IMG/VR virus record: IMGVR_UViG_2671180275_000003
Source of the DNA: a virus
Taxonomy: Duplodnaviria > Heunggongvirae > Uroviricota > Caudoviricetes
DNA: 5,078 nt
Strand: one strand, 5' to 3'
Shown here: positions 1-5,078 of the stretch, piece after piece
How the letters are laid out: every line of letters starts with the position of its first letter
How positions within the stretch are numbered: the first letter of the stretch is position 1
Made by a program: the position numbers and the translations under genes
The notes under the pieces: model-generated
Database searches by the model: none
What the model saw: only the letters and a program-made list of their open reading frames with translations
Told to the model about the DNA's origin: nothing

Positions 1-246
1 CATTGCGTACTCAGCCCGTGCGCCAGCGGACTCTTCCCATCCATCCAGTAAGTAAATGGCATCGGCACACATGAGCATCGGAATACAAATGCTTATGTAC
101 TGCTGCTGGCTTAATCCGTCAGGCAACGTGGCAGGGTTCAGCACAACGTGCCCGTCTTCCGCGAGCCTCATCGCCTCTATGAAAAACGCCGTTCTGTTGT
201 GATCTTTGTATCCGGTCATTGGACCGGCGATATAAATCACTGCCAT
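1..246 (-). CDS. DUF4406-like (nucleoside 2-deoxyribosyltransferase-like) phage protein, partial; C-terminus lies beyond the window start
   Basis: Own translation of the - strand from ATG at 246..244 gives MAVIYIAGPMTGYKDHNRTAFFIEAMRLAEDGHVVLNPATLPDGLSQQQYISICIPMLMCADAIYLLDGWEESAGARAEYAM with no stop before position 1. The IAGPMTG and CDAIYLLDGWEESAGA motifs are as recalled for DUF4406. Strong SD (GGGAGGT) 5-6 nt upstream. The ORF track listed only a shorter unrelated + frame here. Confidence 0.6.
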   Translation of the reverse strand, partial: MAVIYIAGPMTGYKDHNRTAFFIEAMRLAEDGHVVLNPATLPDGLSQQQYISICIPMLMCADAIYLLDGWEESAGARAEYAM

Positions 247-455
247 GCTTTACCTCCCGTATTGCGTGTTGCTGTCAGCACGCGTACTTCTTCCATGTTC
301 GTGGCGCAGAAGTGCGAACCGTTGATAAGGCGGATGTGATGCATCTCAGAATTGCGTGAGTCCTGGCGTGTCATGCCCTGGTCAATCAGGCTTTCGTCGA
401 CTTCGTACTGATGGCCGTGGGTTGTGAATCTGATAACGGTTGACTCCTTGATCAT
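237..455 (-). CDS. Hypothetical small phage protein (72 aa)
   Basis: ATG start with SD AAGGAG 8 nt upstream; start overlaps the stop of the upstream gene in an ATGA arrangement (452..455); its 3' end overlaps the DUF4406-like start by 10 nt. No recognisable motif. Confidence 0.5.
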   Translation of the reverse strand: MIKESTVIRFTTHGHQYEVDESLIDQGMTRQDSRNSEMHHIRLINGSHFCATNMEEVRVLTATRNTGGKAWQ

Positions 456-688
456 TGCTTGACTCCTTGCCCGGCAGATTTACCGTGGAGTAGCTTTTTA
501 AGGGCGGCGATTTCTCTTTCCTGATCCTGAATCACCCGGATTGCTTCCATGGTGATCCCCAGTGAGATCGAGGAAGATATAACGACCTTTGGTTTTCCAA
601 CGGCAGCTGCAACTTTGGCTGTTTCCTCGTGAGCACGGGCGATGTGACGTAACCCCCGCAAAAGTGCTTTGTTTCTTTCGCTATTCAT
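452..688 (-). CDS. Hypothetical small phage protein (78 aa), predicted helical/coiled-coil C-terminus
   Basis: ATG start preceded by AGGAG; ATGA stop/start overlap with the next gene downstream; same strand and tight packing as neighbours. No recognisable motif. Confidence 0.55.
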   Translation of the reverse strand: MNSERNKALLRGLRHIARAHEETAKVAAAVGKPKVVISSSISLGITMEAIRVIQDQEREIAALKKLLHGKSAGQGVKQ

Positions 689-723
689 TTCCTGACTCCT
701 GTGTTACTGATTCATCTGTTTAT

Positions 724-1704
724 TCACGTACTGGCAGGGGTAAACATCACGCAGTAAGTTGCATCTCCCGTTACCGGTCCGCAGTCCGGGCAGTAGCCAC
801 CGCCATGGCGACCGCAGGCGTCGCACTGTTTCAGGGTGGCGATAACCTCCGGTGCTGGTTCGCGGGTTCTTGCGCCAACGCTTCGTGGTGCCTGTATGCA
901 GTTCATCCGGTAACCCTGATAAATACGTCTGGTTTCCGGTGTGTCGGAATTGGAGATGGTGATTCTGGTCATGCCGCCCGTTTCCTGCGAAAGGCGGTCA
1001 AGTGCTGCCCTCAGGCGAACGTGCTCGTGTTCATCGAATGGTTTTCCGTAGGCGGTGAAATTGCCCTCGCCACTGAACCGCAGGTAAGGGGGATCGCAGT
1101 ACACGCAAAGCGTGTTGCCCATGCCGAACAGGTGACTGGCAGAGCTCAGCGTATCCTTAAAATCTGCGTGGATAAGCAGCGTTTGGGTGCTGTTTGCCTT
1201 GTCTGCAAATGCGCGGATTTCCCGCTCAGGGAAGTAGGGTTTTCGGTAGCCGCCGAAAGGCACGTTAAAATCACCTTTTCCGTTCACCCGGTACAGGCCA
1301 TTAAAACAGTGCCGGTTGAGGTACAAAAACATGGCGGCCAGTCGCAGTTCACGGCGGTCGCTTATTCCCGTTCTGCTACTCAGGAAGGCATGATTCTCTG
1401 CGTTAAAGGTTTCGCGAATGATGAGATAGTCACCCCTGTTGTTGTGGTTCAGGAACAGGGTTTTCGCCTCGTCGATCAGACTGTCGGTGTTGTCCCGTGC
1501 TGCCCGCCAGAAATTAATCAGCGCACCATTGGAATCACCCAGGATGTAACGCTTGTAACTGGTGTTCATGAATACCGATGCGCCACCCACGAACGGTTCA
1601 ACCAGGCAGTCAGCTTCTGGCAGATGCGCCTTCAGTGTGTTCATGATGCGGCTTTTGCCACCCACCCATTTCAGCGGTGTGCCGGATAACAGTTCTTTGC
1701 TCAT
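724..1704 (-). CDS. dam: Dam-family N6-adenine DNA methyltransferase (probably GATC-specific) with a ~55-aa Cys-rich C-terminal extension
   Basis: 326-aa product with LKWVGGK and CLVEPFVGGASVF (AdoMet-binding region), LFLYLNRHCFNGLYRVN...FNVPFGGYRKPYFPE, catalytic DPPY (VYCDPPY) and NFTAY, all close to E. coli Dam. SD AGAGG 8 nt upstream; ATGA overlap with the upstream ORF. C-terminal tail has CDAC...CPDC plus two further Cys. Confidence 0.9.
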   Translation of the reverse strand: MSKELLSGTPLKWVGGKSRIMNTLKAHLPEADCLVEPFVGGASVFMNTSYKRYILGDSNGALINFWRAARDNTDSLIDEAKTLFLNHNNRGDYLIIRETFNAENHAFLSSRTGISDRRELRLAAMFLYLNRHCFNGLYRVNGKGDFNVPFGGYRKPYFPEREIRAFADKANSTQTLLIHADFKDTLSSASHLFGMGNTLCVYCDPPYLRFSGEGNFTAYGKPFDEHEHVRLRAALDRLSQETGGMTRITISNSDTPETRRIYQGYRMNCIQAPRSVGARTREPAPEVIATLKQCDACGRHGGGYCPDCGPVTGDATYCVMFTPAST

Positions 1705-1928
1705 AACGCGGCCTCTTTGTTATAGGTTTCGTGCGTTAATAAATCCCATGACTTCCCGTTGTTTTTGCTCAGTAATCGCCAGCGAAAACCGATTCTTATT
1801 ACCAGGTAGTCGTGGGGTTTTATACGTGAAAAATTCCGCACGCCGTCGCGGAATAAACGCAGCGATGCGCGGGCTTTTCTTTCCACGTTCAGGGGGAGGC
1901 AGCAACACACATTCAGGATGGCGGCCAT
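1701..1928 (-). CDS. Hypothetical small protein (75 aa)
   Basis: ATG at 1928 with SD GAGGTG 6 nt upstream (the SD overlaps the exonuclease stop); stop overlaps the dam start as ATGA (1701..1704). Low-complexity sequence with no known motif; a competing 62-aa frame (1720..1908) exists, so confidence is moderate. Confidence 0.4.
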   Translation of the reverse strand: MAAILNVCCCLPLNVERKARASLRLFRDGVRNFSRIKPHDYLVIRIGFRWRLLSKNNGKSWDLLTHETYNKEAAL

Positions 1929-1937
1929 GGCTTCACC

Positions 1938-2519
1938 TCATATGTTCAGGAATGGTGTTGTGAAGCGCTGCCAGATTTCTGACACGACCTTTGCCTGGTA
2001 AACGGCGTCGCCCAGCGCGGTGTGAGCAATGGTCTCTTTGCCTGATCGGCCTGGCATTCTCCAGCCGGTTGATTCAGCCATGGCGATAAGCGGACGCATA
2101 CAGCGCTCGTCCCAGTAGCACCAGGGGATGCTTTTTTCTCCGGCTGTGCGTGTTATGGCGGATTTCAGGATTGGGAAATCGAAGGATGCGCCTTTGCACC
2201 ATATGGTCAGTGAATTGCCCGGGCTTTCGTCATGCATATTGCGTGAAATGAACGCCAGAAATTCGGTCACTGCTGCCAGCTCTGTTCCATCTGCGTTGCG
2301 CAGGCAGGCTCTGGCTTCCACGGATTGTCCGGCCCACCATACAGCGGTGGCTGCATTGACGGTTCCGCCGTTGCGTTCTGAATCCACCGGGTCGATGAAT
2401 TTCTCAAACTGCTTGCCCAGCTTTCCGGTGAACGGGTCGAAAAACACCGCCCCGATCGCGAATATGGCTGCGTCCGGTCCGTTACCCAGTGTTTCGGTGT
2501 CAATCATGAGATGGTTCAT
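1938..2519 (-). CDS. DnaQ-like DEDDh 3'-5' exonuclease (the type annotated as exonuclease/exodeoxyribonuclease in enterobacterial prophages)
   Basis: Exo I motif MIDTETLG, central FDFP acidic motif, Exo III motif HTALGDAVYQA (H-x4-D). The track start at 2528 is GTG; I prefer ATG at 2519..2517 (193 aa), which overlaps the upstream stop as TAATG and has AAGGGG about 8 nt upstream. Confidence 0.8.
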   Translation of the reverse strand: MNHLMIDTETLGNGPDAAIFAIGAVFFDPFTGKLGKQFEKFIDPVDSERNGGTVNAATAVWWAGQSVEARACLRNADGTELAAVTEFLAFISRNMHDESPGNSLTIWCKGASFDFPILKSAITRTAGEKSIPWCYWDERCMRPLIAMAESTGWRMPGRSGKETIAHTALGDAVYQAKVVSEIWQRFTTPFLNI

Positions 2520-2749
2520 TATGCGCACCCCTTCAGTTCGTCTGGGTTGGCGAGTATTGCAATCAGTCGTTCAATGGCTGCGCAGGTTTCCTGTGGACAG
2601 GTGTGTGTCTCTTTCGCTGTCTCAGTCAGCTCGCGCAGTAATTCGCAGATATGCGCACGCTCGGCTTTTCTTGCGGCCATGCTGATATGTGCATGATGGT
2701 TAGCTGGTCTGGCGGTTATTTTTCTGCCGGGTGATTCGGCTGTTCTCAT
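2519..2749 (-). CDS. Hypothetical small protein (76 aa from ATG; track version uses a TTG 8 codons upstream)
   Basis: Track ORF 2519..2773 begins at TTG; the in-frame ATG at 2749..2747 has a canonical AGGAG 7 nt upstream, so I place the start there. Four Cys residues, no recognisable domain. Its stop overlaps the exonuclease ATG. Confidence 0.5.
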   Translation of the reverse strand: MRTAESPGRKITARPANHHAHISMAARKAERAHICELLRELTETAKETHTCPQETCAAIERLIAILANPDELKGCA

Positions 2750-2783
2750 TTGTTGACTCCTGAAAAAAGACAAAGGGAACCCG

Positions 2784-2799
2784 AAGGCATGAATGCCTT
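2784..2799. other. Short hairpin (6-bp stem AAGGCA/TGCCTT, 4-nt loop) in the untranslated gap between the mini-ORFs and the 76-aa gene
   Basis: Inverted repeat read directly; not followed by a U-tract on either strand, so not a canonical intrinsic terminator. Confidence 0.25.
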
Positions 2800-2849
2800 A
2801 ATTAATTGCTCGTGTGTTTTCTGGTGTTATTCCGCGCCTGCTTTCGGCT

Positions 2850-2951
2850 TCAGATTATCCCCAGATTCTTCAGTGCTAACCAGATAAGCGCACTCACCTG
2901 AAATATCACCCATGCAGTAGCGATGGTGAGTATTACTTTTACATTCTTCAT
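2850..2951 (-). CDS. Candidate mini-ORF, 33-aa hydrophobic peptide (MKNVKVILTIATAWVIFQVSALIWLALKNLGII)
   Basis: Found by manual translation; below the ORF-track size cutoff. Single predicted transmembrane helix. Starts 12 nt after the stop of the preceding mini-ORF; no clear SD, so weakly supported. Confidence 0.25.
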   Translation of the reverse strand: MKNVKVILTIATAWVIFQVSALIWLALKNLGII

Positions 2952-2963
2952 AAAGTTTTCGCT

Positions 2964-3089
2964 TTATTTACGGCGTTTGTCGCCAGTAAAAAATAATTCG
3001 ATATCCTTCAGTTCGTGGATAATTCGCATAATGCCGATTGCCATAAGCACGGAGATAATCAGAATTACCCATGAAAGAAATATGCTCAT
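2964..3089 (-). CDS. Candidate mini-ORF, 41-aa single-pass membrane peptide (MSIFLSWVILIISVLMAIGIMRIIHELKDIELFFTGDKRRK)
   Basis: Found by manual translation; ATG overlaps the stop of the 80-aa gene as ATGA (3086..3089); SD-like AGGGG 8 nt upstream; hydrophobic core followed by a basic tail, typical of small membrane peptides. Confidence 0.45.
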   Translation of the reverse strand: MSIFLSWVILIISVLMAIGIMRIIHELKDIELFFTGDKRRK

Positions 3090-3328
3090 GCGGCTACCCC
3101 TGTGAAGTAAGGCTCAACAATTTCACCTTCAAACAGTTCTGTCATAATCGACTTTAATTCTTCCAGCGCTTCACGGTCATCGCTGCCCAGTGCGCAGTTG
3201 TATAGCCCCATAATTGCGCCGCGCAGTGAGTTACGAAGGCTTTCATCCTTAGTTACGCCCCGGTTTGCGAGTTCAAAGTGATAACGTTGCAACGCGTTAT
3301 TGATAAGTATTTTGTAGGCTTCGATCAT
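3086..3328 (-). CDS. Hypothetical small protein (80 aa)
   Basis: ATG with SD AAGGA 7 nt upstream; 18-nt gap from the preceding gene; stop coupled to the 41-aa mini-ORF. No recognisable motif. Confidence 0.55.
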   Translation of the reverse strand: MIEAYKILINNALQRYHFELANRGVTKDESLRNSLRGAIMGLYNCALGSDDREALEELKSIMTELFEGEIVEPYFTGVAA

Positions 3329-3346
3329 GGCTGAATCCTTTATTTA

Positions 3347-3682
3347 TCAGTGCTTGCTTCCCGGATATTGAAAACGCAGGCCGCTGATTAATCTGTCTGC
3401 CGTTCTTAAGGCTTCAAAAAATGTGAAGTCCTGTCCGAAGTAATCATCCCCGCGAGTCAGGGTGAAATTAAATCTGCCAGTAACAGGGCTGCGAAAACTT
3501 TTGTGAATAACGATGCCAGTGTCGCCAATCGCCCAGGTGTGCTTTCCGGTTTGTTTTACCGGGTGACCGTCTGGTGTGGTATGGATTTCAGTGGTTGCGG
3601 TCGCACTATTTTTACGGAAGTGCTGGCGTGCAACGTGGCGTTCGGTGTTGTTATTGATGCGTGCATTTCGTTGTTGCTTCAT
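3347..3682 (-). CDS. Hypothetical protein (111 aa)
   Basis: ATG at 3682, same strand and tight spacing as the operon; basic N-terminus, no motif I can assign. Confidence 0.55.
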   Translation of the reverse strand: MKQQRNARINNNTERHVARQHFRKNSATATTEIHTTPDGHPVKQTGKHTWAIGDTGIVIHKSFRSPVTGRFNFTLTRGDDYFGQDFTFFEALRTADRLISGLRFQYPGSKH

Positions 3683-3707
3683 TCTTCACTCGGTCCTTAT
3701 GCGATGA

Positions 3708-3902
3708 TTACAGTGATTCGTCTCTTGTCAGCCTAAAAATCACTTCAGCCATGACTTCGCTAATTACATCGATCCCCTGATCGGTAAGGGCTTCTTTCCA
3801 GGCCTTGCTTGCACGTGTTGGATCCATCCTGCCTGATTGCTGTTGTATGATGATGAAGCGTAAATCGCTGTATAAGTCTTTTGTTTGAGTGGAGTCAGTC
3901 AT
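3708..3902 (-). CDS. Hypothetical small protein (64 aa)
   Basis: ATG at 3902 with SD GAAGGTG 5-6 nt upstream; second gene of the leftward operon. Confidence 0.5.
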   Translation of the reverse strand: MTDSTQTKDLYSDLRFIIIQQQSGRMDPTRASKAWKEALTDQGIDVISEVMAEVIFRLTRDESL

Positions 3903-3953
3903 GTCAACACCTTCAAATCCCGATGCTCTTAATGATCCCGGTTTGTTTTGATG

Positions 3954-4478
3954 TCACTGGTTGCCTTCGCTGTATTGGTGTTGCTCCAGTTTTGACTTTC
4001 TTCCTGTGTAAACCCGCTTTCCATTGATGGTCTGGCAGTCTTCTTTGTTTGCCGGGGAAAACTTTCTTTTCTGTCGGTCGTATGTCCAGTAGCTTTTCCA
4101 GTTGTGCCATTCTGGCGGCTCGCATTCTGGTAGTTCGTCAGCCAGCTTGTCCCACTCTCTGGCGTTAAACCACCACACGCCATCCGAATTTTCATCTTCA
4201 GGGTTTGAACGGGTCTTGTGTCCAGGCATCTGATTTCGCTGAAGCGCCACGCGCAATGCAGCTTTTGTCAACCCGATATAGGCTGCCCCTTTTTCAAGTG
4301 AGCAAAGTCCGGCTACCGGGCCATCCAGTCGCAAGGTTGCCCCTTTTTTGTAGGTGCGTTTTTTCTTTTCCTCTTGGTGTTCATCGTCGTTTGCCGCGCC
4401 AACGGATTCGGTGATGCTGTCGTTTTCCTGAAGGGCTTGTGTGTCAGATAACTCTTTATCGGCAATTGACTTCCGCAT
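3954..4478 (-). CDS. Cox/Apl-like HTH DNA-binding protein (candidate excisionase/early-promoter regulator), 174 aa as drawn
   Basis: First gene of the operon facing the repressor. Central segment GAAYIGLTKAALRVALQRNQMPG...DGVWWFNAREWDKL has the HTH-then-aromatic-wing pattern of P2 Cox / 186 Apl. ATG at 4478 with SD AGAGGA 6 nt upstream. Acidic ~48-aa N-terminal and ~55-aa C-terminal extensions are atypical; an internal TTG (4334..4332) with AAGGGG upstream is an alternative start. Confidence 0.6.
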   Translation of the reverse strand: MRKSIADKELSDTQALQENDSITESVGAANDDEHQEEKKKRTYKKGATLRLDGPVAGLCSLEKGAAYIGLTKAALRVALQRNQMPGHKTRSNPEDENSDGVWWFNAREWDKLADELPECEPPEWHNWKSYWTYDRQKRKFSPANKEDCQTINGKRVYTGRKSKLEQHQYSEGNQ

Positions 4479-4538
4479 TTGCTATCCTCTTGCGTTGGTG
4501 CGCTTGTCGCGCATCATGAAGGTTTGTTTAGGTTTATA

Positions 4539-4562
4539 AAAGATACTCGTGCGAGTATCTTT
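4539..4562. promoter_or_regulatory. Candidate operator: perfect 11-bp inverted repeat AAAGATACTCG-tg-CGAGTATCTTT
   Basis: Perfect palindrome read directly from the sequence, centred in the 104-bp gap between the divergent Cox-like and repressor genes. A related half-site AATACTC lies at 4574..4580. Confidence 0.5.
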
Positions 4563-4582
4563 CGCGAGAGGTTAATACTCAA
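4554..4582 (-). promoter_or_regulatory. Candidate early (lytic) promoter: -35 TTGAGT (4582..4577), 17-bp spacer, -10 GATACT (4559..4554)
   Basis: Hexamers found by eye on the - strand; the -10 falls inside the right arm of the palindrome, the usual geometry for a repressed promoter. Not experimentally anchored. Confidence 0.3.
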
Positions 4583-4924
4583 ATGGTTATCTTGTCAATA
4601 GACTATGCAAAAAAGCTACGTCAAATACGCAAGGCTGAAGGGCTAACGCAAAAGGAATTTGCGGATATTACGGGGTTGTCTTTAGCTGCCATAAGGAACT
4701 ATGAATCAGGGCAAAAAAGCGCCAGAGCCAAAATTGTTGAGATGGTTCTCCAAGTTGATCGGTTTGAAAAATACATGATGTGGCTAATAAAAGATAAGAC
4801 AATGCCTGCTGCCGGTCAGATAGCCCCGGCTCTCTCTCTTGATGGCTCCATTCAGTCGGAGGGCGATCAGGTTTCAATCGGCATTACCCAAAAATCACCC
4901 CGATCTCGTCGCAATGCTGGCTAA
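4583..4924 (+). CDS. Phage immunity repressor candidate, HTH-XRE family (P2 C-type by size and context), 113 aa
   Basis: N-terminal HTH LTQKEFADITGLSLAAIRNYESGQK; C-terminal KYMMWL...GQIAPAL resembles what I recall of P2 C; sits directly upstream of the integrase on the same strand; AGAGG 12 nt upstream of the ATG. Confidence 0.75.
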   Translation: MVILSIDYAKKLRQIRKAEGLTQKEFADITGLSLAAIRNYESGQKSARAKIVEMVLQVDRFEKYMMWLIKDKTMPAAGQIAPALSLDGSIQSEGDQVSIGITQKSPRSRRNAG

Positions 4925-4993
4925 CGCTGTACATCGAGCGGGTTTCATCCCGTAGAGAGTGTACGGCTGATTCATCCGTTGGAGGGGCTAATC

Positions 4994-5078
4994 ATGTCGA
5001 TTAAGCAACTCAAAGACGGGCGTTATAAGGTTGATGTAAGACCGCAAGGGACGGAAGGAAAGCGGATCCGTAAGATTT
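4994..5078 (+). CDS. int: Tyrosine integrase, N-terminal 28 codons only (P2-type); continues beyond the window
   Basis: MSIKQLKDGRYKVDVRPQGTEGKRIRKI closely parallels the P2 Int N-terminus as I recall it (MAIKKLDDGRYEVDIRPTGRNGKRIRRKF). Strong SD GGAGG 8 nt upstream; no terminator between repressor and int. Confidence 0.7.
   Translation, partial: MSIKQLKDGRYKVDVRPQGTEGKRIRKI

What the first reader, a model, noticed from the sequence alone, without database searches (positions are those of the whole stretch)
1..2519. Contiguous exonuclease - Dam - DUF4406-like module suggests a DNA-processing/modification cassette
A DEDDh 3'-5' exonuclease, an adenine methyltransferase and a nucleoside 2-deoxyribosyltransferase-like (DUF4406) protein are co-oriented and translationally linked, with three small unknowns interleaved. 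DUF4406 has no established role; sitting next to a methylase raises the possibility that it acts on nucleotides or DNA as part of self-protection or anti-restriction.
Basis: inference. Interest (0 to 1): 0.45.

Follow-up and report, generated by a model that had tools for sequence, protein, structure and literature searches.

The report
Phage exonuclease, Dam methylase, DUF4406 genes
This is the early operon of a P2-type prophage of E. coli, carrying a DNA exonuclease, an orphan adenine methylase and a small uncharacterised enzyme that most likely cuts bases off free nucleotides. The three genes turn up together in unrelated phages more often than chance but do not depend on each other.

Summary
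On the minus strand lie a DexA/Rv2179c-type DEDDh exonuclease, a D12 (Dam) methyltransferase and the first 82 of 116 codons of a DUF4406 protein, tightly packed with three small genes. One of the three "unknowns" is a ParE-like domain protein. The window is the early operon of a P2-family prophage already annotated in RefSeq.

DUF4406 passes the profile test (E 1e-30). Its model (pLDDT 97) has the nucleoside 2-deoxyribosyltransferase fold, with family-wide Tyr, Ser-x-Gly-x-x-x-Glu and Asn-Pro motifs. I read it as an N-glycosidase or transferase acting on free (deoxy)nucleoside monophosphates, like DNPH1, MilB or phage DmtZ. I do not read it as a DNA modifier.

Co-occurrence with methylases is real but limited to certain clades:
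- 24 of the 80 closest viral loci, involving four methylase families
- 9 of 80 species-representative genomes
- near background among 80 distant relatives

Scattered cases occur in Aeromonas, Shewanella and Mycobacterium phages. DUF4406 directly followed by the exonuclease recurs in Edwardsiella and Aeromonas, once followed by a different Dam.

Most DUF4406 genes have neither partner, and exonuclease-Dam exists without DUF4406. This is a loose accessory gene set, not an obligate module. An anti-restriction role is untested. Interest is moderate.

The parts
1938..2528 (-). DEDDh 3'-5' exonuclease of the Rv2179c-like / T4 DexA type. It is 193 aa from the ATG at 2519, or 196 aa from the GTG at 2528.
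   Evidence: Pfam PF16473, E 2.4e-50. phrog_255 'exonuclease'. tblastn reaches T4-type dexA genes at about 27% identity over 88% of the query. RefSeq calls the relative a '3'-5' exonuclease'.
1701..1928 (-). 75-aa protein with a ParE-like toxin domain. Its stop codon overlaps the Dam start (ATGA).
   Evidence: Pfam PF24732, E 3.7e-18. RefSeq annotates the relative as 'ParE family toxin-like protein'. The same cluster (c70) lies upstream of Dam in P2-like loci L001, L003, L004, L006 and L007.
724..1704 (-). Orphan D12-class (Dam-type) N6-adenine DNA methyltransferase, 326 aa, with a C-terminal Cys4 tail (aa 293-321).
   Evidence: Pfam PF02086, E 3.7e-53. The best PADLOC model is 'orphan methyltransferase', E 1e-75. 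No endonuclease gene is annotated nearby in L001. The tail is 39% identical over 80 aa (E 1e-10) to a segment of an Exonuc_VIII + Rv2179c fusion protein.
452..688 (-). 78-aa basic protein of unknown function.
   Evidence: No Pfam hit. phrog_23826, unknown function. pI 10.4.
237..455 (-). 72-aa protein of unknown function. It overlaps the 78-aa gene (ATGA) and the DUF4406 start.
   Evidence: No Pfam hit. phrog_3459, unknown function.
1..246 (-). The first 82 codons of a 116-aa DUF4406 protein with the nucleoside 2-deoxyribosyltransferase fold. The gene runs off the left end of the window.
2519..2773 (-). 76-84-aa gene of unknown function just upstream of the exonuclease, in the same operon. Its stop overlaps the exonuclease ATG.
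   Evidence: phrog_22206 aligns to residues 9-84. The RefSeq relative is 76 aa. A shared translation-initiation motif at 2746-2762 points to the ATG at 2749 as the start.

Best explanation
The window is the leftward early operon of a P2-family prophage of E. coli. The order is integrase, repressor, cox-like gene, small genes, then the genes of this finding, then (beyond the window) replication gene A.

Inside the operon sit three accessory enzymes that are separately mobile.
1. A DexA/Rv2179c-type DEDDh exonuclease, which trims nucleic acid from 3' ends into mononucleotides.
2. An orphan Dam-type methyltransferase, which puts N6-methyl groups on adenines of phage DNA.
3. DUF4406, a minimal enzyme of about 95-116 aa with the nucleoside 2-deoxyribosyltransferase fold.

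My inference is that DUF4406 uses its invariant Glu79 as the nucleophile, helped by Tyr5 and, in this protein, Asp68. It would break the N-glycosidic bond of a free (deoxy)nucleoside 5'-monophosphate, or transfer the base. The invariant Ser73, in the place where deoxyribosyltransferases carry the Asp that reads a 5'-OH, suggests a phosphorylated substrate. The substrate is probably a purine or adenine nucleotide, supplied by exonucleases or dNTP pyrophosphatases at the time of phage replication.

The three genes share a theme of adenine and nucleotide handling and are recurrently neighbours. They are not an obligate complex, and DUF4406 does not modify DNA.

Shown here: the gene identities, the operon packing, the fold, the conserved residues and the co-occurrence numbers. 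Inferred: the catalytic activity, the substrate class and any functional coupling.
For: Identity and setting:
- Pfam hits for the window proteins.
- RefSeq annotation of a 96.6%-identical E. coli prophage with P2-family capsid genes and a replication endonuclease.

Fold and active site:
- The model has pLDDT 96.9.
- A family profile aligns to the T. brucei deoxyribosyltransferase (E 0.0014). YIAGP lies on YIAGP, and S73-x-G-x-x-x-E79 lies on D-C-G-T-A-F-E.
- Across 147 cluster representatives and 80 distant viral copies, E79 is 140/147 and 80/80, S73 is 144/147 and 80/80, and Y5 is Y or F in 140/147 and Y in 78/80. N37-P38 and W70 are also kept.
- Some members cross-hit the Pfam families Nuc_deoxyrib_tr, DUF1937 and DUF7768.

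Nucleotide context:
- DUF4406 is followed by a dUTPase whose start overlaps its stop in Vibrio phage 1.017.O.
- It is preceded by a PF04447 dATP/dGTP pyrophosphohydrolase whose stop overlaps its start in Pseudomonas phage phi297.
- MazG lies three genes downstream of it in Gordonia phage BigShaq, and a dCMP deaminase and a MazG are annotated under the match in Mycobacterium phage Nebkiss.
- PHROG cross-hits include a MazG-like family.
- DmtZ, a characterised phage enzyme with a deoxyribosyltransferase-like fold, hydrolyses dAMP and works together with dATPases (PMC12884076).

Against DNA binding: median pI 5.5, with 65% of domains below 6.

Loose linkage: co-occurrence figures; exonuclease-Dam without DUF4406.
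Against: - No member of PF14359 has been assayed. The literature search found only three passing mentions.
- The third catalytic-triad residue (Asp) is not conserved in the family. An acidic residue sits at position 68 or 69 in 56 of 147 representatives, so the chemistry may differ from classical deoxyribosyltransferases.
- Taking Ser73 to indicate a 5'-phosphate rests on recalled literature on Rcl and on engineered phosphodeoxyribosyltransferases. It was not tested here.
- The recurrent adjacency to N6-adenine methylases is not explained by a plain nucleotide-pool role.
- Fusion proteins gave no informative partner domain.
Confidence: 0.5

Rival explanations
1. Positional coincidence. The exonuclease, Dam and DUF4406 are unrelated accessory genes that pile up in the same permissive slot of temperate-phage early regions, between the regulatory or replication genes and the late genes. 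Adjacency would reflect shared location and shared ancestry, not function.
For: - In most loci DUF4406 directly follows lambdoid replication genes with no methylase nearby: RepO plus DnaB, or Phg_2220_C plus an IstB-like ATPase, DUF1627 and DUF977.
- Methylase-linked copies fall in 5 of 12 sequence clusters, so independent events are few.
- Distant relatives show 7 methylase-domain proteins among 292 neighbours, against none seen in the top 25 families of 149 control proteins, p = 0.054.
- In the species-representative set, 19 of 80 loci have a methylase somewhere within 4 kb. The regional base rate is therefore already high.
- Gene order is not conserved: the methylase lies upstream in the viral set and mostly downstream in the genome set.
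Against: - Adjacency recurs with four or five unrelated methylase families and in unrelated phage backbones: P2-like, lambdoid, Aeromonas, Shewanella 1/41 and Mycobacterium Brujita.
- The rarer DUF4406-exonuclease pair, with overlapping stop and start codons, recurs in Edwardsiella (twice) and Aeromonas. The exonuclease family occurs in only about 3% of phage records.
- Within 4 kb, methylases are closer to DUF4406 than a uniform spread predicts, p = 0.03.
Confidence: 0.25
2. Counter-defence. Phage Dam/Dcm methylases and exonucleases are known triggers of retrons, whose effectors have a deoxyribosyltransferase-like fold and deplete adenine nucleotides. DUF4406 would be carried next to such triggers to neutralise that kind of effector. 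It could re-make adenine nucleotides by base transfer, or it could poison effector oligomers.
For: - Literature: a phage Dcm triggers retron Ec86, whose deoxyribosyltransferase-like effector depletes adenine derivatives (10.1101/2023.08.16.553469; PMC11482910).
- Literature: Dam and RecE trigger retron-Sen2 (10.1101/2020.06.22.160242).
- The window holds exactly these three kinds of protein.
- DmtZ shows that a phage enzyme of this fold can transfer deoxyribose 5-phosphate to a base.
Against: - There is no direct evidence.
- It has no PADLOC match.
- Most DUF4406 genes occur without a methylase or exonuclease.
- The strict conservation of catalytic-type residues argues against a pure decoy.
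Confidence: 0.08
3. DNA-level action. DUF4406 would remove or exchange bases in DNA, as a glycosylase or transglycosylase, together with the methylase. The result would be a modified phage genome that escapes restriction.
For: - Deoxyribosyltransferase-type chemistry is base exchange through a covalent sugar-enzyme intermediate (PMC12884076).
- DUF4406 recurs next to DNA methylases.
- In Shewanella phage 1/41 the order is DUF4406, MT-A70 methylase, restriction endonuclease.
Against: - The domain is about 95 aa with no added DNA-binding module and is mostly acidic, with median pI 5.5.
- All characterised relatives found by fold search act on free nucleosides, nucleotides or NAD.
- Its neighbours elsewhere are dNTP pyrophosphatases.
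- 70% of close relatives have no methylase.
Confidence: 0.06
4. Sanitising of methylated nucleotides. DUF4406 would specifically hydrolyse N6-methyl-dAMP, or another methylated dNMP, released when methylated DNA is degraded by the exonuclease. This would keep it out of the dNTP pool, in analogy to what I recall of DNPH1 acting on hydroxymethyl-dUMP. This is a special case of the best explanation that would account for the link to adenine methylases.
For: - Nearly all methylases found next to DUF4406 are N6-adenine enzymes or contain such a domain: D12, PF05869, MT-A70, N6_N4, and C5 fused to PF05869.
- The exonuclease-DUF4406 pairs are consistent with a supply of dNMPs.
- Fold and motif resemble dNMP hydrolases.
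Against: - This is pure inference; no substrate data exist.
- A stand-alone C5 methylase is the neighbour in L237.
- Most DUF4406 genes lack any methylase neighbour.
- No harm from N6-methyl-dATP in bacteria was found or looked up here.
Confidence: 0.1

Closest known systems
DmtZ, the deoxyribosyltransferase-like enzyme of Z-genome actinophages (Gordonia phage Ghobes, Arthrobacter phage Wayne; PMC12884076)
   Same: A small phage-encoded protein with the same fold, with a Tyr and a Glu nucleophile. It acts on a dNMP (dAMP to adenine plus deoxyribose 5-phosphate, and transfer to another base). It is genetically and functionally paired with dNTP pyrophosphatases, as DUF4406 is in phi297 and Vibrio phage 1.017.O.
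   Different: DmtZ is about 145 aa with the triad Tyr6-Asn77-Glu103. According to its authors it matches no Pfam model, so it is not PF14359. It serves 2-aminoadenine genome synthesis, for which this prophage has no genes. A direct sequence comparison was not possible because no accession was available.
DNPH1/Rcl and MilB/BlsM (nucleoside 5'-monophosphate N-glycosidases)
   Different: There is no detectable sequence match. DUF4406 is about 50 residues shorter. The triad Asp is not conserved across the family. Activity is untested.
Nucleoside 2'-deoxyribosyltransferases (PF05014; e.g. T. brucei 2a0k, L. leichmannii 1f8x)
   Different: They carry Asp where DUF4406 has the invariant Ser73, and they use nucleosides rather than nucleotides. 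They are cellular salvage enzymes.
Phage T4 DexA (exonuclease A) and Rv2179c-type DEDDh exonucleases
   Same: The window's exonuclease belongs to PF16473 and matches T4-type dexA genes at about 27% identity over most of its length.
   Different: It sits in a temperate P2-type early operon rather than in a lytic phage. The substrate (DNA or RNA) is untested. The close subfamily is small: 27 clusters found.
Orphan Dam methyltransferases of temperate phages
   Same: A D12-class enzyme with the DPPY motif and no partner endonuclease. The exonuclease-Dam pair is also present in Klebsiella phage 3LV2017 of the Peduoviridae.
   Different: It has an extra C-terminal Cys4 tail, shared with an Exonuc_VIII + Rv2179c fusion protein. 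Its target sequence was not determined.

Membership tests
DUF4406 (Pfam PF14359) | Profile score above the curated gathering threshold | tested here: met
   106.5 bits against a cut-off of 22, E 9.8e-31, for the 82 residues in the window. All close homologues carry PF14359.
DUF4406 (Pfam PF14359) | Family motifs: Y-I-A-G, N-P-A, W-x-x-S-x-G-A-x-x-E | tested here: met
   The window translation has VIYIAGPMTG, LNPA and GWEESAGARAE. Column conservation is given.
Nucleoside 2-deoxyribosyltransferase superfamily | Flavodoxin-like deoxyribosyltransferase fold | tested here: met
Nucleoside 2-deoxyribosyltransferase superfamily | Catalytic Glu nucleophile at the start of the helix after the last core strand | tested here: met
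   E79 aligns with the Glu of D-C-G-T-A-F-E in 2a0k. It is kept in 140/147 representatives and 80/80 distant viral copies.
Nucleoside 2-deoxyribosyltransferase superfamily | Tyr on strand 1 and Asp after the preceding strand (the rest of the catalytic triad) | tested here: inconclusive
   The Tyr is kept (Y or F in 140/147). An acidic residue at position 68 or 69 is present in the window protein (D68) but in only 56/147 representatives. The alignment has a gap at this point.
Nucleoside 2-deoxyribosyltransferase superfamily | N-glycosidic bond cleavage or base transfer | not testable with these tools
   This needs an enzyme assay.
NMP/dNMP N-glycosidases (DNPH1, MilB type) | An uncharged small residue (Ser) instead of the Asp that binds the 5'-OH, giving 5'-phosphate specificity | tested here: met
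   S73 aligns with the Asp of D-C-G-T-A-F-E in 2a0k and is invariant. That this residue decides phosphate specificity comes from the literature (PMC12884076, section 22, and recalled work on Rcl). It was not tested here.
D12-class (Dam) N6-adenine DNA methyltransferase | PF02086 profile, FxGxG SAM-binding motif and DPPY catalytic motif | tested here: met
   E 3.7e-53. FVGGAS and CDPPYL are seen in the translation.
D12-class (Dam) N6-adenine DNA methyltransferase | GATC specificity | not testable with these tools
   GATC is neither depleted nor enriched in the window: 18 observed against 19.3 expected.
Restriction-modification system | A cognate endonuclease gene next to the methylase | tested here: not met
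   None is present in the window or in the 26.8-kb annotated relative. The best PADLOC model is 'orphan methyltransferase'.
DEDDh exonuclease (PF16473, DexA-like) | Profile match and the DxE ... D ... H-x4-D motifs | tested here: met
   E 2.4e-50 over the full profile. DTET and HTALGD are in the translation.
ParE/RelE toxin-antitoxin pair | A toxin-domain gene with an adjacent cognate antitoxin gene | tested here: inconclusive
   The toxin-like domain is met (PF24732, E 3.7e-18). Neither neighbour (the exonuclease upstream, Dam downstream) is an antitoxin family.
Obligate exonuclease-Dam-DUF4406 module | The three genes are co-inherited | tested here: not met
   DUF4406 lacks a methylase in 55 of 80 close viral loci and in 61 of 80 genome loci within 4 kb. 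Exonuclease-Dam occurs without DUF4406 in phage 3LV2017.

The most novel reading that the evidence does not exclude
The trio is the phage side of a retron-type conflict. The Dam and the exonuclease are activities that trip host retrons and similar sensors whose effectors have a deoxyribosyltransferase-like or TIR-like fold and destroy adenine nucleotides. DUF4406, of the same fold, would be the phage's antidote. It could rebuild adenine nucleotides by base transfer, or it could poison effector assembly.
Probability: 0.07. Interest if true: 0.8.

Novelty: new member of a known kind. Interest (0 to 1): 0.38.

Why it matters
DUF4406 is a large family with no assigned function. About 8,500 clusters at 50% identity matched, and it is present in 442 sequenced phage records. 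It sits in the early regions of temperate phages of many phyla.

This analysis yields a concrete, cheap experiment: a dNMP or N6-methyl-dAMP glycosidase assay with an E79A control. It also provides a set of natural gene pairings to guide the choice of substrate, namely N6-adenine methylases, a DexA-like exonuclease and dNTP pyrophosphatases.

If the enzyme turns out to handle methylated or adenine nucleotides, it would join DmtZ and DNPH1 as a nucleotide-pool editor used by phages. If it counters defences that deplete nucleotides, it would be a new class of anti-defence protein.

The window itself is an ordinary, already annotated P2-type prophage segment.

Tried and rejected
1. Sequence search of solved structures with the single protein found only a chance hit. 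Only the family profile reached a deoxyribosyltransferase.

2. Domain fusions as a clue to function. 54 long DUF4406 proteins gave no informative partner in Pfam. One, P0211, has an N-terminal DxDxT-like region with no Pfam match.

3. Homologues of the exonuclease were searched for Dam fusions. Only 27 clusters were found, none of them fused.

A four-sequence alignment worked.

5. My first greedy gene caller lost DUF4406 in 17 loci and chose opposite-strand ORFs over real methylase genes. I corrected this by forcing the DUF4406 ORF and by scanning all ORFs.

6. The [DNS]PP[YFWH] motif screen misses most C5 methylases, as a comparison shows. Pfam scans were therefore used for the distant set.

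7. I recalled that the Fels-2 prophage Dam was the retron-Sen2 trigger. The paper does not say this, so I dropped the claim.

8. A direct comparison with DmtZ was not possible because the paper text gives no accession.

9. Rfam and promoter/terminator scans found nothing relevant. PADLOC has no model for DUF4406.

Full report
WHAT IS IN THE WINDOW

All genes of the finding lie on the minus strand. Reading in the direction of transcription:
- a cox-like gene (3954-4478)
- four small genes
- a 76-84-aa gene (2519-2773)
- the exonuclease (1938-2528, probably starting at the ATG at 2519)
- a 75-aa gene (1701-1928)
- the methyltransferase (724-1704)
- a 78-aa gene (452-688)
- a 72-aa gene (237-455)
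- DUF4406 (246 to beyond position 1)

On the plus strand are an HTH repressor (4583-4924) and the start of an integrase at about 4995.

Pfam confirms the three named assignments: PF16473 at E 2.4e-50, PF02086 at E 3.7e-53 and PF14359 at E 9.8e-31. It also shows that the 75-aa 'unknown' is a ParE-like toxin-domain protein (PF24732, E 3.7e-18).

The junctions are overlaps of 1, 4, 4 and 10 nt, a 9-nt spacer, and one 35-nt spacer with a Shine-Dalgarno sequence. Promoter- and terminator-like sites do not exceed chance.

WHERE IT COMES FROM

The first 2.8 kb matches 31 of 5,426 complete E. coli genomes at 80-99% identity, always on the chromosome. RefSeq already annotates '3'-5' exonuclease', 'ParE family toxin-like protein', 'DNA adenine methylase' and 'DUF4406 domain-containing protein' there.

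The best relative (96.6% identity) is a prophage beside dmsA with P2-family capsid, scaffold, portal and terminase genes. Its replication endonuclease gene A lies about 2 kb past DUF4406. Among sequenced phages, only the cox-repressor-integrase end has close DNA matches. The segment is thus the variable accessory part of a P2-family early operon.

WHAT DUF4406 IS

The full-length relative is 116 aa. The family is large: 8,497 clusters at 50% identity with E up to 1e-3, and 442 sequenced phage records from Vibrio, Gordonia, Arthrobacter, Mycobacterium, Pseudomonas and others. The literature search found only three passing mentions and no functional study.

Structure and fold:
- An AlphaFold model built on 70 diverse sequences is very confident (pLDDT 96.9).
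- A family profile reaches the T. brucei deoxyribosyltransferase by sequence (E 0.0014). The alignment puts YIAGP on YIAGP and S73-x-G-A-x-x-E79 on D-C-G-T-A-F-E, the motif I recall as carrying that family's Glu nucleophile.

Conservation across 147 cluster representatives and 80 distant viral copies:
- Glu79 and Ser73 are essentially invariant, as are Asn37-Pro38.
- Tyr5 is Tyr or Phe, and Trp70 is kept.
- The Asp that completes the classical triad is present in the window's protein (D68) but variable in the family.

A Ser where deoxyribosyltransferases have the 5'-OH-binding Asp is the pattern of the monophosphate-specific hydrolases. This rests on the literature (see PMC12884076) and was not tested here. 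The domain is mostly acidic (median pI 5.5) and has no extra DNA-binding module.

DOES DUF4406 TRAVEL WITH METHYLASES AND THE EXONUCLEASE?

Set A, the 80 closest viral loci:
- A methyltransferase lies within 2 kb upstream on the same strand in 24 loci, by homology search and by a catalytic-motif screen. Only 4 lie downstream and 4 farther away. That bin holds 24 of the 32 motif-bearing ORFs against a 31% share of ORFs, p = 4e-7.
- The methylases belong to four Pfam families: D12 in P2-like phages; PF05869 Dam, a C5 + PF05869 fusion and MT-A70 in a lambdoid group.
- These loci are not independent. They fall in 5 of 12 DUF4406 clusters at 70% identity, and the other 7 clusters (55 loci) have none. 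In those 55 loci DUF4406 simply follows the lambdoid replication genes.
- Within one cluster of DUF4406 proteins at least 70% identical, the methylase family changes while DUF4406 stays.

Set B, 80 distant, mostly metagenomic relatives:
- 7 of 292 proteins within two genes carry a methylase domain.
- None appears among the top 25 families of 149 control proteins five or six genes away, p = 0.054.

Set C, 80 loci from one genome per species:
- 9 loci have a methylase within about 1 kb on the same strand, and 19 have one within 4 kb. This is closer than a uniform spread predicts, p = 0.03.

Individual annotated cases:
- Aeromonas phage 4_4512: Dam followed by DUF4406, overlapping.
- Shewanella phage 1/41: DUF4406, then an MT-A70 methylase, then a restriction endonuclease.
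- Mycobacterium phage Brujita: N6_N4 methylase gp55, then DUF4406 gp56, then gp57, annotated as a methylase.
- The Shewanella and Brujita cases were picked because the hit table already showed a methylase, so they are examples, not a sample.

The exonuclease:
- It is rarer, present in about 3% of phage records, and the pairing recurs.
- DUF4406 is followed by a PF16473 exonuclease whose start overlaps its stop in two Edwardsiella anguillarum prophages and in Aeromonas rivipollensis. In the Aeromonas locus a 766-aa PF05869 Dam protein comes next. The trio thus exists in another order with another Dam family.
- Conversely, Klebsiella phage 3LV2017 (Peduoviridae) has exonuclease then Dam and no DUF4406.

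OTHER NEIGHBOURS POINT TO THE NUCLEOTIDE POOL

- DUF4406 is followed by a dUTPase whose start overlaps its stop in Vibrio phage 1.017.O.
- It is preceded by a PF04447 dATP/dGTP pyrophosphohydrolase whose stop overlaps its start in Pseudomonas phage phi297.
- It sits among helicase, clamp, DnaQ-like, RusA and MazG genes in actinophages.
- A 2026 study characterised DmtZ, a phage enzyme of this fold that hydrolyses dAMP, transfers deoxyribose 5-phosphate to another base, and works downstream of phage dATPases including DUF550-type enzymes (PMC12884076). DmtZ is the closest characterised analogue. It is not a member of PF14359.

MOST LIKELY MECHANISM

DUF4406 is a minimal enzyme of this fold that cleaves, or transfers the base of, a free (deoxy)nucleoside 5'-monophosphate. 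Glu79 would act as the nucleophile. The substrate would be supplied by exonucleases or dNTP pyrophosphatases during phage replication.

Almost all neighbouring methylases are N6-adenine enzymes, and the partner pyrophosphatase in phi297 is a dATP/dGTP enzyme. This hints at adenine-type substrates, possibly methylated ones.

The exonuclease and the orphan Dam do what their families do. The three form a loose accessory set, not a complex.

Rivals, with my confidence in each:
- pure positional coincidence, 0.25
- a counter-defence role against nucleotide-depleting effectors such as those of retrons, which are triggered by phage methylases and exonucleases, 0.08

Nothing found here supports an anti-restriction role.

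VERDICT

The segment is an already annotated member of known gene families. The modest novelty is the recurrent, clade-limited pairing of an uncharacterised enzyme family of this fold with N6-adenine methylases, a DexA-like exonuclease and dNTP pyrophosphatases. That pairing turns DUF4406 into a directly testable target.

Noticed in passing
window 1701-1928 (-): A 75-aa ParE-like toxin-domain protein (PF24732) sits between the exonuclease and Dam, with its stop overlapping the Dam start. No antitoxin-like neighbour is evident. The same small gene precedes Dam in other P2-like loci (L001, L003, L004, L006, L007).
   Followed up: partly
window 724-850 (-), Dam residues about 293-321; L169:1120-3558: The Dam ends in a Cys4 motif, CDACGRHGGGYCPDCGPVTGDATY. 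The motif recurs (39% identity over 80 aa, E 1e-10) between the Exonuc_VIII and Rv2179c-like exonuclease domains of an 813-aa lambdoid phage protein. A short zinc-ribbon-like element is therefore shared by a methylase and an exonuclease of the same kind as the one encoded next door.
   Followed up: partly
window 452-468, 685-701, 2746-2762: Three near-identical 17-nt stretches (reverse complement CAGGAGTCAnnAAATGA) form the ribosome-binding site and start codon of the 72-, 78- and 76-aa genes. The third one implies that the upstream small gene starts at the ATG at 2749 rather than the TTG at 2773.
   Followed up: partly
window about 2700-3150: GC content drops to 0.40-0.43. The region holds two very hydrophobic mini-ORFs on the minus strand (2850-2951, 33 aa; 2964-3089, 41 aa). 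They are possibly small membrane peptides brought in with foreign DNA.
   Followed up: no
protein P0035 (E. coli, 117 aa): A natural chimera has the first ~45 residues of this Dam joined in frame to the C-terminal 70 residues of DUF4406. This is a deletion that removed everything between the two genes in some E. coli prophage.
   Followed up: no
loci L009-L038, L050 (DUF4406 clusters 8-9): In one group of lambdoid phages with near-identical DUF4406 genes, the slot one or two genes upstream holds a PF05869 Dam, a 636-aa C5 + PF05869 fusion or an MT-A70 methylase in different phages. This looks like a methylase exchange hotspot.
   Followed up: partly
proteins P0223 and P0211: P0223 is an 1817-aa protein with 12 DUF4406-like stretches. 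P0211 carries an N-terminal region of about 120 aa with a VDFDDT motif, reminiscent of HAD phosphatases, fused to DUF4406. The region has no Pfam match.
   Followed up: no
window 3954-4478 (-): The first gene of the early operon is 174 aa. It has only a sub-threshold Phage_Cox match (25.3 bits against a cut-off of 27.5) in residues 58-129, so it is a long, divergent Cox-like protein.
   Followed up: no

Follow-up and report, generated by a model that had tools for sequence, protein, structure and literature searches.

Two small genes between dam and a DUF4406 gene

The window, that is, the whole stretch of 5,078 bases analysed here, aligns over its full length and at 98.1% identity with a P2-family prophage that lies beside dmsA in Escherichia coli STEC2018-607. 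The prophage type is P2-like (Peduoviridae), with E. coli as the host. In the STEC2018-607 prophage, the gene order runs from a cox-like gene through exo, the ParE-like gene, dam, ORF78, ORF72, and the DUF4406 gene toward gpA. The genes relevant here all belong to the early lytic operon and are encoded on the minus strand; this operon starts with a cox-side gene (3954..4478) and extends to the gene of the replication endonuclease gpA, beyond the window. Between the cox-side gene and the exonuclease gene are the DUF4761 and DUF4754 genes together with small membrane ORFs, on the same strand. These are followed by the gene of an Rv2179c-like 3'-5' exonuclease (exo; 1938..2528), by a ParE-like ORF of 75 amino acids (aa; 1701..1928), and by the gene of a D12-class Dam methylase (dam; 724..1704, with its stop codon at 726..724). 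At the right end of the window, a gene for a cI-type HTH repressor and an integrase gene are found on the plus strand.

Downstream of dam and also on the minus strand, the ORF listing gives two small genes, ORF78 (78 aa; 452..688, with the ATG at 688..686 and the TGA at 454..452) and ORF72 (72 aa; 237..455, with the ATG at 455..453 and the TGA at 239..237). Each is preceded, 7 nt before its ATG, by a Shine-Dalgarno sequence that can be read directly from the DNA: AGGAG at 696..700 for ORF78, and AAGGAG at 463..468, inside the 3' end of ORF78, for ORF72. The stop codon of the former and the start codon of the latter share an ATGA at 452..455, an overlap that couples their translation. The first-pass annotation of this DNA had described two small ATG-initiated genes with AGGAG-type Shine-Dalgarno sequences joined by an ATGA overlap, and the sequence confirms this arrangement. 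It likewise confirms their position between dam and a DUF4406-like gene, the latter being recognized by Pfam with an E-value of 9.8e-31. The DUF4406 gene (1–246, ATG at 246..244) is preceded by GGGAGG, runs off the window, and overlaps ORF72 by 10 nt (ATGGCAGTGA; 237..246). On the other side, the ParE-like ORF and dam also overlap by an ATGA (1701..1704), and the chain of genes from the ParE-like ORF to the DUF4406 gene is broken by one short gap only, the 35-nt spacer between dam and ORF78 (689..723). Translation would thus be linked from the ParE-like ORF to dam and, after the 35-nt gap, from ORF78 through ORF72 to the DUF4406 gene.

No promoter-like or terminator-like site was found in this spacer. 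More generally, a consensus scan of the minus strand over positions 1..1000 identified neither a promoter nor a terminator, although weak promoters could escape such a scan; it also gave no sigma-70-like site between 237 and 1000, and Rfam returned no match for 237–723. As no promoter-like site lies near ORF78 and ORF72, both genes are probably read from the long transcript of the early operon. Since neither has a separate promoter, no expression would be expected in the lysogen, and after induction or infection their products would be made off the transcript that comes from the cox-side early promoter.

The early operon of phage P2 contains, between cox and gene A, a series of small ORFs (orf78 and orf80–83) that are short, non-essential, and poorly conserved, and that are transcribed from the early promoter. 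ORF78 and ORF72 would be genes of a similar kind. However, a tblastn search of 50,697 phage records gave no sequence similarity between the P2 ORFs and the two genes studied here.

Both ORF78 and ORF72 are genuine coding genes. They are annotated in RefSeq as coding sequences for hypothetical proteins (WP_032330912.1 and WP_032330910.1, respectively), and each belongs to an existing PHROG family of unknown function. ORF78 matches phrog_23826 with an E-value of 1e-35 and 122.8 bits (residues 1–78 on positions 1–78 of a 78-position profile), and ORF72 matches phrog_3459 with an E-value of 8.3e-33 (residues 1–67 on positions 2–66 of 67). Among E. coli genomes and IMG/VR contigs, the reading frame is intact in 7/7 distinct alleles of ORF78 and 12/12 distinct alleles of ORF72. 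Median pairwise dN/dS (Nei-Gojobori) is 0.40 for ORF78 and 0.31 for ORF72, values that would correspond to moderate constraint only. The first-pass annotation had left it to be decided whether related elements keep the frames and whether homology to known proteins explains them: the frames are kept, and no characterised protein accounts for either ORF.

Predicted structures and remote homology

The AF2 models of the two proteins, which were built on shallow alignments (14 and 22 close sequences), predict very different architectures: an antiparallel two-helix hairpin for ORF78 (helices 3–29 and 33–74; pLDDT 90.6) and a small four-stranded all-beta domain for ORF72 (2–12, 15–20, 38–43, and 48–62; pLDDT 87.4). 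ORF78 is a basic protein with a net charge of about +7, and ORF72 is near-neutral. The predicted long helix of ORF78 bears out the helical, coiled-coil-like C-terminus that had been noticed from the sequence, and contains the peptide EAIRVIQDQEREIAALKKLL (residues 48–67). Helical hairpins of this kind typically form dimers or dock to another molecule. Judging from the models, neither protein looks like an enzyme, and nothing in them would point to a catalytic site.

Structure prediction followed by Foldseek, the check that had been proposed in the first place, has thus given one hairpin and one all-beta model, and neither has a significant fold match. For ORF78, Foldseek against the PDB returned only generic hairpins (best E-value 0.27). 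Rop variants, which are likewise antiparallel two-helix hairpins, were among these matches with a TM-score of about 0.65; however, their E-values of 0.27 or more reflect generic hairpin geometry, and they have no sequence similarity to ORF78. For ORF72, the best match among the viral models of BFVD had an E-value of 0.02, and no significant relative was found there. Its fold bears a faint likeness, short of significance, to barrels of the SH3-like, Tudor, and CheW types, and small SH3-like beta barrels (CheW/CheA-P5, Tudor, Sso7d-type affitins, and the LytTR domain) are among the nearest known systems.

Sequence comparisons gave a similar picture. Nothing exceeded the threshold for either ORF in Pfam, NCBIfam, or PADLOC, the sole Pfam line being an EarA-like one for ORF72 (E-value 0.061, 13.6 bits against a cut-off of 22), and a sequence-profile search of the PDB with both proteins returned only engineered repeat proteins and coiled-coil noise. 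In particular, no family match to an HTH DNA-binding domain, be it that of a C-protein-like controller or of another HTH regulator, was obtained for either ORF, and the models show a hairpin and an all-beta domain instead. ORF78 had no tblastn match in the 50,697 phage records, and when 1.84 billion representative proteins were searched exhaustively with its HMMER profile, only its own 50% cluster and two fragments came back. Two of its alleles (types A and B, described below) match approximately the first 63–66 positions of phrog_9338 (E-values of 2e-5 and 1e-4), another family of unknown function; the match is weak, and the C-terminal half of this 138-position profile is absent from ORF78. 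ORF72, for its part, was found by tblastn in 14 of the phage records, all of which are P88-like (Xuanwuvirus-type) phages of Escherichia or Citrobacter. With the P88-type homologues added to its profile, a search yielded 89 matches, all of them short unnamed proteins and nearly all from Escherichia and close relatives. In the literature library that was searched, no relevant mention of ORF78, ORF72, or their PHROG families was found. The initial statement that the function of these genes is not evident therefore holds, with no characterised homologue of either by sequence or by fold.

A variable ORF78 slot beside a conserved ORF72

The ORF72–ORF78 region is present in 29 of 5,426 complete E. 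coli genomes. An IMG/VR search recovered 8 and 11 loci, all in the same prophage type, and a scan of species-representative genomes found two related loci. In the E. coli genomes, the slot occupied by ORF78 is hypervariable. The type found in the window (type A) is present in 20/29 genomes; a different protein of 81 aa (type B) fills the slot in 5/29, and a third protein, of 78 aa (type C), in 2/29. Types A and B share 24% identity over their full length (hhalign E-value 8.5e-5), and type C aligns only marginally with the others, so that identity among the three types is below 25% and they are barely alignable. Their sole shared feature is a motif in the C-terminal helix of the form I-x-[ED]-Q-[EQ]-x-E-[IQ]-x-x-[LV]-K, present as VIQDQEREIAALK, IIEEQQREIEALK, and IMEQQQEQIAKVK in types A, B, and C. 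Net charge, counted from the sequences, is about +7 in type A, about +2 in type B, and about −7 in type C, a range which argues against a conserved nucleic-acid-binding surface in ORF78. The ATGA overlap with ORF72 is kept in A- and B-type alleles and is replaced by a 2-nt spacer in the C-type. Beside all three types, ORF72 retains 84–94% identity and dam 87–98%.

Two kinds of natural variants have lost ORF78. In strain SCU-106, a type B allele carries a premature stop at codon 45, next to an intact dam. In the remaining 2/29 genomes, a deletion fuses dam, at about codon 292, to codon 25 of ORF72, thereby removing the Cys-rich tail of Dam, the whole of ORF78, and codons 1–24 of ORF72 (as in L005). 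The same deletion is found in two IMG/VR contigs (L023 and L024), which indicates that it circulates. As these nonsense and deletion variants demonstrate, ORF78 and ORF72 are dispensable for prophage carriage.

Recombination has also left its mark on this region. From position 926 to its end, the window is 99.9–100% identical to its closest relative, whereas inside a patch that takes in the 3' end of dam the same pair shares only 86% identity in ORF78, 94% in ORF72, and 78% in codons 1–49 of the DUF4406 gene. As the drop in identity is confined to this patch, about 0.8 kb covering these genes has been swapped by recombination.

The ORF72 family extends well beyond this prophage type, with 37–48% identity still retained among phages and prophages of Escherichia, Citrobacter, and Salmonella. 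In ten aligned sequences (E. coli prophages, Escherichia phages, and one Citrobacter phage), 22 positions are invariant, and they fall in the motifs RFT..G..YEVDE.LI and HHI.L....F.ATN. The larger clade, at about 45% identity, comprises gp08 of phage P88, other Xuanwuvirus-type phages, and prophages of E. albertii, Citrobacter, and Salmonella. P88 gp08 (YP_009113051.1), a hypothetical protein of 67 aa, matches phrog_3459 with an E-value of 5e-43; it is a homologue of ORF72 with 41–48% identity, and both motifs are common to the two proteins. The gp08 gene and ORF72 are also alike in their context: both are located in a Peduoviridae early operon after a block of DUF4761, DUF4754, and small membrane protein genes, and each is translationally coupled to the next gene. 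However, the P88-type members have neither dam nor ORF78 nearby and are followed by a winged-helix (wHTH) gene and an Ead/Ea22-like gene, whereas ORF72 is followed by the DUF4406 gene. In at least nine P88-type loci, there is a 4-nt overlap between the ORF72 homologue and a winged-helix gene of the MarR_2/HTH_24 type (81 aa), which in turn precedes the Ead/Ea22-like gene. The most consistent neighbour of the ORF72 family is therefore this winged-helix gene, and not dam. A second ORF72-like and MarR pair was considered downstream of gpA in the same prophage, but the translated 69-aa protein is unrelated.

Compared with P88, the prophage type of the window has the exo/ParE-like/dam/ORF78 block placed between the small membrane-protein gene and ORF72. 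ORF78-type genes of all three types were seen only directly after dam. ORF72 belongs to the backbone accessory set that this prophage type shares with P88-like phages, and ORF78 is a fast-diverging gene at the end of the exo-to-ORF78 block, the two assorting independently.

It could be asked whether the two ORFs are functional genes at all, and not frames that are open by chance or remnants in decay. Their very narrow distribution in E. coli, the lack of ORF78 relatives outside its own cluster, and the existence of nonsense and deletion variants would be in keeping with this idea. Nevertheless, strong Shine-Dalgarno sequences at ideal spacing, ATGA coupling, intact frames in all distinct alleles with the dN/dS values given above, confidently predicted folds, and the conservation of ORF72 down to 37–48% identity around its invariant positions make it extremely improbable.

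Possible roles of the two proteins

Because of their position in a DNA-modification neighbourhood, the first-pass annotation had put forward the two genes as candidate accessory or regulatory partners. In its specific form, this hypothesis makes ORF78 and ORF72 partners of Dam, and possibly of the DUF4406 protein, and ORF78 might, for example, be a coiled-coil adaptor adjusting how active the methylase is or which targets it chooses. The genes are indeed part of the same operon and translationally coupled, ORF78-type genes are confined to the position after dam, and the 3' end of dam falls inside the recombination patch. In addition, the dam allele (at 80% query coverage or more) and the dam-linked ORF72 clade are each present in 29 of the 5,426 complete E. 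coli genomes, and the genomes coincide among those listed in both searches. This co-occurrence is that of a cassette moving as a block, and by itself is no proof of function. Furthermore, the closest homologues of dam (about 50% identity), in Peduoviridae of Klebsiella, Salmonella, and Enterobacter, are found without either ORF: the dam homologue is directly followed by gpA in Klebsiella ST16-OXA48phi5.4, by a ParE-like ORF and a second methylase in Salmonella SI7, and by an unrelated 59-aa ORF in Enterobacter phiT5282H. The small genes that follow dam in SI7 and in phiT5282H were considered as possible relatives of ORF78 and ORF72; one is a homologue of the ParE-like ORF and the other is unrelated. 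Conversely, most members of the ORF72 family are in early operons with no dam nearby, beside the winged-helix gene. Taken together, the P88-type ORF72 genes without dam and the dam genes without the ORFs indicate that Dam needs neither gene and that the ORF72 family does not need Dam; across the whole range of the family, the co-occurrence expected of an obligate Dam subunit is absent. Within the cassette itself, the divergence of ORF78 in sequence and charge beside a well-conserved dam is unlike that of a specific partner, and a nonsense allele of ORF78 persists beside an intact dam. The evidence against a functional tie to Dam is stronger than the evidence for it, and the idea of a partnership drawn from gene position, weakened by the dam-less ORF72 clade, the ORF-less dam homologues, the divergent ORF78 alleles, and the nonsense and deletion variants, is now rather improbable. 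Dam does not appear to require either ORF product as a subunit or regulator; a link specific to this cassette, especially for ORF78, may nevertheless exist, given that the genomes listed for dam and for the dam-linked ORF72 clade coincide.

The size of the two genes, their ATGA joint, and the presence of a ParE-like ORF with no obvious antitoxin nearby also bring to mind a toxin–antitoxin (TA) or abortive-infection-type module, formed either by ORF78 and ORF72 or by ORF78 as the missing antitoxin of the ParE-like ORF. However, neither protein matches a toxin or antitoxin family in PADLOC, Pfam, or NCBIfam, and no promoter proper to the pair was found, such as an autoregulated type II TA module would have. 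The nonsense allele of ORF78 (L003) has an intact ORF72 next to it, and in P88-like phages ORF72 occurs alone, which shows that ORF78 is not an antitoxin needed against ORF72 and that the obligate co-occurrence of such a pair does not exist. As for the ParE-like ORF, it is found without ORF78 in the deletion variants (L005 and L023), and ORF78 is found without it (L004, L007, and L022), so that ORF78 is not its obligatory antitoxin. The reverse arrangement, with ORF78 as the toxin and ORF72 as its neutraliser, would be consistent with the natural variants, as every examined locus with ORF78 has an intact ORF72, but nothing positive speaks for it. Overall, a TA function is very unlikely. The overlap of ORF72 homologues with the winged-helix gene, which includes the most divergent member tested (37% identity), suggests that ORF72 may be a small co-factor of a transcriptional regulator whose partner has been lost or swapped in the window lineage, with a role, perhaps extending to ORF78, in early-to-late or lysis–lysogeny regulation. 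The 246-position profile phrog_19053 is in line with this, as it matches the ORF72-like protein at 84–135 and the winged-helix protein at 162–243. However, this profile may reflect merged or frameshifted gene calls, given that the two genes are in different frames and that it leaves out the last 15 residues of gp08. Moreover, the window lineage has the DUF4406 gene and no winged-helix gene after ORF72, no gp09-like winged-helix gene was detected by tblastn in 29 kb of the prophage, and in phage Chuche and one Salmonella prophage the ORF72 homologue is followed by a different gene. A co-factor role is thus unlikely, if somewhat less so than a partnership with Dam. Finally, the hypervariable ORF78 slot next to a conserved ORF72 could be the signature of an arms race, in which the proteins would be expressed early and inhibit a host defence or nuclease that itself varies, or would form the reversed TA pair with ORF72 as the neutraliser. 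Ordinary phage mosaicism explains the pattern equally well, and we regard an arms-race module as about as improbable as a Dam partnership.

With moderate confidence, we regard both ORF78 and ORF72 as real accessory genes, carried in the early operon of a P2-like prophage that can do without them, and their products as probable binders. From their size, predicted fold, operon position, and evolution, each protein would most likely bind, stoichiometrically, to some macromolecule of the host or the phage during the early lytic cycle. Such a role would serve host takeover, counter-defence, or fine regulation.

Both proteins were already catalogued, with identical or near-identical RefSeq hypothetical proteins and existing PHROG families, and what began as a speculative lead in DNA modification now stands as a documented example of accessory genes in P2-like prophages, both of them listed in databases and uncharacterised. 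They are ordinary phage "dark matter," and nothing sets them apart from many similar ORFs of temperate phages; their only mildly unusual feature is the hypervariable, recombining slot of ORF78, and the case matters little in itself. If it is true that either protein inhibits a host defence or replication factor, it would be one more small phage effector. The nonsense and deletion variants are natural knock-outs that could serve as ready-made controls.

Divergence and deletion around ORF78 and ORF72

The prophage of STEC2018-607 and the window share 99.9–100% identity except over one segment (window 101–925, L001 12101–12925 in the STEC2018-607 prophage), where identity falls to 78–94%. The identity comparison indicates that this divergent segment is a recombination patch, which takes in the 3′ end of dam, all of ORF78 and ORF72, and codons 1–49 of the DUF4406 gene. 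The same region is affected by a natural deletion, in which dam is fused at about codon 292 to codon 25 of ORF72, and both ORF78 and the Dam tail are gone. Three loci carrying the variant are L005 (2504–2647), L023 (4001–4144), and L024 (182–325), equivalent to window ~237–830. The deletion circulates: two complete genomes of E. coli have it, as do two contigs from IMG/VR.

The Dam tail lost in these variants is Cys-rich (CDACGRHGGGYCPDCG; residues ~294–309, window ~778–825, minus strand) and resembles a small zinc ribbon. The Pfam match to the D12 methyltransferase domain stops at residue 267, so the tail is not part of that domain.

The ParE-like ORF upstream of dam

A 75-aa ParE-like ORF (window 1701–1928, minus strand; PF24732, E = 3.7e-18) shares an ATGA overlap with the start of dam, and no obvious antitoxin gene adjoins it in the window. 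The corresponding position in L032 is 3469–3696 (plus strand). In Salmonella phage SI7, a second methyltransferase gene lies directly 3′ of the ParE-like homologue, with a 4-nt overlap. This suggests that the ParE-like gene may move together with methylase genes instead of being one half of a classical toxin–antitoxin pair. Some otherwise similar prophages (L004, L007) do not have the ParE-like ORF. The true position of its start codon is uncertain. A 1-nt indel relative to STEC2018-607 falls within its first codons (window ~1892, minus strand), which explains the shorter RefSeq annotation at this ORF (213 nt).

Other genes of the early operon

The early operon opens, at the place of Cox, with a gene (window 3954–4478, minus strand) whose 174-aa product is annotated in RefSeq as a hypothetical protein and is about twice as long as the P2-type Cox proteins of related loci (92–95 aa). 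Just beyond the left end of the window, the early operon of L001 contains a hypothetical opposite-strand gene, also of 174 aa (11398–11922, plus strand), between the DUF4406 and "derepression protein" genes; it is convergent with DUF4406, with a 27-nt overlap. It is an oddly situated cargo gene, possibly expressed in the lysogen.

The profile phrog_19053 (246 positions) matches the pair formed by an ORF72-like protein (positions 84–135) and the adjacent winged-helix protein (162–243) in L002 (3131–3576), L025–L027, and L034–L038. Somewhere, the phage databases contain either a true fusion of the two proteins or gene calls that were merged and frameshifted.

What the first reader, a model, noticed from the sequence alone, without database searches (positions are those of the whole stretch)
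724..900. Phage Dam methyltransferase carries a Cys-rich, zinc-ribbon-like C-terminal tail
The catalytic core (through NFTAY and about 50 residues beyond) aligns with canonical Dam, which ends near that point at ~278 aa. This protein continues for ~55 more residues containing CDAC-(7)-CPDC plus two flanking Cys, the spacing of a small zinc ribbon. An appended metal-binding module on an orphan phage methylase could change DNA targeting, processivity or partner binding, and may bear on how the phage evades host restriction.
Basis: partly seen in the sequence, partly recalled or inferred. Interest (0 to 1): 0.6.

Follow-up and report, generated by a model that had tools for sequence, protein, structure and literature searches.

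The report
Portable cysteine module on phage Dam
The DNA methylase of this P2-like E. coli prophage ends in a small, conserved four-cysteine (probably zinc-binding) module that also sits inside the RecE exonuclease and other phage DNA enzymes. It therefore looks like a reusable add-on of unknown purpose, not a one-off oddity.

Summary
The motif is real. The Dam ORF (window 724..1704, minus strand, 326 aa) carries C294-DA-C297-GRHGGGY-C305-PD-C308-G.

Two details need correcting:
- E. coli Dam aligns through residue 292, so the true extension is 34 residues, not about 55.
- Neither flanking Cys belongs to the module. C269 lies in the methylase core. C318 was seen only in this allele.

The stop codon is genuine. 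Homologs at 86-98% identity have the same or almost the same length.

The tail is common. 115 of the 120 best homolog clusters keep all four Cys. These come from P2-like prophages of Escherichia, Klebsiella, Citrobacter, Enterobacter, Raoultella and Salmonella. The module is also more conserved (68%) than the catalytic core (48%). No Pfam or NCBIfam domain model covers it.

The new result is that the module is not specific to Dam. The same ~30-residue unit (CxxCGxxGGGxCPDCGxVMGDATYxxMF) occurs in:
- E. coli K-12 Rac RecE (residues 517-543);
- fusions of the RecE N-terminal region to a 3'-5' exonuclease;
- nuclease-less RecE relatives;
- small early proteins of Mu-like phages.

Its range is almost entirely Enterobacterales.

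The module is acidic and often lies in disordered linkers. I therefore favour a metal-stabilised protein-docking tag over a DNA-binding finger. Metal binding, fold and partner are all undemonstrated, and structure prediction was low-confidence.

The parts
724..1704 (-). Complete Dam-family DNA adenine methylase gene (326 codons plus stop at 724-726)
   Evidence: ORF list. PF02086 at 3.7e-53. TIGR00571 at 229 bits against a cut-off of 115. A 98.9%-identical E. coli copy is annotated as 'DNA adenine methylase', 326 aa.
829..1704 (-). Methylase core, residues 1-292, alignable with E. coli Dam
   Evidence: phmmer against PDB: query 11-292 matches 2g1p chain residues 8-269, E = 6e-52. The DPPY motif (D204-Y207) and the EPFVGG motif are invariant in 55 homologs.
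742..828 (-). Appended Cys4 module, residues 293-321 (QCDACGRHGGGYCPDCGPVTGDATYCVMF)
   Evidence: Invariant C294, C297, C305 and C308. Nearly invariant G298, R299, G301-303, P306, D307, G309, T316, Y317 and M320. 68% identity against 48% for the core. Matches internal segments of the RecE models NF007259 (positions 526-556, E = 1.7e-6) and phrog_20376 (6e-9).
811..825 (-). Knuckle 1: C294-D-A-C297-G298
   Evidence: Read directly from the sequence. Invariant Cys.
778..792 (-). Knuckle 2: C305-P-D-C308-G309 (rubredoxin/zinc-ribbon type CPxCG)
   Evidence: Read directly from the sequence. C, P, C and G are invariant across Dam, RecE and small-protein contexts.
724..741 (-). Variable C-terminal end (TPAST plus stop), not conserved
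   Evidence: 6% identity to the ~50%-identity homologs. In the Klebsiella, Citrobacter and Salmonella relatives it is replaced by a longer tail ending in E-x-F.
751..753 (-). C318 codon, an allele-specific Cys that is not part of the module
   Evidence: Ser in the 98.9%-identical copy L001 and in most close homologs.
898..900 (-). C269 codon, which lies inside the methylase core and is not part of the module
   Evidence: Within the stretch aligned to E. coli Dam. Not among the invariant columns.

Best explanation
The gene encodes an orphan Dam-type (probably GATC) adenine methylase of a P2-like prophage. A portable ~30-residue domain is fused directly to its last core strand.

The domain consists of two cysteine knuckles (CxxCG and CPxCG) separated by a Gly-rich 7-residue turn. 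These most likely hold one metal ion, probably zinc. A short conserved stretch, G-D-A-T-Y-x-x-M-F, follows them.

The same domain is inserted into RecE exonucleases, into fusions of the RecE N-terminal region with a 3'-5' exonuclease, into nuclease-less RecE relatives, and at the C-terminus of small early proteins of Mu-like phages.

I infer that it works as a docking tag. It would attach whatever enzyme carries it to one common target in the infected enterobacterial cell. That target is more likely a protein than DNA, for example a component at replication or recombination sites.

- **Shown:** the motif, its conservation, its boundaries, its modular distribution, its acidic charge and its taxonomic range.
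- **Inferred:** metal binding, the fold, the docking role and the nature of the partner.
For: **Dam core**
- Family models pass their cut-offs.
- The core aligns with E. coli Dam, including the positions of E. coli Dam K9, N120, L122, R124, P134 and Y138. The roles of these residues in GATC recognition are from my recollection of the 2g1p paper, not from a tool result.

**Module constraint**
- The four Cys are invariant in 55 Dam homologs and in 40 module sequences from all contexts.
- Identity is 68% for the module and 79% for the knuckles, against 48% for the core.
- Between the Dam and K-12 RecE modules, identity at codon positions 1/2/3 is 81/74/44%. This indicates old, protein-level selection.

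**Portability**
- tblastn of the tail hits 'exodeoxyribonuclease VIII' genes in lambdoid, Rac-like and Stx phages at about 67% identity.
- The module is present in K-12 RecE.
- It matches PHROG and NCBIfam exonuclease models.
- A profile search of 1.84 billion cluster representatives found only 53 clusters at E <= 0.001, about 30 of them carrying the motif. Their architectures are Dam, PF06630+PDDEXK, PF06630+PF16473, PF06630 alone, and small proteins with no Pfam match.
- A 79-aa carrier lies beside kil and gemA in a Mu-like early region.
- At least 496 IMG/VR contigs carry the module. The best 80 comprise 25 Dam, 48 exonuclease fusions, 4 RecE, 2 nuclease-less proteins and 1 small protein.
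- There is one copy per locus.

**Docking rather than DNA binding**
- Mean net charge is about -2 in both the Dam and non-Dam contexts.
- In RecE the module sits between acidic, low-complexity linkers.

**Plausibility of metal binding**
- A 15-residue CxxC-x8-CxxC mini zinc ribbon in M. mazei MtrI binds zinc by ICP-MS (PMC12774963). It is the closest full-motif match among solved chains (E = 0.0045).
Against: - No metal-binding or structural evidence exists for this module.
- AlphaFold2 gave mean pLDDT 55 for the full protein, mostly below 50 in the tail. For the module alone, mean pLDDT was 58, and 60-67 over the knuckles.
- No coordinates were available, so Cys-Cys distances could not be measured.
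- Foldseek matches to small C4 fingers (RanBP2-type, NZF, PRDM4 knuckle) are all non-significant, E > 0.6.
- No curated zinc-ribbon family matches above its cut-off.
- No partner was identified, and no co-occurrence or interaction data were available.
- The restriction to Enterobacterales may simply reflect the shared gene pool of these phages and not a host-specific target.
- In Dam the module follows the core without a linker. That arrangement would also suit an intramolecular structural role.
Confidence: 0.45

Rival explanations
1. The module is a nucleic-acid-binding zinc finger. It would give Dam, RecE and the 3'-5' exonuclease extra grip on DNA, raising processivity or directing them to ssDNA, DNA ends or fork structures.
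For: All identified carrier enzymes act on DNA. Small C4 knuckles and RanBP2-type fingers can bind single-stranded nucleic acid; the top, non-significant, fold match is ZRANB2 ZnF2, which binds ssRNA. Other methylases use appended DNA-binding domains, such as the CcrM C-terminal domain and the DNMT1 CXXC domain (my knowledge).
Against: Net charge is about -2 and no basic residue is conserved across contexts. R299 of Dam is Q, M, H or K elsewhere. In RecE the flanking sequence is strongly acidic. Only D, T, Y, M/F and Gly residues are conserved besides the Cys.
Confidence: 0.2
2. The module has no external ligand. It would be a metal-stabilised structural cap or spacer that stabilises folding, protects termini and linkers from proteolysis, or drives self-association of the carrier protein.
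For: In Dam it follows the last core strand with no linker. The authors of the MtrI paper state that most zinc ribbons serve a structural role (PMC12774963). Most conserved positions (Cys, Gly, Pro) are fold-determining.
Against: A purely structural cap would not be expected to move between unrelated proteins. Nor would it be expected to sit as an island inside long disordered acidic linkers of RecE, or to make up nearly half of 79-92 aa proteins. The conserved T-Y-x-x-M-F stretch after the knuckles suggests an exposed interaction surface, though this is inference.
Confidence: 0.17
3. The four Cys bind iron as in rubredoxin, or form reversible disulfides. The module would then be a redox or oxidative-stress switch that tunes enzyme activity during prophage induction.
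For: CxxCG and CPxCG are the rubredoxin knuckle signatures (my knowledge). Weak profile hits include rubredoxin 2 and a miniaturised rubredoxin (E = 0.66 and 4). The closest solved analogue, MtrI, is an oxygen-stress-responsive protein.
Against: The hits are non-significant. The spacer is 7 residues, against about 29 in rubredoxins. There are no redox partners in the neighbourhood. MtrI's ribbon binds zinc.
Confidence: 0.06
4. The tail is not a functional feature. It would be a read-through, frameshift or sequencing artefact, or a chance Cys cluster.
For: None found.
Against: Homologs at 86-98% identity have the same or almost the same length. The four Cys are kept in 115 of 120 clusters down to 50% identity. 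The chance expectation is about 3e-4 or less. The third-codon-position pattern indicates purifying selection.
Confidence: 0.01

Closest known systems
E. coli Dam (PDB 2g1p, 4rtj) and DpnM (2dpm): D12-class GATC adenine methylases
   Same: The core (residues 11-292) aligns end to end with E. coli Dam at E = 6e-52, with DPPY and the AdoMet motif conserved. The same Pfam and TIGRFAM families match.
   Different: E. coli Dam stops 9 residues after the alignable end and has no Cys module. The window protein scores 218 bits against the 441-bit cut-off of the host Dam equivalog NF008152. It is therefore a family member and not the host-type orthologue.
RecE / exonuclease VIII of the Rac prophage (E. 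coli K-12 b1350), N-terminal region
   Same: It contains the same module at residues 517-543 ([27 protein letters not shown]), about 67% identical to the Dam tail. The tail matches the RecE model NF007259 at positions 526-556.
   Different: In RecE the module is internal, flanked by acidic low-complexity linkers between the PF06630 domain and the PDDEXK nuclease. There is no other similarity between the two proteins. From my knowledge, this part of RecE is dispensable for the nuclease and is absent from the truncated forms used in recombineering. I found no paper that mentions the motif.
MtrI of Methanosarcina mazei (PDB 9qtr chain i): N-terminal 15-residue mini zinc ribbon
   Same: It has CxxCG-x(6-7)-C-x2-CG-x-VM, almost the same spacing and knuckle residues. 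Zinc binding was shown by ICP-MS. It sits on a small protein whose job is to bind another complex (PMC12774963).
   Different: It is archaeal and N-terminal, and it lacks the GDATYxxMF continuation. The similarity is marginal (E = 0.0045 against PDB) and may be convergence of generic knuckles. The function of MtrI's ribbon is also unknown.
RanBP2-type / NZF zinc fingers (ZRANB2 ZnF2, TAB2 NZF, Trabid NZF1)
   Same: These are ~30-residue C4 modules built from two knuckles. They are used as portable protein- or RNA-binding tags. They are the best fold matches to the predicted module.
   Different: The matches are non-significant (E > 0.6) and rest on a low-confidence model. These fingers are eukaryotic, have a 10-residue spacer and carry a different signature (W-x-C-x2-C-x3-N-x6-C-x2-C, from my knowledge).
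SecA C-terminal zinc-binding tail and the ClpX N-terminal zinc-binding domain (from my knowledge)
   Same: Both are tiny terminal metal-binding modules on bacterial enzymes whose role is docking to a partner (SecB; adaptors and substrates). This is the kind of mechanism proposed here.
   Different: There is no sequence relationship, and their Cys/His patterns differ. The analogy was not tested here.

Membership tests
Dam family, D12-class N6-adenine DNA methyltransferase (PF02086 / TIGR00571) | Scores above the curated family cut-offs | tested here: met
   PF02086: 181.3 bits against a cut-off of 22. TIGR00571: 228.8 bits against 114.85.
Dam family, D12-class N6-adenine DNA methyltransferase (PF02086 / TIGR00571) | Catalytic motif IV (D-P-P-Y) and AdoMet-binding motif I (F-x-G-x-G) | tested here: met
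   D204-P205-P206-Y207 and E36-P-F38-V-G40-G are invariant in 55 homologs and align with E. coli Dam.
Dam family, D12-class N6-adenine DNA methyltransferase (PF02086 / TIGR00571) | GATC-contacting residues of E. coli Dam (K9, Y119, N120, L122, R124, P134, R137, Y138; roles recalled from the 2g1p paper) | tested here: inconclusive
   In the alignment, K9, N120, L122, R124, P134 and Y138 are conserved, Y119 becomes F and R137 becomes G. Specificity was not measured.
Host-type Dam orthologue (NCBIfam equivalog NF008152) | Score at or above the equivalog cut-off | tested here: not met
   218.2 bits against a cut-off of 441. The gene lies in a P2-like prophage next to dmsA.
C4 zinc ribbon / zinc knuckle pair | Two CxxC knuckles with the typical CxxCG and CPxCG signatures | tested here: met
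   C294-DA-C297-G and C305-PD-C308-G.
C4 zinc ribbon / zinc knuckle pair | All four ligands invariant in homologs | tested here: met
   Invariant in 55 Dam homologs and in 40 modules from Dam, RecE, exonuclease fusions and small proteins. 115 of 120 clusters keep the pattern.
C4 zinc ribbon / zinc knuckle pair | Beta-hairpin fold that brings the four Cys together | tested here: inconclusive
   AlphaFold2 on the module alone gave mean pLDDT 58, with short beta bridges at the knuckles and a helix at residues 30-35. No coordinates were returned. Foldseek hits to small C4 fingers all have E > 0.6.
C4 zinc ribbon / zinc knuckle pair | Stoichiometric metal binding | not testable with these tools
   This needs ICP-MS or a PAR assay on purified protein. 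The precedent for a similarly short ribbon is MtrI.
C4 zinc ribbon / zinc knuckle pair | Match to a curated zinc-ribbon family | tested here: not met
   The best Pfam hits are HVO_0758 (E = 0.55, 10.5 bits against a cut-off of 27) and, on other carriers, DZR and DUF7577 below their cut-offs.
RecE / exonuclease VIII (NF007259, PF06630, PF12684) | Exonuc_VIII N-terminal domain and PDDEXK nuclease domain | tested here: not met
   Only the 30-40 residue module matches: NF007259 positions 516-556, 23 bits against a cut-off of 1269. There is no PF06630 or PF12684 hit. The module is shared, but the protein is not a family member.

The most novel reading that the evidence does not exclude
The ~30-residue Cys4 unit is an undescribed, self-contained 'address label' of temperate enterobacterial phages. 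Fused to unrelated early enzymes (Dam methylase, RecE 5'-3' exonuclease, a DnaQ-like 3'-5' exonuclease, small Mu-like proteins), it would recruit each of them to the same host target, such as a replisome, SSB or recombination component. If so, the long-unexplained N-terminal region of RecE and the tail of P2-type Dam would share one function.
Probability: 0.3. Interest if true: 0.65.

Novelty: new variant of a known kind. Interest (0 to 1): 0.45.

Why it matters
Dam methylases and RecE are textbook enzymes, and RecE/RecT is a standard recombineering tool. Even so, the large N-terminal part of RecE has no assigned function, to my knowledge.

A conserved metal-knuckle module is shared by RecE, by its exonuclease-swapped relatives and by the Dam of P2-like phages. 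It gives a small, well-defined handle of 30 residues and four Cys for asking what these proteins are tethered to in the cell.

If it is a docking tag, it would:
- reveal a host target that several phage families exploit;
- explain why the full-length and truncated enzymes differ, as has been reported for RecE (my recollection; no paper was checked here);
- provide a portable targeting peptide.

If it is only a structural cap, the finding is a minor annotation gap: an unmodelled domain that deserves a Pfam entry.

Tried and rejected
1. **Full-length structure.** AlphaFold2 with a 55-sequence alignment gave mean pLDDT 55, with most of the tail below 50. This is unusable for asking whether the Cys converge.
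2. **Module-only structure.** A prediction with 40 module sequences gave mean pLDDT 58. The model coordinates are not exposed, so no distances could be measured.
3. **Fold search.** Foldseek against PDB returned only non-significant small zinc fingers.
4. **Word-indexed search.** A profile search with the module returned only 24 proteins (E <= 10) among 43 candidates, mostly fragments. It was useful only for finding the 76-79 aa Mu-like carriers and the Dam deletion remnants.
5. **False positives in the representative search.** Several long proteins of 800-3300 aa matched through many short stretches of profile positions 43-62. They contain no CxxC...CxxC motif, and I treat them as low-complexity false positives.
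6. **Aeromonas phage hits** cover only 17 residues, and the annotated gene under the match has no CxxC...CxxC motif. Rejected.
7. **Recent DNA exchange.** I considered that the shared module reflects recent recombination between Dam and recE genes. I rejected this because nucleotide identity is 67%, with third codon positions at 44%.
8. **Literature.** Searches for any description of the motif in RecE or in phage Dam found nothing relevant in the held library. The only related statement is that the roles of nuclease-less 'RecE-2' proteins are unknown (PMC12315714).
9. **Second copy.** I looked for another copy of the module elsewhere in the prophage early region and in related loci. There is exactly one per locus.
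Full report
**Where the window comes from**

The 5,078-base window is the early (lytic) operon of a P2-like (Peduoviridae) prophage of E. coli.
- It is 98% identical over its whole length to a prophage inserted next to dmsA in strain STEC2018-607.
- Its right end resembles the repressor/cox/integrase region of P88-like phages.
- The plus strand carries an HTH repressor at 4583..4924.
- The minus strand carries, in order:
  - a long Cox-like gene (3954..4478);
  - DUF4761 and DUF4754 genes;
  - a stand-alone Rv2179c-like 3'-5' exonuclease (1938..2528);
  - a ParE-like gene (1701..1928);
  - the Dam gene (724..1704);
  - two small ORFs.
- The replication endonuclease gene lies further on, outside the window.

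**Checking the observation**

The ORF at 724..1704 (-) encodes 326 aa.
- PF02086 covers residues 13-267, and TIGR00571 passes its cut-off.
- The C-terminus reads ...EVIATLKQ-CDAC-GRHGGGY-CPDC-GPVTGDATYCVMFTPAST.
- At the protein's own Cys frequency, about 3e-4 such patterns are expected by chance.

Two details need correcting.
- E. coli Dam (278 aa) aligns to query residues 11-292. The appended part is therefore residues 293-326, or 34 aa, not about 55.
- C269 lies in the aligned core. C318 is Ser in the 98.9%-identical copy and in most close homologs. Only four Cys matter.

The stop codon is real. The RefSeq copy is annotated at 326 aa, and clusters at 86-94% identity are 324-326 aa.

**Conservation within Dam**
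- Of the 120 best homolog clusters, 115 keep CxxC-x(7-8)-CxxC. They come from Escherichia, Klebsiella, Citrobacter, Enterobacter and Raoultella.
- Salmonella and Enterobacter P2-like phages such as SW3, SI7 and phiT5282H also carry the tail.
- In a 55-sequence alignment, C294, C297, C305 and C308 are invariant. G298, R299, G301-303, P306, D307, G309, T316, Y317 and M320 are nearly invariant.
- Against the 47 homologs at about 50% overall identity, the core is 48% identical, the module 68% and the knuckles 79%. The last five residues are not conserved.
- The Dam of Erwinia phage Ea9-2 (44% identity, 264 aa) ends without the module. Salmonella phage SEN5 has a variant tail with 11 Cys.
- The tail is therefore a shared feature of the Dam clade of enterobacterial P2-like phages. 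It is common, but no Pfam or NCBIfam domain model covers it. Records name the protein simply 'DNA adenine methylase'.
- This particular allele group occurs in 29 of 5,426 complete E. coli genomes.

**The module is not Dam-specific**

This is the main new result.
- tblastn of the 41-residue tail against phage genomes hit Dam genes. More often, it hit genes annotated 'exodeoxyribonuclease VIII' in Rac-like, lambdoid and Stx phages, at about 67% identity over 30 residues (E about 1e-7).
- Translation shows the unit inside Rac-SA53 RecE and inside a 682-aa nuclease-less relative in Shigella phage 75/02.
- It is also inside E. coli K-12 RecE at residues 517-543: [27 protein letters not shown].
- PHROG exonuclease families (phrog_20376, phrog_2082, phrog_607) and the NCBIfam RecE equivalog match the tail at internal positions.
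- Pfam finds nothing at that place in RecE, only PF06630 at the N-terminus and the PDDEXK domain at the C-terminus.

A profile of the module was searched against 1.84 billion cluster representatives.
- It found only 53 clusters at E <= 0.001, and about 30 of them really carry the motif.
- Their architectures are:

| Architecture | Examples |
|---|---|
| Dam + module | P0155 |
| PF06630 ... module ... PDDEXK | P0163 |
| PF06630 ... module ... Rv2179c-like 3'-5' exonuclease | IMG/VR loci L027, L043 |
| Module + Rv2179c-like exonuclease, no PF06630 hit at E <= 0.001 | P0145, P0154 |
| PF06630 ... module, no nuclease | P0149, P0160 |
| 79-190 aa proteins with a C-terminal module | P0137, P0159, P0162, P0166, P0168 |
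| ~322 aa proteins, no Pfam or PHROG family outside the module, module at the extreme C-terminus | P0190, P0193 |

- P0137 lies beside kil and gemA in a Mu-like early region.
- At least 496 IMG/VR contigs encode the module. Of the best 80, 25 are Dam, 48 are fusions of RecE N-terminal or middle regions to a 3'-5' exonuclease, 4 are RecE, 2 are nuclease-less and 1 is a small protein.
- In a collection with one genome per species, a deliberately strict pattern found 19 loci. All are Enterobacterales apart from two metagenome bins.
- Each locus has one copy.
- The exonuclease domain fused behind the module in lambdoid phages is the same family as the stand-alone exonuclease two genes upstream of Dam (separated from it by the ParE-like gene) in this window.

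**Age and selection**

The Dam and K-12 RecE modules are 67% identical in both protein and DNA. Identity at codon positions 1, 2 and 3 is 81%, 74% and 44%. The similarity is therefore maintained at the protein level. It is not a trace of recent DNA exchange or a recombination linker.

**What the module probably is**
- CxxCG and CPxCG are the classical knuckles of rubredoxin and zinc-ribbon metal sites (my knowledge). Invariance of exactly four Cys across all contexts is what a single tetrahedral metal site predicts.
- A 7-residue spacer is short but has precedent. M. mazei MtrI has a 15-residue CxxC-x8-CxxC ribbon that binds zinc by ICP-MS (PMC12774963). It is the closest full-motif match among solved chains (E = 0.0045).
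- Structure prediction did not settle the fold. The full-length model had mean pLDDT 55. The module alone had mean pLDDT 58, with beta bridges at the knuckles and a short helix over ATYCVM.
- The best fold matches are RanBP2-type and NZF fingers and a PRDM4 knuckle, all non-significant.
- Metal binding and fold therefore remain inferences.

**How it most likely works**
- The module is acidic, with mean net charge about -2, and has no basic residue conserved across contexts.
- In RecE it is an island in long acidic, low-complexity linkers.
- It makes up nearly half of some small proteins.
- It has been attached to enzymes with unrelated chemistry.
- These features fit a portable docking tag better than a DNA-binding finger or a structural cap for one particular fold.
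- I therefore favour a metal-stabilised knuckle that presents the conserved G-D-A-T-Y-x-x-M-F stretch to a common target, probably a protein of the enterobacterial host. My confidence in the overall picture is about 0.45.
- The rivals are DNA or ssDNA binding (0.2), a purely structural or oligomerisation role (0.17), an iron or redox switch (0.06) and an artefact (0.01).
- The Dam core itself looks like an ordinary GATC methylase. Most residues that contact GATC in E. coli Dam are conserved in the alignment. Their roles are from my memory of the 2g1p paper.
- Nothing here bears on evasion of host restriction.

**Comparison with what is known, and novelty**
- The protein is a bona fide member of the Dam family but not the host-type orthologue (NF008152 scores 218 bits against a cut-off of 441).
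- The tail is not a member of any curated zinc-ribbon family.
- I found no paper in the held library that mentions this motif in RecE or in phage Dam. A 2025 survey notes only that the roles of nuclease-less 'RecE-2' proteins are unknown (PMC12315714).
- I rate it a new variant of a known kind: a standard methylase carrying an undescribed, promiscuous mini-domain.
- Interest is moderate (0.45). The feature is common, and its function is unproven. However, the link to the unexplained N-terminal region of RecE makes a concrete, testable question.

Noticed in passing
window 1701-1928 (-): A ParE-like toxin domain gene (PF24732, E = 3.7e-18) overlaps the Dam start codon by 4 nt. No obvious antitoxin gene lies beside it. 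Its neighbours are the 3'-5' exonuclease and Dam.
   Followed up: no
window 1938-2528 (-): A stand-alone Rv2179c-like 3'-5' exonuclease (PF16473, 2.4e-50). In lambdoid and Stx phages the same domain is fused behind a RecE N-terminal region plus the Cys module (P0145, P0154; 48 of the 80 best IMG/VR loci).
   Followed up: partly
Dam homologs P0023-P0120; L002 2986-3969 (Salmonella phage SW3): 77 of 113 full-length Dam homologs end in Phe, and 74 of these have an acidic residue among the last five residues, mostly as E-x-F (EGF, EPF, EAF, ESF). The tip lies roughly 20 residues after the module. It resembles the acidic tip of SSB (DDDIPF, from my knowledge). The E. coli branch, including the window, lacks it.
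   Followed up: partly
P0132, P0136 (65 aa; Raoultella chromosome and other contigs): In-frame Dam deletion remnants join the first 14 residues (MIKSPLKWAGGKTR) directly to the Cys tail. The module stays in frame although the methylase is gone.
   Followed up: no
L013 1486-2469 (Salmonella phage SEN5 Dam): A variant Dam tail with 11 Cys (VCDGCGRYDGGHCAQCCPGIAACEEGWSFDCCGNCDICEP...), possibly forming more than one metal site.
   Followed up: no
L008 59-298 (Logan contig, Mu-like early region): A 79-aa protein (P0137) consists of an unknown ~45-residue N-terminal part plus the module. It lies immediately upstream of kil, gemA and a DUF3164 gene.
   Followed up: partly
window 589-1689 (+): A 366-codon ORF lies antisense to the Dam gene. 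It was not searched on its own; the plus strand here is unannotated in the 98%-identical RefSeq copy, and the sequence is explained by Dam on the minus strand. It is most likely an artefact of the opposite-strand coding sequence.
   Followed up: no
window 3954-4478 (-): The Cox-like protein is 174 aa, about twice the length of P2 Cox (from my knowledge). The Phage_Cox profile matches only residues 58-129 and falls just below its cut-off (25.3 bits against 27.5).
   Followed up: no
L009 7839-8009 (E. coli K-12 ydaE, Rac prophage): RefSeq annotates the small gene ydaE, two genes upstream of recE, as a 'zinc-binding protein'. Its Cys pattern differs from the module and the two are unrelated.
   Followed up: yes

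Follow-up and report, generated by a model that had tools for sequence, protein, structure and literature searches.

Two small open reading frames encoding predicted single-helix hydrophobic peptides behind the DUF4754 gene in the early operon of a P2-like Escherichia coli prophage

We analyzed a 5,078-nucleotide stretch of viral DNA (Duplodnaviria; Heunggongvirae; Uroviricota; Caudoviricetes; IMG/VR record IMGVR_UViG_2671180275_000003), referred to here as the window. By BLAST, E. coli JNEC-KY177 carries a prophage of which a portion is 100% identical to the window, and the RefSeq annotation of the P2-like element around it includes an integrase, an HTH repressor, a replication endonuclease, a portal protein and a terminase. 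The closest isolated phages are P88-like Xuanwuviruses. Because the integrase, the repressor and a Cox-like regulator lie at one end and the replication endonuclease lies further on, these data support the assignment of the window to a P2-like (P88/P2-like, Peduoviridae) E. coli prophage, of which it covers the early lytic operon. An earlier note, made from the nucleotide sequence alone, had placed two mini-ORFs in a phage early operon, and the RefSeq, Pfam and PHROG assignments bear this out: the Cox-like regulator lies on one side of them and replication genes lie on the other. On the minus strand the genes are, in order, the Cox-like regulator, a 64-aa gene, DUF4761, DUF4754, the two mini-ORFs and a 76-aa gene, followed by genes for a 3'-5' exonuclease, a ParE-like domain protein and a Dam methylase (Table 1).

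Table 1. Features of the early operon around the two mini-ORFs (positions are those of the window).
Feature	Position	Strand	Description
Cox-like regulator	3954-4478	minus	Pfam Phage_Cox, E = 1.4e-5; phrog_23196, E = 3e-120
DUF4761 gene	3347-3682	minus	Upstream of DUF4754
DUF4754 gene, 80 aa	3086-3328	minus	Pfam PF15946, E = 1e-15; predicted three-helix bundle; stop overlaps the start of the 41-aa gene
Shine-Dalgarno AGGGG of the 41-aa gene	3097-3101	minus	Within the 3' end of the DUF4754 gene; -6.6 kcal/mol
41-aa gene, MSIFLSWVILIISVLMAIGIMRIIHELKDIELFFTGDKRRK	2964-3089	minus	RefSeq WP_033804633.1; P88 gp07-like family of predicted small membrane proteins
33-aa ORF, MKNVKVILTIATAWVIFQVSALIWLALKNLGII	2850-2951	minus	Lineage-restricted accessory; predicted single, moderately hydrophobic helix
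132-nt insertion/deletion segment	about 2832-2963	minus	Holds the whole 33-aa ORF; AATAA at both borders
Near-perfect palindrome/hairpin, AAGGCATTCATGCCTT	2784-2799	minus	T-rich run next on the minus strand

The two mini-ORFs have the positions, lengths and frames that the earlier note had given them, and the 12-nt gap between the stop codon of the first and the start codon of the second (2952-2963) is also as described. Both had been called unannotated. This is true of the ORF list from which that reader worked; on the other hand, the 41-aa gene is present in RefSeq as a hypothetical protein. The size of the mini-ORFs is unremarkable in itself, since the 5-kb window contains 89 ORFs of at least 20 aa. 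ORFs this small are common by chance, and the case for both genes therefore rests on comparative evidence.

The start codon of the 41-aa gene overlaps the stop codon of the 80-aa DUF4754 gene in an ATGA (tcat on the plus strand at 3086-3089), as had been claimed. Its Shine-Dalgarno sequence is also present: the GGGG at 3097-3100 has a computed anti-Shine-Dalgarno pairing energy of -6.6 kcal/mol, which is within the top 8% of ATGs on the same strand and inside the range of the other genes of the operon (-4.6 to -8.0 kcal/mol). Alleles of the gene have GGAG or GGAGG at this position. Conservation of the two frames with a bias to synonymous substitutions, which the earlier note had proposed as a check, was found in the relatives of both ORFs, and the reading frame is open in all alleles of each. 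Compared with a 70%-identical homologue, the 41-aa gene differs at 31 of 108 nt, with 16 synonymous and 15 non-synonymous differences. The resulting uncorrected pN/pS is 0.27 (Fisher p = 1e-5), and the other five frames all give higher values.

The 41-aa gene belongs to a widespread family. Using a sensitive DNA search, we found homologues in approximately 694 of 5426 complete E. coli genomes, where the labels are "hypothetical protein" and "DUF4754 family protein". In five example genomes the homologues were 37 or 41 aa long and overlapped DUF4754 by 4 nt, and the ATGA overlap was likewise seen in RefSeq loci. All 80 IMG/VR viral contigs that were found with a DUF4754 query had an ATGA-coupled mini-gene behind DUF4754 (37 aa in 76 of them, 45 aa in three and cut to 30 aa in one). 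When 1.84 billion representative proteins were searched with a profile, the 41-aa family alone was returned, with 19 matches at E <= 0.001 in about six full-length clusters. The remotest members are MNILISWLILILAIICAVGTMRIINGIKTIESLFTGDKRHK and MSIFMSWVVLVLAIIFAIGIVKIITVIKAIEALFTGDKHHK; remote relatives, about 55-60% identical, keep the 4-nt overlap with an 80-aa DUF4754-like gene. A tblastn search with the peptide gave matches in 12 phage records, with identities of 63-71% and a best E of 2e-10. The named sources of the family are Escherichia, Shigella and one Citrobacter phage.

The family has no Pfam or PHROG model, and its annotated example is gp07 of phage P88 (YP_009113050.1, 37 aa, "membrane protein"; Xuanwuvirus, Peduoviridae), which has homologues in E. 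coli prophages (e.g. WP_000021647.1 and WP_040091107.1). P88 gp07 is 68% identical to the window peptide over 41 aa (tblastn E = 4e-10) and it shares its position, its ATGA overlap with DUF4754 and its design of a transmembrane helix followed by an amphipathic helix. The window allele differs from it in having a longer tail (...FFTGDKRRK). Sequence similarity thus places the 41-aa gene in an existing P88 gp07-like family that has hitherto been listed as hypothetical. P88 gp07 is itself uncharacterised, so that the match names a family and not a function.

The earlier note had described both products as single hydrophobic helices, and for the 41-aa peptide this prediction agrees with the hydrophobicity, the hydrophobic moment and a structural model. 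Residues 3-21 are strongly hydrophobic, with a summed Hessa dG of -3.6 kcal/mol for the best 19-residue window. The predicted transmembrane helix (residues ~2-21) runs on as a juxtamembrane helix (~19-35) that is amphipathic, the helical hydrophobic moment being 0.5-0.84 over residues 19-35, and the peptide has a basic end. AlphaFold2, run with the family alignment, modelled the peptide as one continuous helix over residues 2-38 with a mean pLDDT of 81. The net charge is 0 before the helix and +2 after it, which by the positive-inside rule suggests an N-out/C-in topology. This layout, a short N-out transmembrane helix and then an amphipathic helix, is like that of TatA; the TatA match of the peptide scored 12 bits against a cut-off of 104, and the likeness is architectural only.

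Invariant or near-invariant positions in the family alignment are F4, S6, W7, L10-V14, A17-G19, M21-I24 and K28, and the juxtamembrane segment contains a conserved amphipathic motif, R-I-I-x-x-L/V-K-x-I-E. S6, S/A13, A17 and G19 would form a conserved face of small residues, in which S6, S/A13 and A17 follow a small-xxx-small pattern. Such a pattern is typical of helix-helix packing. Beyond residue ~32 the tails vary by frameshift, giving forms of 37, 41 and 45 aa, and the constraint is on residues 1 to ~32. The constrained unit is therefore the helix together with the juxtamembrane segment. Taken together, these data make it very probable that the 41-aa ORF is a real membrane-protein gene.

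The two ORFs had been treated as equals, and this view has to be given up: the 41-aa gene is widespread and always coupled, whereas the 33-aa ORF is accessory and comes on a rare insertion. Its segment occurs in 21 of the 5426 complete E. coli genomes, and RefSeq (PGAP) annotates the ORF in none of these 21 carriers; a few GenBank records call allelic forms (e.g. KGM81220.1 and DAU42316.1). One locus (L012) has identical flanks and lacks exactly 132 nt, corresponding to window positions of about 2832-2963 and bounded by AATAA, and in five genomes the BLAST matches end at window positions 2830-2831. P88-type loci also differ from the window in having no downstream 33-aa ORF.

Alleles of the 33-aa ORF were drawn from genomes, IMG/VR and metagenomes. 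Besides the 33-aa form of the window there is a V6A/A13V form, while in the commonest allele a 1-nt deletion after codon 28 changes the end to ...LALKIWE (or ...IWG), replacing the last five residues by three and giving 31 aa. A divergent allele, MKHVKTILNIATAWLVFQVCALIWLALKNLGII, also exists in a 34-aa version with an in-frame ATA insertion (+3 nt; locus L019). The ATG, the entire helix and the mid-helix Gln18 are retained in every allele. The alleles form two deep lineages that differ at 16 of 99 nt, with 9 synonymous and 7 non-synonymous differences, the latter mostly conservative. The pN/pS of 0.23 is the lowest of the six frames (0.38 to 4.7 in the others; Fisher p = 0.0018), a signal that comes essentially from the one deep split between the two lineages.

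The peptide itself is only in part as described in the earlier note, which had given it a hydrophobic helix plus a charged tail. A moderately hydrophobic helix is predicted, while the tail is short and uncharged after K28; the lysines K2 and K5 lie in the N-terminus. The hydrophobicity is marginal, with a summed Hessa dG of ~0 kcal/mol for the best 19-residue window compared to -3.6 kcal/mol in the 41-aa peptide.

One possibility is that the 33-aa ORF is untranslated and that the 132-nt segment is a non-coding spacer or RNA element in which a hydrophobic frame is open by virtue of its composition. This is somewhat unlikely, although several observations fit it. The ORF has no Shine-Dalgarno sequence (the pairing energy of -1.8 kcal/mol is close to the median for ATGs of this strand) and is the sole gene of the operon in this state, PGAP never calls it, and its hydrophobicity is marginal. 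The 1-nt deletion in the commonest allele alters the reading of its 3' end, and related prophages outside the 21 carrier genomes manage without the segment. However, the synonymous bias is found in the 33-aa frame only, one allele has an insertion of 3 nt that stays in frame, and the start and the whole helix are kept, with the frameshift falling past the helix and followed by a stop three codons on. An RNA element is also not indicated by Rfam, which gave no match in the whole window at E <= 1, or by folding of the 121-nt region after the mini-ORFs, where no unusual RNA fold was found (z = -0.1). We therefore consider it probable, judging from these substitution patterns, that the 33-aa ORF is a genuine gene and is translated. 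Its translation, if any, would likely occur by re-initiation 12 nt past the stop codon of the 41-aa gene, through an A-rich leader. The peptide is probably a rare accessory of the same general kind as the 41-aa peptide.

Descent of the 33-aa ORF from a tandem duplication of the 41-aa gene is weakly supported. Local alignment of the two peptides, scored against shuffled sequences, reached z = 2.2 (p = 0.04) with the window allele, and another allele of the 33-aa ORF, allele E, gave z = 0.7. In a separate comparison, the 33-aa segment was 16% diverged between lineages while the 41-aa gene and the intergenic DNA next to the segment were ~4-6% diverged.

The constant pairing with DUF4754 raises the possibility that the 41-aa peptide serves the DUF4754 protein as membrane anchor or partner, tethering it to the inner membrane through the amphipathic cytoplasmic helix of the peptide, the pair forming a phage-internal unit. 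This proposal agrees with the 4-nt overlap, which is found at all 80 loci and also where relatives are ~55% identical, and with the conserved juxtamembrane motif. At two loci (L013 and L029) a different, unannotated hydrophobic ORF of 34 aa, MSSTLIIIASWVILLASFVVSYFVVKLLTQYLNL, occupies the slot and is likewise ATGA-coupled to a DUF4754 gene; the L013 peptide resembles the 41-aa peptide beyond the level of shuffled sequences (z = 3.8, p = 0.003). Against the proposal, 41-aa alleles that are ~90-95% identical stand behind DUF4754 alleles that are 25-41% identical, and BLAST matches break exactly at both ends of the 41-aa gene. Such divergent partners, with recombination joints exactly at the junction, disfavour a co-evolved interface with DUF4754, and the coupling may serve translation only. 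The DUF4754 fold gives no functional clue: a single-sequence AlphaFold2 model is a generic three-helix bundle (pLDDT 81), and Foldseek with this model returned nothing at E <= 0.001 from PDB or BFVD. A homologue search for DUF4754 gave five close matches, and a protein search of species-representative genomes gave no confirmed loci. We consider the anchor proposal unlikely.

Another possibility is that the peptides act in superinfection exclusion or block entry during lytic growth by altering an inner-membrane component that is used in DNA injection. Phage T4 provides a precedent, as it makes the exclusion protein Imm early. Both the early operon and the predicted inner-membrane location fit such a role, as does the variation among related prophages in peptide content at the DUF4754 3' junction, where we found the 37-, 41- and 45-aa gp07 forms, the unrelated-looking 34-aa form and the extra 33-aa cassette. 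The divergence of the 33-aa segment relative to its flanks (16% versus ~4-6%) would fit turnover driven by conflict. On the other hand, the pN/pS values are well below 1, no promoter signal above chance is present that could allow expression from a repressed prophage, and the peptides have no likeness to known exclusion proteins (the class of Imm, Sie and HK97 gp15-like proteins) or defence models (best PHROG E = 0.048-0.22; no PADLOC match). We consider an exclusion role rather improbable. We regard as similarly speculative the broader proposal that the DUF4754 3' junction is a hot spot at which single-helix peptides are swapped and added, forming a diversifying set of membrane-embedded effectors directed at an inner-membrane machine of the host or at a defence or entry component bound to the membrane; here the 33-aa peptide could act as an additional effector or could modulate the 41-aa helix by pairing with it in the membrane.

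Searches of both peptides and the 34-aa variant against Pfam, PHROGs, NCBIfam and PADLOC returned noise only, the best matches being DUF6007 (E = 0.13), NCBIfam TatA (E = 0.13) and phrog_5011 (E = 0.048). The 33- and 34-aa peptides had no tblastn match in phages or plasmids, a result to be read with the caution that the low-complexity filter may mask hydrophobic queries. Resemblance to characterised phage effectors or toxin families was absent in Pfam, PHROG, NCBIfam, PADLOC and a BLASTP comparison with the Fil protein of phage 186, and no functional study was found in the literature under the DUF name, the accessions, the peptide sequences or phage P88.

Two further explanations are highly unlikely. 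Type I toxins such as Hok, Ldr, Ibs and TisB are single hydrophobic helices of similar size, and the 41-aa gene contains one promoter-like site on its opposite strand (3038-3065); however, the mini-ORFs are translationally coupled genes inside an operon and not stand-alone units with their own promoter and antisense RNA, promoter-like sites in the window are no more frequent than in shuffled sequences (4 found versus 2.9 expected), Rfam contains no matching antisense-RNA or toxin-leader family, and Pfam and NCBIfam gave no toxin-family match above noise for either peptide. A role in lysis as a holin, an antiholin or a single-gene-lysis-like protein would suit single-helix peptides of this size, but the genes are in the early operon beside regulators and replication genes, no adjoining endolysin is annotated, the early region that was inspected showed no lysis cassette, and neither peptide matched a holin family in Pfam or PHROG.

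A tentative reading of all these data, to which we give somewhat less than an even chance, is that both ORFs are genuine small-protein genes in a repressor-controlled early operon and that their peptides are effectors that bind a host target. According to this reading, ribosomes that finish translating DUF4754 would start the 41-aa gene by means of the ATGA overlap and the Shine-Dalgarno sequence, and the product would enter the inner membrane in an N-out/C-in orientation, while the 33-aa product would be made by re-initiation after the 41-aa stop. Upon derepression of the prophage or upon infection, the peptides would bind a membrane-embedded host protein through helix-helix packing, the 41-aa peptide using its small-residue face and the 33-aa peptide its mid-membrane Gln. 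The target might belong to the division or cell-wall machinery or to some other inner-membrane complex. The altered activity of the target would favour lytic growth, and the peptides would be non-essential effectors that modulate the host. The binding mechanism, taken separately, is possible but on balance doubtful. The host-takeover function that the earlier note had put forward is plausible only by analogy with two systems, Fil and Dhr of phage 186, which lie at the equivalent place, and Gp11 of PhiNM1.

In phage 186, fil ("overexpression blocks cell division") and dhr ("inhibits host DNA replication") are located between cII and the terminator tR1. Like the window ORFs, they are small early genes of a P2-related phage ahead of a hairpin or terminator and the replication genes, and they are non-essential. 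The proteins differ in kind from the window peptides. Fil is 75 aa and Dhr 66 aa, and neither is an N-terminal transmembrane peptide. Fil itself matches the Pfam family Phage_186_Fil (PF10893) and the window peptides do not match Pfam; BLASTP of Fil against the 41-aa peptide produced no alignment, and sequence comparison does not support membership of the Fil or lambda Kil type of division inhibitors. Neither Fil nor Dhr matched the window peptides at all, while Fil showed a weak match to the C-terminus of DUF4761 (E = 0.004, in a single comparison).

The second system concerns the same kind of mechanism as the one proposed here. Gp11 of PhiNM1, a temperate phage of Staphylococcus aureus, is a small early membrane protein that binds MurG and DivIC and blocks division (PMC11237401). 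Its host and phage are unrelated to ours and no homology is expected.

About one complete E. coli genome in eight carries a member of the 41-aa family, which is under purifying selection and is constantly coupled to DUF4754, and substitution patterns support a 33-aa gene that RefSeq does not annotate. As they stand, these results are an improvement in annotation and not a discovery. Small phage membrane peptides are often missed or listed as hypothetical, and several have proved to inhibit essential machines of the envelope with precision. Should a host target be found, the window peptides would provide an example, from a Gram-negative host, of a membrane effector made early by a phage, and the first functional handle on DUF4754.

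Finally, the hairpin listed in Table 1 is flanked by the mini-ORFs on one side and on the other by the next gene, whose start is at 2749. It received no terminator score in a promoter and terminator scan of the window, in which neither class of site exceeded the shuffled expectation, and its pattern had no match in the contigs of species-representative genomes. The hairpin may be a transcript-structure or boundary element. It is kept in all loci that have the same downstream module, and P88-like loci contain an analogous hairpin with compensatory changes.

Among E. coli BLAST matches, the 41-aa gene has a recombination joint precisely at each of its ends (window 2963/2964 and 3089-3094): window 2963-3400 alone is common to some genomes and 2700-3094 alone to others. 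Near-identical 41-aa alleles accompany alleles of the coupled DUF4754 gene that share 25-41% identity. At two of the comparison loci, L013 and L029, a 34-aa hydrophobic ORF is ATGA-coupled to a divergent DUF4754 gene and occupies the place of the 41-aa gene. PGAP called no gene in the gap that holds this ORF; it is called in one viral metagenome-assembled genome record (DAV59207.1).

The segment carrying the 33-aa ORF (window 2850-2951) differs by 16% between two lineages (alleles in L017, L019 and L031), compared to ~4-6% for the neighboring intergenic region and the 41-aa gene. The segment may be evolving faster, or its history may be a separate one.

Features of the early region and of the loci with the 34-aa ORF
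Feature	Location	Strand	Details
34-aa hydrophobic ORF	L013 ~1595-1699; also L029	minus (L013)	MSSTLIIIASWVILLASFVVSYFVVKLLTQYLNL; unannotated
Hairpin	window 2784-2799	minus	AAGGCATTCATGCCTT; then T-rich run as far as ~2763
Cox-like protein	window 3954-4478	minus	174 aa; first operon gene
Gene with ParE-like toxin domain	window 1701-1928	minus	75 aa; PF24732, E=4e-18

At every locus compared, a short hairpin lies 3' of the mini-ORF or mini-ORFs. In the P88-like loci (L002-L005 and L034-L113) it is found ~50 nt past the mini-ORF, and its form in P88-like prophages is TCCGC-ATTC-GCGGA. Variants among P88-like loci include the compensatory pairs CCGT/ACGG (17 loci) and CTGC/GCAG (5 loci) and a wobble form, CCGT/ATGG (3 loci), and the hairpin is retained even where the downstream gene differs between loci. 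Phage 186 has its terminator tR1 at the equivalent point. A simple scan gave no terminator call on the hairpin, and folding of the 121-nt region that follows the ORFs showed nothing remarkable. The hairpin may act in processing or pausing, or may mark a module boundary.

Residues 28-54 of 186 Fil (L119 2453-2680) and the C-terminal end of the DUF4761 protein (window 3347-3682, minus strand) show weak local similarity, with 8 of 27 residues identical (E=0.004 in a single pairwise comparison). Because the Pfam family that Fil hits is its own rather than DUF4761, this similarity may be due to chance.

Within the 174-aa protein the Cox-like region spans residues 58-129, preceded by an acidic N-terminal extension; P2 Cox, in contrast, is about half the size. 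RefSeq labels the protein “hypothetical protein” here; in related prophages its label is “Cox family DNA-binding protein”.

No annotated antitoxin gene adjoins the ParE-like gene, which lies in the early operon between genes for a 3'-5' exonuclease and the Dam methylase, its stop overlapping the Dam start.

Follow-up and report, generated by a model that had tools for sequence, protein, structure and literature searches.

Small early genes of a P88-like Escherichia coli prophage: two catalogued DUF families and an optional orphan

The three small genes that follow the Cox-like gene in a 5,078-nt stretch of Caudoviricetes DNA (IMG/VR record IMGVR_UViG_2671180275_000003, hereafter the window) make up the promoter-proximal segment of a P88-like prophage's early lytic operon. 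Two of them encode the already catalogued families DUF4761 and DUF4754, the third (orf64) encodes an orphan, and all are small early genes of the P2 family with a proposed host-directed role. DUF4761, DUF4754 and the membrane microprotein tm41 form a conserved, vertically inherited module that is independent of immunity type, whereas orf64 is optional cargo carried in a hotspot slot that separates cox from DUF4761. Such a block is usual in P2-family phages and not strange. The sequence-only reading of these genes as early, uncharacterised and fil-like in position is upheld in part: two of the three are core genes rather than variable ones, and belong to catalogued DUF families.

The window almost certainly spans the immunity region and early genes of an E. 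coli prophage of the P88-like type (Xuanwuvirus, Peduoviridae, P2-family). It matches a P88-like prophage of E. coli STEC2018-607 at 98.1% DNA identity over its full 5078 bases, and this twin, which is flanked by dmsABC, contains P2-family capsid, terminase, tail, lysis and replication-endonuclease (gpA) genes. The nearest isolated phages are P88 and its relatives (Xuanwuvirus, Peduoviridae), whose DUF proteins share 41-53% identity with those of the window. No fewer than 2% of complete E. coli genomes contain a prophage of this P88-like family. The plus strand carries an HTH repressor (C, 4583-4924) and the start of an integrase. The minus strand carries the early operon, in the order Cox, orf64, DUF4761, DUF4754, tm41, tm33, an 84-aa ORF, a 3'-5' exonuclease, a ParE-like protein, Dam and further genes. 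Its first gene, a 174-aa Cox-like regulator/excisionase (3954-4478, minus strand), belongs to phrog_23196 (E=2.7e-120) and falls just below the gathering score of Pfam Phage_Cox (25.3 bits, cutoff 27.5, E=1.4e-5); among relatives, it is swapped as one cassette with C and int. The genes under study follow this P2-type C/Cox pair within the early operon, which agrees with their earlier description as early genes lying just past the switch. At the nucleotide level, megablast of the three-gene block against 50,697 phage records returned no match, the matches from sensitive blastn were limited to Cox/C and short DUF stretches, and nothing was found for the block in NCBIfam, PADLOC or Rfam.

The three ORFs are evidently real genes under purifying selection. 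All are present, encoding 64 aa (orf64, 3708-3902), 111 aa (DUF4761, 3347-3682) and 80 aa (DUF4754, 3086-3328), and all lie on the minus strand, which had been left unspecified; they sit, as first described, between the Cox-like gene and two mini-ORFs (2964-3089 and 2850-2951). Each begins with ATG. The claim that each also has a reasonable Shine-Dalgarno sequence stands for orf64 (GAAGGTG, 6 nt upstream of the ATG) and the 80-aa gene (AAGGA, 7 nt before its ATG) and holds less well for the 111-aa gene, where the site is weak (AAGGA 11 nt upstream, then GAG/AAG). The notion that the ORFs arose by chance within intergenic or regulatory sequence, and are not genes, draws on this weak site and on the small sizes, and can for practical purposes be dismissed. 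Across the unique homologous sequences from the fetched loci, median pairwise dN/dS is 0.12 for the 111-aa, 0.13 for the 80-aa and 0.21 for the 64-aa protein, with every pair below 1; the Pfam and PHROG assignments lie far over threshold, synteny is kept across divergent phages, and the AlphaFold2 cores are confident, the conservation data being sufficient to refute the notion. Since dN/dS is low and all three ORFs are annotated coding sequences (RefSeq) in the 98.1%-identical STEC2018-607 prophage, they are more than chance frames.

Family signatures, none of which had been assigned from the sequence alone, are present in two of the proteins. The 111-aa protein (pI 10.7) passes the gathering threshold of Pfam DUF4761 (PF15958, 101.3 bits against 27, E=3.8e-29, profile positions 4-99 of 105) and belongs to phrog_2492 (E=1.8e-34). 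The 80-aa protein (pI 4.7) passes that of DUF4754 (PF15946, 58.2 bits against 27, E=1e-15, profile positions 3-77 of 80) and belongs to phrog_2549 (E=1.8e-28). Both PHROGs are of unknown function. For orf64 (pI 4.65), there was no match in Pfam, PHROG, NCBIfam, PADLOC or PDB. Remote homology searching, which the sequence-only reading had recommended, yielded families; it did not yield a functional assignment, whether by sequence, profile or fold. Searches of PDB and BFVD with the three proteins gave no functional lead, the PDB sequence and profile searches returning either nothing or only designed helical repeats, a composition effect. PADLOC-DB, a library of defence-system rather than anti-defence proteins, had no match at E≤0.01. 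Homology to structural or housekeeping phage proteins, which would have spoken against uncharacterised activities, was looked for and none was found, so the earlier expectation of such activities is left standing. The literature searches found no paper mentioning DUF4761, DUF4754, their accession numbers or these genes, nothing relevant on the P2-like early operon, Peduoviridae anti-defence or 186 fil/dhr, and only genome surveys for P88 and Xuanwuvirus.

Downstream of DUF4754 lies tm41 (2964-3089, minus strand), predicted to encode a 41-aa single-pass membrane microprotein. Its start overlaps the DUF4754 stop by 4 nt (ATGA), both in the window and in P88, its TM helix is nearly invariant (MSIFxSWxxLIISVxxAIGIMRII), and its dN/dS is 0.19. 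In the INPHARED phage collection, tblastn with tm41 found 12 records, with a DUF4761 match in 12/12 and a DUF4754 match in 11/12. The AlphaFold2 model of DUF4754, built from four near-identical sequences, shows a generic bundle of three helices; its C-terminal tail is flexible and carries a conserved G..I.PY motif. A DinI/Tum-type RecA modulator was considered for this protein and rejected: there is no Pfam DinI match, the model is all-helical, and the sole signal for DinI/Tum is a 35-residue BLAST match to the Tum C-terminus at E=0.07.

Comparison of related loci separates the core genes from the variable one. The sample comprises 83 DUF4761-anchored loci (80 IMG/VR contigs, E. albertii, Salmonella and one 'Vagococcus' contig that is probably contaminated); since closely related prophages dominate it, its counts do not represent independent events. 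With that reading, DUF4761 is present in 83/83 loci by construction of the sample, DUF4754 in 82/83, a 37-41-aa membrane microprotein homologous to tm41 in 81/83 and orf64 in 10/83. The order Cox, DUF4761, DUF4754, TM protein is constant, and no fewer than three unrelated Cox types head it. The window has the full P88-like arrangement, i.e. Cox, DUF4761, an optional gene position, DUF4754 and an overlapping TM gene, with C and int on the other strand. The exceptional type (L094-L096) encodes an 80-aa protein that resembles DUF4754 weakly along its whole length (hhalign E=2e-4), and a 61-aa TM protein comes next. Another optional slot separates DUF4761 from DUF4754; it is occupied by the homologue of P88 gp05 in 63/83 loci and is empty in the window. 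The near-constant co-occurrence and order of DUF4761, DUF4754 and tm41 thus mark a conserved core module rather than a variable block. The sequence-only reading had described a block of variable small genes and proposed comparison with related prophages to see which of them vary; variability proves to be confined to orf64, evidently the only accessory gene of the three, and the other two genes are conserved.

The boundaries of this variability are sharp. Blastn homology with relatives breaks at 3935-3941, just past the Cox stop, and again at 3645-3647, inside the 5' end of DUF4761 at about codon 12. Because these two breakpoints separate the C/Cox cassette from the module, the module is independent of immunity type. 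The segment between them (3646-3937, ∼290 bp) is a mosaic cassette that holds orf64 plus the opening ∼12 codons of DUF4761, and its left edge, falling within codon ∼12, accounts for the variable N-terminus of DUF4761. One relative (L016) matches the window at 1-3645 and 3938-5078 and carries different cargo in between. Among relatives, the interval from cox to DUF4761 ranges from ∼60 to 1420 nt, and the slot accommodates at least 8 alternative orphan genes on either strand. Four of these cargo genes match PHROG families without assigned function, and no significant Pfam match was obtained for any of the alternative orphan genes.

The orf64 family itself is an orphan family with a conserved QQxSGxxDxTRA...F motif. 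It was found in 12 IMG/VR contigs and in 20/5426 complete E. coli genomes (0.4%), tblastn against the 50,697 phage records gave no match, and profile searching across 1.84 billion representative proteins recovered 3 clusters in all. Another P2-like prophage encodes a homologue in its immunity region. This distribution bears on an anti-defence role, in which the small acidic proteins of the block, mainly orf64 and possibly DUF4754, would neutralise host immunity early in infection, with restriction, RecBCD or an abortive-infection sensor as envisaged targets and the promoter-proximal Ocr, ArdA and Acr proteins as precedents. Such a role would fit a small, acidic product encoded first after Cox, sporadic among loci and genomes, rare in protein space, shared with the immunity region of another prophage and located in a slot that hosts varied orphan genes on either strand. 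It is nevertheless an unlikely explanation of the block: DUF4761 and DUF4754 are core genes under strong purifying selection, unlike typical anti-defence genes with their fast turnover, no PADLOC model (a defence-protein library) or known-inhibitor structure is matched, and no defence-system partner was identified.

The closest known relatives of the module are products of P88 (NC_026014). P88 gp04, gp06 and gp07 share 51%, 42% and 73% identity with DUF4761, DUF4754 and tm41, respectively, in the same order downstream of Cox and with the same 4-nt overlap. P88 differs from the window by an extra 92-aa gene (gp05, phrog_3800) that separates DUF4761 from DUF4754 and by the absence of orf64 and tm33. 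Like their counterparts in the window, gp04, gp06 and gp07 have no assigned function. BLASTP (word size 2) against all P2, 186 and P88 early proteins detected homology to these three proteins only; against 186 cII, fil, dhr and tum and P2 orf78, B and orf80-83, nothing better than E=0.07 was found.

The genes fil and dhr of phage 186 had been suggested as analogues of the block, and the analogy is positionally apt. The GenBank record of 186 describes fil with 'overexpression blocks cell division' and dhr with 'inhibits host DNA replication'. A short, core-only form of DUF4761 (68-78 aa), which aligns with residues ∼42-104 of the version in the window, is encoded directly after Cox in SEN5-like and other P2-like phages, and in 53/64 of the short-DUF4761 loci of P2-like phages it is followed by an overlapping Fil homologue. 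In SEN5-type loci, Fil is in turn followed by a Dhr homologue (33% identity, E=2e-7). Two further loci (L155, L156) carry a short DUF4761, DUF4754 (Pfam E=8e-6), an overlapping 79-aa protein with two TM helices and then a Dhr homologue. Fil and DUF4754 occur together in no locus examined. Given this order between DUF4761 and the Dhr homologue, and the mutual exclusion of Fil and DUF4754, DUF4754 and its membrane protein occupy the Fil slot in these two loci. A third arrangement (L157) has a short DUF4761, a DUF4754-like protein (hhalign probability 87.5%, E=4e-6) and an overlapping 69-aa TM protein, and in a fourth type (L158/L159) no TM gene adjoins the gene for the DUF4754-like protein, so the pairing of DUF4754 with a TM protein is not universal.

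The resemblance to Fil and Dhr does not extend beyond position. The window and all P88-type loci lack a Fil homologue: none of ten window proteins, including the products of the three genes, tm41 and tm33, matched the Fil family of Pfam at E≤1, and tblastn with three Fil proteins gave no match to the window at the same cutoff. 186 Fil (Pfam Phage_186_Fil) is, like the genes of the window, a small early-operon gene just past the switch, and it holds the same slot after DUF4761 in sister loci; it shows no sequence or profile similarity to them and is one soluble protein, whereas the window encodes a soluble protein plus a TM microprotein. Dhr shares the promoter-proximal early segment, yet no Dhr homologue is encoded in the window or in P88-type loci. 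An origin of the long DUF4761 N-terminus ('ETHATPDGH') from Fil ('ETPDGHFFKP') was also considered, and rejected at an hhalign probability of 3.6%. Membrane-acting inhibitors of division that are small and made early are known from other phages, among them SPO1 gp56 and lambda Kil; their likeness to the genes of the window (early, small, some with one TM helix) would be a mechanistic analogy only.

These positional data suggest an early host-takeover module at the inner membrane, in which DUF4754 and tm41 would substitute for Fil and orf64 would be an accessory; we regard this reading, a positional inference, as plausible and somewhat short of an even chance. The module would be expressed once the C repressor is lifted, and its target would be the host rather than phage DNA. 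DUF4754, an acidic predicted three-helix bundle, would be made together with tm41, and the pair, located at the inner membrane, could act as a functional, non-homologous substitute for the Fil division inhibitor, stopping division, or some other process of the envelope, while the phage grows lytically. Encoded ahead of either Fil or DUF4754 and its TM protein, DUF4761 would serve as their constant partner, possibly a small basic adaptor or regulator for a conserved host target or for nucleic acid. The optional orf64 would be expressed first and may act as an accessory modulator, either an anti-defence protein or a host factor. Against a substitute for Fil stands the observation that no sequence, profile or fold similarity links these proteins to Fil, Dhr, Kil-type inhibitors or characterised proteins. 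P2-like early regions are mosaics of unrelated genes, and positional replacement is therefore no proof of equal function.

A broader version of the host-takeover reading also takes in the cargo slot. In it, a modular early host-takeover cassette of P2-family phages would combine DUF4761 as its constant subunit with an interchangeable effector, either Fil or a hitherto unrecognised two-part system of DUF4754 and a translationally coupled membrane microprotein that would arrest division or an envelope process, and the cox-DUF4761 slot would be an accessory hotspot, the third in P2-like prophages and as yet undescribed, for orphan anti-defence or defence genes. As a whole, this combination is rather improbable. 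If the positional inference is true, DUF4754 and its microprotein would represent a new, sequence-unrelated phage route to stop division or remodel the envelope, and DUF4761 would be a shared partner worth structure-function study. The cox-proximal slot offers a compact site to mine for host-interaction and anti-defence genes, and the present results give a defined genomic context to two DUF families and one orphan gene.

The structure of DUF4761 points in a second direction. The model has a disordered basic N-terminal tail (residues 1-30), five predicted beta-strands (41-86) and a C-terminal helix (88-99); the tail is rich in Arg, Lys and Asn and contains an invariant E-R motif followed by a nearly invariant H. 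A fold search with DUF4761, whose 70-aa core is a beta-meander plus helix, gave no significant structural match. The disordered basic tail fits nucleic-acid binding in a regulatory or replication role as well as it fits host takeover, an observation that counts against the latter. DUF4761 could thus be a developmental regulator that binds nucleic acid and holds the place of cII (the order in 186 being apl-cII-fil-dhr) or aids replication or antitermination, with DUF4754 and tm41 modulating it. Its basic character (pI 10.7), its tail with the E-R and H residues and its constant place right after the switch and cargo slot would suit such a role, as would the position of 186 cII between apl and fil and the lack of a recognisable gpB homologue in this region of P88-like phages. 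We consider this alternative fairly doubtful. 186 CII and P2 orf78-B share with DUF4761 the position right after Apl or Cox, yet CII (a 169-aa HTH activator) and P2 B (a 166-aa helicase-loading factor) are not homologous to it, and DUF4761 shows neither an HTH or other DNA-binding signature nor similarity to N-type antiterminators. The short SEN5-like forms lack the basic tail, which is therefore not essential to the family, and DUF4761 is kept across different C/Cox cassettes, a pattern that speaks against its acting sequence-specifically on the switch. No convincing terminators were found downstream on the operon strand.

Two candidates related to antitermination were also set aside. An N-like arginine-rich motif in the DUF4761 tail was dropped, being missing from the short forms and unaccompanied by terminators on the operon strand. 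A hairpin past tm33 (∼2786-2801) was considered as a tR1-like terminator and found unsupported, with a z-score of +0.6 and no adjacent U-run.

The membrane microprotein allows a last explanation, namely superinfection exclusion or lysis timing, in which tm41 with DUF4754 would alter the inner membrane and either block DNA entry by competing phages or tune holin triggering in the lytic cycle. Small membrane proteins are typical exclusion factors, the TM helix of tm41 shows high conservation, exceeding that of the soluble partner, and a second small hydrophobic ORF adjoins it. Such a role is very unlikely, however, for genes that lie in a repressor-controlled early operon rather than in a lysogenic-conversion position, far from the lysis cassette in the late region and without homology to known Sie, Imm or antiholin proteins. 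The host-takeover module at the inner membrane remains the preferred reading of the DUF4754-tm41 pair. The adjoining ORF, tm33 (33 aa, 2850-2951, minus strand), carries no annotation in the RefSeq twin prophage and appears to be lineage-specific, being kept in 9/83 of the DUF4761-anchored loci.

The interval between the Cox stop codon and the gene for DUF4761, a 111-aa protein (3347-3682, minus strand), is a cargo hotspot. Across the window (3903-3953) and the equivalent regions of loci L005-L089, its length ranges from 60 to 1420 nt, as exemplified by L012:2280-3055, L016:2033-3036, and L005:2635-4054. At least eight alternative orphan genes, encoded on both strands, occupy this slot, and a Pfam search with them returned no significant matches. 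They include a gene for a 68-aa two-TM protein (phrog_14475), an antisense 149-aa gene (phrog_2266) positioned head-to-head in L012, L039, and L058 with orf64, the 64-aa accessory early gene that fills the slot in the window (3708-3902, minus strand), as well as families with products of 131-202, 140, 151 (phrog_28512), and 86 aa, plus an antisense family of 60-75 aa. Recurrent mosaic breakpoints map to 3645-3647, within DUF4761 codon ∼12, and to 3935-3941. The junction at which the immunity cassette and cargo are exchanged lies within the 5′ end of the DUF4761 coding sequence and renders the N-terminal ∼12 residues of its product hypervariable.

The orf64 cassette is present twice in E. coli STEC2018-607 (NZ_CP075697.1, 857933-858170 and 4385835-4386029), implying that a single chromosome carries two P88-like prophages. 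A distant orf64 homologue of 93 aa (P0044) is encoded upstream of Cox in another P2-like prophage (L098:4622-5581), where it has as neighbors one gene of 86 aa and, in antisense orientation, another of 62 aa. As relatives of both neighbors, judged by eye, recur within the cox-DUF4761 slot of P88-like loci, these small cargo genes seem to move as a group about the switch regions of various P2-like phages. The L098 prophage adjoins cpxP.

Downstream of the slot, the gene order varies among loci (compared in L101-L164, L008:3483-4208, and L155:2012-2965). Of 64 loci with a core-only DUF4761 of 68-78 residues, 53 have an overlapping homologue of the phage 186 early protein Fil next in order, and L155 and L156 have DUF4754 and a two-TM protein there in place of Fil. 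SEN5 gp40 and its relatives, currently annotated as hypothetical, are homologues of Dhr, another phage 186 early protein (33% identity, E=2e-7). For DUF4754 itself (80 aa, 3086-3328, minus strand), certain E. coli copies (P0031 and P0032) carry a frameshift after residue ∼43 that yields 57-aa products, a pattern that suggests occasional decay within resident prophages.

Two hydrophobic microproteins are encoded next on the minus strand. The first, tm41 (41 aa, 2964-3089), overlaps the DUF4754 stop codon through an ATGA, and its TM helix is nearly invariant across 81 loci. The second, tm33 (33 aa, 2850-2951), shows conservation in just 9 loci, and the 98.1%-identical RefSeq twin prophage has no annotation for it. 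Also within the early operon, a 75-aa minus-strand ORF (1701-1928) overlaps the Dam start and carries a toxin domain resembling ParE (PF24732, E=3.7e-18); no antitoxin-like gene was recognized among its neighbors.

The intergenic region between the repressor gene C and Cox contains a perfect 11+11 palindrome, AAAGATACTCG-TG-CGAGTATCTTT (4539-4562), with a third, partial copy close by (also 4575-4593). The palindrome is probably a repressor operator over the early promoter.

One contig, L007 (NZ_JBQPOM010000071.1), bears the Gram-positive label ‘Vagococcus sp. WN89Y’, yet the early region it carries is that of a typical enterobacterial P88-like prophage; the label probably reflects contamination or a mislabelled assembly.

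Follow-up and report, generated by a model that had tools for sequence, protein, structure and literature searches.

A probable full-length, ATG-started Cox protein with two charged tails from a P2-like Escherichia coli prophage

Gene organization of the early region

The DNA analyzed here (the window; 5,078 nucleotides) is part of an E. coli P2-like prophage adjoining dmsA; strain STEC2018-607 has a stretch with 99.9% identity to bases 3700-5078. Of 5426 complete E. coli genomes, 359 contained related sequence, which was chromosomal every time. The gene under study, a long-form cox, is divergent from a C-type immunity repressor gene, which is annotated 'immunity repressor protein GpC' in ON470599, and the 5' end of a tyrosine integrase gene runs off the window (Table 1). 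The order of int, the C-type HTH_3 repressor gene, and the divergent long cox is kept in five genera, with loci in Salmonella, Enterobacter, Serratia, and E. albertii, and the gap between the start codons of cox and the repressor gene is 100-113 nt in homologous loci and 114 nt in P2. A scan of GTDB genomes, in which the peptide patterns were strict, gave one locus only. Rfam returned no match within the window.

Table 1. Features of the cox gene and the adjoining switch region, in window coordinates
Feature	Coordinates	Strand	Details and basis
Long-form cox gene, 174 aa	3954..4478	-	ATG at 4478..4476; ORF and homologues
N-terminal motif, codons 1-12 (MRKSIADKELSD)	4443..4478	-	Homologue alignments
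Acidic linker, residues 13-37	4368..4442	-	Net charge -8, variable length; charge, indels, pLDDT
Basic patch KKKRTYKKGA, residues 38-47	4338..4367	-	Net charge +6, directly preceding the winged helix; charge
Internal TTG, codon L49	4332..4334	-	Proposed alternative start; rejected as a conserved start
Cox domain, residues 48-137	4068..4337	-	Includes Trp-rich PPEWHNWKSYW; profile, alignment, predicted structure
True C-terminal extension, residues 138-174	3957..4067	-	Basic; alignments, charge
Shine-Dalgarno sequence AGAGGA	4485..4490	-	6 nt 5' of the ATG
Conserved 60-nt leader with candidate Cox boxes	4479..4540	-	Homologue alignment; binding putative
Perfect palindrome AAAGATACTCG-TG-CGAGTATCTTT	4539..4562	.	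11-nt arms, 100% complementary
Candidate Pe-like early promoter	4572..4598	-	TTGACA at 4598-4593, TATTAA at 4577-4572; read from the sequence
Divergent C-type immunity repressor gene, 113 aa, HTH_3	4583..4924	+	Pfam HTH_3, E 3e-10; PHROG 147
Tyrosine integrase gene, 5' end, running off the window	4994..5078	+	Annotation

The 3' neighbor of cox varies among close relatives. It is a 64-aa ORF without a family in the window (3708-3902, minus strand), and the same slot in PV468777 and ON470599 holds a 140-aa hypothetical protein (L001 3590-4012). Because these downstream genes differ, the early operon is mosaic straight after cox. Searches of the 64-aa gene against Pfam, PHROG, and NCBIfam gave no HTH or CII match. 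A 186-type CI/Apl/CII switch was considered and rejected, since HTH_3 is the only family matched by the 113-aa repressor encoded here and cox is not followed by a CII-like gene; in the 186-type switch, as outlined in PMC3448106, cII lies downstream of apl and the CI-type repressor is roughly double C in size.

Elsewhere in the window, a D12-class, Dam-like DNA adenine methylase of 326 aa (724-1704, minus strand) ends in a CxxC-x8-CxxC segment (CDACGRHGGGYCPDC), and this tail resembles the linker region of the exonuclease-annotated families phrog_20376 and phrog_2082. A 3'-5' exonuclease is encoded separately (1938-2528), with the methylase gene just downstream of it. Between the two genes, a small ORF (1700-1912/1928, minus strand) overlaps the methylase start and is labeled 'ParE family toxin-like protein' in RefSeq; relatives have a PF24732 ParE_like match in that position, and no obvious antitoxin partner was seen.

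Family membership and extent of the Cox domain

The product of the window ORF is identical to RefSeq entry WP_016237837.1, which is labeled 'hypothetical protein', and to an IMG/VR prophage copy. PHROG 23196, a family of 174 positions, matches residues 1-174 with an E-value of 2.7e-120. A search of a large protein database yielded 65 homologues, the intact members of which have 166-192 aa and occur in Escherichia, Shigella, Salmonella, Yersinia, and Serratia, and many of which are named 'Cox family DNA-binding protein' or 'transcriptional regulator'. The former name is carried by an E. coli copy with 97% identity, whose CDS has 525 nt as in the window, and orthologues with 83% identity in the phage records PV468777 and ON470599 (Peduoviridae), both of 173 aa, are labeled 'regulatory cox family protein' and 'regulatory protein' with the note 'Regulatory phage protein cox'. 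The pooled dN/dS ratio was 0.11 for the core, 0.16 for the C-terminal tail, and 0.37 for the acidic segment. In view of these low ratios and the 65 homologues, the frame is a genuine gene and not a chance ORF.

The preliminary description had placed a Cox/Apl-type first early gene here in an extended form, about twice the usual size, and the PHROG 23196 match, the PF10743 results given below, and the int/C/cox layout bear out that identification. The size proved not to be exceptional: the form of 166-192 aa that starts at the ATG is evidently standard for the lineage and already catalogued and annotated. A subgroup of larger Cox proteins had also been noted in the literature (PMC3448106), and what Nilsson et al. 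2011 show as the 'larger group 2 Cox' may be the 119-aa class or the 174-aa class; no experiments on any long-form Cox were found in the literature. The window gene is very probably a full-length, ATG-started cox of a P2-like (Peduoviridae) E. coli prophage beside dmsA, with two charged tails making up the extra length, and should be named as encoding a Cox-family switch/excision protein whose ATG and length are normal for its lineage. The value of this assignment is mainly corrective and leaves the understanding of P2-type switches unchanged.

With the single sequence, the Pfam family Phage_Cox (PF10743) scored 25.3 bits (E 1.4e-5), just under the gathering score of 27.5, and the match covered residues 58-129 and profile positions 11-86/87. 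The same family was matched by 75 of the 76 aligned relatives, and P0001, which is 98% identical to the window protein, has a precomputed PF10743.16 match. A BLASTP comparison with P2 Cox gave an E-value of 0.055, which is insignificant taken alone. The P2 Cox structure (PDB 4LHF) was not found by single-sequence or narrow-profile searches of PDB sequences and required the broad family profile built from 76 sequences, which matched it with an E-value of 2.6e-8; the proposed HTH core is thus a profile match to Cox.

A structural model was generated with AlphaFold2 using a broad alignment, since a shallow alignment of close relatives gave a pLDDT of 43. The core of the model had pLDDT values of 66-86, and the predicted elements were β1 (58-60), α1 (61-68), α2 (72-80), β2 (86-89), an 11-residue wing loop, β3 (101-105), α3 (106-119), and α4 (124-129). 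This order, in which α3-α4 come after a winged HTH that has a long wing loop, is exactly that of P2 Cox, and a Foldseek search with the predicted core ranked 4LHF at the top (probability 1.00, TM 0.67).

These comparisons shift the domain boundary. The preliminary description had put the HTH-wing core at residues 55-115 and had counted a Trp-rich stretch as part of a C-terminal extension with no recognizable counterpart. The Cox-homologous part runs from about residue 56 to about 135, P2 Cox being alignable to about 137, and all six Trp residues lie between residues 102 and 131, within it. Phage D8 Cox (123 aa) is 34% identical over residues 58-137, including the pattern P-x-EWH-x-WK, and the Trp-rich PEWHNWKSYW has its counterparts in PTEWHDWKNRISY of D8 Cox and in the W81/W84 helix of P2 Cox. 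M1, P85, P121, and W127 were the only invariant columns in an alignment of 13 sequences; P85 and W127, which remained invariant when 76 sequences were compared, align with P38 and W81 of P2 Cox, and Y130 aligns with W84. [quoted passage not shown] Because W127, P85, and Y130 align with these residues, the Trp-rich stretch corresponds to the Cox oligomerization helix α4 and is not an extension. The earlier observation was therefore partly confirmed: the gene and its acidic N-terminal addition were recognized correctly, the boundary was misjudged, and the real additions are residues ~1-47 and ~138-174. The lack of a counterpart held for the last ~37 residues in comparisons with Pfam, PDB, and P2 Orf78.

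The heptapeptide PPEWHNW (residues 122-128; window 4093-4113, minus strand) contains PPEWHxW, which is also present in the mitochondrial complex I subunit NDUFA12/B17.2. Membership in that family was tried and rejected; E-values were 0.05-6 over 30-45 residues only, and the likeness is probably that of a short motif arising by chance.

Translation start and charged tails

A total of 47 gene copies were collected, which comprised 34 distinct nucleotide sequences and were represented by 20 sequences with less than 95% mutual identity. GAGGA stands 6-7 nt before the ATG in all 20 representatives, even in cousins with 37% protein identity, and the N-terminal motif M-x3-I-A-[DE]-[KE]-x-L-S-D is kept among homologues, in distant cousins with different codons. 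Initiation at the annotated ATG is supported by these alignments.

The acidic linker has 8 acidic and no basic residues (13-37) and carries in-frame indels among homologues, with natural lengths from ~10 to ~60 residues. Residues 1-45 were predicted by AlphaFold2 to be disordered, and the linker had pLDDT values below 50. The C-terminal tail keeps the pattern KF..KEDC..G[KR]RVY..RKSKLEQ, has 10 K/R versus 2 D/E in residues 135-164, and was predicted with low confidence (pLDDT 50-70) to form short strands and a terminal helix. Alignment of the homologues, the check proposed at the outset for conservation of the extensions, found both tails kept, and because dN/dS is 0.37 in the N-terminal and 0.16 in the C-terminal tail, both are judged to be translated and under purifying selection, the C-terminal one strongly.

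Shorter tails of the same kind are found in other Cox proteins. The median N-terminal and C-terminal tails have 31 aa (charge -4) and 10 aa (+3) in the common 119-aa class, 45 aa (-8) and 38 aa (+9) in the ~161-aa class, and 58 aa (-7) and 40 aa (+8) in the class above 165 aa, and a basic patch is present in every length class, with a median charge of +2 over the last 12 residues of the N-terminal tail. The tails thus appear to be elongated versions of a trait of the wider Cox family, with the window protein at the long end and P2 Cox at the short end. The textbook P2 Cox of 91 aa is in this respect a short extreme, the common members of the family having an acidic N-terminal and a basic C-terminal tail, and the natural variation in tail length offers a cheap route to testing how Cox filaments are tuned. 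An allele of 157 aa without the last 17 residues is common (60 member sequences); it is represented among the homologues by P0012, P0045, P0062, and P0063, and several database entries appear to contain frameshifts. The final 17 residues, terminal helix included, may be dispensable; alternatively, those prophages may be decaying or defective.

Two other accounts of the extra length had been raised in the preliminary description. In one, translation would begin at the internal TTG (4334..4332); the product, of ~126 aa, would have no acidic tail, and the first 48 codons would be an untranslated leader or a mis-annotation. The signal described is indeed present, as AAGGGG followed by 5 nt precedes the TTG in the window, and some relatives have AAAGGAG and TTG at the same place. 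Codon 49, however, is TTG in only 9 of the 20 representatives and CTG in 5, TTA in 4, CTT in 1, and CTA in 1, near-identical relatives included, and TTA occurs in close relatives that share the upstream AAAGGAG. Since the TTG varies among relatives, an internal start is not a conserved feature, and the purine-rich run before it is imposed by conserved Lys-Lys-Gly codons. The 48 upstream codons, moreover, stay in frame across many indels with pN lower than pS, and the ATG has its invariant GAGGA and an invariant spacing to the repressor gene. Internal initiation in place of the ATG is therefore highly improbable, while a minor second isoform from the TTG may be made in this particular phage. 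In the other account, Cox would be fused to an independent domain from another gene, the C-terminal 37 or N-terminal 47 residues having a function unrelated to Cox. The strong conservation of the C-terminal tail and the secondary structure predicted in it could be read in this way. Against it, 1.84 billion representative proteins searched exhaustively by profile gave 21 matches, all of them Cox or Cox fragments, so that, fragments aside, no tail without a Cox core was found there; the tails matched no Pfam or NCBIfam family and no PDB or BFVD structure; and the 119-aa class already has the shorter acidic and basic tails, which gives the long tails an elongated look. A fusion of cox with orf78, the gene after P2 cox, was specifically rejected because the C-terminal tail has no similarity to P2 Orf78. 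A fused regulator is accordingly quite improbable, and the long form is best regarded as a single Cox protein started at the ATG with both tails graded from those of shorter classes.

Switch region, attachment arm, and proposed role

In most homologues, the leader upstream of cox contains direct repeats with an ACAA core at -59, -49, -39, and -29, in exact 10-bp phase. The window leader has exact ACAA copies at -49 and -29 only, with degenerate copies between (shuffle test, p = 0.25), and a PWM scan for ACAA boxes was not specific, with equally good single sites elsewhere for this low-information motif. In P2, the cox boxes and Pc likewise lie just 5' of cox, in a similar layout. The sequence upstream of the 60-nt leader differs between immunity types. 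The perfect palindrome found there in the window is a candidate operator of the C-type repressor, and other homologues have different palindromes at the same position, such as AAAGATAACC..GGTTATCTTT and CTTCACCAC..GGTGAAG. This variety suggests heteroimmune pairs of C repressor and operator based on inverted repeats, whereas the P2 operators O1 and O2 are direct repeats. The -35 element of the candidate Pe lies within the first repressor codons, as the P2 Pe -35 also overlaps the start of C; its spacer is only 15 nt and the assignment is tentative, and a consensus promoter and terminator scan of the switch region called nothing, which leaves both Pe and Pc tentative.

At the 5' end of cox, the synonymous sites of codons 5-11 (ATT GCC GAT AAA GAG TTA TCT; window 4446-4466, minus strand) are almost invariant across 20 diverged homologues, with L10 encoded by TTA and S11 by TCT in all 19 sequences, and pS was 0.31 for codons 1-12 and 0.65-0.70 elsewhere. 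Because these sites are frozen, a DNA- or RNA-level element is likely to overlap the 5' end of cox; candidates are an extension of the box array (CGATAAAG at +18), a portion of the repressor promoter, and a hairpin that sequesters the Shine-Dalgarno sequence. In the candidate hairpin, GGAUAAC (-11 to -5) would pair with GUUAUCU (+27 to +33) over 7 bp.

The att arm was compared in the locus 99.9% identical to the window (L003) and its relatives. Two ATGGACA repeats 11 bp apart lie in the 3' end of int, and about three ACAA-type repeats with roughly 10-bp spacing, again a low-information motif, lie directly outside the int stop codon. The order of the arm is as in P2, with a Cox site and P' arm TGTGGACA repeats, ATGGACA being the counterpart of TGTGGACA.

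By analogy with P2, the winged helix-turn-helix would bind direct repeats one helical turn apart, and oligomerization through α3-α4, with the P85/W127 contact, would produce a filament that wraps DNA. At the switch region such a filament would shut off the repressor promoter, and at the att arm beside int it would direct excision. A dual function in switch repression and in excision, like that of P2 Cox, thus has support by analogy only. In P2 Cox, R73, K75, and R78 have been proposed to contact the DNA backbone (PMC3936717). The basic C-terminal tail of the long form would most likely add contacts with the DNA backbone or with integrase in the nucleoprotein filament, and the acidic N-terminal tail would most likely tune, by weakening or gating, DNA binding or oligomerization and filament growth. 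A more elaborate version, in which the N-terminal tail is an intramolecular DNA mimic that gates filament formation or the wrapping of DNA by the basic patch and the C-terminal tail, or in which the C-terminal tail recruits integrase, and in which, separately, codons 5-11 are a feedback cis element, is speculative and rather doubtful. If gating by the N-terminal tail or recruitment of Int by the C-terminal tail were true, the long-form Cox would be a self-regulated P2 switch and excision protein; if the cis element were true, Cox or its translation would feed back on its own gene through an operator continuation or a hairpin sequestering the Shine-Dalgarno sequence.

Two further alternatives bear on this role. 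The conservation of the first 12 codons could reflect a cis-acting nucleic-acid element and not a peptide function, with the acidic tail largely a passive spacer. The near invariance of synonymous sites in codons 5-11 favors this view, as do the resemblance of CGATAAAG at +18 to the CGACAAGC boxes and the possibility of the GGAUAAC/GUUAUCU pairing in 18 of 19 sequences. That pairing, however, lacks covariation and is disrupted in the most distant cousin, with a consensus energy of just -3.7 kcal/mol, and L010 and L009 encode the I-A-E-E peptide by different codons, which points to constraint at the protein level as well; a purely nucleic-acid explanation is possible and on balance somewhat unlikely. 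Alternatively, Cox could regulate the switch only, and a different, unrecognized excisionase could serve the integrase. The directionality role of Cox is a prediction here, and the att-arm boxes are weak, low-information matches, which leaves room for such a protein; yet the early region has no further gene annotated as excisionase-like, Cox and the excisionases share the core fold of this protein, and the order of the att arm copies that of P2. A separate excisionase is thus distinctly unlikely, and the dual role modeled on P2 is retained.

Comparison with P2 Cox (91 aa, PDB 4LHF, PF10743) places the two genes in the same setting, as first early gene divergent from C and adjoining int, with a shared predicted β1-α1-T-α2-β2-long loop-β3-α3-α4 fold, P85/W127 as equivalents of P38/W81, and candidate direct-repeat sites in two places, immediately 5' of the gene and next to the P' arm. 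The window protein differs in its identity of only ~18%, its 47 additional N-terminal and 37 additional, basic C-terminal residues, and its candidate box core, which is ACAA and not TTAAAGNCA; the candidate repressor operator is palindromic in place of the direct repeats of P2. The dual job of switch regulator and recombination directionality factor is shared with 186 Apl, and Apl and other directionality factors use direct repeats phased by one turn (PMC7498355). Apl is placed in another Cox/Apl subgroup, and its partners are a CI-type repressor and CII (PMC3448106). No sequence relationship was detectable with lambda Xis, Pukovnik Xis, Tn916 Xis, or RdfS, and winged-helix excisionases such as lambda Xis, unlike Cox, are without α3-α4 and the acidic N-terminal tail.

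The Cox proteins of 119-124 aa (D8, pro483, and 11W; PHROG 1831) share P-x-EWH-x-WK within the 34%-identical region, the acidic N-terminal tail, the basic patch, and a short basic C-terminal tail. They differ in tail length (N-terminal 31 aa versus 54; C-terminal 10 aa versus 41) and are without the IA[DE][KE]xLSD motif and the KEDC..GKRVY..RKSKLEQ segment. Other relatives are the Cox proteins of 158-161 aa from Serratia and Enterobacter (P0081-P0087) and a Sodalis protein of 180 aa (P0095), which are 37-42% identical over nearly the full length and share the N-terminal MxxNIAEE, PPEWHSWEDYWTYDR, the RRSKLE of the C-terminal tail, and the genomic setting. They differ in the middle of the C-terminal tail, which is without KEDC..GKRVY. 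The Enterobacter ludwigii locus L010 has four consecutive small HTH_3 genes (1982-3396) between its 161-aa Cox cousin and int, in contrast to the single repressor gene elsewhere.

Follow-up and report, generated by a model that had tools for sequence, protein, structure and literature searches.

How is the choice between lysis and lysogeny wired into a short gap between two divergent phage genes, and which protein reads the inverted repeat that lies in it? This question was raised by the window analysed here, a stretch of 5,078 nucleotides from a tailed-phage record of IMG/VR (IMGVR_UViG_2671180275_000003). The gap is bounded by two divergent long ORFs with edges at 4478 and 4583, and its position (4479–4582, 104 bp, between a Cox-like gene and a repressor gene) agrees with that in the first-pass annotation, which had been made from the letters alone.

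Sequence comparison identifies the window as the early part of an E. coli prophage that belongs to the P2 family (P88-like), with the immunity switch included. It shares 83% identity with P88-like P2-family E. coli phages. One prophage, in E. coli STEC2018-607, is 99.8% identical to the window; it adjoins dmsA, and its genes include those for a P2-family capsid protein, a portal protein, a replication endonuclease and lysis, as well as gpM and gpO. Homology searches showed that the 113-aa protein encoded to the right of the gap is homologous to C, the immunity repressor of P2. It matched the PDB entries 2L49/2XCJ, named 'C protein', over residues 9–89 with an E value of 1.6e-13, as well as Pfam HTH_3 and phrog_147 (5e-29), and tblastn gave identities of 35% with C of P2 and 48% with C of WPhi. 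The gene order int-C-cox was found, with C at 4583–4924 (plus strand), int from 4994 (plus strand) and the Cox-like gene at 3954–4478 (minus strand). By analogy with the P2 model, the repressor and integrase genes are probably co-transcribed. The initial proposal of a P2-type lysis-lysogeny switch was thus supported by a repressor homologous to P2 C and followed by int, by a Cox-like gene that diverges from them, and by the P2-family character of the prophage. The features on which the argument depends are as follows.

3954..4478, minus strand: Cox-like gene (174 aa), an ORF and the first gene of the leftward early operon.
4485..4491, minus strand: Shine-Dalgarno sequence AAGAGGA of the Cox-like gene, read from the sequence; an invariant block in the prophage alignment.
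4520..4539, no strand: two 10-bp direct repeats, AGGTTTGTTT and AGGTTTATAA, candidate sites of the Cox-like protein.
4530..4822, no strand: exchangeable immunity cassette, with both operator sites and repressor codons 1–80, from the comparison with the DETEC-S792 prophage.
4539..4562, no strand: predicted main operator, AAAGATACTCG-TG-CGAGTATCTTT, centred at about +11 from the predicted leftward start.
4560..4564, minus strand: predicted start of the leftward early transcript, at about 4562, placed from the position of the -10 hexamer.
4566..4571, plus strand: Shine-Dalgarno sequence GAGAGG of the repressor gene, read from the sequence.
4569..4574, minus strand: predicted Pe -10 hexamer TAACCT; the form TAnnnT is common to the six immunity types.
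4571..4594, no strand: predicted second, weaker operator site, which overlaps the repressor start codon, contains AATACTC and lies in the spacer between the Pe -35 and -10 hexamers.
4583..4924, plus strand: immunity repressor gene of the P2 C family (113 aa), from homology searches.
4593..4598, minus strand: predicted Pe -35 hexamer TTGACA, inside repressor codons 4–6; TGTCAA is invariant in the alignment.
4994..5078, plus strand: start of the integrase gene, 3' of the repressor gene and running out of the window, from the STEC2018-607 annotation.

The inverted repeat in the gap consists of two arms of 11 nt (4539–4549 and 4552–4562), which are 100% complementary and lie 2 nt apart. It is the longest inverted repeat of the window and the sole perfect one with arms of at least 8 nt in the 5,078 bp. 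It had been described as a perfect 24-bp palindrome; this is exact for the 11-nt arms but not for the central TG, which is not self-complementary, and 22 of the 24 positions are symmetric. Near-identical relatives have CA at the centre, suggesting that the centre is free to vary. A length of 24 bp is long for a single HTH dimer. When the whole window was shuffled with preservation of dinucleotides, arms of at least 11 nt arose in 3 of 300 shuffles, and none of 5,000 shuffles of the gap reached the palindrome. Together with the presence of a palindrome at the same position in every related immunity type and with a family-wide positional peak of dyad symmetry, described below, this effectively refutes a chance palindrome without function. 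Further operator copies, comparable to the distal sites of phage 186, were not found in the 41-kb locus, which is a part of the prophage, and the half-site counts across this locus were at the chance level.

The switch regions of eight related prophages were aligned. The cox-proximal half of the gap was conserved, while from about 4530 onward each immunity type had its own palindrome in the same alignment column. The palindromes, the half-sites and the recognition helices of the repressors were as follows.

Window type: palindrome AAAGATACTCG-TG-CGAGTATCTTT, half-site GATACTCG, recognition helix LAAIRN.
P88-like type: palindrome AAAGATAACC-AAAA-GGTTATCTTT, half-site GATAACC, recognition helix LATIRN.
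B771 type: palindrome AAAGATAATCG-TA-CGGTTATCTTT, half-site GATAA(T/C)CG, recognition helix LATVRN.
DETEC-S792, G6/7 and EC361 type: palindrome CTTCACC-CTGT-GGTGAAG, recognition helix VGTIGN.
N51 type: palindrome AATGTCG-AAATTA-CGACACT, half-site A(A/G)TGTCG, recognition helix VNTQRY.

The half-site and the recognition helix changed together across the types. Residue A36 of the window repressor aligns with T33 of P2 C, which is positioned for DNA contact and required for binding (Massad et al., PMC2995052). The strongest single result for the pairing of palindrome and repressor, at the level of sequence comparison, came from the DETEC-S792 prophage. Over 3950–4529 and 4823–5070 this prophage matches the window without a difference (100% identity), and 113 differences are confined to the 293 bp between these flanks (4530–4822). 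Because the flanks are identical and the interior is divergent, a 293-bp cassette has been exchanged between phages that are otherwise identical, and the case provides a clean natural example of an immunity swap of this size. The Cox-like gene is the same in both phages; therefore, the palindrome goes with the repressor rather than with Cox. P2-like immunity classes reportedly arise through recombination inside the switch, as Karlsson et al. are said to have described in 2006.

From these comparisons, the P2-family C repressor very probably uses the palindrome as its main site, and the candidacy of the palindrome as the repressor operator, put forward at the outset, was strengthened by the type-specific palindromes, the co-change of the helix and the cassette swap. 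The comparisons also support the view that the palindrome marks an immunity type distinct from those of its relatives. A different immunity specificity had been suspected from the inverted repeat, and the palindrome and the recognition helix indeed both differ from those of the related types. A candidate for a one-residue change of specificity is the substitution of T by A at the equivalent of P2 T33, with the inner bases of the operator changing from ACC to CTCG.

The position of the palindrome between two regulator genes, one of them coding for a Cox-like protein that is predicted to bind DNA, could also mean that it is the site of this protein, or that it is shared by Cox and C as in lambda CI/Cro. 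We regard this as very improbable. The DETEC-S792 prophage has a 100%-identical Cox-like gene and, at the same position, the unrelated palindrome CTTCACC-CTGT-GGTGAAG. Moreover, Cox/Apl-type proteins bind helically phased direct repeats that are one turn apart (PMC7498355), and such repeats adjoin the palindrome at 4520–4539. We infer that these repeats are candidate binding sites of the Cox-like protein, by analogy with this mode of binding. In the relatives EC361 (GGTTTGTTTT twice, 10 bp apart, p = 0.00) and N51 (GGTTTGTTT twice, 10 bp apart, p = 0.02), the repeat was exact.

The Cox-like protein itself, with 174 aa, is about twice as long as P2 Cox. It matched phrog_23196, 'transcriptional regulator', at 2.7e-120, and Pfam Phage_Cox over residues 58–129 with 25.3 bits, under the cut-off of 27.5. 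The precomputed PF10743 match was found in 61 of its 65 homologues, and some of the homologues bear the NCBI name 'Cox family DNA-binding protein'. By BLASTP, the similarity to P2 Cox was weak (E 0.055) and that to WPhi Cox undetectable, and PDB searches by sequence and by profile returned no match. An AlphaFold2 model built from 26 sequences had a pLDDT of 43.5 and was unusable for assignment of the fold.

A second site was seen on the repressor side of the palindrome. The sequence at 4571–4594 shares 13 of 24 positions with the palindrome at a centre-to-centre distance of 32 bp, and this offset was the best of the 34 tested in the window, with p = 0.10 in the window alone. Taken by itself this site is weak, and the sequence evidence becomes convincing only through the relatives, where the best second copy was located at +32 or +33 in every related type: 16 of 24 positions at +33 in the P88-like type (p < 0.003), 14 of 20 in EC361 (p < 0.003), and with p = 0.023 in DETEC and p = 0.017 in SCU-106. 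In addition, the right half-site copy over the first repressor codons follows the type of the palindrome, reading GGTTATCTT, GGTGAAC or CGACACT. The 'third half-site' AATACTC of the first-pass annotation is present at 4574–4580; it is not a separate half-site but the left part of this degenerate full site.

A scan of 3900–5078 for consensus promoters and terminators returned none at the thresholds of the tool. Both strands of ten switch regions were then scored for promoters with a weight matrix, against shuffled controls. A single leftward candidate, TTGACA-18-TAnnnT, was common to all six immunity types. In the window it consists of TTGACA (4598..4593), an 18-bp spacer and TAACCT (4574..4569), with a score of 11.0 that was reached by 1.2% of the shuffles. 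The -10 hexamer varies among TAACCT, TAATCT, TATCCT and TAAAAT, and TAACCT matches the -10 consensus at only 3 of 6 positions. TGTCAA, which reads as the -35 hexamer on the opposite strand, is invariant in the alignment though the neighbouring codons differ. It is the annotated Pe -35 in P2, where it overlaps codons 1–2 of C, and in WPhi it adjoins the C start codon. We therefore predict from the sequence that Pe is TTGACA-18-TAACCT. The rule by which the start was placed from the -10 hexamer reproduces the end of the annotated Pe feature of WPhi, the Pe start of which was mapped experimentally (PMC1904263). With a predicted start at about 4562, the palindrome would therefore occupy about +1 to +24 with its centre at +11.5, and the centre of the weak site would be at -20.5.

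A different leftward promoter had been named initially, with its -10 hexamer inside the palindrome: TTGAGT (4582..4577)-17-GATACT (4559..4554), which would start at about 4547 and in which the repressor would occlude the -10 hexamer. This pair is the second-best leftward candidate, with a score of 8.8, and has the ideal spacing of 17 bp. It occurs only in the window and SCU-106 types. At that position the P88-like type, the repressor of which is 92% identical, has no usable -10 hexamer (score 4.4), nor is there a counterpart in the CTTCACC and TGTCG types. TTGACA-18-TAnnnT, in contrast, occurs in every type and is the equivalent of the annotated Pe of P2 and WPhi. The use of TTGAGT-17-GATACT as the early promoter is thus unlikely, though it retains a small share of our confidence. 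The rightward repressor promoter that had been suggested, TTGCGT-16-CATCAT, was not borne out either: its score of 4.8 was below the mean best score of the shuffles (6.2), and its -10 hexamer is not conserved (CCTTGT, CCTTTT and CCTTAT in relatives). The hexamers named initially are present in the sequence as described; they are neither the best candidates nor conserved. Within the gap, all candidates for a rightward repressor promoter Pc were at the chance level: the best scored 8.1, where the shuffles averaged 6.2 with their 95th percentile at 9.9. None was conserved across the types. Convergent promoters are an expectation by homology with P2 and WPhi. A leaderless repressor mRNA from a -10 hexamer at 4573–4578 was also considered and dropped, given the Shine-Dalgarno sequence GAGAGG at 4566–4571 and the absence of a supporting -35 hexamer.

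With Pe placed at TTGACA-18-TAACCT, the following explanation of the switch as a whole is one that we consider probable. A dimer of the 113-aa C-family repressor would bind the 24-bp palindrome at 4539–4562, and a second dimer would bind the weaker site at 4571–4594, which is 32 bp or three helical turns away, probably in a cooperative manner. The weak site would fill the spacer between the -35 and -10 hexamers of Pe and the palindrome would cover the first transcribed positions, so that the pair would bracket the -10 hexamer. This would block the Cox-like early operon at transcription initiation or early in elongation, and the operon would be shut off. Specificity would reside in the cassette of about 290 bp that contains the operators and the DNA-binding and dimerisation part of the repressor, and that would be exchanged as a unit. 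The weak site covers the ribosome-binding site of the repressor gene and its opening codons, which makes autoregulation plausible when the repressor is abundant, as was reported for P2 (PMC3448106).

A rival reading is that the palindrome acts mainly in the RNA. On the minus strand the palindrome folds into a hairpin of -12.9 kcal/mol (z = -6.4), which is followed by the U-rich UUUUAUAAA and would be located at the extreme 5' end of the predicted Pe transcript, as a stabiliser or attenuator instead of a protein site. The arms stay complementary despite the change of sequence across the immunity types, which suits an RNA stem equally well. An RNA stem would not need a partial second copy with conserved half-sites 32 bp away, however, and the half-site co-changes with the recognition helix and is exchanged with the repressor as a cassette. 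Furthermore, WPhi and P2 have hairpin-free repressor sites at the homologous positions, roughly two in three family loci show no dyad at the palindrome position, and Rfam gave no match in the window. A mainly RNA-level role is accordingly doubtful and receives little of our confidence; an additional role in the RNA, beside that of an operator, may exist.

The operator reading bears on the question of how P2 C recognises DNA. That the classic P2 C binds direct repeats, as stated in the first-pass annotation, agrees with the literature (PMC2995052, PMC4752584), and P2 C is cited as a rare example of a symmetric HTH dimer that reads such repeats. According to Massad et al. (PMC2995052, 2010), each of the seven immunity classes of coliphages seems to use direct repeats that are not palindromic, and the binding of direct repeats by a symmetric C dimer was still called puzzling in an NMR paper of 2015 (PMC4752584) and was left open in PMC2995052 too. 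The family trait of a non-palindromic direct-repeat operator was not found here: the main site is inverted, and the direct-repeat match between the two sites is only 13 of 24. The literature search returned no account of a P88-type switch or of palindromic operators in the C family, within a scope outside which the original survey of classes I–VII lies, so that prior notice is possible.

The survey was extended to 80 further C-family repressor loci from genomes of other species. Among 87 non-redundant upstream regions, an inverted repeat with a shuffle p of at most 0.05 was found in 31 and a direct repeat in 34, and in 64 the opposite strand carried TTGACA without mismatch close to the C start. 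The strong palindromes of the family loci had a median centre at +11 from the predicted Pe start. Dyad symmetry peaked at +8..+15 (27% of 83 loci), with a smaller peak at +0..+3 (8%), and was seen in 0–2% of the 83 loci in nearly all other 4-bp bins from -68 to +127. Of the 29 loci in which the palindrome was strong, 13 had a significant second copy 31–38 bp away, which lay on the C side in every case. One of the loci surveyed comes from an Arsenophonus prophage. The recognition helix of its repressor, LGTLKN, resembles LGTVKN of WPhi, and its palindrome AGTCACC-TTAT-GGTGACT is the WPhi half-site GGTGAC in perfect dyad form, with a further ATGGTGACTAA at the start codon. WPhi O1 reads GTCACC-AATA-GGTTAC, in which 5 of 6 positions are symmetric. 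For the half-sites of P2, no dyad partner was seen.

The use of perfect palindromes at the same promoter position by close homologues suggests a simple reading of the 'direct repeats': in P2-like phages generally, symmetric dimers of C may occupy a pair of dyad-type sites spaced by about three turns, and the 'direct repeats' may be the conserved halves of these sites. We put this generalisation forward tentatively, as one that falls a little short of an even chance. If it is true, the perfect palindrome at +11 would be a natural symmetric substrate for a repressor-DNA structure, and the puzzle would be resolved. In most respects, and beyond the biology of P2 phages, the switch is an ordinary repressor-operator pair, but it speaks directly to this question of DNA recognition in the P2 C family.

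Among the closest known systems is WPhi, with a repressor 48% identical to that of the window, C followed by int and divergent from cox, and a Pe -35 hexamer TTGACA at the 5' end of C. The operators O1 and O2 of WPhi were mapped experimentally (PMC1904263). In WPhi, and by prediction here, two repressor sites are about three turns apart (34 bp in WPhi and 32 bp here), one in the promoter spacer and one downstream of +1; as counted here, the centres are at -20.5 and +13.5 for O1 and O2 of WPhi and at -20.5 and +11.5 in the window. The sites of WPhi, however, are described as 10-bp direct repeats, TATTGGTGAC, whereas the window has a palindrome downstream and a degenerate site in the spacer, and the half-site sequence is not the same. 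Cox of WPhi has 90 aa and the Cox-like protein here 174 aa, and the -35 hexamer in the window is located 16 bp further into the C gene. With P2, the window shares the fold family of the repressor, the int-C-cox order and the Pe -35 TGTCAA over the first C codons. P2 differs in that a pair of 8-bp direct repeats, spaced by 22 bp, lies on either side of the -10 hexamer, and in a C protein of 99 aa, while the repressor here has 113 aa with a longer tail and 35% identity.

The P88-like prophages (Xuanwuvirus; Entero_P88, vB_EcoM-569R5) resemble the window in 83% DNA identity across cox-C-int, 92% identity of the repressor, and the same 104-bp gap, palindrome position and outer bases AAAGATA. They differ in having GATAACC, a 4-bp centre and T36, where the window has GATACTCG, a 2-bp centre and A36. 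Dyad-symmetric sites bound by small HTH dimers are known from C.Esp1396I, P22 c2 and the 434 repressor, which are structural neighbours of P2 C (PMC2995052), and C.Esp1396I binds two adjacent palindromic sites cooperatively at 15 bp centre to centre; these proteins belong to other families, and the comparison is made only through weak matches at the level of HTH_3. The switch is not of the 186 type with CI, Apl and CII: CI of 186 is a two-domain protein of about 190 aa accompanied by cII, whereas the repressor here is a 113-aa single-domain member of the C family, and the early genes that follow the Cox-like one, coding for a hypothetical protein, DUF4761 and DUF4754, include no identified cII. 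The likeness to 186 is restricted to the inverted-repeat operator. Nor is it a lambdoid CI/Cro switch, which has back-to-back promoters and shared operators, since no Cro-type gene is present and the palindrome segregates with C. Judged from the sequence comparisons, the switch is of the P2/WPhi type, which also includes P2 Hy dis, with respect to its genes and their order, the family of the repressor, the placement of Pe and the two-site geometry; its palindromic main site is a variant of the P2-type operator design, and in this respect the switch is not a classic member.

The exact operator is rare. It was present in 2 IMG/VR contigs. This prophage group was found in 351 E. coli genomes, in 13 of which the switch region was at least 95% identical, and some of these 13, such as G6/7, match the cox-proximal half only and have a different palindrome.

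When the switch region of the window was compared with that of the related E. coli DETEC-S792 prophage, 113 differences were found within one segment of the repressor region, and both flanks of this segment were 100% identical. The segment was delimited as follows.

4530-4822: immunity cassette, 293 bp, based on the comparison with the DETEC-S792 prophage

The G6/7 prophage, compared from about 3990 rightward, likewise has 100% identical flanks around a divergent 4530-4822 segment. On the right-hand side, the junction of the cassette coincides with the repressor's conserved AAGQIAPALSLDG motif.

Codon 36 of the repressor (4688-4690) encodes Ala in the window, while Thr is found in the P88-like, B771, DETEC and N51 prophage repressors and in those of the reference phages WPhi and P2. 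This position is equivalent to T33 of P2, a DNA-contacting residue, and the Ala accompanies the inner operator bases CTCG instead of ACC. The Thr/Ala difference could be a one-residue specificity switch. In the palindrome at 4539-4562, the candidate main operator of the repressor, the arms are identical among the window, the SCU-106 prophage and two IMG/VR contigs (L091 and L092), and the central dinucleotide (4550-4551) is TG in the window and L091 but CA in SCU-106 and L092. CA is the reverse complement of TG, and the centre looks as if it had been flipped.

Two further elements are located to the left of the palindrome.

4520-4539: two 10-bp direct repeats, AGGTTTGTTT and AGGTTTATAA, adjoining the left side of the palindrome
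4497-4512: GC-rich block GGTGCGCTTGTCGCGC, including GCGC-TTGTC-GCGC, within the early-transcript leader

In the EC361 and N51 prophages, the two repeats at this place match each other exactly; the repeats are candidate sites for the Cox protein. The GC-rich block is almost invariant among all immunity types in the alignment of the related switch regions. The Cox-like protein itself (3954-4478, minus strand) is extended at its N terminus by some 45-50 residues; this acidic stretch was predicted to have no regular structure in a low-confidence AF2 model. Its C-terminal part is Trp-rich with an invariant PEWHxW..YW, and the Pfam Phage_Cox match is restricted to residues 58-129.

In an Arsenophonus nasoniae locus encoding a C-family repressor (at about 1460-1525 of that locus), the WPhi-type half-site GGTGAC forms a perfect palindrome, AGTCACC-TTAT-GGTGACT, and a second ATGGTGACTAA is located where the repressor gene starts, at its start codon. 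With 204 aa, the repressor ORF of this locus has double the usual length.

Elsewhere in the window, a small ORF (1700-1912, minus strand) is flanked by a DNA adenine methylase gene (724-1704) and a gene for a 3'-5' exonuclease (1938-2528). In the STEC2018-607 prophage, which is 99.8% identical, NCBI labels this ORF 'ParE family toxin-like protein', and no antitoxin partner for it is evident in the annotation of that prophage. The same prophage has, in a part not covered by the window, a gene for the large terminase subunit (5342-7074 of its locus) that is annotated as frameshifted, and therefore this prophage copy may be defective.
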